From assembly GCF_006345805.1 (NCBI RefSeq), contig NC_043007.1, positions 4,154,001 to 4,218,000 on the forward strand: a DNA stretch of 64,000 nt, written 5' to 3'. A program made the translations under genes and the position numbers. The notes below the pieces were generated by a model. It ran no database searches. It was not told the DNA's origin and was given only the letters and a program-made list of their open reading frames with translations. Below are positions 1 through 64,000 of this stretch, in pieces. Each line of letters begins with the position of its first letter. Within the stretch, counting starts at the first letter, position 1. Source of the stretch: Octopus sinensis. Lineage: Eukaryota.

Positions 1-399
1 TGATAAACACAGAACTAAAAATCTCTACAACTTCACAATCTCTGATGTTCTTCCATAGCAACCATATTGCTATAACTTATTCAAAACTCTTTCTGGAAGT
101 AAATGTGTTCTCTTGGGGCCAGATATTATTTCAGCTTTAAACAATTAAATCTCTTCAAGACATACATGTTGCATGCTAGAATACTGTTCATGTATCTTGG
201 ACGGTGCATCTGCTACATGCACTCATTCGATCATTTCATTAAGAAAGGACTCTTCTACTTGACTGCAACCACTGGTACACCAACTTTTTCTGAACTTAAA
301 AGCTGTTTATCATCCCTTTCTAAAGTGGAAGTCAATGTTGATATCAATAATGATTGATGATGATGATTATGATATTAACATTGACATTTCACTGTATAT

Positions 400-2180
400 T
401 AAAATGAAATAAAAAAAGAAAAAGAATATAGAAGGAATGAGTTAAATAAATGGGCAAATGTAAATAGAAATGGGAAAAAAAGTGTGAGAGTAGAAAATAG
501 GGAAGGTGAAAGGAAATAATTCATATAAGCATTCAAGACAAAAGGAGACAGATAAAAAGGAAGAACATGTCTAGATGTGAAAATTAGGATTAAATCAATG
601 ACAATTAACAATAAAGTAAAAAAAAAAAAAAATTTTGGTGGCCACAGAAACTAATAAATATTGACTGAGAGTAGAGTCTGAAAAAAAAGAAAATTATGGG
701 AAATTCCCAAACTAGAGAGATGAATGGAGATCAACAGATAAATTTTTCTTTTTAAGATGAAAACAAATGTGATATTAGAAGCTATGAGTAGAGTCAAGAA
801 AAACAAGAGAATGTCTTTTGGGAGATTAAGGAAAGTATAACAAAGATTGAGAATGATAATTAAAAAAAAAAAAAAAGAATGTATGACACGGTATTAAAAG
901 TGAAGGACAGTTTAGAAATTTTCTTTTAAATGATTTGGAAGGAAACCAGAAACATGATGAATGGTAAGGGTACTTGGAAAAGAAGGGTTGCAGTTGGAAC
1001 AGATAAAATGAAGGACTGTTAAAAGAATTGAAAGAATATTTTAAGAAATCAGGGAGTTTGAGATGGAGGATAGCAAACAGTAAATAAATGATTGGTGATA
1101 GAAGACAAGGTAGAAACATATACTTAAGTTTCAGAAAAAAGTGATGAAATCTGAATTAGATTGAAATTAAGTATAAGTTACATAAATAAAGGATGGAATC
1201 AGAAAAATAAAATGGAAGGCAAGTAAAGAGAGAGTAGATGAAAGGGAAAGGTATGGAAGATAAAGTGGAAAATGAATAGAAATAGGAATCAGAAATTAGG
1301 TAGATAAATTGGGAAGAGTGACTGATTCAGTTTTAAAAAATCTGACAGTAACAGAAGAGGTAGAAACATGGAGTAAAATTGAAGAAAAAAAGGAAAAGAG
1401 AAAGCAAAGAAAATGAAAGGAAAGCAGAGAAAGGAGTATGTAAATGGGGTAAGAGCAAATCAAAACTGTAATGAGTAAAAACAGCAATAGAAGACGGAGT
1501 AGAATTTGAGATTGGAGAAAAGAAAACTGAAAGAATTTGGATAGAGATCAAGAACATGGTAGATAAAATGGAGAAGAGGGAATGGAAAAGTATTTTTAAA
1601 AATTGGATAGCAATCAAAGATAGGGTAGAAAAATGGTGTATACATGTGTGTGTGTGTGTGTGTGTGTGCATATATGTGTATATACATACGTGTGTATGTG
1701 TGTGCACACACATAGAGTGAAAGAGATGGAGAAAGAGTTGAAGAAGAAAAGAAAAAACTGGATTAATAATTTTAAAAAATGAATAAGATTGAGAAAATTT
1801 TGAAGGATAAGAAATAAAGAAGGGTAAAATAGAAAATATTGAATTATAGGCAATATTTTTAGTGGCAAGAAATAAAAATAATGGAGTTGGGGAATGGAAG
1901 GTGGTTGATAAAGAAAAAAAAGAAAGTAAAAGCAAAATCAACTCTAGTTATTCTAAATGGTTAAGTAAATTTAAGGTAAAAGATGAAAACATGAAGGATG
2001 AAAGAGAGAATTCTGCGGATAGACAAAGAAAAAGTTATGATAGAGTAGGAAAAGGTAAAAGGTACAAAGCTAAAATAGAATTAGATAGACGATGGCTAAA
2101 AAGAGCACAAAAAGAAAAAAGAGGGTAGATTCAGTGTACGAGAATCGAAAACTGAGTGCAAAGAACTAAGAATAAATGGG

Positions 2181-2224
<44 letters not shown>

Positions 2225-2750
2225 ACATGCGCTCTTGTTCACGCATGTGCACACAATCTTTTCTCTCGTACACACACATATACTTACATGCTTACGTATG
2301 AGAGGGAGCAGAATATGTGAGGAGGGGGAAGAGAGGAGGTGAAAATGTGAGAGACAGAGAGAGTGTATGGGTGCATAAAAACATGGAAAGAAAGGGGAGA
2401 TGTTAAAGAAGAGGAGGAAGAGGAGAAAGGGAGAATAATATAAGCATGAGGAGAAATACAGAGAGAAATTGAGAGGGAGAGAGAGAGATTGAGCAGGAAA
2501 GACATGTCTAGAAAGGTACCATGTTGACAACAAGTAAACTTAGAAGAAGAATAAGGAAGAAATGGAAAAAATAGGGGTAGTTGTGGGATGAGGAGGAGTA
2601 AGAAGGGAACGAAGAGCAGTGGTAGGAGGAAGAGAAAGAACTGAAGTAAAATGGAAGATGAAGGAATTTGGAACAGTAGTTGTAAGAAGAGGATGAGAAT
2701 GAAAAGTGAGAAAGGAGAGGAGCAAGGAGAGCAAGATTAATCATTTTAAG
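400..2750 (+). other. Strongly purine-skewed (A/G-rich) degenerate segment, possibly a very old LINE remnant
   Basis: About 2.3 kb dominated by A/G on + strand, interrupted by (TG)n; no intact ORF; minus-strand ORFs are F/L/S-rich artefacts of the skew. Confidence 0.3.
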
Positions 2751-3214
2751 AGGTGCAAGAATTATGGTGCTTGTGTAGGTGGTTGTTTAGCCCTGGTCTA
2801 GCAGACTTGTGATCAAAGGTTTTCCAGGCATGACTATCACATCTCTTTTCTAGGCAGTTCTAATACTTCCTTATTTATTGTGTCCTCTTCTGATTTGGTA
2901 TGATGTGAGATAGATTTGCCTGTCGTTTCTAGTATGACACCCATATAGAGGTCCCCTGGTAGTGGTGGTATTAGTCAGGGGAGCAATAGGTGTAAAGACA
3001 GTCCAGTATTAGTTGTTTAGCCCCAGGTCAGCTCTATGATTAAAAAGAACTGGAATCAAAGCCATTTTAGCTGTGATCTCTTTTTTGGACTACATTCTCC
3101 ACTGTGATGTTTCCTTACTTAAGATTTAAGGGAATTTGGTTGCTATTTCTTGCTGCATTGAAGTTTCTTTGTTGGGTTATTGTTGTAATTTAGAGAAGAA
3201 TAGGGTGTTGACCT

Positions 3215-3380
3215 GGCAGAATCGTTAGCACACCAGACCAGCCAAAATGCTTAGCGGTATTTTGTCCATTGTTACATTGAGTTCAAATTTTGCCGAGGTC
3301 GACTTTGCCTTTCATCCTTTTGGGGTTGATTAAATAAGTACCAGTTACACACTGGGGTCGATGTAATCGACTTAATCCTT
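3215..3380 (+). mobile_element. tRNA-derived SINE, family B
   Basis: ctggcagaatcgttagca...tgagttcaaatt (B-box-like)...aagtaccag; homologous copies at 38260 and 52960. Confidence 0.6.
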
Positions 3381-5629
3381 ATGTCTATCCTTGTTTGTTT
3401 CCTTTATGTTTATCCCTCTGTGAACAATAAAGAAATAGATTTAGAAAAAAGGTTATCGATGGAAGAATATCTTTTTTGCTTAATGTTTCATTCAATTTAA
3501 TCTCTTTTATTTCACTGATTTCAAAATACCTGATAAAAGTAGTAGCGATTGTGTTGGTTGTTGTTGAAGTGGTGCTCATGATACAAAGTTGTTATTGTTG
3601 TGATGGTAGTAGTGACTGTGGTACAAGTTTTTGTAGGAGTGGTGGTTATGGTAGAAATTGTGGTGATGATGGTAATTTTGGTAGAACTTTTGTGGTCGTG
3701 GTGACTATAGTACAAGTTGTGGTGGTAGTAACAATTGAGTTTAGCAAATAGAGTTGTTTAGAAGAAGATGCAGACTTAGTGGTAGTAATGTCTGCTATTT
3801 TCATACCTAAAGCTTCTCCCATCCCAGTCCAGTGTTCTAAGAAACTAGTGGTGGTCCTCATTGGCAAAAAAAGGAAAAAAAACTAATAAATTTCAGAGCC
3901 TTGTCTATAATGTCAGAACACCCTCACCTCTCTCTCTCTCTCTCTGGCACATAAGATTATATTATTTAACAAATTTTTATCTTTCAACTGACCAAAGTAG
4001 AGAAACAAGTATTAGAAATAATTATTGAAAGCAAGAATAAATTTGTCAAAAAATAACAGCAATGCTAATAATAATCCCCAAATCAATATCTAAATTATAC
4101 ACTGTTGTTGTATTGGTGTGACACAGAGCCTGTTGGTAAGAAGAAGCTCTTCTGAAGATTTTGACTCTAACGTGTGTTCTTAAGCAATGTAAACTTTGTG
4201 GAGAGCTTCTTTGAATTTCATCTCTCAAATATAAAAATGAAACGGTTGTGTGTATATGGCATTGGACTACTAATACCTAGGTTCTGAGTTTGTGTCCAAT
4301 ATAAGACTTTCGATATGCATTTTGCACAGTGTCATCAATGATAAAAGTTGCTTAACTATAAAAATAAAGCAGTTATATGCCTTACATTTGCTTTCAGAAT
4401 CATGTCAGCTACAGTTGCTGATGGTATATGTGTCTTTTAAATTTATTAAAGGATAATAGCTGGAACTATCTTGATTACAGGTAGTTTTATCAATTCAAAA
4501 CTTACCAATCACTGAATCCAAATAGACAAGATAGCTACAATAAATAAATGTGATATTCCATTTAAATCACTTTGATGTAGTATGAGTTTAAATATTTAAT
4601 AACAACTGTTAGTCTCAATCTTTATCCTAACAAACTAGAACTTCTGTTCCAGCATATTGGGCCTAACATAACAGACATTATATGAGATTGTAGAACTTTG
4701 GATGATACTTTTGAAAATTATAATGGTTTGAAGAATCTTATGTAAAACTGCTTAAGGGAATATATGCCAGACATGGTTTTTAAAAACCTATTGAAAACAT
4801 GGATGCATTTTTAGAGAATTTAATCAGATAAGCTATAAGAGCTGAAGAAAATAAACTATCATTTATGAGAGATTTTATTTTTATTTGTGAAATATGTTCA
4901 ATTAGAATCAGGACCAAACTCCTAGAGGATGAAACCAAAAGTTTAGGACTGCAAAACAAGCATAATTTAATTCAGTCACATCAAATGTCTGTTGCTTCTG
5001 TTGGACCCTCTATTGTTAAGAAAGAACATTTTTAAATGATAATTTTGAGCAAGCTGATCCAGTCAACCCTAAAACTTGGACAATGTATATTTTCTGTGGT
5101 TACTATTTTTCTGTGGTAACCTGTGTCCCATGTCCAGCTAAAACTGCTGATTGCCAAAAGTATAAAAGAGTAGGACATTGGCCTTCCATCTTCTAATCTA
5201 GTTGTCATGTTGTTTCTGTCCTAGAGTTTAATGCATTTTTGTACTTTTTCTATGGCTTCTCAGAATACCACCCATGGTCGCTTGTCTAACTAAATCTACT
5301 TACTACTTGTTGAAAGTATAAAAGTGTAGGTCACTGGTGGCCGCACCTATCCCCTGCACAGTCTAAAGCATTTTCTTTGGTTATTCAATTTGGATCTATT
5401 TCTCTGATAACCGTATGTTAACCCTCTTCCTTCCATAATAACTGCATAAACTAATAAAAGGGCAGTCAAAAAGTCATAGACGTAGGCTCCTTATGAAAAT
5501 TTAATCTGTTATAAACTGGCTTATAAGTTCCCACATGGAAATATCTTCAAAAACAGGTAAAGTCTCCATGGCTAATTCTGAACTAACAGCTTGAATCCTC
5601 CTCCGCTTCCTCCTCTGTTGCTTTTCTTT

Positions 5630-5770
5630 GCTTGCATGGGTTAGAGAGGTCCTTTCTAACACAGTGTCTTGCTCTTTGCTGCATTGTTTGTCATCCCCTT
5701 TCTGAGGTTCAGCATCTTAAGATCAGCTTTCACCATTTCTGCCCATGTCTTTGTTGGCCTTCCTCTTCCA
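5630..5770 (-). mobile_element. RTE-clade LINE 3' end remnant
   Basis: Minus strand reads GRGRP.(frameshift)TWAEMVKADLKMLNL, typical RTE ORF C-terminus. Confidence 0.5.
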
Positions 5771-6499
5771 CACTTTCATGAAATTCACTGAGTCCATTAT
5801 AAGACTTGTAAAAATATAACTGTCACAGGATGAAATTTGCTGATGTGATACAGTGATCATTTGTGTACATTGTGAATGTAGTTTTTACCTGGTGTTGTTG
5901 GTATTTACCTGTTGTCAGGGTCATTTTTCACTTGGCAAGATATGTTCAATTCAGGCAACTTGATTACACATAGGTGTTCTTACATTTGTATTTTTAAGAT
6001 ATTGATTCTTAAGCATCGATTTCCTGCCTTAGAGATGAATTTGTGTTTCAGTTAGTCTCTGTAACTTGGGAGCTGCACAACACTTCTTAAGAAAGAAGCA
6101 TTCCAAGATATACTTTCATCTCCTCCATTCAAAAGTTTTGAAAAGGCTAAAAAAAATTAGTGTTCGTTACTTTTATCAAAATAATTATGTTCTCCTCATA
6201 CACTCTCTTGAATACAGAGACCTTCCACTTAAAATATATCAGTATATTAATGCTTTGCTTTTAAAATTTATCATTCATTAATGAAGACATTGATACAATA
6301 TCAACTTCATGATAACTCCACTCTTGCTTAGAAACAATAAATCCAAAGATCACTTGGAGAGCTCGTGTTTATAGATGACACTGAATGAAACATCTCTCTA
6401 ATTAAATTACCCAAGTCTAAGCTTCCTTTCTCTTATTAAATCGCTAATAAATAGAAAATGTGGATTCTATCTCACTGTTTGAGATTAACCTCTACTATG

Positions 6500-6810
6500 C
6501 TTGAGAATCACAAAAGAAGAAAAATCTGCAGAAATTCATTCGACGCAGCATGGAAGATAATACTTATCAATAGACTTCCAAATGTGTTTGAAATGTGGGT
6601 GTTCAAGAGAATGTTATGAAATTCTTACAAGGAGCATGAGACAAAGGAATGGTGTTGCAACAATTAAGTGAAAGACAACAACTCTTGAATATTGTGAAGA
6701 AAACAAAGCTCATCTATTATGGCCAAATTTGAAGAAGCAGAAGTTAGGAAAATATTATTGTGGAAGGAAGAGTAGAGAGGAGCAGATCAAGTGGCAGCCG
6801 AAGGACACAA
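6500..6810 (+). mobile_element. Decayed RTE-clade LINE fragment
   Basis: FEMWVFKRML*..YKEHET...QLLNIVKK resembles the RTE post-RT motif AFEMWCxRRML. Confidence 0.45.
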
Positions 6811-6913
6811 TGGATGGATACTATCATGAGCTGGTTGGACAAGAGTACCAAGGCAGCTGGAGAGTTCATGTTTAATCATAAAAACTTTCAATGTAGTGCC
6901 ATAAATACACTGT

Positions 6914-7322
6914 AGGTGCAGGAGTGGCTGTGTGGTAAGTAGCTTGCTAACCAAATACATGATTCCGGGTTCAGTCCCACTGCGTGGCATCTTGGGCCAG
7001 TGCCTTCTGCTATAGCCCCGGGCCGACCAATGCCTTGTGAGTGGATTTGGTAGACGGAAACTGAAAGAAGCCTGTCGTATATATGTATATATATGTGTGT
7101 GTGTGTGTGTTTGTATGTCTGTGTTTGTCTCCCTAGCATTGCTTGACAACCGATGCTGGTGTGTTTACGTCCCTGTAACTTAGCAGTTCGGTAAGAGACC
7201 GATAGAATAAGTACTGGGCTTACAAAGAATAAGTCCCGGGATTGATTTGCTCGACTAAAGGCGGTGCTCCAGCATGGCCGCAGTCAAATGACTGAAACAA
7301 GTAAAAGAGTAAGAGTAAGAGT
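6914..7322 (+). mobile_element. Full-length tRNA/CORE-like SINE, family A
   Basis: tRNA-like head (ggctgtgtggtaag...gggttcagtccc), CORE-like cttggg..agtg, internal (TA)/(TG) tract, tail gctccagcatggccgcagtcaaatgactgaaac plus (aagagt)n; several copies in window. Confidence 0.85.
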
Positions 7323-8040
7323 ATGATGATGATGATGATGATACTTTCAAAGTTTCCTTATTCTTATAATTTCTATGTATACGATGATTGTCTTGTTTGT
7401 CGTTTGCCTAGCCATGTCATGATTCAAGCATTTCTTTTAGAAAGTGACTAACTTGTCTTTTCTTTGTTTTGGAATTGCCATCATTATTCATTGAGATTAC
7501 GGAAAAGTATCCTTTGTGTCTCCTGTGTTGAAACAATTCTTGAACAATCTTGATATTTCTACAAGATGTATGGCCCATATTATCTCTAGAGAACTCAAAG
7601 AAACATCGTGGGATAATCTGGAACCATATAAAGTTAGCCTTTCTAAATAAAACTATGCTTCACAATGAGAGGCCATGTTGATGGATACTTTACGTGTTAT
7701 ACAATTTTTCCTATAAACAACAACCAGAGAAACATCTCGTGAAATGCTCTTTGAATTTTGTAGAGAAACTCCCACTTGACCATCTCTTCCTACTTGGTTT
7801 CACACTCCTGGTATGGCTTAATCTATGTCATCATGTATGTAAGTCAAAATTTAAATCACTAGAGGAACCTCTAAAACACCTAGGGGTTAATTACAAATAC
7901 ATTCCTGTTAGCTTTGTAAACGACTGGGGCAACATGGTTTCTGTGAGTGCTGTAGCTCTTTGTAGATGCAATGACTGCCATACTCTTCCACTTATTCTTT
8001 GAATGACCACTATGAACTGAAGTGTAAACAGGTCAGCTGT

Positions 8041-8138
8041 GTACATTATTTACATTATTTACATTTGATGGATGTTTGTCCACATCTTGTTTGTTGTTAA
8101 CAGGTTTTGGCTGATATACTTCCACCTTCATCAGGTGT
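8041..8138 (-). ncRNA. Degenerate hammerhead-ribozyme-bearing repeat (Penelope-like pLTR type), minus copy
   Basis: Minus: ACAC-CTGATGA-AGGTGGAAGTATATCAGCC-AAAAC-CTGTT then aacaacaaacaagatg...(tgtaaataa)n; G12 mutated to A. Confidence 0.55.
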
Positions 8139-8224
8139 CTTGGGGAAATTTTGAAACTGGGTTCTCATTGCTAAGGTATTTTTCTATGTTGTTGTCATCA
8201 TCATCATCATCATCATCATTCAGG

Positions 8225-8295
8225 TCAATGCCTGGAATCGAACTCGGAATCTTGGGGTTAGTAGCCCGCGCTCTTAACCACTATGCCATATGTCC
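8225..8295 (-). mobile_element. tRNA-derived SINE head
   Basis: Minus: ggcatagtggttaagagcgcggg...gagttcgattccagg (A and B boxes) followed by a (GAT)n tail; no complete acceptor stem. Confidence 0.6.
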
Positions 8296-8379
8296 ATGGT
8301 TCAAAATTTCCCCAGGTTCGAAATTTCCCATCTCTTCCCACTTGGCTTCACACACCTGGTATGGCTTAATCTATGTCAT

Positions 8380-8510
8380 CTGATGAAGGCTGGAGGGTAT
8401 ATCAGCCGAAAGATGTTAACAACAAGCAAGATGAGGATAAATATCTGTCAAATGTAAATAATGTAAATAATGTAAATAATTCCTCATCTCTTACATATAG
8501 AACTGTATCA
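8380..8510 (+). ncRNA. Degenerate hammerhead-ribozyme-bearing repeat, plus copy (inverted partner of 8041-8138)
   Basis: CTGATGA-A-GGCTG-gagggtatat-CAGCC-GAAA; stem II intact, stem III eroded; same downstream sequence as the minus copy. Confidence 0.6.
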
Positions 8511-10266
8511 GGTTAGCTGTGCTTTAAGAAATCACAATATTGGTTGAAACTATTTTGTTCTTACTGCTACACATCGGACTATATCTGATAGGCCTAATTC
8601 CGCTTTGGACAATTCTAAATGTGTACCACTTCAGAGATCAAAAAGAATTTGTAAATCAGGTGCAACATTTACAGTTGTAAATTTTATTTTTAAGATGTAA
8701 TTTAATTTTGTTTTTATTGGTTACATTATATCACTTGTATAACCAATGTCAATTTGAAAATTGAAATGTTTAATATTGTAATTATTGTAAAAATAAACGA
8801 ACAGTTTTAATGTTTTAATGTACTTTATAAAATGGTAATGATGTATGACAAATTCATTTATATGTATACAACATTAGTAACAATTTATAAAATGAAGGAA
8901 AATGTTATAAGAGCTACATATTTATTAAAAAAGAACACACTCATGTCCCTTATATCATCTTCTGGTAGGATACCCATTATTATGGCTGTTGATGATATAT
9001 GCCTTTTAAATTGATTAAAGGGCAAACAGTACACTTAATTCTATATGGTTTATATTTATTTTAGTTGTTTTATATGGCATTTTGTAAATAATATCATTGT
9101 TTGTTATAGATTTCTACTGGGAAATCAACGATCCAGTGTGTTTATAATGGTGAGAATTAAAAGGGATCTCCTGTGCAACTTGGGCAGTACAAATACAAAT
9201 ACTACAAGATATATTTTAAAGTGCATGTTTATCATTTTCGTCATGGCTTCTGAATCCACAACCATGCTCATGCTCTGATAAACTTAGCTGTCAAGAATAG
9301 AGACCAGAACGTTTGTGTGTGTTATCTGGGATAGATTGATATCTAGGACATATAGCTCATATGCTTAACACCATGAAATTGGTATTAGCACAAGAAGTAA
9401 GGAAACATATTTTATAACTGTTGAATGAATTGAACTAAAAATTGTGAAAACAGTAACAAAAAAATTCTTTTGGTAGTTGTTGATTAAGAAGCTTATTACC
9501 TGCTTCAGCTGAGTGGTACCTAACTAAAATGCTTGTTTACAACCAGGTGACTGCACCATTCAGAGTTGTTGTTGTTGTTGTTGTTGTCTAGCCTGAGGAT
9601 AGTTCTGATTGAACAACACTTTGATCAAGCATGAATATATCTTATTTTTTCAAACAAGTGTATCTAGGACTACAATGTCTGATGTGCTCATCCATTCTTT
9701 TAAGACAGCAAATTATAACCTTTTATAAGATAAGTATCCATATTTGAACCGAAATCATTTTACGTCTGTTTTATACGCTGGCACAAGCTGCTCTGCTCAA
9801 CAAGATCTAGTTGTCGTTCTCCTACCTGTTAGATCTTGCTTAACCAACCAGCCAGTGCTAACATGGGAAATGGGCATATAAAGGTGATAATAATGATGAT
9901 GATGATGATTATGATGGTGGTGGTGGTGGTGTGGTGTGGTGTGGTGTGATGTGATGTGGTGTGATATGATGTGATGTGATATGATGATGATGAGGATATG
10001 TAATGTGAGACCTAGTGTTTGTACAGTTTTTGGTGAGCTTTTTGTAAGTTACAAGTTATCCCCGAGTAGAGAGAACATATTGTTAATACTGTTTCCTTTG
10101 TATGTATTTTGAAACTGTGTTTATCTGATTAAGAGACAAGCTTGTTATGTCTCCTACGCTAAATATCTCAGTAAATTTATCTGAATGTAAATATTTCCAG
10201 TTTTTCATTGAGAAAGAAAGAAATCTCAGCTTTTTGAAAAAAAATATTGAGTTTAAGCAAATATGG

Positions 10267-10470
10267 AAAACTGAATGTCAAATATCTATCTATCTATCTA
10301 TCTGTCTATCTGTCTGTCTATCTGTCTGTCTATTGTCTATCTATCTATCCATCCATCCATCCATCCATCCGTCTGTCTGTCTGTCTGTCTATCTATAAGT
10401 CTGTCTGTCCGTCTATCTATTGTCTGTCTGCCTGTTCATCTGTCCATCTGTCCATCCGTCTGTCTTTCCA
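10267..10470. repeat. Compound tetranucleotide microsatellite (ATCT/GTCT/ATCC)
   Basis: Direct reading. Confidence 0.9.
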
Positions 10471-10680
10471 TCCATTCTCTCCCCACACCTGTCTCTGCAG
10501 TTTGGAGCAGACCTTCTTTACAAAATACTATTTATATCTTAAATCTATAGATTGACTGGTGTAGTTAGTCAAGATTCTTCCAAAATTGACGTGATTCTTT
10601 ACGTCCACTGATTGACCTTAAGAGTTTACTGTAATTACCCTCACGATAGTTTCTTTCCGATACTTTACCTGACATAACTC

Positions 10681-10785
10681 ATCTCTCTCTCTTTCTTCCT
10701 CTCTCTCTCTCTCTCTCTCTTTCTTCCTCTCTCTCTCTCTTTCTTCCTCTCTCTCTCTCTCTTTCTTCCTCTCTCTCTCTCTCTC
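10681..10785. repeat. (CT)n with periodic ttcttcc interruptions
   Basis: Direct reading. Confidence 0.9.
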
Positions 10786-11369
10786 ACTGAGTAACTGCTT
10801 TTTCTGATTGCATTCCTTTCTTTCATCTCTCCTGTATCTGCTACACATCTATCTTGATCTACTAGTAATTCACCTACCTGTCCGCTTCCTCGCTCAATCC
10901 CGCCTACCTACACATCCACCGAATTGTGTCTTATCCCCAAACCTTGGTCTGAACAGTTTGCTAATACCTGTATCTTCAACGTTCCGGATACACTCTGTGC
11001 ATCCTGACAATATATATAACAGTCCCATCTTTCTTTTTGTAAATCTATCTCTGTTTCCTGTCTCATGTTGGAGAGAAATGGTGGAAAGTAGGAGAGGAAA
11101 AGAAAAAATATATATCACAGCTCGTGAGCTGAAACTAGATAAAATAAAATAAAAATAAAATAAATAAAGGGAAAATGAAAAGTGAGAAGAGAAGGAGAGT
11201 GTGAAACAGAAGTGAATGATGGATGGGGGAGAGTGAGAGAGAAGGAAAGAGAGAGGAGAGAGGGAGAGAGAAATGGCTTATGAATGGAGGTATAGAGGGA
11301 GAAAAAAGGAAGAAAAACAATAAAAACAAATCAGAGAAGGAAAGCTAGTGAAGAATAAAGAAAGAGTAT

Positions 11370-11401
<32 letters not shown>

Positions 11402-12370
11402 ATGTCAAGAAATAGAGAGAGAGAGAGAGAGAGAGGGAGGGAGAGAGGAGGACAAAAAGAATGAAGAGACTCAATCCAGAGACATATTTCCTATTTCCTG
11501 TTGACACAAAAATCCTAACCAAACGGCAAGACCATTACAAAAGTACATGCAAGAATAATTCCTTTGGGAGTAGATTCTGCAATTCTTCTGATATATTCTT
11601 GAGGATTAAAGATACATTTGCCAAGCTGATCAACTGAGGGACAAAACTCCATTTATACTCAGCCAACAGTGTACAAGGCTTTTTCTCTACTTTAAAAAAA
11701 TTTTTTTTTTTACATTTTTTCCCTTTATTTCCTTTGTAAGTAGGCATTTACTGTGCCATTAGAGAATTAATACTGGACATTTACCCATATTTGATTCTGG
11801 AGAAAAAGAAGAGGAAAAAAAATCCAGTAACTATCCATGGTTCTTAGATATTGTTTGATTGAATCCTTGGTGATTCTATAAATCTGTTTGTTTCAGACAT
11901 TGTCAGTATGGGTTATTGATGTACTGGCAAACACCAGTTATTTCATCTGTTCACTGATGTTTGAGTTTGAGCAGTATTTCTTTTGGTTGGTTGTTATCAA
12001 TGAGTTTTATTGGTGAATTTTATAGGAATCTGACTAAAATATCTAAAAGTAGCCGTTTGAACAGCCTTTGAGAAAAATGACTTTGATAGAGGAATCAAAA
12101 AGTAAAAAAAAATATGATCTATATAATCTGAAAATAATTTGAGTTATTTTGATGTAAAATGATCAAAGATTTTATTTATATATGCCACAGGCATAGCTGT
12201 GTGGTTAAGAAGTCTACTATGCAACCATGGGATGCCGAGTTTTGTGGCGCTATGTGGATACCTTGAATTAAATGTTTTCTGCCATAGCTTCAGGTTGGTC
12301 AATAGGTTGTGAGTAAAATTTGGTAGATTATAAGTGGTGATTGTGAGTGGTGTGGTGTGGTGGTGGTGGT

Positions 12371-12422
<52 letters not shown>

Positions 12423-12619
12423 AGAGAGAAATAAAATGCAATGCATAAAAATAAATTGTGGAATTTATTCCTTGCAAGTTAAATTTCTTTACACAGAAGC
12501 TGGCTGGCATCATCACATAACTTTACCTGGCTGCCAACAGACCTCATTAGATGTTATAAGTCTCAAAGTAAGATGAAAAAAACAGCTGGACCACCGATAA
12601 AACTCCCTGGTGACTTCAA

Positions 12620-13065
12620 TCCTTCTGTGTGGGTATGAGAAGAGCTAGTCTCTTACAGCTGACATGGAGCAAAGAATCCAGGCATTTGAGTGCAAATGCT
12701 TCAGAAAGCTTCTGTGCATCCTGTGCACGGAACACAAAATGAACAACTTTGTCAGCAGCAAGCCAATAAATGCACTGGCAGACAGGAACTTCTCCTTGTG
12801 CAGGTAAGAAGACAAAAAATTGCCTGGTATGGCCACGTAACTTGCCATATTTCCCTTTCCAAAACCATCCTTCAGAGTGGAGGTCAGAAAGGAGGCAGAC
12901 AGAGAAAACCCTGGTCTGACAACATCAATGACTGGACAGGTAACATTACTGTACCCCTGCTATGCATGACTGAGAACAGGACCAGGGGTGGTGGCTGGCT
13001 GCAAAAGTGTCTTAAGGGACAACCCTGCAACTGACTGCGCCTGCTCAGGAAACTTGCTACTGATG
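12620..13065 (+). mobile_element. RTE-clade LINE 3' fragment
   Basis: RIQAFECKCFRKLL...VRRQKIAWYGHV...SLSKTILQ...GGRQRKPWSDNINDWTG, then a (GAT)n tail. Confidence 0.8.
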
Positions 13066-13079
13066 CTGATGATGATGTA

Positions 13080-13431
13080 TCATCCCATAAGTTTTGTCCA
13101 AATTTTGAATAAAGAACACAAGTGATCAAATGTTATATTTAACTGAAATTTAATCATCAATGTACTTTCCCTGATTATCTATGACTTCCTTCCATCTATT
13201 TACAAGCTTTTTAATCCCATCAATGTAAAACTCTTTTGGTTTCAAAGTGAAGAGCTCTGAAATATCAGTTTCGACCTCCTCCTGGCTTGTGAAAGTTATG
13301 TCCCCCAAATGATTCTGTAAACTATGAAACAAATGGTAGTCTGAAGGAGCAAGGTCGGGAGAATAAGGTGGATGAGGAATTTTTTCCCAACCAAGCTCTT
13401 CGATCTTGAAGAATTCCAGAAGAAATTCCAA
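13080..13431 (-). mobile_element. mariner transposase 3' fragment with terminal sequence
   Basis: ORF 13150-13431: HPPYSPDLAPSDYHLF...YIDGIKKLVNRWKEVIDNQGKYID (mariner YSPDLAP motif); TIR-like tatcatcccataagtt at about 13080. Confidence 0.9.
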
Positions 13432-13639
13432 AACCTTCAGTCAAAAGTAAACCTGTGTAAAATAAAAAAAAAGACAGGACTCTAGTACCATCTAGGAAAT
13501 AGCTATGCTTGATATACAGAAATATATTTTTTGAAATTCCACCTGGTGTAGCAGATATAATCTTCAGAAATACAAGAGTTGTAAACTTTATATGCAATGA
13601 GGTGGTTAGCAATAGAAGTTCTAGTAAAATAAATCCTTT

Positions 13640-14180
13640 CAGATTCCAGGGAGGCTTTCTACATGTAGTCGATAGCTTCTGTTACCTAGGCAACCCATTT
13701 AGCAATGGAGAAGACTGCTCCAAGAGCAAAGCAGCCAAATTAAGAAAATGATGGTAAGAGTTCAGGAAACTACTACCTCTGTTGGCAGCAAAAGAATTCT
13801 TTCACCAAGTGGAAAGCAAACTGTATAGTAGCAAGATATAGGCATAGAAGATGAAGACTGGAAGGAAACATGAAGAGCATAGTCTCTTAGATGTGTGATC
13901 TAGTGAGCATGAATGGTGGAAGACAAATCATATGAGAGAAAAACTGGGTGTAAAAGGAATTGAAAGCTGTATGCAGGAGGAAGGACTGTGCTGGTGTGGA
14001 CCTGTGATGCATATGGAGGAAGGCAGCTGGCTAAAGAAGTGTCGATTGGTCCAAGTGGAAGGAGCCTATGGCGGCAGATGAAGGAAATTATGCGAAGGAA
14101 TAGTGATGCCTGATCTCAAAAGCTGTATCTCATGAATGAGACTAGAATGAGATACTGTACTGAAGCAGACCCATCTAACT
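13640..14180 (+). mobile_element. Decayed RTE-clade LINE fragment
   Basis: VVDSFCYLG...EFRKLLPLL...REKLGVKGI...QEG(frameshift)LCWCGPVMHM. Confidence 0.7.
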
Positions 14181-14615
14181 CTTAGAAGCCTGTGGTGCGA
14201 GAATGATGATGAGGGCATGAAACACCTAATCATAAACACATACACACAGTGAGTTACACACTCATTAACCACCTACCGTATACACACTTTATACATACAC
14301 ATGCACACACTTCACCATAGATACTTTCCCACTACCAACTTAGGTAGGGTGTGTTGTTGATGTTGTTGTTTAGCTCTTTAGTCTACTTCAATTGAGCTGA
14401 CCCTTGATTAAAGGTGTCCTACTCTGACCCCTCTTTCCTTGTATATCCAAGACTACACTGTCAAATGTGGCCCTCTTTTCTTAACAAGGTACATTGTGAT
14501 TTGAGGTTGATTTGGTTACTATTTCTAGTTGTTCACAAAACATGTTGCAGTTCCCTTATTGATTTGTGCATTCATATGATTGCTTTTGTGCATGTGTGTG
14601 CATGTGTGTGTGTGC

Positions 14616-14649
<34 letters not shown>

Positions 14650-14944
14650 GTGTCAAAAGCCTACACACTTTCAGCAAGCAGAGTCTGTGATCATATTTTT
14701 TTTTTTCATTTTAATTCGCTGTTAGCTTTCATTTCACTTACATTGCTAATTCTCTTGGGAAAGGCATGAACATCATAAATACACTTTGCTACTGCATCTC
14801 AAATCAATAGGACTAATCATGCATTCATGAATACTGCTGATTTTGAATAGTCAAACAACAAGTAAAGACATTTGGCTCACATTTCACCTTTGAGAAAAAA
14901 AAAAAATCCAAAACACGTAATTAAATAAAACATGGTTGCACAAG

Positions 14945-14963
14945 CACATGCACACACACGCAT

Positions 14964-15019
<56 letters not shown>

Positions 15020-15108
15020 ACACATATATACACACACATATATGTATATATGTATATATATATATATGTATATATGTATATGTGTGTGTGTGTGTATATA
15101 TATATGTA

Positions 15109-15149
<41 letters not shown>

Positions 15150-15205
15150 ATATATATATATATAATATATATATATATATATACATGTATATTATCACAC
15201 ACACA
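14945..15205. repeat. Compound (CA)n/(TA)n/(TG)n microsatellite
   Basis: Direct reading; source of several spurious ORFs. Confidence 0.95.
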
Positions 15206-16026
15206 CGTACACAGAGTTCTTTGAATTGTTGATGCATTTTTGATTAAATACACAAGTTGAAACCTGTTAACCAGTTTTGATGTTGAGTCATTCATTCTGT
15301 CCGACAGCATTAGGTTAGTAGGGAATGAGAGCGTATTTGTTTTCCCAGCCTAAGTAGGGTGGGAAAATTGGCAGAGCTTTTGCTTTTCACTTTTCATTAT
15401 TCTGTTGAACATTATTACGATGATGGTGTGTGTGTGTGGGGGGGGGATTATGATTTTATGTTTAGAGTATTGATGTCAGTTAATTAACGGACTTTCACAT
15501 TAAACACACATACATGCGCGTGCACGCACACACACACACTCTCACACACGCGCTGCATTTTAATCATAAATTTATGAAGTTAGGCTATGAGTTGATATAT
15601 AGCAACAATATTAGAAGCATCATGTAATAAAAAAGAACCAGGAATTCTATATTTGGTCATGCCATGATATTCAGCAAATTACTATTGACCATTTTCATAT
15701 CAATTGGGGAAAGACTGTTGTCTTTAATTTAAAAAATATATTGAGAAGAATGTGTCAAGAAAATTTCTATTTTTTATTATGAGTGAACCATTTAATATTC
15801 CTGCTGTGAGAATTTTCTGTGATTATTGAGTTTTCTTTGATAAAGCCAGTTAACGTAAGCCTGTAAGAGAGTTTTTATGTAGTCATCTGAGATTATTTAG
15901 TTTAGCAGCCAAATCTCTTTCAAGAAGAAGAGGATAATTTTAAGTTGTAAATCTCAGAATTGCATTTATGGGAGATGGCAGAACCCTGGCTATATATACA
16001 CTCCAAAGAGGGTAATTATATATATA

Positions 16027-16060
<34 letters not shown>

Positions 16061-19000
16061 GATAGATAGATATATGTGTGTGTGTGTGTGTATATATGTA
16101 TATATATATCATCATCATCATCACATATATAAACCATATATATATATATATATATATATCATCATCATCATCATTATATAGCATCTACTTTTCCTTGCTT
16201 GCATGAATCAGATGGAATTTTTGTGGCAGATTTTTTACAGCTGGATGCACTTCCATTCACCAACCATTACTTGTTTCTAAGCATGGTAACATGCCCCATG
16301 AATGGACATATTTCTGAAAGAAAACTGGAAATAAGCAACATTGCTCCTATGATGCTGCTGCACATTTACAATCATCGCACGATATCAAGAGACACATGCA
16401 CATGCGCACACACACAAGCATACATATATACTTACACATATATGATGGACTTCCCTATGTTCTCTGTCTTCCAAGTCCACCCGCAAGGCTTTGGGCAGCT
16501 CAGGGCTGCAGTAGAAAACACTTTCCACATAGTGGTGCCAAACCCGAGACCACTTGCCTCCCAGTCATCCAGCTGTTGCTCCAGCTTGCAGAGCACAAAA
16601 GGAAAAGTGCGATTTAGAAAGCCAAGGCAATGGTGTTGGGGAAAAGTTATATATGATGCCCTCATCATCCCTGTCATCATTTTTACATACATTTTTTGAT
16701 GCTCCCAAGGATTGAACAGAGTTTTGTTGAGGTGGATTTTTTTGTACAGCTGGATGCCCTTCATGTTGCCAGCCCTCACCTGTTTTCAAGTAAGATATCA
16801 TTTTCCCATAACTAGACATGTTTTTCCAGAAGATCTGGAAAGAGGGATACCACTTATATATGGGTGACATTTGTTTGTGATTATGACATGATGCCAAGGC
16901 AAGGATATAGTAACAGATAAACACGCATGTACGCACATGCGTGCATGCATACACACACATATACAAAAGAGCCTTGGTTTGCAAATGCCTCTCATCATGA
17001 ACAAATCAGTTGACAAAGAATGTTTCCAACATAAAATGTCTCGGGTAACAAACAGTGTATCAATTAACGAAGACACTAGCTGGCAACAAGTTGATACACA
17101 TACAGACATATATAGACAACAGATTTACTTCAGCTTCTGTCTACTAAATCCACTCACAAGGATTTGGTCAGCCAGGGCAATAACAGAAGATATTTGCCCA
17201 AGGTGCCATAGTCTAGGATTTAAGCAGGAACCATGTGGTTGGAAAGCAAGCTTCTTACCACACGGCCATGCTTGTGCTTGTGTGTGTGTGTGTATTAAAC
17301 TTGTACCATAAGATATTCAATAATCTAATATTTTTGAGGGGAAGGAAAGTTCAGACACAACCTTCAGTTCTCCTTATTCTTTGAAAATGGTTATTTTTCA
17401 CATGTATAACCAGTTTATTAAATATTGTAGGGTAAAAGTTTATTATGGAACAACCATTTCAGCCCACAAAAATTATAAAAATTTATATGAAACTTGGTTG
17501 TTGTTTCTAGCAGGTCAAGTGATCACAGCTTTAATATTTTTACCTTTGTTATTTGCAGTGGAGTCTGTTCTTTCTGGAGCTTCTCCCTTTTTCTTTAATA
17601 TCCAGAAGTCCTACAATTACTAAACTTGTGTGTCAGTGTGTTGGTCACTATGTAACTACTGCCTGTCTCTGTGTATATTCATGAAGAAAAGAAGCAAAAA
17701 GCAAAGAGGCTATGTGGATTCTCTTGCATATTCTCTAAAAAAATTCTTTTCTAATTAATATTTTCCCTTAAGAAATTTCCTTAACTTAAAATTTATTTAG
17801 ATCTTTGATTAGCTAAAATAAATAATTGAAAAAAAATTCTTTTGACTATTTCATGGCGCTTACTGTTTCTTTTTAAAATGTCTTTTCCATTTACTTTTTG
17901 TCAGTTTATGAAATTTATCTTTCTAAGCTTCTTGTTAAATGATAAAAATAATAATAATGTAGTCGGTTTTATACTTTCTGAATTTTGTCTGTGTAACAAA
18001 TGCTTTTCTGTTTGTAAAAAGCATTTCCTGTAAAAAAGAGTAGACTAGAAAGAAAAATACAGGTGCAGGAATGATATTCTTAATTAATTAAACCTGGAAA
18101 AGTACAAAACAAGAAGTGAAAGCTTTAGAATATTTGGAATTTAAATTTAAATATTATGCCTTTTGGGTTAATTCAAATAGAAAAAACAATTTACTCTCAT
18201 TTTACTTCTGAATTCATTTATTCATGACTATTGGTAAATATTTCATTACCCTCTGATGGAGGAGTAGTGCCCAAAACATTAAACTTTGTGGAAAAATAAA
18301 TGATTCCATTTTGTAAAGTTTTTGTATCACTATCTACCAATGTTGGATTGAATTTTACTGTTTTGCTATGATTACATAAATTTTAAATTCCACATTGTCA
18401 TTAAGTTCTGAAATAACATTATCAACTTTGAACAAAGCACATCTGCATAAAGTGTACATTGTAATAATTCTATACAGTTGTGTGAGTGTGTGTGTGTGTG
18501 TGAGTGAGTGAGGAAGAGACAGAGACAGTGAATGGCTGAGTGCATCTATCTGCACATGCATAGATAAACTCTTACAAATTCTTGATTTAAGATGAGTTGA
18601 TGAATGAATCCCTACACAGTAGCTTGACTTGTTAGAAATATCAGCAGAAGTCTATCAAATCAGACCCTGTTGCTTTAAGTAATGAAAAGATATTAGATAA
18701 TGTAGTATTAGTTACACAAAAAGATGGAACAGCCATTGCTGGAATGCTTTTGATCATAGGTCTGCTCAATAAAGGCTGACCTGAAGTTAAGCAGTAACAA
18801 CTTGACCTCAGAACAGATGCTTAATTTTATGCCCTATCATTGATGTAATTAAATTGTTCCCAAATTGAAGTATCATTTCTACATTTTGGACTCTATTATG
18901 TGTATTAGCAGTTCACACCAAGGGGCCATGCTGTGAATTTTGGTAGTTCATCATTGGCTATGTTCTGTATTTTGACAGTTCACCATTCGGTCATACTCTG

Positions 19001-20545
19001 TTTCTTGGCAATCACAATTGGGACATGCTGTGTATCTTCACAGTTTTGTCTATTTGAACAACCGAAGCTGTGTATAATTAATGAGAATGTCCGTGATATT
19101 TCAATTTCCAATTTTAATTCTCCCATCTGTGTAATTTAAATATATGAGAAGCATTTAGAGACTGACTTCTCTCTGTATATCATACACTGTCCATATGAGC
19201 CACCAAGTTATGTGATCCACTCCCACCATTTGCTGGGCGAGTCATTGTGTGACAGAACTTCTTTCTACAAGCAACGCTTACAAGGAAATTTTAATTTAAT
19301 GCTCTCAGATTAAAATACTTGTTAAATATCCCATATTGTTACTTCTTTTAGCAATGAACTGTATCTCTTTATAGTACCTAATCATAGCTCTGTGGATTTA
19401 GCCATTTGAGAGTTAAGTTTTTTTAGTGCAATGTTGTCAACAGGATATGAACAACAAATCCTATCAACCCAACCAGTTGTGCTTCTCTATTCTTGTAAGG
19501 TGTATTGTTTAAAGTACTTTTTTTTTTGGTACATTAGCACAATTTCCTTTCCCTCTATTTTTCTTCGCTCTGTTATTTCTAGGTTCTATTGTGTTCTATG
19601 TTAAAAAAACAACAAACAAAAAATCTAATTATATTTCAATTCTTTTTTTTTTCATATACCATATCTATCAGTTTGTATGTTTTTGTTTTTGAGGAATAAA
19701 CATACAAATAAATTTATTTGGATCTAAAGAAATAAAGAAAAATGCTTGGTCATGTGATATAAATTAAGGGTCAAAGAGCTTAAAATGATTCGATTAGGTC
19801 ATCGTTGATGATAAAATATTCCCAAACAAACAGTGTATTTTATTTATTATTTTGCTTTGAGATCAATAACTAACAACTAACAAGAGAAAGTGCCATGCAA
19901 AAATCTCTCCATGTGCCACCCCTGCTTGTTCTTCTTCACCCAGTTCCATCTCCATCTCACCATCTAATACTACACAAATATTTCCATATACCACCCCTAC
20001 CTACAGTTGTTTCATTCCAGAGAGTGCTTTGGTTCAAAGGATTCTGAATGGGGTAGAATGGGTGAAGACTGTTACACGGCCAATTATAACCACACCCCCA
20101 GCACCTCCACCATTACCACATATTTTCCCACTGTGTGACAAAGGATTCAGCTATCTTGGAGCCTGCATTCCATATTTTTATTGCCATCCCCCATCTCTCT
20201 CTCTCTCTCATCCCCCCACACTAACACACATGCACTCACTCACTTGCACACATAAATATATCTATGTATGTTTGCTAATATGCACTAGCACACACACACA
20301 CATGCATTTATGCATGCATGTACTTAAGTATGCATGTATACCCACACACATCCAAACTTACACATACAAATGCACAGGCATACAAGGATTCCCATACTCA
20401 GAGATAGAAAACCACAGAGGCAGCACAGATTTTCAAACACAACCATATACATACACTTATTCGAAAAGTGTGTGTCTATGGTGGTAAGTAGTTGAAATTT
20501 GTGGGTGTTTGAGGTGTGTATAACCTATGTGCATTCTCCTTCTTT

Positions 20546-20594
<49 letters not shown>

Positions 20595-20597
<3 letters not shown>

Positions 20598-21015
20598 TGC
20601 AGGAGTGGCTGTGTGGTAAGAAGCTTGCTTACCAACCACATGTTTCCAGGTTCAGTCCCACTGCGTGGCACCTTGGGCAAGTAAGTTTCTGCTACTATAA
20701 GCCTCGGGCCGACAAAACCCTTGTAAGTGGATTTAGTAGATGGAAACTGAAGGAAGCCTGTCTATATATATGTGTGTGTGTGTGTGTGCGTTTGTGCATG
20801 TGTGTGTGTATGTTTGTCCCCCAACACACACACACATTGCTTGACAACTGATGCTGGTTCGGTAGAAACTTAGCAGTTCAGCAAAAGAGACTGATAGAAT
20901 AAGTACTAGGCTTACAAAGAATAAGTCCTAGAGTCAGTTTGCTCGACTAAAGATGGTGCTCCAGCATGGCCACAGTCAAATGACTAAAACAAATAAAAGA
21001 ATAAAACAATAAAAG
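20595..21015 (+). mobile_element. Full-length SINE family A
   Basis: Colinear with 6914-7322. Confidence 0.85.
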
Positions 21016-21121
21016 AATACACACACACATATACACATACATATAATATATATATATATATATCATAAATGTATATATATTATATATAAATAAATACTAT
21101 ATACACTCTCTCTCTCTCTCG

Positions 21122-21154
<33 letters not shown>

Positions 21155-22817
21155 CATATGGACACACATTCTCACCTCCCTGCACACACACACTTTAACA
21201 TACCCTAACATACACATTAATGCAGACATATTAACACACATACACAAATAACCGAGTGCACACGTACCCAGTTTACACAAAAAACATTTATTAAACCATA
21301 CACAGTGTCTGCCCAGGCTCTCCATGCTCAAACACACACAGACACATAAAGTAGCACAGGCACACACACACACACACACACAACACACACACACACATAC
21401 ATGCACCCACACACACACATGCTTGTGATCTTGTGCATGAAATATAAAAAAATGCTTATCACTCTGCACACATGCATACATAATCATTTAGACACCCGGA
21501 TACACAAACATAACATTTACCCAAATACCCATTGATTTAACCAACCCCTCCACCCCTAATACACACTCACTCACACATACACACTTTCCCAGCCACCACC
21601 TCCCTTCTTCCACATACACACTGTACTACACCACCTCATATACACACACATACATTTACATGCACACACACACTGTATCATGAACATACATTGTTATATA
21701 TATATATATATACACATTATTATCCTTCTTATTATACATTCGCAAACACATACGCATATATGTATAAGCGTACACCTTTTTCTGTATTCTTCCACAAGCT
21801 GATAGCAATACACTACCCTTTAAAGTTACCCACCCTGCATTCCACGCTCTTTCTGCCTTCTCTTCCTCCTCTTTGATTGTTTTTCTTTTTTTCTTTTTTC
21901 CTTTTTTTTCTTTTTTTTATTAATGGGGTACAGGTTAACAAAAGAACATGTTACATTAATGAATGAACATAAACAATAAGAACTGGTAAACAACTAGAAC
22001 AACAACTGCAACAGCATCATCATCATCATCATCATCATCGTGATCATCGTTATTCTCGTAATCATCAAGATCAAGAAGAATATAGGGAAACAACAGCATC
22101 AGTAACAACAACATGCGCCTCTACACAGATGCGCATTCTCATACGCGTACACATGCTGAACACGGGAAACTAACTCATCAAATCAATAGAGCGTTAAAAT
22201 ACACAAAGACATACACACAAACACATACACTCACACACACACACACACATGCACACACACAACATGTATAAAATGGCAATACCAGCAATTAAAACAACTA
22301 TAACAACACATGAAAAATTAAAGGAACATATAACAACAATAAGAACAACATTACACAAAAATATGGCAAAAAATAAGGAGCAAAAATCAATAAACAACCA
22401 ACGAAACACCAAAAAGTACAAAAATAATAGAGACACAAGAAGAAGAAGAAGAAGAAGAAGAAGAAGAAGAAGATAAAGAGTATAACAACACCTAACAACA
22501 AGACCGGGATCAGGAGCACAAAAGAAAAGAAGAGAACAAATTATAACAGTGATAACAACAGCAACAACAAGGAGAACAACAACATATGAAAAGCAAAAAA
22601 CAACAACAACAACAGCAGCATATTACAATAAAAAAAATATCAAAAAGAAAGAAGAATTGCAGATAAAAACAAAAAAAACGACAATTCAAAGAAAAAAACG
22701 CAACAACACAAAAAAAGCCCCGAATAACAAGAATAACAAAATTAATTTGTAAACTTGATAATAAATAAGAACTCAACCAATAACATGCTATCAACTAATC
22801 ACACAATGGCGAGCCGG

Positions 22818-22887
22818 TCACATGTTGAATGCATCAATCACATGATCAACGACACGTCAGTCACATGATGGTAAGCTGATCACATGA
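22818..22887. promoter_or_regulatory. Cluster of four TCACATG(A) E-box/M-box motifs plus an ACGTCA CRE half-site; probable promoter
   Basis: TCACATG at 22818, 22838, 22861 and 22880; ACGTCA at 22854; locally CpG-retaining; strand skew flips across the site. Confidence 0.55.
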
Positions 22888-23099
22888 GAGCCGCTGAGGT
22901 TCCAACACTAGGCAATAAAATGGAAATCACCCATTAAGTAAACCGCTTACTGTTGGTGATGCTGATGGTTGTGGTGGTGATGATGATGATGATGTTGGTG
23001 ATGTGGATGGTAGTAGTGGTTGTAGTGGTGTTGGTTGGTTGGTTGGTAGTGGCAGTGTTGATTTTTAACATTTATGGTCATCTAAGTCTCCTTGTTCTG

Positions 23100-23141
<42 letters not shown>

Positions 23142-23444
23142 TTACAAGTATATTTATTCTCTGCATGTTTGTCTCTCTCTCTGTATATATCTCTTCCCAC
23201 CCCTCTCTCTCTCTCTCTTTCTATTTCTGTATATATCTCTCCCCACCCCTCTCTCTCTCTCTTTCTAGCTTTGTATATTTCTCTCCCCACCCTCCCTCTC
23301 TCTCTCCCTGTGTGTATTTTAATAAATAGCATTATCTGTATACCTATCTATCTACCTATCAGCACACACAGTCACACACACACACACACAGACACACACA
23401 CACACAGTCATTTAACATCAAAACTTCCCATGCCGGCAATATAT

Positions 23445-23507
<63 letters not shown>

Positions 23508-23511
23508 CGTG

Positions 23512-23671
23512 CAGGTGCCGGCATGGCTGTGTTAAGAAGTTTACTTCCCGACCACATTGTTTCATTTTCAATCTCACTGCACAGCACCTTGGGCAAGTGT
23601 CTTTAGCTGTACTAGCCTTGGGCTGACCAAAGACTTGTGAGTGGATTTGGTATATGGAAACTGAAAGATAT

Positions 23672-23680
<9 letters not shown>
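23512..23680 (+). mobile_element. SINE family A, 5' half
   Basis: ggcatggctgtgttaagaag...cttgggcaagtg...gagtggatttggta; 3' half absent. Confidence 0.75.
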
Positions 23681-23717
<37 letters not shown>

Positions 23718-23733
23718 TATAATGTATGTGTAT

Positions 23734-24126
23734 ACTAGCAGTATCGCCTGGCATTGCTCGGGTTTGTTTCGACCCTTTAGAATTAGAATTTTTGAAAAGT
23801 AAAAATTTTGCATTATGTAGCTTGTTATTCTCTTTAAGTGAACATTTTCTTGGTTGAAATATACCGAAAAATGGCAACACAGCAGTCAAAAAATCGTAAA
23901 AATAGGGATTTTCATAGAAAAAAAGCACCTTTTTGATGTAAATAATATTTGGTGTTAACATGGTCCAATTTGAATTTTTTCTTCTACAGAAGGAAGAGCA
24001 AGGCTTCTTCTATCAAACTCTCAATTTTGGTCAACTTGCGCCACAGGGTCTCGGAGGAGATATTGTTAGTTGAAGGCTACCAAACCTGCCATACACAGAC
24101 AACTTCAGCTTTATACATATAGAGAT
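23734..24126 (+). mobile_element. Non-autonomous Helentron/DINE-1-like element (HINE)
   Basis: Starts ACTAGCAGTATCGCCTGGCATTGCTCGG and ends cagacaacttcagctttatacatatagagat, the end architecture of DINE-like elements; inserted in a TA-rich tract. Confidence 0.55.
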
Positions 24127-24399
24127 ATATATGCACATATAATGTATATGAAGATGTGTGTCTGTGTGTGTTACCATTTCCTTACATTGATACTGAATGA
24201 TAGTTATAAACCAGTGTTAACCCCCATGCAAGTGATGTCCCTCATTCCCAACCAGATCATAGCAAAATTTACTTTACTTGGAAACAGGTGGGGTTTGGTG
24301 ACAGGAAGGTCCTCCGGCTGTAGAAAATCTGCTTTTGGCAGATTTCATCTGATCCATGCAAGCATGGAAAAGTGGATGTTAAAATGATGATGTTGATGA

Positions 24400-24435
<36 letters not shown>

Positions 24436-24479
24436 GCAAGCAAGCATGTATCTATAAATCCGCTTCTCTTCTCACATTC

Positions 24480-25050
24480 TTACAACCTACACACACATCT
24501 ACACACCATGTCCTTTTCCCTCATCCTTTCTCTGTCTACTCTATTATTACTACTATTCTGCTGTTCTTCATCTCTTTCTGATTTGGCTGTCATCAACATC
24601 TCTCCCTCTCTTCTACCTGCCTTCCCAACTTCTATATAACATTGGTCATCTCTCCACCCTTGTCCACTATTCAACTCCACCCAGTCTCTGCAGTCATAAC
24701 TAATTCTCCCCTACTTTCACTCTCACCTGCATTTATCATTGATCCCTCCTCTACCCTTGCTCTTTATTCATTAAACTCTTCTCCACCCTCTTTCTTCATT
24801 TCTAAGCATCTCCCACTCTCCTTTTACACTTTTGTAAACTCTACTCACCCACACTTCTTGTCTTTCTGTCCCCATGCAATCCTAATTGCCTACTTATATA
24901 CCCGAAAGGTCTATCCTTACACCTCATTACCATTATTTTATTTAGCTTTCCAGCCCCATCCTGGTTACCTCCGCTTGTATAATGAGGGTAGACATGTGTA
25001 TTCTCTACAGCAAGAACCCAGTTCTGTTCTGACTCCCTCTTTCATATTTT
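24480..25050 (-). mobile_element. Very decayed non-LTR RT fragment
   Basis: Purine-rich minus strand with remnants resembling GVRQGC and EELNE.R..EE..M.IN..ESKV. Confidence 0.3.
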
Positions 25051-25919
25051 AATCTCTCATCTCCTAGTATAAACCACCTTCCACTTGACTACAGATCCCC
25101 TCAGCTGAAGGGGATTTGTAAACTGCATGGCAATCTGACTAGAACTGATGCTACAAAAAAAACCCCACCCACTACACTCTGTAAAGTGGTTGGCATTAGG
25201 CAGAGCATCCAGTCATGCCAAAGGAGATCTTGGAGCATGATGCAGTCCTCGGACTAATTGGATTCTGTCAAATTGTCCAACTCATGCCAGCATAAAAGTT
25301 AGATGGTAATGATGGCTATATATATAAGCATATATATAAATATATTTAATAAACAACAGTTTGACTCAAATGAAGAGTGAGAGATTTGAGAGAAGCTCAA
25401 GAGGGTTCAAAATGTTAGGCCTCTATTGGTCATCTTGGGTCACCAGCTATTTTCTTTATTCTTAGGCCGTGTACTTGGACAAGATGTTGGCCGGATGCTA
25501 TTGCTACTTCAGTAGCAAGCAGCACTAAAATGTATTCATCAACATCAGTTCCTTGTAATGGGTACCATTTATTGTAGAGTGGGATGTTAGTATGGGTCAG
25601 TAGCTCTGTTGTCATTCAGGGGACATGTAAACCCATTAGTGGCAACAGCCTTTATGCGGCAGTAATCAAATTTGAAGGTGTTGGATTACAAGTGAGGCTG
25701 GATGATCAGCATGGACAGGAGTTGTAATCTATTCTGGTGTTAGGGATTAAATACCTCACCCTTGGGCATGGGACAGCTAGGCCTAGGGTGGCATATCTGG
25801 AATGTCAGCTGCTAGAGACTTCACATTATCAAAGAGAGAGTAATTCTAATGGCAACAATAAGAGAGTTTAACCTTTCTGTTGTGAGTGTGTGTCATTATC
25901 ATCGTTGATTTAATGTCTG

Positions 25920-26772
25920 CGAGGGTTGGCTGAAAAGCTGGTTGACCAAGATACTCTCATGGAATGTGACCAGATGAGGTTTATTTTTGAACACAGTCCC
26001 CCTTGCAGTCCATACACTTCTATCATTGGTGATGCAGTGCTTAGGTCCCATTAGTGAAGAAGCTTTTATCCTGTTGGTCAAAAAAGGTCATCAATAGCAG
26101 ATATGATGTCATCACCTCTGCAATACTGGTTCCCAACCAAGTGTTTTCTCATATTTTGGGAACAGATGATAGCCAGATGGGGCCAAATCAGGAGAATAAG
26201 GATAGTAATGTATCACTTCAAAGCCACAATCATGCACAACAGCCATTGAAAACAAGGACTTGTGTGCTGATGTAACAAGACTCCTTTGTCAGTTTCCCTA
26301 GACATTTGGTCTTGATAGCCTTTCATAACTTCCTCAGCATGTTTGCATAGTACTCTCCACTGATGGTGTGGCCCTTTTCAAGATAGTCAATAAGCACAAT
26401 GCCTTTGGAATCCAAAAGAACCTGAGGTCATCGCCTTTTCTGCAAATGAAACAACCTTGTCCTTCTTTGGAGTAGGTGAGAGGAGTGATTCCATTGCATG
26501 AATTGCTTCTTTGCCTCTGGCTCAAAGTGATGAAGCCAACACTTATCTTGAGCTAGGAAACATTCAAGGAAACCAGCTGGATCTACCTCAAACAATGTCA
26601 GATTTTCCTATGATGTGATCAACCTGCTGTGTTTTTGGTCAGGTGTCAAAAAATGTGGCACCAACCATGCAAAAATGTGCAGAATATTCTCAATTACCTC
26701 ACGAGATATGCTAATAGCATTGGTTATTCGGTATACAGTCTGTTGCCTGTCATCCATCATCATATTTTCCTC
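25920..26772 (-). mobile_element. mariner element (HTH region to 3' TIR), decayed
   Basis: Minus: MMDDRQQTV..ITNAISISRE.IENILH..WLVPHFLTPDQK, then WLHHFEPEAKKQ.MQW, FWDSKGIVLIDYLEKGHTISGEYYANML; TIR cgagggttggctgaaaag at 25920. Confidence 0.85.
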
Positions 26773-26775
26773 ACA

Positions 26776-27100
26776 GGGATCTTGTTTCATCAGGACAATG
26801 CTCCAGCACTCAAGTCCTTGCTTCTAAGGGACTCTGTGTGTGACTGTGGCTTTGAACTGGTTGGTCACCCTCCCTGTTCTCCTGATTTGGCCCCATTTGA
26901 CTATTATCTGTTTCCCAACCTGAAAAGACACTCGACTAGGAACCAATATTCCAGTGATGGTGATGCATCTGCTGTTGATGGCTTTTTTGACGAACAGGAT
27001 GAAAGCCTCTTCATCAATGAGATCTAAGCACTGCATCACTGATGGAAGAAGTGTTGTCTGGACCACAAGGGAACTGTATTAAAAAATAAACCTCATTTGG
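26776..27100 (+). mobile_element. mariner 3' fragment, inverted relative to 25920-26772
   Basis: ILFHQDNAPA...HPPCSPDLAPFDYYLFPNLK; reverse complement of 25966-26285. Confidence 0.85.
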
Positions 27101-27340
27101 TGCTTGCATGGGTTGGACAGAATTCATTGAAGCAGATTTTCTATGGTCAGATGTCCTTCATTTTGTCAACCTTCACTTGTTTCCAAGTAAGATAATATTT
27201 CCCCATAGCCAGACATATCTTCATAGAAGATTGGAAATAAAAGATACTGTTTGTATTATGGTGACACTCATTTACAACTATCATGCGATGTCAAAACAAG
27301 GAGCCATGAATACCTTCCCATATATATATATATATATATA

Positions 27341-27372
<32 letters not shown>

Positions 27373-27379
27373 GTAAGAT

Positions 27380-27840
27380 ATAAGTGACTGAGACCTTTAG
27401 TGATATGTTGTGCTTGAGAAGACACATCAAGCCAAGTGAAATCATAGTTATGGCCAATGCTGATGTCACGTAACTGGCACTCGTGCCAGTGGCACTTAAA
27501 GAGCACCTTTTGAGTGTTGGGCCTCATGGAGGCAATGAAGAATGACCGAGATCTTTGGCATTATGTCGTGCTTGAGAAGAAGAAGACCCATCAAGCCGAG
27601 CAAACTCAGTCATGGAAGATACTGGTGTCATGCAAATGGCACCCAGGCCAGTGGTACATAAAAGCACCCATTACACTCTCAGAATGGTTGGTGTCAGGAA
27701 GGGCATCCAGCTGTAGAAACTCTGCCAGATCAGACTGGAGCCTGGTGCAGCCTCCCAGCGTACAAGCCCTGGTCAAACTGTCCAACTCATGCCAGCATGG
27801 ACAACAGACGTTAAATGATGATGATGATGATGATGATCAT
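27380..27840 (+). mobile_element. RTE LINE 3' UTR/tail with internal duplication
   Basis: aaaagcacc...ggaagggcatccagctgtagaaac...gccagcatgga...(gat)n; same tail is attached to RT at 62522-63712. Confidence 0.7.
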
Positions 27841-28017
27841 AATGATGATAAAACAATCTTCTTTCAGTTTCTGTCCATCAAATTCATTCACAAGGCTTCG
27901 GTTGGTCAGAGGCAAAAGACATGGGACTGAATCTAAAACTATGAAGTTGAGAAGTGAACTTCTTAATCACAAAGCCATGCTTGTATATACTTATAGATAT
28001 GCACTCATACAGCTTAG

Positions 28018-28048
<31 letters not shown>

Positions 28049-28419
28049 CTTATGTTTTATCGTCATCATCATCATCATCGTTTTTGCATTTACTCGTCCA
28101 TGCTTCCATGAAGCAGATGAAACTTTGTTGCAATAGAATTTACTGTTGGCCTCCACCCTTCCTAACACCGACCTACACCTGTTTCCAAGCAAGACGGTAA
28201 TTCGCCCAGCAGGTTCATACTTGGGGACTACAGACAAATGACAATGCATAAACAGTGACACTATGCTTATAATCCGCAGGCATGTTATGGCATGCCTGTA
28301 GCATCTCCTTGCAACTTGAATGTGTGTGTGATTATTCTGTGTGTATGTATATGTCTCTGTGTATGTATATGTGTGTGTGTATGCTATATGCATACGTGTA
28401 ATTGTATCAAGTGTGTGGT

Positions 28420-28560
28420 GTTGCACTCACAATCGCGAGATCATGGTTTCAGTTCCTAGACCGGATGAGGTATTGTGTTCTTGAGCAAAACACTTCATCT
28501 CATGTTGCTCTCCAATCCTTTTGACACCTGATGCCGGGTGCCCCATGCTCCTGTTCTACC
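28420..28560 (+). mobile_element. SINE family D fragment
   Basis: gagatcatggtttcagttcc...ttgtgttcttgagcaaaacacttca; related copies at about 52330-52480 (-) and 63790-63960 (-). Confidence 0.5.
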
Positions 28561-28829
28561 TCAGTGAGGCCAAATTCTCAAAAGGTGTTCTTTAGGTGCC
28601 CCTAGCACGAGTGCCAGTTATATGACATCAGCATTGGCCATGACTATGATTTCACTTGGCTTGATGAGTCTTCTCAAGCACAGCATATCACCAAAGGTCT
28701 CAGTCACTTATATCTTCCCACCCTCTCTCTCTATGTGTGTGTATATATATATATATATATATAGTGAGCTAATGAACAGCACATACATTTGATCCCTATA
28801 AACAAGTTATTTGTGCAGGTTGTCCGGCA

Positions 28830-29960
28830 AAAAGCTGAGCACTTTGATGGGACAGTCCATCGATTGTATTGTGTATGTATCCCAGGAAGCACAAATTGAA
28901 TATCTCTAGAATATTTTACAAATTGCTGCTTTAATACTAATCAACTGGATTTAGATGATGTGAATCTGTTTGTTCTGTTCTTTCGTGTTAAACTCCATCA
29001 TCTCTGGGCATTCATGTGCATCTGCTGTTTCATAGCAAAGTGCACCAATGATAAGGAGTACAAACGGTAATATATCAACTTGATACAAGGGCAGTTGTGA
29101 ATTCCAGTCATAATAGATGTTCTCTTTTACCCCAATTTTAGATAAGACATTTACATATGCCGGGGAAGCTAACCCCTACAGTAGTGCATAACTTTTGTTC
29201 CCTACCCCATAAAAATTTATGTTGTGTTTTCACCAAATTGCTATTTTTATTGGAATGTTCCACCAGAAATCCTTACCATTAAGTGTCCATTCTTGCCCTG
29301 GTATCTTTTTGACAGATCATAAGGACAATCTGTCCTGGGGTTATCATTGTAAATAGTTTTGGGAACAATGTCATGTCTTGTAGGTAGGCAGTACCTTACA
29401 GGCATTCTGGGAAACAACTAATGATGTTGGTGATATCTTTTATGATGGAATGGCACAATTAGCATTTTCTGTAGTTATACAAGATTGCCAGCATCCTCGA
29501 CTCTTTTACTAATCAGATTTTACTATCTATTCCTGTTTCTTCAATAGTGAGGGCATATTCTTCATGGTGTAAGTTGACAAACCTGTCACAGATTCAGAAG
29601 TTTTTCATCTTGTTAATGTTCTTGGTATTTTCCTGTGTGTGGCTGCTTATGTATTAATGCAAAACTTGGTACTGATTTGATGAGGGTTCCTCCCTTGAGC
29701 TCCTGTTAATGTCAGATAGTTCAGTTACTCTGTACAGTTCTACATCCAGATTATCATATTCAGGAGTTCTTCACTTACTCCTTAAGATGTTATTAATTTC
29801 ATTGGAGGGTACTGATTTCTTTCTTTACTGTTCAGTAGGTATTGACTAAGTGATACAATTGGGTACCCAAAAGGCCATTTGGACTGAACTTATACTTTTG
29901 CCTCCTCTTTGTCTAATGTTGTTAGTGCCTCTGTCAATTGTCCAAGCTGTGGATCACTTC
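28830..29960 (-). mobile_element. R4/Dong-like non-LTR retrotransposon 3' part (CCHC knuckle and restriction-like endonuclease), decayed
   Basis: Minus with stops/frameshifts: EEYALTIEE, C.LC...DITNIISC.P, RHDIVPKTIY, REQKLCTTV.VS.PAYVN...KENIY...IIGALCY. Confidence 0.7.
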
Positions 29961-30892
29961 AAATGTTCTGTTTAATAACCTAAATGTATTTATAAGCATT
30001 TAAGAATGAGTGAGTGTATGTATGAATATGTGTATGTATGTGTAGCTTCCTTTCTATATACTTTTTTTTTTCTTAACTGAAGTTATAAGTTTATCATGAC
30101 TGGCTGCTTGCTCAGCAGCAAGGTTGTAAAAAGAAGATTCCCCCTCCCCTCAAAGCTTTATACTTTAAGGCAGCATTTTTATTGTTGCTGATATTCTGAA
30201 CATCTGTAGCAAGTGAATTATAGAGCTACATTCTTTCTCCAAAACTCCAAGTGCAGCCTTTTGATCTTTGCAGCTTAGTACACACCTTGCTGGTTCAATA
30301 ATAATAATAATAATAATAATAATGGGTATAAAGTTGAAAGTGTCATTTGGTTACTGGATGTGTAAGCTCCACATCAATATTCCATAGATATATAATTATA
30401 AACGATCCAGATGATCATAAAATCAGGAACAATAAAAATCTGAAGGACTACCTTAAAATATAAGGATAACTCTTTGCAACAACAGTTGACAAACATTTTG
30501 TTTGTGGATGGGGGAGTTGGGTGTTGATTCTTTGTTTTTGGCCATTTTGCTTACCACATTGACATCAAGTGAGAAAATGACTTCCAAAATGCAGAACATT
30601 TTTATTTTGTGGTCCTTAACATCACATATTTTAATTTGGTTGCTGTTCTTCTTCTATGGTTCCACCAGTACTCTTTTGATCCTTCATTCTTCAATATATT
30701 TATTCATAATTCGTTGCTATTTTTTTTTTTCCTTCTTACACTATTCTAGATTGTTCTGGTTATCACATCATGTATTTTTGAAACTATTTTATCGAAAGGA
30801 CATTCTCTCACAGTTGACAATGATTTGGCTAATACCTCCAGTGCTCATTATGAATAAACTACAATTGTTGTCAGCTGAAATTTTACATCATC

Positions 30893-31150
30893 ATCATCAT
30901 CATTGTTTAACATCCATTTTCCATGCTAGCATGGGTTGGACGGTTCGACCAGGGTCTGAGAAGCCAGGAGGCTACACCAGGCCCACTCTGATCTGGCAGT
31001 GTTTCTGCAGCTGGATGCCCTTCCTAATGCCAACCACTCCGTGAGTGTAGTGGGTGCTTTTTATGTGCCACCAGCACAGGTGCCAGGCGAGGCTGACAAC
31101 GGCCACGATTGGTTTGTGCTTTTTATGTGCCACCGGCACGGAGGCCTGCA
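30893..31150 (-). mobile_element. RTE 3' tail copy
   Basis: (cat)n-tttaacatcc..ttccatgctagcatgggttggac...ctggatgcccttcctaatgcc. Confidence 0.75.
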
Positions 31151-31764
31151 CCTGGATTACATGGAGGTAACATTTGAGGTGAGATATTATCAATTTGCCA
31201 ACACTCCATGCTGGGCTATAGTGGGATTTAATCTTTCAGTTTTCTCGTCTTTCTTTATTTCAAGTGCTCATGTACAGCCTTATCAAAGAACTGATCTGTA
31301 TTCCTTTACTTTGTTGTTAAATAGGATTTTTCAATGTTCCTTGGGAAAAGATCTGTGTCAGCTTTTATTTCATGTCTCTTCCTGGAAGTCTCTATTCTAA
31401 TGGTGTTCCTAATTTTATGTTTGAAAACTTAAGTGAAACAAGAACTGACCTTTTTTCCAACCAGAGAAGTTGCTTCAGTTTTACACTCTAGGTAATATAT
31501 GATGTCAATACAGATCTAAGGTCACAAGTGAATATATAATCTTGGTAAATTAATCTCTCTATGTGTCTACTGACGTTGAAATTTCAATCAACATTGAGTA
31601 CTTTTTAAATTCTTAAAGCCAGTCGAGGCGGTGCTGGCATCGGCCACGAGTCGGATAGTGCTTTTTACGTACCACCAGACCAGGGATCCTGGCTGGTTCA
31701 ATTCGATTTCGATTTCGCTTGCCCCAACATGTCTTCACAAGCAAAGGGGGTTGGCATGGGTGCC

Positions 31765-31808
<44 letters not shown>

Positions 31809-34624
31809 TAGAGAGAGAGAGAATGGGAGAGAGATGAGTTATGTTTCTGGATTCAGAATAACTGTCTCTACAAACACTATTCCACATAAGCTGGTATGAT
31901 AACGGATTTAACAAGAGAACAGCACTGCTGACAATCAATCACCCTGTAGGATGCCTTTTTGATAATGTGTGATATCAGATATGATTTGTTTGTTGTCAAG
32001 TAAAGTGGTATATCAAATCTTTGGTTAGGTGTTGAATAGCAGCCACCAATGGTTGTAGAACTTTGGCTAAATTACAAAGCTTTGATTATTCACGAGAGTG
32101 AAGTTTTTGTGGTTTTTTTCCTATATTTTCCTGTATCATTTTCCTGATTAGTAATTGCTTTACACCATACCATACTTCCTTCCTTACTAGAGTTTGCTCA
32201 GTAGTTATGATACTGATGATGGCATAATGATCTTGTAAGAAACAAAAAGGAGGCATCTAATGCATATCTAATGCATAATACTCTGGTATACTGCTGAGTA
32301 GAGATTTTAGCTTGAGTAGTTTGGCTATTTTTTTTATGAAAAAATAATGGTAGTGTTGACAACCATTTCAACACATCTAATATATTCTTGATGCTCCTTT
32401 CATGCAATGCTATCAAATCTCAGTAATAAAAAATGATATCCGTAAACCAATATCCTTTTATAAGATCTGGGCCAAGAGATTTTCTGTTTTGTCATTTTCT
32501 TTAGGACTGATTTCAGTTCTGTGTAATATTTTATGTTATTTTCATTCCACAGGTTCTATTCTTCCATCTTAACAGCTTACTTTTTGAACTTCACATTTCT
32601 TCCAATGACTTTCAACTTATTCTTCTGATAGGGGTGTGTCTTTTTTTAAAGAGGTTGTAATATTTACATTGAAATTACAATAGAGTAATTAGCATCTCTG
32701 TCTATTCAGCATTTATATTTTTGCCAGGCTTATCACTTAGCTTGGTGGCTCTGTCTATATAGAACTGCTTTGCTTTTGTGTGACTGTCATTTTAGCTGGG
32801 GGGCTTACACCAGCTACAGATCTGTTCTGTTACCATCCATAGATTTACATACACACACACGCATGCATGCATGCGTGTGCATAGATCTGGTAATATATAT
32901 ATAAACATGTTAGTGCATGTTCTGACAGTATGGAAGTCATATCTTGCAGAATGTGTCTAGCATAACCAACTCTTGAACATCCTTACTGCTGTACTAAAAC
33001 AATATTGAAACATTAAGGTTGTAATAAGAATCAACACTCATTGATTCCTGCTATTTTCTTGTAGGTGCATGGGGTGGGTGGGGGGTAATATGAAGCATAA
33101 GTAAGGTCAAGGCTTAGATTTCTGATTAGTGCTAATGACTGATTCCACACAATTACAAAACCTGCCTCAGTCTTATGGCATGGCCTTTCTTGACAAAACT
33201 AGTCCTGAGAGTTGAGTTGGTAGTGTCTTGGGAAAGCAATAGGTACCAAACACATGAAAGAAATGGCCTGGAATATGAAAAAAACCTAGGGAATCAGATA
33301 TGACAAATAGATGGCAGTATACAATGTGTCCAGTAGAGGTGGGTTTGTACACAGACCATTACTGTCTTACCTGGCTGGCATTTATTTGGCTTAGAATGAA
33401 TAGCAGACTGTTGGTGGAAACAAGGGATGCTTCATCATGGATATGGTAGAGACATGTGAGAGAAAGACTATTGATGAGAGCCGAAAGACAATGTTCAGCA
33501 AGTAATGAAACAAAATAGATGCTCCATCACTGATGTGGCTATAGTTTACTGTGGTCTGAGGTGGTCATTGAATAGATAACAGGAGGAGCAAAACTTCAAA
33601 TGCTACAATGCAACCAAAAGAACTTGAACATTTCATTGTCGTGTCAGTGCTGCTTAGCACCACTGGAAGGAGCTATTCTGTTAAAAAGTACTGAATTCTT
33701 TATAAATAGTCAACTGGGAGCTGGTTAAATAAATATCTTGTAGTACAATGTTGCAGATACTTCCATTGGTATTTATTGAGGAAAGCTTGCTACCAAATGA
33801 TAGCAATTTTTATTTCTTATGCAATGGCTTTGCTATACCCTGAAGGACAGTCCGATTTTTCAAAAATGCTCTAAAAGGACATATCACTCAAGATTCGACT
33901 CCCCTGGTTATGTGCCTTTTGGACATGGTATAAAAAGGAAACTCCACCATAGCCATCACTTGCGAACATGTATGGCCTAGTAACATGTCCAATGCTTTCT
34001 TTAATTGTCTTAGGTGTTTATGGAGCTACAAATTGACATAGACACCCCTTTGATCTGCCCTCCATTGACCCTGCAGAACATCAAAAATGTGACAGCTGGA
34101 GGGGTGGGTGGGGAGAGACGGGGGGCTACATATGTGTACTTGGTTGGTGGTCATCTTCAGTTGAATAGAATGGAACAGCATGAAATAAATGACCTTGCTC
34201 AAGAACACAATCTGCCACACTAGAACGCATCTTATTGAAGGGATGAATATACGTCACATGTTTTAACACACCTATTGATTATCAGATAGAAATATCACGT
34301 GCTTCTGCACTTGGTAAGGAACAAATGAAAGTGCAATGCTTCCCAACAGATTGTCAACCAATCAAATCTTGATGGGCCGCTAACCCATCATATTTCGATG
34401 TGTTTTGAATGTTTCCCTTTATATTTTGTCACACTCTGTTACTCTTCATTAATTGTTTCAACAACCAAATGCATGGAAGTTGGATTTATGATTCAAGAAG
34501 CTTTAGTTTCCAATAATAATAATAATAATAATAATGATGATAATAATAATAATAATATAATAATAATAATGATGATGATGATTTCAAATTTTGGCACAAG
34601 GCCAACATATTCGAGGGAGGGGTT

Positions 34625-35150
34625 AGGTTGATGGGTCAAGGGCTTTTCCTGGCTTCATACCCTTAATTGCTTTATCTACTAGGGAGCTGTCTATATGGAT
34701 AGCTGGTCCTTCTACTGGGTTAACATTTGGAAGGCTTTCCTCCTGCCATTCATTCTTCACATCCAACAGTCTTTCATAATGGCTTCTCCAAGCCTCTTTC
34801 TTTTCAGAATCACTAAAAGCAAGTGCACCATCATATATTCGAACACATTTCTCTCCTGTGACATCACAATTTTCTCTCACACGCTGTCTAGAAATCCGAA
34901 ATACCTCAGTTCTTTGGTCCTCACGTCTCTGGACATTGGCTAATTTATTTTCCGCTTAATTCTTGGCTATCTATACTTGCCACCCAGCCTCCCTTCTGGC
35001 TACATGGTACTGTTCCCTGCTACCACCATCCTTCCAGGCTTTCCAGGCCTGTTTCTTTGCCCCAATGGCTTTGTCTACCGTACTATTCCACCACCACGTA
35101 ACTCTGCGTCTGGAAGGGACTTTGCACCATATATCTATATAAACAAATTT
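34625..35150 (-). mobile_element. RTE LINE internal fragment (pre-RT)
   Basis: EKKEAWRSHYERLLDVKNEW..ESLPNVNPVEGPAI.ID..LVDKAIKGMKPGKA. Confidence 0.8.
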
Positions 35151-35394
35151 TGGAAGTATCGAATGTGGTTGCAGACAAGAAAGTAAATTTTGAATGCAGT
35201 AAAGTTATAAGATGGAATTGAGTAACTTTTGCTTCCTTTGTAATCATAAATGTTCACTAATCCATATATGTATATTGGTATCATCATTACGGTTATTATG
35301 TTAATTATGATTTATTGTTAAATCAGCAATTTAGCATATGCTTTACAACCTTGTTTATAACCTTTTTCTCAAAATGTTTGGTCTCGGGAATTTA

Positions 35395-35729
35395 AAAGAA
35401 GATTATCAAGACAAAACTTCAGTTTTTGTGGAAAGCACTTATACAATTTGGAGCCTTTAAATGTCAAACCATTGGAGGATAAATTCCTGATATATGAGAG
35501 TATGAAAAATTTTGGGGATCTGACAGTACCTTTGATTAGCCTTAATTTTTCCTTATATTTATATGCCAAAATTTGGAGCAAATCCTTCAGAATCTACTCG
35601 TTGTATATATGTATATACATCAACACTGTTCTTGTTAAATGCAATGGTTTAACATTTAAAGGTTCAAAGCTGTCCAACTGCCTTCCAGAAGAACTGAAAC
35701 TTTGAAAAGATGACGAGATAATCTTCTTT
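35395..35729. repeat. Imperfect inverted repeat (arms about 80 bp), MITE-like
   Basis: 35395-35474 is the reverse complement of 35642-35729; both strands translate to NGLTFKGSKL. Confidence 0.65.
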
Positions 35730-36351
35730 ATAATGTCAATATATATATTTCATTAGAAAATAAAGTTTCTTGATTCATAACTCCAACAAAAAGTGCTGAG
35801 TAATCGTCCAGTTTAATGTAAAATTGTTTTTATTATAGCTTGACATAATAACATACAAACACACACACATATGCGTGTGCGAGAGTGAATGGATGAATGA
35901 ATGAGAGCAGAGCATCCCCCAATATTTCAGAGTGGAAGGAAACCTAGTAAATGTTCTCATTAGTTAACTCTGACTTATCTTCTTCTCCACCCCATGAAAG
36001 GTTGTGGTTAAGGGCCAAGATACTAGACGCCATATTTGTGAAGAGCAGTTTAAATTAAGAGTTTACAGCATTGCTATGTTCCTCTTGACAAACGTTCTCA
36101 GTCTCCCCCCCCCCACTGCCGATCATCAACTTTTGGTGAATTAATGACAAACAAGTTGCCTTTGGAAAAAGATTCATTGGAAGATATATAACTACATGTG
36201 TATTACAAATGGATTTGGTGATCATAATTGTATAGTATGGGGCAGAGGGTTTTCAATCCATAATGGAGGATGTTGAATTTTGTGGTGTCAAAAGACGTAT
36301 TGCAAAATAGTATATGGCCCCTAGATGTTGTTGAGGATGGTGGAGTATATA

Positions 36352-36500
<149 letters not shown>

Positions 36501-36502
36501 AT

Positions 36503-36905
36503 CATCATCATCATTTAATGCCTGTTGTCCATGCTGGGATGGGTTGAACAGTTTGACCAGGCTGGCATGCTGGAAGGCTACACAAGTCTCCAGTCTGATT
36601 TGGCATGGTCTTCTGTAGCTGGATGCCCTTCCTAATGCCAATCACTCTGAAAGTGTAATGGGTGCTTTTATGTGCCACCGGTGTGGGTGCCGTTTGCGTG
36701 ACACCGGGCTGCTCTTATGTGCCACCAGCATGGGTGCCAATTTGCATGATACCAGTATCTGCCATGCCTGCAATTTCGCTCACCTTGATGGATCTTCTTC
36801 TCAAGCACAATATAATGCCAAAGGTCTCGGTCATTGCCTCTTTGGGGCCCAACACTTGAAAGGAACTCAGCCACTTTGCCTCTGTGAAGCCCAATGTTCA
36901 TACAT
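36503..36905 (-). mobile_element. RTE 3' UTR/tail copy
   Basis: Same tail family as 27380 and 62522. Confidence 0.75.
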
Positions 36906-37909
36906 TCATTTGTTTTTGTTACCAGCATTACTTTTTAGTGTCTTCAGCATAGTTGTTGACTATTGATGGTTGTATGTGTTTGTATATATCCAAAAACATG
37001 ATGAAACACTAAGAGAGTCTTAGAGGCTCTCCCCTTATTTCTTCAGACATTTTCAGACAGAGTATCATTGAACTTTCATCAAAACCAGCAGCTGTGAGCC
37101 CAGTACTCCTGTTACGTTGAAATTAGCTGACCAAATCTTTTAATCTTTTATCAGTATAGTAGTATTTTTGTTTCTTTTGTAGCTTCAAAAATATTTATTT
37201 GGCATAAATGGAAAAATCCAAATACGTTACACTCTGAACCTAATCAGCACAGGCTTGTATCAAGCACTCTTAGACACCCATATGAAAGGAGCGTAAACAA
37301 ATATCATGCATATGTGTGTATTCGTGTATATATGCGTATATCTAAATGTGTACAGAATATATTTATCTTATATATTCTATACATTTTACTTGTAGGCTTC
37401 TGAAAACTTATGTTCTTCATGAAGAATAACTCATTAAAAAAAAAGGTAAGAAAATATTTCTTGAAAATGATTTTTATTATATTTTTAACAACAATTTTTG
37501 TTTTTTTAAACATGCAAAACACTACTTTTTAAAAATTAGTTGAAAATGTTAGATATTCCAGTTACTCTTATAATTCGCTATGTTTTGTGTCATACTTTTT
37601 GTTTTCTGTCTTCAATAAACTCTTAAAGCTTAAAAAGAAATTAGGGTGAGAGTGTTCTTAGATCAATACCACTTACATATATATATTTTTTCACCTTGTT
37701 ACTTTTCTCATATTTTCTTATACATACATATATTTATATTTAAAAAAAATTCTCTAACTGTTTACACAATGTCTCTGAGCACATAACCAATTATATTATT
37801 TTATATAAGTATCTAATCTTTTATGTATATTGAGCTGTCTGTTCCGTGTTTTTTGTCCTTACTTTTCTCTTGTGGATTTTGTATCCTGAGTTTTTGCTAC
37901 TTTGTGCGC

Positions 37910-38250
37910 AAAATGGTTGCAACAAAAGCATAGTTGTTAAGGTAAGAAATGTGTGGAAGATATTCAAGGAATTACTACCTACCTTGCCAGCAAAATGGTG
38001 GTTTCTCTTTCCGAGAAAAGGTAGATTGTATAAAGTATGCCATGCTGTATGGCAGAATGAAATATAGATATAGTTATTGGTTGTGGGTAATTTGTAAGGG
38101 TTGGTGAGGAATGGGTTGGCTGTGATACATTTGCTGTAATGAATTAGCTTCTATGAACAGTGCAACCCAGTATAATGGAATGTCTTTGGTGCATAGAGGC
38201 ATTTGTTGATGAGTTGAAGAGAGGCAACTGTATTCGTATGAGCATATAAG
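37910..38250 (+). mobile_element. Decayed RTE fragment
   Basis: GCNKSIVVKVRNVWKIFKELLP.L...KGRLY...AMLYG. Confidence 0.6.
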
Positions 38251-38259
38251 ATTGCTTAA

Positions 38260-38470
38260 GGCAGCGAGCTGGCAGAAGCGTTAGCACGCCGTGCAAAACG
38301 TTTATCAGTATTTTGTCTGCCGCTATGTTCTGAGTTCAAATTCCGCTGAGGTTGACTTTGCCTTTCATCTTTTCAGGGTCAATAAATTAAGTACCAGTTG
38401 CATACTGGGGTTGATCTAATTGACTGACCCCCTTCCCCGAAATTTCAGGCCTTGTGCCTAGAGTAGAAAA
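38260..38470 (+). mobile_element. SINE family B
   Basis: ggcagcgagctggcagaagcgttagcacgcc...tgagttcaaattccgc...ggccttgtgcctagagtagaaaag. Confidence 0.75.
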
Positions 38471-38989
38471 GCATATAAGATTGCTTGATTCTGCACAACT
38501 AAGCTCAAGTCCTCTGTCTCCTTTATCAAAATTCCTTTCTTAAGCCATTGAAATAATTTCTGATCTCAATACATTTTGAAAAAAAAAAAACTTTCCTTGT
38601 AAACTTTTCTGTGTACATCTTTCCTTTATAGCTCCATGTTTTTCTTCCTTCAGCCATCGTCTTCTCACCCTAACTGCTGTCCAAAATACTTCATCATTCT
38701 CAGCAATATTCTACCTTAAGTTCACTAACTCTAATTCTACACAGTCTTTGGTACTTATCAATTCTTTTTTCCCATTATTTCTGTTGAAATACGATATGCT
38801 AACGTCTACCTGTGGATGTAAGGCTCTGAAGATTGTCTGCAATCCCTTGTTTGCTACGTCCTCAAGGTCTTCTTTTCTTCATTTGGTTATTCCATCCTTG
38901 TATCACACGATTGAAATGTTTCCTGAGTTTACAGCAGTGACAATATTTAAAGCATTGAGTTTTACTTAGAAGTTTCCTCACCCATCAAA

Positions 38990-39330
38990 ACTATTCTAAC
39001 TTGATTTTGTCTTTCATTGTTTTGTCCTTTATACGATCAGCTTCCAAGTCTCCCAGAGATTTATATTCTTCCTTAGTACCAAATTTCCTGTATCTTCTCA
39101 CTGAGTACATTTTTTTTTTTCTGTTACAACCATATTTTTCTCTCCTCATTACAAGGGTTCCACATTTGGAAATACCAAGTTCTGTTCTTATCTCATTACT
39201 AAACATGCTCATGATACTGAGAAGGGTGACCAATTCCTTTCCAGCTTTGTCTTATAACTTAAGACCATCCACGAATAACATCCTTTGTTTTTTTCCTAAG
39301 TTATATCCAGCTTTTACTTTTCTTAATTCT
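38990..39330 (-). mobile_element. R4/Dong-like RT fragment
   Basis: Minus: LFVDGLKL (decayed FMDD), ELGISKCG, EYKSLGDLEADRIK..MKDKIK. Confidence 0.65.
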
Positions 39331-41162
39331 TGGGAGACTGGGATAAAAACTATGACAGACAGTAGGGGTGGTAGACTATCAACTTGGAAAACCCTCATCT
39401 ATTTTTACTTTTCCAAGTGGGTGTCCTTCTGTTGCTGGTTCTGCTAACTTCTATCAGTTCAGTGATGCTATTTGCAAAACTAGAGGACCACCATCTTGTC
39501 ATTGTTGTCATCATTGTCATCATCAGTGACCTCATCGCCATCATCATCATCATAGTTGTCGTTGCATGTATGTTTATTTTATTCTGGAGTTATAGCATTA
39601 CTAAATTAAATTTTCTTTGGAAGACTTGATAAAAACCATTATAATTACTTGAGGAAAGCCTGCTCTTGATATCCAAGGGTAGATAAAACAAGGAAGGTTT
39701 GCTTTTTTCAGACATTTCCCTCCTTATTTACATGCACATTTTTACTTTCAAAATGGTTGGCAAACATAAACATGGTACTCGACAAAACACTCCAACAAAT
39801 GGAAAAAACACACAAAAATTAAAATTAAAATACCTGACTGAATAAATAAAAAAAAGGAAAACAAGCATTTAAATGAACAATTAATAGATAAAAATATTTC
39901 AAACAGTTTACTAAGTAGTTTTAAAGATAATGATAGTGACAGCAGTCGTGGAAACATTCTCACTTTGAATCTCGCGTGCATTAACTGTGTTAAGGCTAAT
40001 CTTATCTGAATTATAACACAAACAAAAACAAACAGAATTTTTAGACTTAACAGTCAAAAAAAAAAAAAATGAAAAAAAATGTAGTAGGTAGAATTCTCTA
40101 AGATCAAACAGTTTCTTTGCCACAAACTCTAATCAAAGAAAGAATGATGAAAAATATTATATATTTGTGTTTTAGTAAAGCTAGAACTTATGTCAAGGTG
40201 AGCAACAAGCACTTCAGGACATTTGGAGAAAAAGTCTTTCTACTGCCAAAAAGAAGAATATATGGCACTATCTGCTGCACTTTCCAAACTAAAGACTCAG
40301 CCAAAAGATAGGATGAAATCGTTTGACACACTTCCATCCATACGTTTGTGCATGTGTCTCGTTGCCCTGCTCCACGGAGCTAAGAAATAAAAGAGATATG
40401 AAAAAGGATATAGATCTCTGGTTGGTCATCACTTTTGTATCACAGCAAGAGAGAGTAGTTAAAGCAGAGATAACAAAAGGCAACATGTGACTAGGGGTTA
40501 TGAAAATGATTTTGAAAGTCCTTATAAAACCTGATGGCCACAGAGCCATACTGGAACTGTGACCAGTCGAGAGTACCGAGGCAAATGGTATGAGATTGAT
40601 GGTACAAGATAAATAGCCCAGATGCTGCACTTATTGTTTTAGGAACCACTTCAGAGGCTCTTGAACAAAAGAACTGGAAAAATGAGGCAAGAAAACCAGA
40701 AACAGAAGTAATAGGGACCAGCTGAGACAGCTGACTGGAGCAAGAAACTCGTTTCCAGAGAAGCATCAGTCCAAACTCTGGGAATAACAAAAGAAGTAAC
40801 ATTATGCCTTGTTCTGGAAACAAGTGAACAAACGTCTTGTCCCTGAATTGTAGCAGCCAGTGGCACCACTCGTTCATCATGTGACAAGGAAGAAATTATG
40901 ATTGTTGAGAAAAGGGTATTAACTGATGAATCCAACACAAAAAAGGAAAAAAATAAAAAATCTCAAAAAAGGGAAAGTCAATATAATACACCTTAAAACA
41001 GGTGAGAAGCAACAACTTCCACAAAACAACAAAGATGTGACTCTTCGAAACAAAGAAGATGAAGAGGAGGATGGTGATTTGAGATTGGATGCCCTTTAAA
41101 AATCAAATTAGACTGGTAAAATGTTATTGTTTGTCTGAAGCATTGTATATGGTATGTGACAT

Positions 41163-41508
41163 TGAAAGAGATAGAAGGCTGAACAATGCAAAATGGACTG
41201 GAAGATGAGGTAAGGAAATTTAAGTCAGTTTACCTGGTAATCATTGTTTTGATTTTTGCTTTTACTGTTGTTATTGTTGGTCTTATATGTGTCCATGCAC
41301 ACACACGCATGCATGCAACAGGGTTCTTTCAGTTTTTGCCTATCAGATCTACTTACAATGCTGTGGTCAGCCAGGCACATATAAGACCAACAGTAACCAC
41401 GATATAAAAACAAAAATCAAAACAAAAGATTACCAGGTAACTGACTTTTAATTTTCGTTACCTTATCTTCCACTTCATTTTGCGTTGTTTAGCCTTCTAT
41501 CTCTTTCA
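41163..41508. repeat. Inverted repeat, arms about 130 bp, spacer about 80 bp
   Basis: 41163-41293 is the reverse complement of 41376-41508; third copy at 45458-45593. Confidence 0.8.
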
Positions 41509-42561
41509 GCATCACAAAATACACCAGATATAAATAAAAAACCCATTTTGTGGTGCTATGGATTTTGCAATGAAGTGAAAATAGCACAGCAACAATTAGG
41601 TTTTGAATGCAGGCAATATGCACAAGATAGATTGTTAGTAAAAACAAAATTAAGACTGTTGAATGAATTTAAACTTTTCTTGAAAATGTTGATATTTTTT
41701 TAACTCAAACCAATTCAAAAATAATTTTAACCTGTGCTTTTGAATAATACAAAGAATGGCAAGCAGATATGTTGAGTTCTCTAACCCAAATGAGCCAGTA
41801 ATTTTCCATGTTTATTACTGTTAATTATATCTTGTTTTAATTATTGTATTTTATTATACCTTTTTTTTGTTATTTATGCCCAAATATTTGTTCCTTAGAA
41901 TTTTTTATTTGCCTCATAAGGTATTGCATAATGTATTCCATCCCTTCTCTTGACTTTGTATAACTTAACCATCTCACATTATCTTTGTAAAACCCCTTGT
42001 TAATGTCCCTTTGTATTTTTATCTTTTAAGTCCCTGTGGCTAATAAAGATAAGATTAATATTGTTGTGGTTGTTGTTGTTGAGTTTGGAGGTGAATGGAC
42101 ATGTCAACACACAACACTGAGGAATATTCAACATTTCTACATTTTTACATGACGAAAAATAAATTGTTTTTTTTTCTCTTTATTTTTTTACTGAAAGAAC
42201 TCTTTGAAATGGTTCAGTGTCAATCTCATTTACCTTGCTGTGGAAAACAAAGGCGTTTGTCCATGGACATTTTATACTTCATGTTATGCAAGCATTTGTT
42301 AACTAGTTATTCCAGATGGTTCCTCCTTCTAAAGCTGTGGTGGGAGACCACAACAGCAGTGGTGCTGATCATGGCTGCAAGAACAAAAAAAATGGTAAAA
42401 ACATTAACATAGAATTTTAGAAAGACAAAAAACAAAAGGAAAATGTAAATGCCATTTATACTGTCACATCTGCAAAAGATGAACAAAGAAAATAATTAAA
42501 AAGAGATATTTGTAGATGAACATACACAGGACAAGATTTTAATAATAACTTTGCTAGCATA

Positions 42562-42966
42562 GGTACAGGCATGGCTGTGTGGTAAGAAGATTGCTCCCCA
42601 ACCACATGGTTTTGGGTTCAGTCCCACTGCGTGGCACCTCGGGCAAGTATCTTCTACTATAGCCTCAGGCTGACCAAAGCCATGTGAGTGGATTTGGTAG
42701 GTGGAAACTGAAAGAAACCCGTCTTATATGTATATATATATATGTATATATGTTTGTGTGTCTTTGTGTCTGTTTGTCCCACCACCATCGTTTGACAACT
42801 GATGTTAGTGTGTTTGCGTCCCTGTAACTTAGCCGTTCGGCAAGAAAGACTGATAGAATAAATACCAGGCTTACAAAGAATAAGTCCTGGGTTTGATTTG
42901 TCCGACTAAAGGCTGTGCTCCAGCATGACCGCAGTCAAACGACTGAAATAAATAAAAGAATAAAAG
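42562..42966 (+). mobile_element. Full-length SINE family A
   Basis: Colinear with 6914-7322. Confidence 0.85.
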
Positions 42967-43236
42967 TATGACCTAGCTCAGAGAATTGTTGGCCATAAGA
43001 TGGCTTCTGGAAAAAATTAATAAAGAAGAGATAGATTTTGATGGACAGTGCTTTCTTCTTGCTCAAGGAATACATTCAAGAATGGGCAAGCAGAAACATA
43101 ACATACATTTGTCTTGCTAAAAATAATCCCACAAAAGAAAAGTTAGCCTTGGTTAATGTGTAGAGTGTTCTGCTTTCTATCAACCTTGTTGGGGAACATA
43201 AAGTGGAAAACTGAAGCTGAAGTAAGGTAACAGGCC

Positions 43237-43648
43237 TTACTCTTACTCTTTTATTGTTTCAGTCATTTGACTGCGGCCATGCTGGAGCACCGCCTTTAGT
43301 CGAGCAAATCGACCCCGGGACTTATTCTTTGTAAGCCCAGTACTTATTCTATCGGTCTCTTTTGCCGAACCGCTAAGTGACGGGGACGTAAACACACCAG
43401 CATCGGTTGTCAAGCAATGCTAGAGGGACAAACACAGACACACAAACATATACACACACATACATATATATATATATACATATATACGACAGGCTTCTTT
43501 CAGTTTCCGTCTACCAAATCCCCTCACAAGGCTTTGGTCGGCCCGGGGCTATAGCAGAAGACACTTGCCCAAGGTGCCACGCAGTGGGACTGAACCGGAA
43601 CCATGTGGTTGGTAGGCAAGCTATTTACCACACAGCCACTCCTGCGCC
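43237..43648 (-). mobile_element. Full-length, young SINE family A
   Basis: Reverse complement of family A; CpGs largely retained. Confidence 0.9.
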
Positions 43649-43650
43649 TA

Positions 43651-43682
<32 letters not shown>

Positions 43683-44105
43683 GGTAAAATGAAAGGAAAG
43701 GTCTGTAGGAGTTGTGTGAGAGCTGCAATGCTGTATGGGAGTGAGACATGGTGTTTGAGGGAGTGAGAGATGGCAATTTTGAGAAGAACTGAGAGAGCAA
43801 TGGTGATGCTGGGATTGGAGGAATTGGTGGAATGGCTGGCGAGGGTGAATGGAGTTTGGTGGTATGGGCATGTGTTGAGGAGGGATGAGGAGCATGTTCT
43901 GAAGAGGGTGCTACGGTTTGAGGTGAATGGATGGCAAAAGCGAGGTAGACTGAGGAAAGTGTGGAAGGGAGAGGTGGAGGAGGAGATTGGGAGGGTTGGC
44001 TTGAAAAGGGAGGATGCCTAAAACCGGGCAAGATGGTGAGATGGTTGCTATGACACTGAGGTAGATCCGGCTACCTCCATTAATGGAGACAAAACCTGGA
44101 TTCAA
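43683..44105 (+). mobile_element. RTE LINE 3' end
   Basis: KGKVCRSCVRAAMLYGSETW...LRRTERAM...WYGHVLRRDEEHVLKRVLRFEVNG..KRGR. Confidence 0.85.
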
Positions 44106-44597
44106 AATGATGAATGGATGGATGACCTGGCAGAATCGTTTGTGCATTGGACAAAATGCATAGCAGTATTTCTTCTGCTCTCTACATTCTGAGTTCAAAT
44201 CTTAATGAGGTCAACTTTGCTTTTCATTCTTTTGTGGTTGATAAAATAACTTATCAGCCAAAGAGTGGAGGTGATGCAATTGGTTAATCTTCTTCCCCTA
44301 AAAGTGAAGGCCATCTTCCAAAACTAGAAAGAATTATTATTATTATTAACCCACCCCTCTAAAATTAGTGGCCGTGTTCCAAAATTTGAAACCATTCTTA
44401 TTAGGTTACTGAGGGGGAGTGGTAAGCAGTGATGAGTGAAATTGCAATGTTATTATTATCAGTCCAAATATGCTTGATGCATATTCAAACTGGGGAACAA
44501 ACTACTCACTGTGTTGTTTTGTCATGGAGAATACATCTCGCTTGTTGACAAATGGTGTGAATGCACTTAGATCTGCCTGCAATGCCATCTGCCTAGA

Positions 44598-44645
44598 CTG
44601 TGAAATACTAGCATTTCGGAGTAGTTATCTTCTCATCGGTCACAG
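44598..44645 (-). ncRNA. Mirror hammerhead copy in left arm
   Basis: Minus: CTGTGA-CCGATGA-GAAG(ataacta)CTCC-GAAA-TGCTAGTA-TT^TCACAG; stem II mismatch, H17=U. Confidence 0.5.
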
Positions 44646-44684
44646 ACACTAAGTAGATGGCAGGCAGCACTACCTGCCTCGTGT

Positions 44685-44732
44685 CTGTGACCGATGAGGA
44701 GACAGCTACTCCGAAATGTTAACATCTCTCAG
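44685..44732 (+). ncRNA. Minimal type I hammerhead ribozyme, CCGAUGA core variant
   Basis: CTGTGA-CCGATGA-GGAG(acagcta)CTCC-GAAA-TGTTAACA-TC^TCTCAG; stem III is the palindrome ATGTTAACAT; AUC triplet; one stem I mismatch. Confidence 0.6.
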
Positions 44733-45425
44733 TCTAGGTAGACGGTGCTACAAGCTGATCTAGGTGTATACACACCATTTGTTAACAAACAGGATATATT
44801 CTATATGACAAAACACAGTGAGTTGCTTGTTCTCCAGTTTGAACATGCATCAGGCATATTTGGACTGAAACATTGCAATTCTTATTAGGATGGTTTATTG
44901 GTAAAATTATTTGAATGTTGGTCGAAATGCTTTGTAGTATTTAGTTATGGCCCCTTATGTTCAGAGTTCATATCTTACTGAAGATCAACCTTACCCATTT
45001 CTCCTTCCAGAGTTTATCAAATAGATACCAGTCGAGTACTCAGGTTGATTTAATTGAATATACTCCTCTCTCAAATATCTTTCAATATTTAGCTTCAACT
45101 CTTTATCAGGAATAATAATAATTATTATAATAATTGGTACAAAAGAAAAGAAAAGGAATTTGTTTCTGTCTCTGATGATTGGCTCATCAAAAGCCTGTAA
45201 GTTCCTGAATCTGACGATAGCATTGTGAACTTCTTTAAAACAGAAATGAAAAAGTATCAAGTAATTCTTATCTTCTATATTATATTATGCTAGTTTCACC
45301 AAAATATTAGCAATTGATGTTATTCACGAGGAAAGTGAAAATGAAAAAAAAAAACTCATCAAATACACTTGAAAAAAATTTAAATCAAAATCAAAAAATC
45401 TTATCCAAAGCAAGTTCTTTAAACC

Positions 45426-45600
45426 CTGATGAAGGGACTTTTAAGTCACAAAATATGAGACACATATAAGACCAACAGTAACAACAATATAAAAACAAAA
45501 ATCAAAACAAAAGATTACCAGGTAACTTACTTTTAATTTTCGTTACCTCATCTTCCAGTCCATTTTGCATTGCTTAGCCTTCTATCTCTTTCAGCATCAT
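45426..45600 (+). ncRNA. Degenerate HHR followed by the 41-kb repeat family
   Basis: CTGATGA-A-GGGAC(ttttaa)GTCAC-AAAA then gacacatataagacc...; core G12 and one stem II base mutated. Confidence 0.4.
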
Positions 45601-46137
45601 TCACCAGGATATTTCAAGATGGTTGCTCTTCCAGTTTTCACTTTTTACCATTTGTGTTGCCTTTGAGTTGATTAATTAAAAACGCCAGTTTAGAGCACAA
45701 CATGGAGAGAGAGGACACGTATCGTTATGAATGATTTAAAATTGCATGTAGCAGATTGTGTTCAGCTTTTGAAAGTCTCTTTGGTATTGTCGGACGGTTT
45801 AATGAAGACGGCAGCATAGCCTTTGAATATGACAAATGCAGAAAGTTACCAATGTAGTGAGGTAGATTAATAAGTGTGAAGATTTCTAACACCATGTAGG
45901 GGAAATAATACAGAAGCTGATTGATTCTGTATCCTGTAGGTATTTGAACGTCGATCAAAGATTGTAAAACTGTATACAGGTGTGTGTGTGTGTGTAAAGT
46001 TATGAGAATAAGAATACATATTTGGATAAAACAAATAAAAAAATTCAAAAAACTCATTTACCAGGTGAGAAGACCAGTACTAAGAATAATAGTGTGGTTT
46101 TGTAATATTGAAGTGGAATGCAGGTGGTTTAAAACTA

Positions 46138-46414
46138 CAGTGTGTTCAAAAAGTCTCTCCACAGTGAATTTTTTCATCCTGACTCTCCAAAAGTCAGACT
46201 CTCCAAAAGTCAGACTCTCCAAGATGTATTTCAGAACATGTGTAGAAGAGTCAACTTGTGTTTTGAAAATGAAGGACGACACTTTTCAACACCTCTTATA
46301 AAGTATTTTAAACTCTTGTAAAGTCTAATATATTCTTTTGTAGTCTTGTACCATCTTATAAATATTTATTTTGCAATAAAACACTTACTGTGGAGAGACT
46401 TTTTGAACAACCTG
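46138..46414. mobile_element. Tc1/mariner-type MITE
   Basis: TIRs cagtgtgttcaaaaagtctctccacagt / actgtggagagactttttgaacaacctg; TA on left flank; internal 16-bp tandem at 46181-46222. Confidence 0.75.
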
Positions 46415-46693
46415 TGTAACAGCAACACTAGAAATCTTCTAAAAATGTCTTACATTATGCAACAAATCAGGGAATGAATTTTACTTCACATTCCAAGAAG
46501 AGAAGATGGTGAGGAACAATGAAGTATCAAGAATGGTTTAAAAAAAAAAGCAATTATTAATCTTAGCCATTATCTTTTTTACCTTATTAACTTTTGTTGA
46601 ATTGGAGAGCGAAAATGGGCAAAAATCACTCATTAGTGCAGCTACAAAATATTCTCAACAAATAAGATATAATTTCAAATGGCTAAGATCCAA

Positions 46694-47072
46694 AGGAGTG
46701 GCTGTGTGGTAAGTAGCTTGATTACCAACCACATGGTCCCAGGTTCAGTCTCACTGTATGACACCTTGGGCAAGTGCCTTCTACTATTGCCTCGGGCTGA
46801 CCAAAGCCTTTGGTAGATGGAAACTGAAAGAAGCACGTTGTATATATGTATGTGTGTATATGTTTGTGCATCTATGTTTGTCCCCTCAACACTGCTTGAC
46901 AACCGATGTTGGTGTGTTAACATCCCCGTAACTTAGCAGTTTAGCAAAAAAGACCAATAGAATAAGTACTAGGCTTACAAAGTATAAATCCTGGAGTCGA
47001 TTTGCTCAACTAAAGGCGGTGCTCCAGCATGGCTGCAGTCAAAATGACTCAAACAAGTAAAAGAAGAAAAGA
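46694..47072 (+). mobile_element. SINE family A with small internal deletion
   Basis: Colinear with other copies. Confidence 0.85.
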
Positions 47073-48169
47073 ATACAAACAGCACACCAATCAATCATGA
47101 TAGAAAACTTAAAACATTATTAACCCTCCATGGTTAATGCCTTTGTGATGCCCACCAAATATCTGTTTCTAAAAAAAATCTATTTCTGGTCTGGATTAAA
47201 ATATTTAGCTCAAACAGGGCAGCAGATTAGTTACCATAATCGTGGAGTACACTCAGAAGAACACCCATCGTTTCTGTTGCATGTATTACAATGTTGCCTC
47301 TGTTGATTGTTCGAAACATGACAACATTTTGTGTCACAACATCCAAAATTAGTTTTCATTAAAATTTCTGTTATACTTTCATGAACTTGTCTATCTCAGG
47401 AAATAGCAATATGGAAGCCAGATGGAATTTTAGCATGCAAGTGTATCACTGGCAGTGAAGAACAAAAATCTGATATTATATTTGACAAAAATAACAATAA
47501 TGTGTTAATAATTGAAACAACAATGGGATGAGTACAATGTTGTGTAGAAGTTGAGGGGAAAAATTGGCAATTATGCTGACATAGCCATTGTGTTGAAAAC
47601 ATCATGGTATGTAAAAAATGTATCTGTTACCTCATCTATAATTGGTGTAAACGGAATGATATACAATTGTTTTTGAAAAGACATTGACAGGTTACTATGA
47701 GTATTTGGCAAAGGCAAGTTCCAGAAAATTACAATATTTGGCTATATAAATCTTTAACATTCTCTGGAAATATTTGTTGATTTAGATGTTTCTATACATG
47801 TTTATAATAATTTAGGGGCACAGGCATGGCTGTGTGTTTAAGAAGTTTGCTTCATAGTCACATGGCTTAGAGTTCAAACTCACTCTGTGGCATCTTAGGG
47901 AAGTGTCTTCTTCCATATCTTCTCATTGTCCAAAGCTTTTTGAGTCAACAGAAACTGTGCAGAAGACAGTTGGAGGGAGCATTCTTATTTTGGGGCAATA
48001 GACTTAAGCTGTCATCCACTTTGACCATTGGGTACTTTCAGTCAAGTTCACTCTATCATAAGCTTTCTTTGGTTGTCTTTGGTCGTCTTGTAGTCGAGGG
48101 CTCTTTGTTGACACCCGACACCACTGGGAGGTGGCCTTTGAAGTTGCTAGAAATGTAGATCTCCAGGTC

Positions 48170-48605
48170 CAAAGTCTTGAACGCAGCCATCCACCGGGCA
48201 CTTAAACCACCTCCCTTCAAACACGAAAGAGTCAAGAGGATCTGCGGCGACCATGGAGAGAAAGTGAGCAGAGCCGCTGATTCGTCTCTAACCAGGCAGC
48301 AGCAGGTAACACTCAACCGACTTAGAAGTGATCATCACCCGGACCTCAAGTACTGGCTCTACAAGATCGACCGAGCCATAGACAGAACCTGCAGAAAGTG
48401 CTGAGTGGGGGAAGAGATGGCGGAGCATGTCATCTATGACTGTCCCCAGATCCATCGCCTGCTGCAAATGTCCCCCCCCCACGCTTTGGCCAGTGACCCT
48501 CTCCTTGTCCTTCGGATCTGGGAAAAATGGAATTCCGCTCCCAACCCACAGAACGGACACAGTGAAATCACCCTTACCCATCTTGTTACTTAACAACAAC
48601 AACAA
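48170..48605 (+). mobile_element. Young I-group (I/Nimb/Ingi-like) LINE 3' end
   Basis: LTRQQQVTLNRLRSDHH...CRKC*VGEEMAEHVIYDCP (CCHC with one stop); (AAC)n tail; CpG-rich. Confidence 0.7.
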
Positions 48606-50422
48606 TAAGCTTTCTGGTCAGATCCCTGTTCCTCAGATAATTTCCTCCATTCCGATCCCTCATTTTGAAGGCTTTGAAAAGGGTCATAATCACTGCCCTT
48701 CTTCCTATCTTATAAACACTGGTAAAGAGATCCACAGCAGGATTTTAACTTGAGTGTAACAGGTGTATTACAGGTGTTATTTATCACAGTTTTCAAATAA
48801 TAATGAGGCTGATGATACTGATAACAGCAACAATGGTGACAACAACAGTAATTTCACATAGAGGAGCAAAACCACAAATTACATGAAATATAGAGTATGA
48901 CCAATATATATTGACCTGAGTAAGAAGAAAAGACAAAACTACTTGTGAGGGATTTGAACTCAGGATGTCCAACTTACACCAGCATAGAAAATGGACATTA
49001 AATGATGATGATGATGATGGTGATGGTGATGATGATGGTGGTGATCATGATGATGATGATGATGATTGTGGGGAGACTTTGAGTTAAAATATCAGTAGCT
49101 GTCAATCTCATGCTATTATTTCTTCCAATCCATCACAAATAAAAATAGTCAAAACACAAAGGATCTGAGTTAATTATTATTTTTCTGTGGATTCTTGTAT
49201 CCTGTCCTTTGTATCCTTCATTTTTTAGCTTTCATATTTATTTTTTAAATCTTTTGTTTTGTTTTGTTTATGTTACAGGAAAACACTAGTGAAACAATTT
49301 TAATCACTACATACTTTTGATATGTTGGTATCAGTCTGAACTTAATATTTGCACAATTTCAATGTTGTGACTAGTTTATTCTTCAGTTTTCCTTCTCACA
49401 TCGCTGCTTCTTTTATAAATCAAACTCTTTTATTAGAAGACAACATCTTTAAAAGAAGAAACCATAAATAGAAGAAGTTTTTATTCAAAGTGAAGGTGGA
49501 TGTAATAATTGTGATTATGATGATGATGATGACAAAATATTTGTTGCGTTAGTATGGGTAATCTGTTAACAGTTTGAATGGATTAGTAGAAATGGTAATA
49601 TCGCAGATGAAAGTGTTGCGGTGGGCATATTGTTGGTAGTTTGGGATTGTGATAGCATCACTTGCAGTTATGATATTTTGAAGACTGGCACCTCAAGTCA
49701 TAGTTTCAGCTGAAATATATATAGCAGTTTAGATTTGAAAGTAACAGAGAGCTGTAAAGGAGATTTACAAAAAATATATTTCTTCTTGATAAAAACAACA
49801 AAATCAAATGAAATTTAGAAAATATTCGCCAATAATCCATCGCTATTTTCCAGTCAAGCAGGAGTTGAGGGAGGAAAAAAAAAATTGTGCTGTGAGAAGT
49901 TTACTTGGTGCAAGGGAGGTAATTAAGAGAGCATGTGCATCTCGGTTTTGTTTAGGTTAAGTTTGGTATTGAAAACTTATTGTAATAATTTCGATCCCTT
50001 TTCCTTTTCATATCCCTCTCATACCTTACTCAGTTTTCGTTTTATTACCTGTCGTCTTTTTTTTCACATTTATTAAGGACAGAAAAGTCATATCATTCAA
50101 GTGAAACTTATTTCCATCCAGTTTGAAATTAGCAAATGTTTACTCCTCCCACAAAACAAGGGGCCATTCAGCTCATACTTAACAACATGAGTTTCTGTTA
50201 CGCTAACCATACAAAACACTTGCATTCGCCCGCCCACTGGGCCACAGGATCTTAGCCTACAACATTTGTATACAGGGTTTAAACAGCTGAATTGTTATTC
50301 TCATTTTATTTAGCATAAAAACAGTTTATGAATCTTATGGTAGCTTCCATCTTCCAGAGTGTTGCTTTATCAATTGAATTAATGTATATGCTAAACACCA
50401 GCCGGCACTTTGTGTAACCCTT

Positions 50423-50460
<38 letters not shown>

Positions 50461-52139
50461 TAAAGATTATGCATGTGCGTATATACATATGTGTGTATAC
50501 GTATGCATATATGTGTATGTGTAATTATATGTGTGAATGAGCGCATATGCATGTATGTGTGTGTGCATGCTCATTGCATACACCCACGCACCTCCCAACA
50601 CCACCACACCTCATCATTTTCTCCATCATTTTCGCATCTGTTTTTCGATGCTTTCACGGGTCGGTAGAGACTTCACTGAAACAGTTTTGTTTCCCTGTGG
50701 CTGAATGCCTTTCCTGACACCAACCCTACCAATACTGATGCTCCAGTCAAGGTAATAATTCTACCAGGCTATCAATTAATAAACAGCCTGGACTTGCTTT
50801 CAGAGAGGACTGCAAACGAATGACACTTTACATGAATAGTAACATTTTTGTTTGCAATCAGCACATGCCACGACAAGGGGAATATACACTCAGCCACACA
50901 CACACATAGTATATATATGTATGGCAGGCTTCTTCTAGTTTCCTTCTGCTAAATTTCACTCACAAGGTATTGGTCAACTTCCAGAGTAGTAGAAATCACC
51001 AGTGGGACCAAACTCTTGTGCAAAGAAGAAGTTATGGTTATGTTTATTAATATACATAAATGCATATGCATATGGATATTAATATGTATGTATAATGTGT
51101 GTGTGTGTGCGCGTGTGTGTATGTGTGTGTTCATTTTCTGTTTTACCATACCAGCATGGGTTAGACGTTTATATGATAGAGGCATTGTTTTACAGATGGA
51201 TGCCCTTTTAGCACTAATCCTTACATATATATACATATGTGCATGAGTACATAAATGTGTACACACACCCACACATGCATATACACCCACACACAAATTT
51301 TTATTCCCCACCTTATGCACTCCTCTATGAATATACAGGTGATTGAAAAATATTTTTAGCATTAATATAAACTAGTTAACAACTGAGATTAATTAGGCTT
51401 CTTAATGGATGTTTCTCCATCTCCATTATGCCTCTCACCTCCTCACCACAGCTTTCATCCATTTCTCCACTGCGTTCATTAAACCCCACCAACCCTACTC
51501 ATTTGTTGACCCTCTTTGCTCAGAGATTTCGGGAAAGCTTGCCTATTATCCTGACATTCATACTGCCAGGTACCCAGATCACTCCAGGCAGTTGAACAGG
51601 ATTACCACTAGTATTTGACATTTTTAGGACAGTGTATGTTCGCTGATCTTTTGATAATGACATCTAATTACAACAGAGAAAGAAATAATTTAAATATTTT
51701 GATATTTCTATGCAGCCAAAACTACAAGAACTTCCTGTTCAGTCTAAAGTGAATATCATGAAATCTTAATAGTTCCAACTTGAATTCATCTTTATAAAAA
51801 TGTAATTTTTATTGTCTATTTTGAAGGCTTCAATGTAATTCTTATCTTATTTCAATCAAATTGAATGATAACTGGTATTCACTGTGATGTCTACTTCCTG
51901 TGTCCATCTTTAAATCAATTCATTTCTTTGTTCCTTCCATCTTTTAAAAACCACACTCATTAATTTTCATAGAGTTGTTGAATTTATTTTTCTGATTTCG
52001 TTGTTGATTTGGAAGAATTTTAGAATAAGCATTTCTAATTGTGACATTATTTTCTTTTCTTAAAACGCTCTTTACATTATCTGTTTTAAACATTTAGGAT
52101 TTTGAGTTATCTGCATTGATTTTAGTTTTTATCTTTTAG

Positions 52140-52227
52140 TTAATTTTGTTCATGTTTGTGGAAATTTGGGTGAGATTTCTAGCAAACTGAGTAACCACAC
52201 CGTGGACTCTTCTGTTGCAAATGATAG
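52140..52227 (+). CDS. Candidate internal exon of an unidentified gene
   Basis: ttttatcttttag| 88 nt open (xNFVHVCGNLGEISSKLSNHTVDSSVAND-R) |gtgagg; phase 1 to phase 2. Confidence 0.3.
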
Positions 52228-52514
52228 GTGAGGGTACTGCAATTTCTTGCTGAACAGAGCCTGTACAAATGACTTGTTTGTAGTGATCAAATGTATGTGC
52301 TGCACAATTAGCCCACACCTGCCATCAAACTGACATTACCTGTACAGGTGCACAGAGTACCACATGTCAAATGTCAAAGGGGAGATGAAGTGTTTTGCTC
52401 AAGAACACAATGCACCACCCAATCCTGGAATCGAAACCACAATCTCCTGATTGTGAGTGCAACACCCTAAACACTTTACTCCTTTATGAAATAACTGAAA
52501 TAATTCAATTAATC

Positions 52515-52860
52515 ATCATCATCATCGTTTAATGTCCGTTTTCCATGCTGGCATGGGTTAGACAGTTCAACTGGGGTCTGGGAAGCCAAGAGGCTGCACC
52601 AGGCCCCAATCTGATGTGGCAGTGTTTCTACAGCTGGCTGCCCTTCCTAATGCCAGCCACTCCAAGAGTGTACTAGGTGCTTTTTGTGTGCCACTGGCAT
52701 GGAAGCCAGTCAAAGCAGCACTGGCATCGACCACGTTTGGGTGGTACTTTTTATGTGCTACTGGCACGGGGGTCACAACTACAATTTCCATTTGATTTGA
52801 TATTGATATTGAAGTTGGTGTTGATGTACTGGACCCAATAGGTCTCCTCAAGCATGGCAT
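52515..52860 (-). mobile_element. RTE 3' tail copy
   Basis: Same family as 30893. Confidence 0.75.
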
Positions 52861-52959
52861 GTCACCCTACGATCCAACAATGCTTTTACATTAATAATTT
52901 TGAAGCAAATAAAGCACATTTTCGGCTAATGGTTTACCACTATTACTTACAGCAAAGAA

Positions 52960-53175
52960 GGCGGCGTGCTGGCAGAATCGTTAGCATGCTGGACGAAATG
53001 CTTAGCAGTATTTCGCCTATCACTACATTCTGAGTTCAAATTCTGCTGAGATCGACTTTGCTTTTCATCTTTTTGAGGTCAATAAATTAAGTACCAGTGA
53101 AACACTAGGGTTGATGTAATCGACTTATTCCCTCCTATAAAACTGTTGCCCTTGTGGCAAAATTAGAACCCATTA
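52960..53175 (+). mobile_element. SINE family B
   Basis: Colinear with 38260-38470. Confidence 0.75.
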
Positions 53176-53309
53176 TTTACAGCAAATCGAGTTATTTTCA
53201 TATGAGGAAACACAACACAATTCACCCAAAAAAACACTAACATCCCCACCCATAACTTTTTTTGCAAAACCTCTTTGGATTTTTGTTTTTTAGTTTGCTT
53301 CTATTTTAA

Positions 53310-53768
53310 CCCTTTAACACTCAAATTTCTCTCCCAAATGTATTGTGTATTTATTCACATTGTTTCAAATTAATCACTCATTATTTTTTATCCTCAACAT
53401 TTCAATGGTCATCATCATCATCATCATTGTTTAATGTCCGTTTTCCATGCTGGCATGGGTTGGACGGTTTGACTTGGGACTGGCAAACCAGGAGGCCGCA
53501 CCAGGCTCCAATCTGATCTGGCAATGTTTATATAGCTAGATGCCCTTTCTAATGCCAGCCACTCCGAGAGTGTAGTGGGTGTTTTTTACGTGCCACTGGC
53601 ATGGGAGCCAGTCAGGCGGCACTGGCATTGGCCACATCTGGATGGTGCTTATTTGTATATTTTTAGAATGACATTGTAGGGTAGGTGTGAGAGTTTGAAT
53701 CTGGTCAGTTTGGACATAAAACAGGCAAAATATTTGTGCTGGATTTGGCCAGATTAAAGGCTAAAGGG
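53310..53768. mobile_element. piggyBac-like non-autonomous element with a nested RTE tail (53405-53650)
   Basis: TTAA|CCCTTTA ... TAAAGGG|TTAG; (cat)n-type RTE tail inside. Confidence 0.65.
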
Positions 53769-54079
53769 TTAGACTCCCTATAGACATGCCCTGACTTACA
53801 ATCATTTGAAATACTATTATTTTGATGTTATTATTGTTATGATAAGAATGATATAATTTTTTAAAATATTCTAATATGTTCCAACACTGATGAGAATGTA
53901 TGATACAATATGATACCTTCCACACAGAGAAATGTTGCTGGCATTGCATCTTTTCTCATTCTTGTTTTGCTGCATAGTTTTGTGTTGTTTTTTCTGCTTT
54001 TGCCTTTCTGTTAATTTTTTTTGCTTAGGTTGTGCATTAACTCCAAATACTAACCCTATAAATGTGCTCAATGTGCATA

Positions 54080-55780
54080 AAATTGAGTCCCCTGTTGGTA
54101 ATAAAAAAAATAAAGAAACTGTAGTCAATTTGGAAATAAATTTAGGGATAACAGCCCAACACAAAGGAGGACAATCTGTCTCACTGCTTGCACACTATTT
54201 CAATTTGTCCCAGTCAATGATCTTTACCATCCTAAAAGATAAGTACCGTATCAGTGATGCAGTGAAGGCATCTGTATCCATTAAATCTCTAATCATAACC
54301 AAAAGAGATTTAGGATAATTGAGGAAATGGAAAATTTTTTAGTCACATGGATGAAGGACCAAATTCAAAACCCAGAAAGCTGCTCGGCCCTTTAACTATA
54401 CAGACTAAATGCTGAAAGAACACACGCCCACAATCCCTCTAACACAAACTTTTGTAACAAGTCATGGATGGTTTGAGCTTTACAAAATGCATCATAATTT
54501 CCACAATGTAAAGGTAAGTAGCGAGGCAGCAAGTGTTGATAGAGAAGGTGCAGCTGCATTTAAAGAAATCCTGCATAATATTATTGTGAGTAAAAAATAT
54601 TTGCCAGAGCGAATGTTTAATGTGTATGAAACTGGCCGGTATTGGAGGTGCAGGCACGAATGTTTCTGCTTTCATGGAGAGGCAAAATCTATGCCAGGCT
54701 TCAAGGCATTTAAAGATCACGTAACTCTTCTTAAGGAGATGTGGGCTGAAAGCACATGCTGCTTGTTACCCACCACCACAACTAAAATGCCTGGATGGCT
54801 GTATGAGTCTGTGAAAATTTGCTTCTAAATAGTTTTGTTCATCAGATAAAGGATTTTGTAATAAGGAGAAAATTGCATTCAAAATTTTATTAATCTTCTG
54901 ATAATGTTGTAAATCAGTGACAGCATCTCAGTGACTTGAATCTTAATATAAAGGTAATTTACTACCTCAAAATGTGACACCACCAGTCCAGGCCATGGAT
55001 TTTTAAGGGCTTTGTACATTTTCAAAGCATATTACCAGCAAATAACTATTGTTAAGTTGATTGATGTGAAAGATCACTGCACTTCACATTGTGATTCTTG
55101 GAAATGGTGTAATTACTAACATTGTTAAAGAATATGAGGGAGTCACAAGCAAATGCGTAAATGGCATCTGGAAAAATCTTTTGAAAACATATGTAAACAC
55201 CTTCAATAGTATTTATAAAGACGGTATTGTGAGTGACATTCACACAAAATTGTAATGTTTGGAAAACAGCTTTGACCTTGAAGTGAATGACAATAATGAA
55301 AAATTGTCAGAGTCGATAAAGAAGAGCAGCGAAGATGAGGAGAGAGATTATGATACAAGAAGATGCATGAAGAAAATTTACAACTAGAAGGTGGGCAGAA
55401 TGATTCTCTGCACTTGATAAGGCAATGTAAATATTGGAGGATTTGGTTGTTAATGTTGAACTTTTCTCACAGGTTCAGAGGTAAGTTGAGGAATCTTTGT
55501 CTTGATAAGAATGAGAAGAAGAAGCATCCAGTTGAATCTACACTGGGTAGGTTTTTTGAAAAAATTCCTCCCGTTTGTGTATCTTCTGGGCCTGCACTAT
55601 TGGTCACTGGACCCTGTGCTTTCTACAAGTTGATGACTCTGATAGCCCCTTTTCTCTAATATCTTCTCTATTTTCTTCTGCATCTCCATCACTCTCAAGT
55701 TCTGCGCATATTCAACCAACTAAATCACATCTTGGTTTGATTTTTGTTTTTCATGTTTTCTATTGTATATAAGGCTTCAT
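54080..55780 (+). mobile_element. pogo/Tigger transposase pseudogene
   Basis: CENP-B-like HTH (GQSVSLLA..FNLSQS.I.TILKDK), FVTSHGWF..., VKVSSEAASVD, YLPE.MFNV.ETG.YW, MPGFKAFKDHVTLL, C-terminal STLGRFF; frameshifts and stops. Confidence 0.85.
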
Positions 55781-55906
55781 TTTAATTTACGAATGGACTT
55801 CTGATATATTATTGGTCTCTAACTCAAATGTAACTTTGTGCATGTCTCTATGAGTTTGTCTAAATGTATAACTGGAACATTTGTTGTTGTAACCAATGGA
55901 AAGCTG

Positions 55907-56136
55907 GGCCATACATATATACATACATACGTACATACATACATACATACATACAGGCATACATACGTACATACATACATACATACATACATACATACAT
56001 ACAGGCACACACACACACATACATACATACATACATACATACACACATACATACATACATACACACATACATACACACATACATACATACATACACACAC
56101 ATACACACACACATACATACATACATACATACATAC
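55907..56136. repeat. Long (TACA)n/(CA)n microsatellite
   Basis: Direct reading. Confidence 0.95.
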
Positions 56137-56793
56137 TTTGATTAGAGGTTGTGTTAACTTCATAAAGAGATGGTTTCATCCAAGGAAGTACTGGTTCAGT
56201 ATCTAGTATTTTTGGAGAATTAATTTCCTTAAAATGATAAGTGTATAAAGATATATATATATATAAAAACATAGTTTTTATTCATATAAAGGAAGAAAAA
56301 GAAAATGGAGATTAAATGAAGTTAATAATTGTTTGTTATTAACAGCAAATTAATCACCATCCCTTACAGCTGTTTCAGTTAATACCCAGTAAATGTCAAG
56401 TAAATTAAATGACCTGAGCATAATATCTTTAGAGGGGAAAAAATATACCCTTGAATGTTTTATATGTGTATATGTATTCCTTATGGCAGACTGAATGATA
56501 CGGTTTATGATTTGTATTTTTATATGTTTGGGTGAGGGGTTTACAGGTTGATTGGAGATACGATAGAGTAGGCAGATAGAATTAGAACAATAAATGAATA
56601 AATTAAATAGAGATGATAGAAGAAATTTAAATATAAATAAGGTAAGTTTATAGTTAATAAAAGAATGGTATAAATAAAGTTATGAAAATTTGCATATATG
56701 CAAGTACGTATACATATACACACATATATATATAACTGTACATCCATATATATATATATACTTTATTTAAAGCAGCAGAAAATTCAACAAAAT

Positions 56794-56831
56794 CTGTTAC
56801 TCTGAGTTTCTCGTTGCCATTCATCAGACAG
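56794..56831 (-). ncRNA. Minimal hammerhead motif, stem II degenerate
   Basis: Minus: CTGT-CTGATGA-ATG(GCAA)CGA-GAAA-CTCAGAG-TA^ACAG. Confidence 0.55.
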
Positions 56832-56857
56832 TTTTATTTAACAGTATATATATATAC

Positions 56858-56892
<35 letters not shown>

Positions 56893-57049
56893 ATTAATTA
56901 ATAAGGGCAAGTGAGCCATATAGTGACCACTCTCTTATATTTATATATATATATATAAAATATTATTCGAGACAAAACCACTATTTTGCAAAACAAACAA
57001 GGAAAGACTTAATCAATACATAAATTTTAATAAATAGTCAAAAAAACCG

Positions 57050-57091
57050 CCACTACAATCGTTTCTTGTCTGATCGACAATCTTCAGGTGG
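57050..57091 (-). ncRNA. Minimal type I hammerhead ribozyme (unit 1, left arm)
   Basis: Minus: CCAC-CTGAAGA-TTGTC(gatca)GACAA-GAAA-CGATTG-TA^GTGG. Confidence 0.8.
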
Positions 57092-57139
57092 ACTTCCAAT
57101 AATTCAGTGTCAAAAATTTGACACTGAATTATTGGAAGT

Positions 57140-57182
57140 CCACCTGAAGATTGTCGATCAAGACAAGAAACGATTGTAGTGG
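57140..57182 (+). ncRNA. Minimal type I hammerhead ribozyme (unit 1, right arm)
   Basis: CCAC-CTGAAGA-TTGTC(gatcaa)GACAA-GAAA-CGATTG-TA^GTGG; full core; predicted cut after 57178 (GUA). Confidence 0.8.
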
Positions 57183-57360
57183 CGGTTTTTTTGACTATTT
57201 ATTAAAATTTATGTATTGATTAAGTCTTTCCTTGTTTGTTTTGCAAAATAGTGGTTTTGTCTCGAATAATATTTTATAATATTTTACTATAAAATCGATT
57301 TAATCCTAAATCTGATTTTTTTCCCCTGTAAATTTGGATTTATTCCCTAATATTTATTAT

Positions 57361-57457
<97 letters not shown>

Positions 57458-57615
57458 AATTAATTAATAAGGGCAAGTGAGCCATATAGTGACCACTCTC
57501 TTATATTTATATATATATATATAAAATATTATTCGAGACAAAACCACTATTTTGCAAAACAAACAAGGAAAGACTTAATCAATACATAAATTTTAATAAA
57601 TAGTCAAAAAAACCG

Positions 57616-57658
57616 CCACTACAATCGTTTCTTGTCTTGATCGACAATCTTCAGGTGG
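57616..57658 (-). ncRNA. Minimal type I hammerhead ribozyme (unit 2, left arm)
   Basis: Exact reverse complement of 57707-57749. Confidence 0.8.
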
Positions 57659-57706
57659 ACTTCCAATAATTCAGTGTCAAAAATTTGACACTGAATTATT
57701 GGAAGT

Positions 57707-57749
57707 CCACCTGAAGATTGTCGATCAAGACAAGAAACGATTGTAGTGG
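57707..57749 (+). ncRNA. Minimal type I hammerhead ribozyme (unit 2, right arm)
   Basis: Identical to 57140-57182; predicted cut after 57745. Confidence 0.8.
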
Positions 57750-58343
57750 CGGTTTTTTTGACTATTTATTAAAATTTATGTATTGATTAAGTCTTTCCTT
57801 GTTTGTTTTGCAAAATAGTGGTTTTGTCTCGAATAATATTTTATAATATTTTACTATAAAATCGATTTAATCCTAAATCTGATTTTTTTCCCCTGTAAAT
57901 TTGGATTTATTCCCTAATATTTATTATTATATATATATATATATAATATATATATATATAATATATATATAATATATAATATATAATATATATATAATAT
58001 ATATATAATATATATATATATAAATAAATATATATATAAGAAAGTGAAGTTGTAAGGTATCGCACGAGTGGAATTATATATGAAAGAAGGTTTGAAAATG
58101 CAATTTCAAAGATGTTTATTCATTGACTGGTTTCACTTTTTAGAAAAAGATTGTCAAAAGTAAAATGTAAAGCTTTGTTGTGTTAAGTACTGGTTATCAC
58201 AAAAGTATTAAAATACTTATATACATTCTTTGGTTATAATAAGAAAATGTTAAAAACAGTTTACAAGAAAGTATTTAAGAAAGTTATCAGAACGGGACTA
58301 CAAAAAGCATTTTGAGTGCAATAAAAATCTTTCATATACATAC

Positions 58344-58379
<36 letters not shown>

Positions 58380-58465
58380 GTAACCAATTGCAGCGTGGAA
58401 GTTGTTTGTAAGCCATTTAAGAAACACACAAAAGCCGTACGATTCACTTCAACATTTAAGTTTAA

Positions 58466-58515
58466 TTTGTCAAAATATTTTCGTTGCTAAAATCCACGAC
58501 CTGTTCACTGACAAA
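58466..58515 (-). ncRNA. Hammerhead-like motif with G3:C8 covariant core (GUGAACA)
   Basis: Minus: TTTGTCA-GTGAACA-G-GTCGT(ggatttta)GCAAC-GAAA-ATAT-TT^TGACAAA. Confidence 0.5.
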
Positions 58516-58803
58516 AATCTTCAGCCTCAGGAACACAAATGAGATTTCACTAATCAGCTCTTTGTATATGGTAACAGAAATTCACTACATTCAGCGTAAA
58601 CAAATGTCAGTTATCATCTCCTCCTCCTCCTCTCCTCGCACTTACCCACACGTATCACCTTTGAGTCAAACCAGTTGATAAATTCATATACAAACAAGCT
58701 CCCAAGTCTATTGTAATATTTAAATGAGGACTAGGAATGCTAAAGTCTGAGCTGTGACTCCCTCAAATCAAGCTTTTAATATTTATCACTGACCCCACCC
58801 CCA

Positions 58804-58837
<34 letters not shown>

Positions 58838-59974
58838 ACCTGAACCCTTGTTCATCTTTTAATACATTCACACCTTTACCCCATTTCTTACCATTCCTCA
58901 CTCTCTCCATACACTCTCTTGTTGCTTCTATACAACTTCCCTCTCTGTTCTTCTTCATCAAGAACCCTTCCTGATACCTTGTTTCCACCCTCTTTATTTC
59001 TCTTCCAAACTCTACACTGATTACTCTCAACCAGTTATTTCCTCAGCAGCAGGAAATCTGATCTGGCCACTTTCTTCATACTCTGCCATGTCATCACTTA
59101 GCATAAATCTGCCTTCTCTCTGTAGCCCCACTCAATAATAGATGGCAATTTTAGTTTGGTGAGCTGCATGCTAACCTTATTAGTACTGGCACAATGAAAA
59201 AACTGCACCCAGCACAGTCTGCAAAGTGGTTGGCAATAGGAAGGGCATCCAACCATAGAGACTATGCCAAAATAGACATTGGAGCTCTGTGCAGTCCTCT
59301 AACCAACCAAACCATGCCAGCATAAAAGACAGTCATTAAAAGATGATGATGGTGATGATGATGATATGCAGAATGATGTAAAAGTCCTGTTTGCAGTTTG
59401 ATACTGTTTCATCCTACTAAGAACAAATGTAGCAAGAAAATTTGTTTTCAATGAGAATTGACTCTTAGAGTGCCACAACTAGGTGAGTCAGTAGTCTTGT
59501 GTCCTGCAAGCCAAAGGACAGAGAAGAGCTTGTACACTGACCAGCACTGTACCATACACTTTGCAAAATAATTCTTGGTTCACAATGGCCCAACTTTGTG
59601 AAGTTGTTCAACTTAGAAAGTAGTGGAAGCATCATACAATTACTGAATGTTCTCTTATCTCTCCAAGGTTGTAACTTAAAAAGCGATGGGCTTCACCAGG
59701 TTTATTTGTTTTATATGCATGACATGAAGACAAAGTCTTGAATGGTATTCCAAGAATTTAATGGGTAATTGGATGCTTCATTCTTGATAGAGATTTAAAT
59801 TAGTTTTGTTCAAAGAAGATAATATAAAGTAGGTTAAAGTTATACCTGTCAATCTCATCTGTGTCCATCATCTCATATTTCCTGCTTTTGAACCCCTTAT
59901 AGATTTCGATTTTTACATCTGTGATCTATTCAGTTAAGACATTCATTGATTATTTCTTTTTTATGTTATGGCAG

Positions 59975-60008
59975 AGAGAGAATTGATTTAGATGAACAGA
60001 ATATATAT
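59975..60008 (+). CDS. Candidate 34-nt exon of an unidentified gene
   Basis: ttatttctttttatgttatggcag|A GAG AGA ATT GAT TTA GAT GAA CAG AAT ATA TAT|gtgagt; phase 2 to 0, compatible with 52140-52227. Confidence 0.35.
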
Positions 60009-60714
60009 GTGAGTCTCTTTCATTGTGGATCTTTTACAACTTTCTCACAAATCAAATCAAATTTAATTCTTTATTGTATAGAGAAGACTGAATTCTTCCT
60101 GATCTACATAACGCTACAAATTTATATGACTGCAGGAATATGATATGTCTTTCACAAGAGCATAAGCAATGTAGTTTAAAGAGAAATGGTTTTCACTATG
60201 AATCAAAATTGTGTTGTTGATTTATCTTACTGAGAGCTGTTTTGTTCTGTGGTGCGCATCTAGAATTGTAAATGTCATTGTATAGAGCGAAACATATGCA
60301 TGTGTTATTAATTGCTAATAGGTGAACGTTTCTTAAAATGTTCACAACGTGAAAATTTCCATTTGGGCATAAATGATAGAAAACAAATTTAAGGTAAAGG
60401 ATCATATAAAAATATATGAAGTATGCTCCAAATGTTATATCTGCTGACAAATATGCAAATACATCAACAAACAATACACGGATCTCCAGGTACTGCAAGA
60501 AGAGTGTTCTCTGTATTGCACATTATAATTGGTGAATGGTGTCTTTGCATGTGTTGGGTTTGGAGTTACCTATGCTAGTCGCTTGGAAAGGATGGTCTAT
60601 GAGAAAAATATTTGCTCCAGGTCTACCTTATTTTCTAGAACTTACCACACAACCTGTCTCTTTGAAATTTCATATAATCTGAAATTCTCCTTTCTTTGAA
60701 AAAGCAACGTTTAT

Positions 60715-60925
60715 GTTCCTTTACTTGTTTTGGTCATTTGACTGTGGCCATGCTGGAGCCCTGCCTTAAAGTGTTATAGTCGAAGAATTTGACTCGAGTA
60801 CTTATTCTTTGTAAGCCTAGTACTTATTCTATCAGTCTCTTTTGCTAAACCACTAAATTACGGGATGTAAACACACCAGCATTGGTTGTCAAGCAATGGT
60901 GGAGGGGGACACACACAGACACACA
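60715..60925 (-). mobile_element. SINE family A, 3' half
   Basis: Reverse complement of the family A tail. Confidence 0.75.
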
Positions 60926-60942
60926 CGCACAAATATACACAT

Positions 60943-61014
<72 letters not shown>

Positions 61015-61896
61015 CATTATATATATTGGTGTTAGGAAGGGCATCCAGCCATAGAAACATTGCCAGATCAGACTGGGCCTGGTGCAGCGTTCTGGCTTCC
61101 CAGACCCCAGTTGAACTGTCCAACCCATGCTAGCATGGAAAGTGGACGCTAAACGATGATGATGATGATGATGATACAATGGGCTTCTTTCAGTTTCCAT
61201 CTATTTACAAGGCTTTGGTCAGCCCAAGGCTATAGTAGAAGACACTTGCCCAATATACTGAAAATTTTAGGCATCTTCTCATTGTTAAATATTTGTTTGA
61301 CAGGTGAGTGAAAGCGCTATACCTAATTTGTTAAACAGGAGCCTGGAACAGGGTGCATGCACTTGCTTGAGTAGGGAATAATAATAGGTTTTTGAGATAT
61401 CCTGATCTTTTGTATAATTTCTTTCTTTTTGGGAATCTCACATATTTTTAAAAAAATGTTTTTATACTTCAATTTCCTTTTGTGTATCAATTTTATTTTA
61501 ATTCTAAAAGAACCTATATAATATACAAATTTCAGTATAAGCATGAAACTTATTAACTTCATGACTCCAACTGTTAAATTGAACTCATAAGTACAACAGT
61601 TTCTCATTAGTGGATTATGCATTTGCAACAAGGAGCCATTATAATTTGAAACAAAACTGAATTGAAACAACATTAATTGATAATATTATTGTCCTGTGTA
61701 GGATATTAAAGCCTTTATTAAATGCTAAATTCAGAGCAAAACTCTACATACAATTGGAGATGTAACATAAAATATAGCAATAATCTAGAATTGGTAGTTG
61801 AGCAATTCTATATCTGTTCGAGATTATTATAGTAGTTACAATATCAATCTTATGATTCTTTCCTGTATACTACAAACAGCTGGTGAAACTAGTGCC

Positions 61897-62056
61897 ACAC
61901 TTATAACTTCCTTAGAAAGCCTTAAATTGTTTATGCCTTTAGGAACAGTACTATTCCAAACTAAACATACGGATTAAGGACAACTCATTTATAAAGACAT
62001 TAAATTTGAACACAGTCTTGTCTTCAATATGAAGCATTTGAAGGAAAAGCTATTCC

Positions 62057-62093
<37 letters not shown>

Positions 62094-62443
62094 ATATAAA
62101 GTTAATCCAAACATGAAAACACAAAGAGAAAACACAACAATGTGAGGACGTGGAACAAATATAGTATTATTGGACGCTCAGGAAGGAAGGGAAGAAGGAG
62201 GGTTTTACGTTTTGAGCGGAGCTCTTCGTCAGAAACATAGGAAAAGGAAAGATCCAGACAGGAGAAGATGGAGGAAGAAAATCGCCATATATATATATTG
62301 AAGACAAGACTGTGTTCAAATTTAATGTCTTTATGAATGAGTTGTCCTTAATCCGTATGTTTAGTTTGGAATAGTACTGTTCCTAAAGGCATAAACAATT
62401 TAAGGCTTTCTAAGTGTCTTCTTCAGAAGGAAGTTATAAGTGT
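61897..62443. repeat. Near-identical inverted duplication (about 134 bp) flanking an HHR-bearing insert
   Basis: 61897-62030 is the reverse complement of 62295-62443, with 1 substitution and a small insertion near 62415. Confidence 0.9.
62202..62236 (-). ncRNA. Minimal hammerhead motif with G12A mutation
   Basis: Minus: GTTT-CTGACGA-A-GAGC(tcc)GCTC-AAAA-CG-TA^AAAC. Confidence 0.55.
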
Positions 62444-62483
62444 ATATATATATATATATAAGTTATAAGTTATATATATATAT

Positions 62484-62521
<38 letters not shown>

Positions 62522-62523
<2 letters not shown>

Positions 62524-63712
62524 TCACTTAACATCAATTGTCCACGCTTACATGAGTTGGACAGTTTGACCAGGGATGGTAAGCTGAGGGGCTGCACCAG
62601 ACTCTGGTCTGATGTGGCAAAGTTTCTACAGCTGGATGCTCTTCCTAACGGCAACCACTCTGAGAGAGTAATAGGTGCTTTTATGTGCCACTGGCACGGG
62701 TGCCAGTTGCATGACATCAGTATCTGTCACAACTACAATTTCACTTGGCTTGATGGGGTCTTCTTCTCAAGCATGGCGTATTACCAAAGGTTTCAGTCAC
62801 ATGTCATTGCCTCTGTGAGGCCCAATGTTCAAAGGTTGTGCTTCACCGCCTCATCCTATGTCTTCCTGGATCTACATCTTCCATGGGTTTCTTCCACTGT
62901 TAGTGAGTGACTCTTCTTCACACAGGTCTCCTCATCCATACGCAGCACATGACCATACCAGTGCAGTCATCTCTCTTGCACACCACATCTGATGCTTCTT
63001 ATGTCCAACATTTCTCTCAGGGTACTTACACTTTGCTGCGTGTGCACACTGACATTACACATCCAGTGGATTATACTAGCTTCATTTCCTTCAAGCCTAC
63101 ATATGTCCTCAACATTCATCGCTCATGTTTCACTGCCATGTAGCATGACAGTTCGCACACACGCATCATACAGTCTACCTTTCACTCTGAGTAAGCGGTC
63201 CTTTGTCACTAGCAGAGGTAGGAGCTCTCTGAAATTTACCCAGGCTATTCTTATTCTAGAGGCAATGCTCTTAGAGCATCCACCCACATTACAGACTTGG
63301 TCACCTAGGTAGTGGAAGCTATCAACTACTTCTATTTTTTTCTTCTGGCATGTGATGGAATCTGTTTTCTGTGCTTCTTCAGTGTTAATTGCCCCTGTGC
63401 ATCTGCCACACACAAAAACTGTCATCCCGGTTAACCTTCTTTGATGTTGCTACACCTCTTATACGTCCATAGCTTACACTGGGTACATCTTATGGAGTTT
63501 CTACCTACACCTTTTCTACAGATTGAGCAGGGCCATCTACATGAAGAGGTTTGTGATTTGTTCACCTTCCTACTTACTGGGACTTTGGTTTTTGCAACAC
63601 TGACTCTAAGGCTCTTCGATTCTAAACCTTGCTTCCACACCTGAAATTTCTTCTCCCATTCTGGTAGTGATTCAGCTATGAGAGCAAGGTCATCAGCATA
63701 GAGGAGCTGCAA
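62522..63712 (-). mobile_element. RTE LINE: RT domain to 3' tail
   Basis: LLYADDLALIAES...GLESKSLRV..AKTKV; VVDSFHYLGD; FRELLPLLVTK; MLHGSET; continuous with the 3' UTR and tail. Confidence 0.9.
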
Positions 63713-63789
63713 GAAATAAAAATCCTTCCTGGGTCATATAGACTCATAGGGCTGGGTTTCCTTGTTTCTGTGGTGCATGTATTCCCCAC

Positions 63790-63960
63790 TGGACTGAACA
63801 CTGATCCATCACAGGATTATTTGTGCTGGCTGAGTGGTCTGAAACAACATGAAATATGAAGTGTTTTGATCCAGAACACAACATGTTGCCCAGTCCAGGG
63901 ATTGAAACCACAACTTATGATCCTGAGCCCAACGCTCTAACCACTAAACTATGTGCCTTG
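63790..63960 (-). mobile_element. SINE family D
   Basis: Minus: tRNA-like head tagtttagtggttagagcg...gtttcaatccc, then ttgtgttc..aaaacacttca. Confidence 0.55.
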
Positions 63961-64000
63961 ACATACACACACACACATATTACGGAGATGTACTTGCATA

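What the first reader, a model, noticed from the sequence alone, without database searches (positions are those of the whole stretch)
56892..57930. Tandem of perfect palindromes carrying four intact hammerhead ribozymes (retrozyme-like architecture on both strands)
Seen: two 566/567-bp units, each with an about 162-bp-arm palindrome. Each arm holds a complete minimal type I HHR: stem I CCAC/GTGG, CUGAAGA core, stem II UUGUC/GACAA, GAAA, and a GUA cleavage site. Stem III (ACGAUUGU) is self-complementary through G-U pairs, which suits a dimeric double-hammerhead fold. Established: minimal HHRs with palindromic stem III occur in Penelope-like pLTRs and retrozymes, and tandem HHRs can release unit-length RNAs that circularise. 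Inference: transcription of either strand could release an about 567-nt non-coding monomer (plus-strand cuts after 57178 and 57745). A strand-symmetric, ribozyme-processed element of this form is not one I recognise. Near-identity of arms and units means it is very recent or artefactual.
Basis: partly seen in the sequence, partly recalled or inferred. Interest (0 to 1): 0.9.

Follow-up and report, generated by a model that had tools for sequence, protein, structure and literature searches.

The report
Hammerhead-carrying octopus retroposon, inverted and duplicated
The palindromes are real, but they are two adjacent copies of one back-to-back insertion of a young, roughly 2,000-copy mobile element of an octopus genome that carries a hammerhead-ribozyme motif, which is a known kind of element, not a new two-stranded ribozyme device.

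Summary
There are two units of 566 and 567 bp, each with a 162-nt-arm palindrome, and four complete type I hammerhead (HHR) motifs, two on each strand.

The genome matches Octopus sinensis by its assembly statistics. The arm belongs to a dispersed, non-coding retroposon of about 245 nt that I call family A. It has an HHR near its 5' end and a (TA)n tail. The exact 43-nt HHR occurs 1,607 times in the genome.

About a third of the exact HHRs I sampled lie in head-to-head inverted pairs. The centre junction of these pairs differs from locus to locus, while the two arms always share the same subfamily marker. So the palindromes are made anew at each insertion, from one template.

The tandem in the window is a later local duplication. 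It also copied 47 nt of an unrelated repeat.

All of this matches what is published for Penelope-like elements (PLEs) and their HHR-bearing non-autonomous derivatives, the non-LTR retrozymes:
- minimal HHRs with a self-complementary helix III;
- insertion into (TA)n;
- tandem and inverted insertion structures.

As RNA, the inverted dimer folds into a perfect hairpin of -271 kcal/mol that buries the HHR, so release of a 567-nt RNA from either strand is unlikely. No Rfam model recognises the motif, and I could not test catalysis.

Verdict: a new member of a known kind, of modest interest.

The parts
56845..56892 (.). (TA)n microsatellite upstream of unit 1; the kind of target the family inserts into
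   Evidence: TRF. Flanks of other copies are often (TA)n or (CA)n.
56893..56939 (+). 47-nt fragment of an unrelated low-copy repeat, carried along in the duplication (copy 1)
   Evidence: Absent from all other family copies, which begin at unit position 45-49. Found at four other loci without the HHR element.
56954..57114 (-). Left arm of unit 1: an inverted copy of the retroposon lacking the last ~60 nt of the 3' tail. Its outer end lies at the internal UUUUAUA site next to (TA)n.
57050..57091 (-). HHR motif on the - strand, with loop II 1 nt shorter. Predicted cut between 57054 and 57053.
   Evidence: reverse-strand hit 6910-6951 converted to + coordinates; sequence.
57115..57362 (+). Right arm of unit 1: a full-length family A retroposon with a 25-nt leader, HHR, body and the tail ...CCCTAATATTTATTATTA
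   Evidence: Monomer copies elsewhere start at (CT)TCAT|AATTTGACACTG and end in (TA)n.
57140..57182 (+). HHR motif on the + strand. Predicted cut after A57178.
   Evidence: The exact 43-mer occurs 1,607 times in the genome.
57363..57458 (.). (TA)n-rich tail and spacer between the two units
   Evidence: TRF.
57459..57505 (+). Second copy of the 47-nt foreign fragment
57520..57681 (-). Left arm of unit 2 (inverted copy lacking the last ~60 nt of the 3' tail)
   Evidence: I2: 162 nt, 100% complementary.
57616..57658 (-). HHR motif on the - strand. Predicted cut between 57620 and 57619.
57682..57929 (+). Right arm of unit 2 (full-length retroposon)
   Evidence: D2, offset 567.
57707..57749 (+). 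HHR motif on the + strand. Predicted cut after A57745.
57930..58039 (.). (TA)n-rich tail downstream of unit 2
   Evidence: TRF.

Best explanation
**What it is.** The locus is one insertion, later duplicated in tandem, of a young, non-coding, SINE-like retroposon that I call family A. The unit is about 245 nt and 27.5% GC.

**The unit.** It consists of a 25-30-nt leader, a minimal type I hammerhead, a body of about 170 nt and a (TA)n tail.

**How it moves (inferred).** I infer that it is mobilised in trans by the reverse transcriptase and GIY-YIG endonuclease of Penelope-like elements. These are abundant in this genome, have intact reading frames, and also end in (TA)n. On this reading family A is an animal non-LTR retrozyme or PLE parasite.

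**How the palindrome forms.**
- Shown: the palindrome is made at integration, anew at each locus, and both arms derive from one source.
- Inferred: the full copy is primed from the terminal (UA)n on a nicked (TA)n target. A second, inverted copy reaches the same 5' end and always stops at an internal UUUUAUA site. The likeliest route is that the reverse transcriptase turns back on its own cDNA at the 5' end of the template. PLE-type priming on both target strands is the alternative.

**How the tandem formed (inferred).** The 566/567-bp tandem arose afterwards by unequal exchange or slippage between the flanking (TA)n tracts.

**What the hammerhead does (inferred).** It is inherited from the PLE/retrozyme lineage. 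If active at all, it works as a dimer in head-to-tail transcripts. In this inverted copy it is locked in a perfect hairpin and is very probably silent, so the locus is a dead-on-arrival copy.
For: **Host genome.** It has 2,719,151,902 bases in 13,516 sequences, and C10 is 105.9 Mb. These figures match the O. sinensis entry in the assembly table of PMC10700109.

**Family size and age.**
- The first look found at least 1,281 candidates at 94-100% identity on many chromosomes.
- The exact 43-nt HHR occurs 1,607 times, against 0 for the control pattern.
- The 21-mer just after the cut site occurs 2,192 times.

**Two forms.** There are monomers (unit positions 224-459) and head-to-head dimers (positions 45-459).

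**Dimers are made anew at each locus.**
- The centre junction differs between loci.
- The 18 -/+ HHR pairs listed have 15 different spacings, from 70 to 115 nt (tallied).
- The outer end of the left arm is the same in all copies, at TTTTATA followed by (TA)n.

**Both arms come from one source.** A subfamily marker agrees between the arms in 17 of 17 independent dimers. Under random pairing I estimate p at about 1e-4.

**Tandems are secondary.** W1/W2 in the window and L023a-c elsewhere each share one identical centre junction and spacer. The window units also include foreign DNA.

**The hammerhead is conserved in the lineage.**
- The related family B is 78% identical to family A over the last ~143 nt of the A monomer.
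- B carries a canonical HHR at the same relative place, with different helices: GAC CUGAGGA [77-nt helix II] GAAA CGUACG UA|GUC.
- The stem I pair 1.3-2.3 is swapped between the two families (G-C against C-G).
- 27 of 53 family B arms start between -5 and +18 of the predicted cut.
- 27 of the first 100 family A copies have helix III ACAAUUGU, a perfect palindrome.

**Genomic context.**
- There are 84 HHR-descriptor hits in 285.5 kb of fetched loci, against 0.33 in shuffles. About 13 of them are in other families.
- There are at least 4,846 GIY-YIG candidates.
- Open frames of 762-883 aa, stop to stop, occur in five of the fetched loci. The one I scanned, in L032, has RVT_1 just under Pfam's cut-off (28.9 against 29.6 bits, E 1.1e-6) and GIY-YIG over it.
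- That PLE family ends in (TA)n.

**Folding.**
- The inverted dimer forms a perfect hairpin at -271 kcal/mol.
- A tandem pair forms a double hammerhead with an 8-bp helix III at -21 kcal/mol, z -2.4.

**Literature.**
- PLE insertions form partial tandems with adjacent inverted copies and prefer (TA)n (PMC8557442).
- Minimal HHRs with a palindromic helix III occur in PLE terminal repeats, and opposite-strand pairs 100-700 bp apart have been seen (PMC4209133).
- Retrozymes are PLE derivatives, and the share of solo copies per family ranges from 0 to 1 (bioRxiv 10.64898/2026.07.22.740005).
Against: - No PLE sharing the family A or B tail or its HHR was found among the 12 PLE loci fetched, which represent 3 PLE families. 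PLE dependence is therefore inferred from the insertion signature only.
- Rfam Hammerhead_1 gives no hit for family A even at E<=10. The same model scores another octopus HHR, L034:5515-5559, at 26.6 bits.
- The pair at 10.1-11.1 is U-A. Helix I has only 4 bp. The isolated motif is no more stable than shuffles (z 0.15).
- All 100 listed family A copies keep the HHR 3' half upstream of the cut site, so none starts at the cut. The RNAs that were inserted had not been cut, or had been re-ligated.
- In published PLE structures the inverted neighbour is 5'-truncated. Here it is 3'-truncated and reaches the 5' end.
- Same-strand tandems, the defining retrozyme arrangement, are rare: about 2 in 100.
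Confidence: 0.72

Rival explanations
1. The element is an ordinary retroposon as described, but its hammerhead-like motif is a catalytically dead relic, or a chance match that hitch-hiked when the family amplified. It plays no part in the element's life cycle.
For: - No Rfam hit at E<=10, although a control octopus HHR is detected.
- U10.1-A11.1 instead of G-C, and a 4-bp helix I.
- The isolated fold is not better than shuffles.
- No family A copy starts at the cut site.
- Family B short copies lack the 5' half of the HHR, yet they have higher identity (93-97%) than the long form (82-89%).
- My loose descriptor would give roughly 850 chance matches genome-wide, extrapolated.
- PLE-type minimal HHRs cleave poorly in vitro (PMC4209133).
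Against: - All core positions are intact in 1,607 copies.
- The diverged sister family B keeps a canonical core at the same place, with different helices and one compensated stem I pair.
- Helix III is self-complementary in A, in the A subfamily (ACAAUUGU) and in B (ACGUACGU).
- HHR motifs are far more frequent in the fetched loci than in shuffles of them (about 15 hits outside family A in 285.5 kb, against 0.33 expected).
Confidence: 0.2
2. One reading: a strand-symmetric retrozyme. Transcription of either strand of the tandem is cut by two same-strand hammerheads and releases a unit RNA of about 567 nt that circularises and propagates.
For: - There are two same-strand HHRs 567 nt apart on each strand.
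- Helix III suits a dimeric fold.
- Retrozyme circles of 170-400 nt and longer are documented in animals (PMC7229834).
Against: - The hairpin of -271 kcal/mol buries each HHR, and its complement is transcribed first.
- The unit contains 47 nt of foreign DNA and is found only here.
- Other copies of the family are solo or inverted, with a variable centre.
- No genomic copy has the circularly permuted or cut-site boundaries expected from such an RNA.
Confidence: 0.04
3. An assembly artefact: the palindrome is a fold-back chimera, or the tandem is a falsely duplicated haplotype.
For: - The units are identical apart from 1 nt and the (TA)n lengths.
- PLE-type structures are known to trouble assemblies (PMC8557442).
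- The 1-nt indel could be a polishing error.
Against: - Inverted pairs recur at many independent loci with different junctions.
- Similar tandems of dimer plus spacer exist elsewhere, for example the three units in L023.
- At about 330 bp the palindrome is far shorter than a long read.
- The tandem at this one locus cannot be verified without reads.
Confidence: 0.03
4. A foldback or MITE-type DNA transposon with long terminal inverted repeats that inserts at TA.
For: A palindromic structure of about 350 bp flanked by TA-rich sequence.
Against: - The element is asymmetric: the right arm runs about 60 nt beyond the left arm's end and finishes in a (TA)n tail.
- Half copies with a defined 5' end are common (11 of the 30 loci fetched).
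- The centre junction varies and sometimes carries extra bases.
- These are marks of reverse transcription, not of cut-and-paste transposition.
Confidence: 0.01

Closest known systems
Animal non-LTR retrozymes (Cervera & de la Pena 2020, PMC7229834; Li, Clavereau & Pollet 2026, bioRxiv 10.64898/2026.07.22.740005)
   Same: - Short, non-coding, AT-rich repeats of 170-400 bp, each with a type I hammerhead.
- Helix III is weak and self-complementary, suited to a dimeric mode.
[quoted passage not shown]
- Solo copies occur alongside tandems.
   Different: - Retrozymes are defined by head-to-tail tandem arrays. This family is mostly dispersed, as solo copies and head-to-head inverted dimers.
- Same-strand neighbours are rare, about 2 in 100.
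- No circular RNA has been shown for it.
- No cephalopod example came up in the papers I searched.
Penelope-like elements: minimal hammerheads in the terminal repeats, and complex tandem/inverted insertions in (TA)n (PMC4209133, PMC8557442)
   Same: - A minimal HHR with a short helix I and a palindromic helix III.
- Insertion into (TA)n.
- An inverted copy adjoining the 5' end.
- Partial tandems.
- HHR pairs on opposite strands 100-700 bp apart.
   Different: - There is no RT/GIY-YIG reading frame in the element, so it is non-autonomous.
- The inverted copy is truncated at its 3' end, not its 5' end.
- No sequence homology to a sampled PLE of this genome was found.
Schistosoma Sm-alpha, a SINE-like dispersed retroposon with a type I hammerhead (Ferbeyre et al. 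1998; recalled from my own knowledge, and cited in PMC4209133)
   Same: A high-copy, short, dispersed, non-autonomous element that carries one type I HHR per unit.
   Different: - Sm-alpha has a canonical HHR that Rfam recognises.
- I know of no systematic head-to-head dimers or (TA)n tails reported for it.
Inversions made during LINE-1 integration (twin priming), and inverted Alu pairs as sources of dsRNA (established knowledge)
   Same: - Inverted structures created during target-primed reverse transcription.
- The resulting hairpins would be dsRNA if transcribed.
   Different: - In twin priming the two segments do not overlap.
- Here both arms copy the same 170 nt and share their variants. 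That points to copying of the cDNA itself, or to two full passes over the template.

Membership tests
Hammerhead ribozyme, type I (Rfam RF00163) | Conserved core: CUGANGA, GAAA, and a UH cleavage site | tested here: met
   CUGAAGA ... GAAA ... GUA|G in all four motifs. The 43-mer is identical in 1,607 genomic copies.
Hammerhead ribozyme, type I (Rfam RF00163) | Three helices in type I order (open helix I; closed helices II and III) | tested here: met
   Helix I has 4 bp, helix II 5 bp plus a 6-nt loop, and helix III 2 bp plus a tetraloop. The minimum-energy fold of the 51-mer forms helices I and II.
Hammerhead ribozyme, type I (Rfam RF00163) | Covariance-model score at or above the gathering threshold (34 bits) | tested here: not met
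   No hit at gathering score or at E<=10 on 1,101 nt or 73 nt. As a control, another octopus HHR, L034:5515-5559, scores 26.6 bits with E 4.6e-5.
Hammerhead ribozyme, type I (Rfam RF00163) | G10.1-C11.1 pair at the foot of helix II | tested here: not met
   The pair is U-A. Natural variants at this position are known, for example a U-U in an axolotl HHR with reduced activity (PMC7229834).
Hammerhead ribozyme, type I (Rfam RF00163) | Site-specific self-cleavage | not testable with these tools
   This needs in vitro transcription of monomer, head-to-tail dimer and inverted dimer constructs.
Hammerhead ribozyme, type I (Rfam RF00163) | Evolutionary conservation of the core, with helices that vary but still pair | tested here: inconclusive
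   Sister family B keeps CUGAGGA/GAAA/GUA at the same place with different helices. The stem I pair 1.3-2.3 is G-C in A and C-G in B. The A subfamily has ACAAUUGU. Only two or three lineages are available, so the statistics are weak.
Animal non-LTR retrozyme | Head-to-tail tandem repeats of about 150-450 bp, each unit with a type I HHR | tested here: not met
   The window units are 566/567 bp. Each is an inverted dimer plus foreign DNA. Across the family, same-strand pairs are rare: spacings of 512 and 977 nt, and 331 nt.
Animal non-LTR retrozyme | Non-coding and of low GC content, without LTR, PBS or PPT | tested here: met
   GC is 27.5% for the monomer. No ORF of at least 110 aa lies in 56.8-58.1 kb. 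There are no terminal direct repeats other than the (TA)n tracts.
Animal non-LTR retrozyme | Expressed as linear and circular unit-length RNAs | not testable with these tools
Penelope-like element (autonomous) | A single ORF with a telomerase-like RT and a GIY-YIG endonuclease | tested here: not met
   tblastn of PLE proteins from this genome against the window and all family loci finds nothing in or beside the element. Open-frame PLE copies exist elsewhere in the genome.
PLE-dependent non-autonomous element | The PLE insertion signature: a (TA)n target, an inverted adjacent copy, and partial tandems | tested here: met
   compared with the description in PMC8557442.
PLE-dependent non-autonomous element | Sequence shared with the terminal repeat or 3' end of an autonomous PLE in the same genome | tested here: inconclusive
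   None was found in 12 PLE loci from 3 families. The one apparent match, L032:5071-5216, proved to be a separate family B insertion next to the PLE's (TA)n end.
Foldback / MITE DNA transposon | Symmetric terminal inverted repeats with a fixed target-site duplication | tested here: not met
   The arms are unequal, the centre is variable, and half copies with defined 5' ends are common.

The most novel reading that the evidence does not exclude
This family shows how PLE-type integration builds palindromes. One template molecule is copied twice, head to head, most simply by the reverse transcriptase turning back on its own cDNA. The turn-back copy ends by microhomology between an internal UAUA site and the (TA)n target. 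If so, the family has seeded the octopus genome with hundreds of perfect hairpin loci of about 170 bp. When transcribed, these could be substrates for the heavy A-to-I editing or the small-RNA pathways of cephalopods. Meanwhile a few head-to-tail tandems, such as a same-strand pair 331 nt apart on C1, may act as hammerhead-processed masters, possibly through circular RNA.
Probability: 0.15. Interest if true: 0.6.

Novelty: new member of a known kind. Interest (0 to 1): 0.33.

Why it matters
- **An uncatalogued family.** It adds a young, probably still active, hammerhead-bearing retroposon family of about 2,000 copies to a cephalopod genome. Such short repeats may sit among the hundreds of "unclassified SINE" families of the sister species' repeat annotation (PMC13282606), though I did not check that. 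The fetched loci show several further type I hammerhead families in this genome.
- **A data set for an open question.** How Penelope-type integration produces inverted and tandem structures at microsatellites is unresolved (PMC8557442). This family gives clean evidence on it: many independent inverted dimers with variable centres, a fixed outer end, and arms that always agree in their variants.
- **A practical warning.** A palindrome that holds ribozyme motifs on both strands need not be a device. Here it is a scar of insertion that silences the ribozyme.

Tried and rejected
- **Rfam.** I searched at gathering score over the whole window and at E<=10 over 1,101 nt and 73 nt. There was no hammerhead hit. 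The strong MIR1882/MIR161-type hits only reflect a long perfect hairpin, and I do not read them as miRNA genes.
- **Search for the autonomous partner.**
  - A GIY-YIG scan of the genome gave 4,846 candidates.
  - I fetched 12 loci, ran blastn of the monomer against them, and ran tblastn of their proteins against all family loci. No shared tail turned up.
  - The only match, in L032, is an independent family B insertion abutting the PLE's (TA)n end.
- **A corrected mistake.** I first read the family B core as CUGAGGG, which would be an A9G change. That came from dropping an alignment column. The real sequence is CUGAGGA.
- **Test for cut RNA as the template.** For family A the test was negative: 0 of 100 copies start at the cut site. 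For family B it is only suggestive: the 5' ends cluster at -5 to +18, but this may trace back to a single founder.
- **Target-site duplications.** They cannot be read because insertions sit in microsatellites. The same is reported for PLEs.
- **Pol III SINE model.** I rejected it because T7 and T6-7 runs lie inside the unit and no tRNA, 5S or 7SL match was found.
- **Pfam on six window ORFs.** No match reached a Pfam cut-off; the one hit listed, SPC22 at 18 against 25 bits, is noise. I therefore make no claim about neighbouring transposase-like fragments.
Full report
**1.

The region contains two direct repeats with offsets of 566 and 567 bp: 56881-57071/57447-57637 and 57071-57370/57638-57937. 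Both are 100% identical.

Each unit holds a palindrome:
- Unit 2 has arms 57520-57681 and 57684-57845, which are 162 nt long and 100% complementary.
- Unit 1 is the same apart from a 1-nt deletion in its left arm.

Reading the sequence, and scanning with a hammerhead descriptor that I wrote, gives exactly four motifs in the 64 kb, all in this element. They lie on the + strand at 57140-57182 and 57707-57749, and on the - strand at 57091-57050 and 57658-57616.

Dinucleotide shuffles of the window give 0.02 such hits per 64 kb, or 0.185 with looser stems.

Three caveats apply:
- Rfam finds no hammerhead at gathering score or at E<=10. It returns only generic miRNA-hairpin hits caused by the palindrome.
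- The pair at the foot of helix II is U-A, not G-C.
- The isolated motif folds no better than shuffled sequence (-7.5 kcal/mol, z 0.15).

**2. Where the window comes from**

The assembly has 2,719,151,902 bases in 13,516 sequences, and C10 is 105,892,736 bases long. These figures match the entry for the chromosome-scale Octopus sinensis assembly (13,516 scaffolds, 2,719.2 Mb, N50 105.9 Mb) in the table of PMC10700109. That assembly was built from long reads (PMC12564688).

**3. The arm is a copy of a dispersed repeat**

A search of the genome with the right arm and its tail gave at least 1,281 candidates. The 40 that were scored were 94-100% identical and lay on many chromosomes.

Copy numbers by exact match:
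- The 43-nt hammerhead occurs 786 + 821 = 1,607 times, against 0 for the control pattern.
- The 21-mer just after the cut site occurs 2,192 times.

Mapping the window unit onto 30 loci shows two forms:
- **Monomer.** It spans unit positions 224-459, that is window 57115-57350 plus the tail. It starts at (CT)TCAT|AATTTGACACTG and ends ...CCCTAATATTTATTATTA(TA)n.
- **Head-to-head dimer.** It spans positions 45-459. Its left arm is the reverse complement of positions 224 to about 402.

The first 44-48 nt of the window unit (56893-56939) are absent from every other copy. They recur at four other loci that lack the element, so they are a fragment of a different repeat. Flanks are very often (TA)n or (CA)n. 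I call this family A. It is non-coding and 27.5% GC.

**4. How the palindromes arise**

- The centre junction differs between loci. Examples are CAAA|AATTTG in the window, CAAATTATGACTTCATAATTTG, CAGTG|TCATAATTTG, left arms cut back by 20-30 nt, and junctions with extra bases.
- Among the first 100 HHR places listed there are 18 convergent -/+ pairs. Their start-to-start spacings run from 70 to 115 nt, with 15 different values.
- The outer end of the left arm, by contrast, is the same in all copies. It ends at GTCTCGAATAATATTTTATA and runs into (TA)n, whereas the right arm continues ATATTTTACTATAAAATCG... for about 60 nt more.
- The one robust subfamily marker, an extra T, agrees between the two arms in 17 of 17 independent dimers. 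With allele frequencies of about 0.3 and 0.7, I estimate that random pairing would give this with p of about 1e-4.

So the dimers are built anew at each insertion, and both arms come from one source. My inference is as follows:
- The full copy is primed from the terminal (UA)n on a nicked (TA)n target.
- The second, inverted copy arises when the reverse transcriptase turns back on its own cDNA at the 5' end of the template, or by priming on the other target strand.
- The second copy ends where an internal UAUA can pair with the (TA)n target.

The palindrome is therefore real. It is a scar of integration, not a designed unit. A foldback DNA transposon does not fit the unequal arms, the variable centre, or the many half copies.

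**5. How the tandem arose**

W1 and W2 share the same centre junction and the same foreign 47 nt. Elsewhere, L023 carries three units of dimer plus spacer, with one shared junction and two identical spacers. These are post-insertion local duplications, plausibly unequal exchange between the flanking (TA)n tracts.

Same-strand HHR neighbours are rare across the family. One search lists spacings of 512 and 977 nt, and one search lists one of 331 nt, which is a candidate head-to-tail pair. Without reads I cannot exclude that the tandem at this one locus is an assembly duplication.

**6. Is the hammerhead genuine?**

Evidence for:
- A sister family, B, has at least 1,450 candidates at 93-97% identity. 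It is 78% identical to family A over the last ~143 nt of the A monomer, and it also forms inverted dimers.
- The long form of B has at least 1,012 candidates at 82-89% identity. At the same relative place it carries a canonical hammerhead with quite different helices: GAC CUGAGGA [77-nt helix II] GAAA CGUACG UA|GUC.
- Every core position is kept. The stem I pair 1.3-2.3 is G-C in A and C-G in B. Helix III is a perfect palindrome in B (ACGUACGU).
- 27 of 100 family A copies have ACAAUUGU, also a perfect palindrome. Only 1 has the other CpG-decay product, so this is a subfamily and not random decay.
- A tandem pair of family A motifs folds into a double hammerhead with an 8-bp helix III (-21 kcal/mol, z -2.4).
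- 27 of 53 family B arms begin between -5 and +18 of the predicted cut. That would fit a cut RNA as template, but it may trace back to one founder.
- The genome is rich in such motifs. There are 84 descriptor hits in 285.5 kb of fetched loci against 0.33 in shuffles, and about 13 of them belong to other families. One of these, L034:5515-5559, is recognised by Rfam Hammerhead_1 at 26.6 bits.

Evidence against:
- The Rfam failure for family A.
- The U-A pair at 10.1-11.1 and the short helix I.
- All 100 listed family A copies keep the hammerhead's 3' half upstream of the cut site, so none starts at the cut. The inserted RNAs were uncut or re-ligated.

I put the chance that this is a true hammerhead by descent at about 0.8. 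I put the chance of measurable dimer-mode cleavage at about 0.5.

**7. Why this copy is probably silent**

The inverted dimer, folded as RNA, is a perfect hairpin at -271 kcal/mol (z -39), in which every hammerhead nucleotide pairs with the other arm. On either strand the antisense arm is transcribed first, so the ribozyme's complement is already present when the ribozyme emerges.

**8. What mobilises it**

- The genome has at least 4,846 GIY-YIG candidates.
- Open frames of 762-883 aa, stop to stop, occur in five of the fetched loci.
- The one I scanned, in L032, has RVT_1 just under Pfam's cut-off (28.9 against 29.6 bits, E 1.1e-6) and GIY-YIG over it.
- That PLE family ends in (TA)n.

The family's insertion signature is what the literature describes for PLEs and for hammerhead repeats derived from them: a (TA)n target, an adjacent inverted copy, partial tandems, and a minimal hammerhead with a self-complementary helix III (PMC8557442; PMC4209133; PMC7229834; bioRxiv 10.64898/2026.07.22.740005).

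PLE dependence therefore remains an inference.

**9. Comparison with what is known, and verdict**

The element works like an animal non-LTR retrozyme or PLE parasite, and like the SINE-like hammerhead element of schistosomes. It fails the strict retrozyme definition of head-to-tail arrays, and it fails the Rfam model. I therefore file it as a hammerhead-bearing, PLE-type non-autonomous retroposon, which is a new member of a known kind.

Opposite-strand hammerhead pairs and inverted PLE insertions are already on record. What is mildly new:
- the cephalopod host;
- the youth and uniformity of the family;
- the clean evidence that both arms of each palindrome come from one template.

My interest score is 0.33.

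Noticed in passing
window 56893-56939 and 57459-57505; L049 (G000:C11:~75140502): The 47-nt stretch ...AAGGGCAAGTGAGCCATATAGTGACCACTCTCTTATA belongs to another low-copy repeat. At one locus on the same chromosome it recurs five times, about 530 bp apart. It may be the terminus of another (TA)n-associated element.
   Followed up: partly
L050-L079 (for example L062:1352-1453, L071 - strand): Sister family B. The short form is about 260 nt, has at least 1,450 candidates, has (ATT)n, (TA)n or (CA)n tails, and also forms inverted dimers. The long non-coding form is over 1 kb, has an internal repeat of about 260 nt, and carries a canonical hammerhead with a 77-nt helix II and helix III ACGUACGU.
   Followed up: partly
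L034:5515-5559 (+): A textbook minimal type I hammerhead, CACGCG CUGAUGA GAGGU-AAAC-ACCUU GAAA CUCGAG UC CGUGUG, sits in a short repeat between two (TA)n tracts. It scores 26.6 bits on Rfam Hammerhead_1.
   Followed up: partly
L064:1277-1362 (+) and 2393-2478 (-); L012, L005, L034:81-163; L055:463-553; L060:1202-1248; L058, L059: At least five further hammerhead families lie in the flanks of the fetched loci. Several have helix II of 54-105 nt and a palindromic helix III (ACAUGUGU, ACAUAUGU, ACGAUCGU). One has the classic CAAAUA loop II. Type I hammerhead repeats thus seem abundant in this genome: 84 hits in 285.5 kb against 0.33 expected.
   Followed up: partly
L032:4040-4470: The region 3' of the ORF in an open-frame Penelope-like element (765-aa ORF with RVT_1 and GIY-YIG matches, preceded by a 466-aa ORF1) holds about seven spaced copies of TGATGACGTC, a CRE/ATF-like motif. 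The element ends in (TA)n near L032:4950 and sits in a tandem about 5.9 kb long.
   Followed up: no
G000:C1:22010471-22010835 (- strand): Two family A hammerheads lie on the same strand 331 nt apart. Both are the ACAAUUGU variant. This is a candidate head-to-tail tandem that could yield a hammerhead-bounded unit RNA. I could not fetch it.
   Followed up: no
window 56009-56136, 58804-58839 and many ORF-like runs (for example 55787-56281): The window is dense in (ACAT)n, (AC)n and (AT)n microsatellites. These create long spurious open frames of the CVCVCV or YIYIYI type.
   Followed up: no
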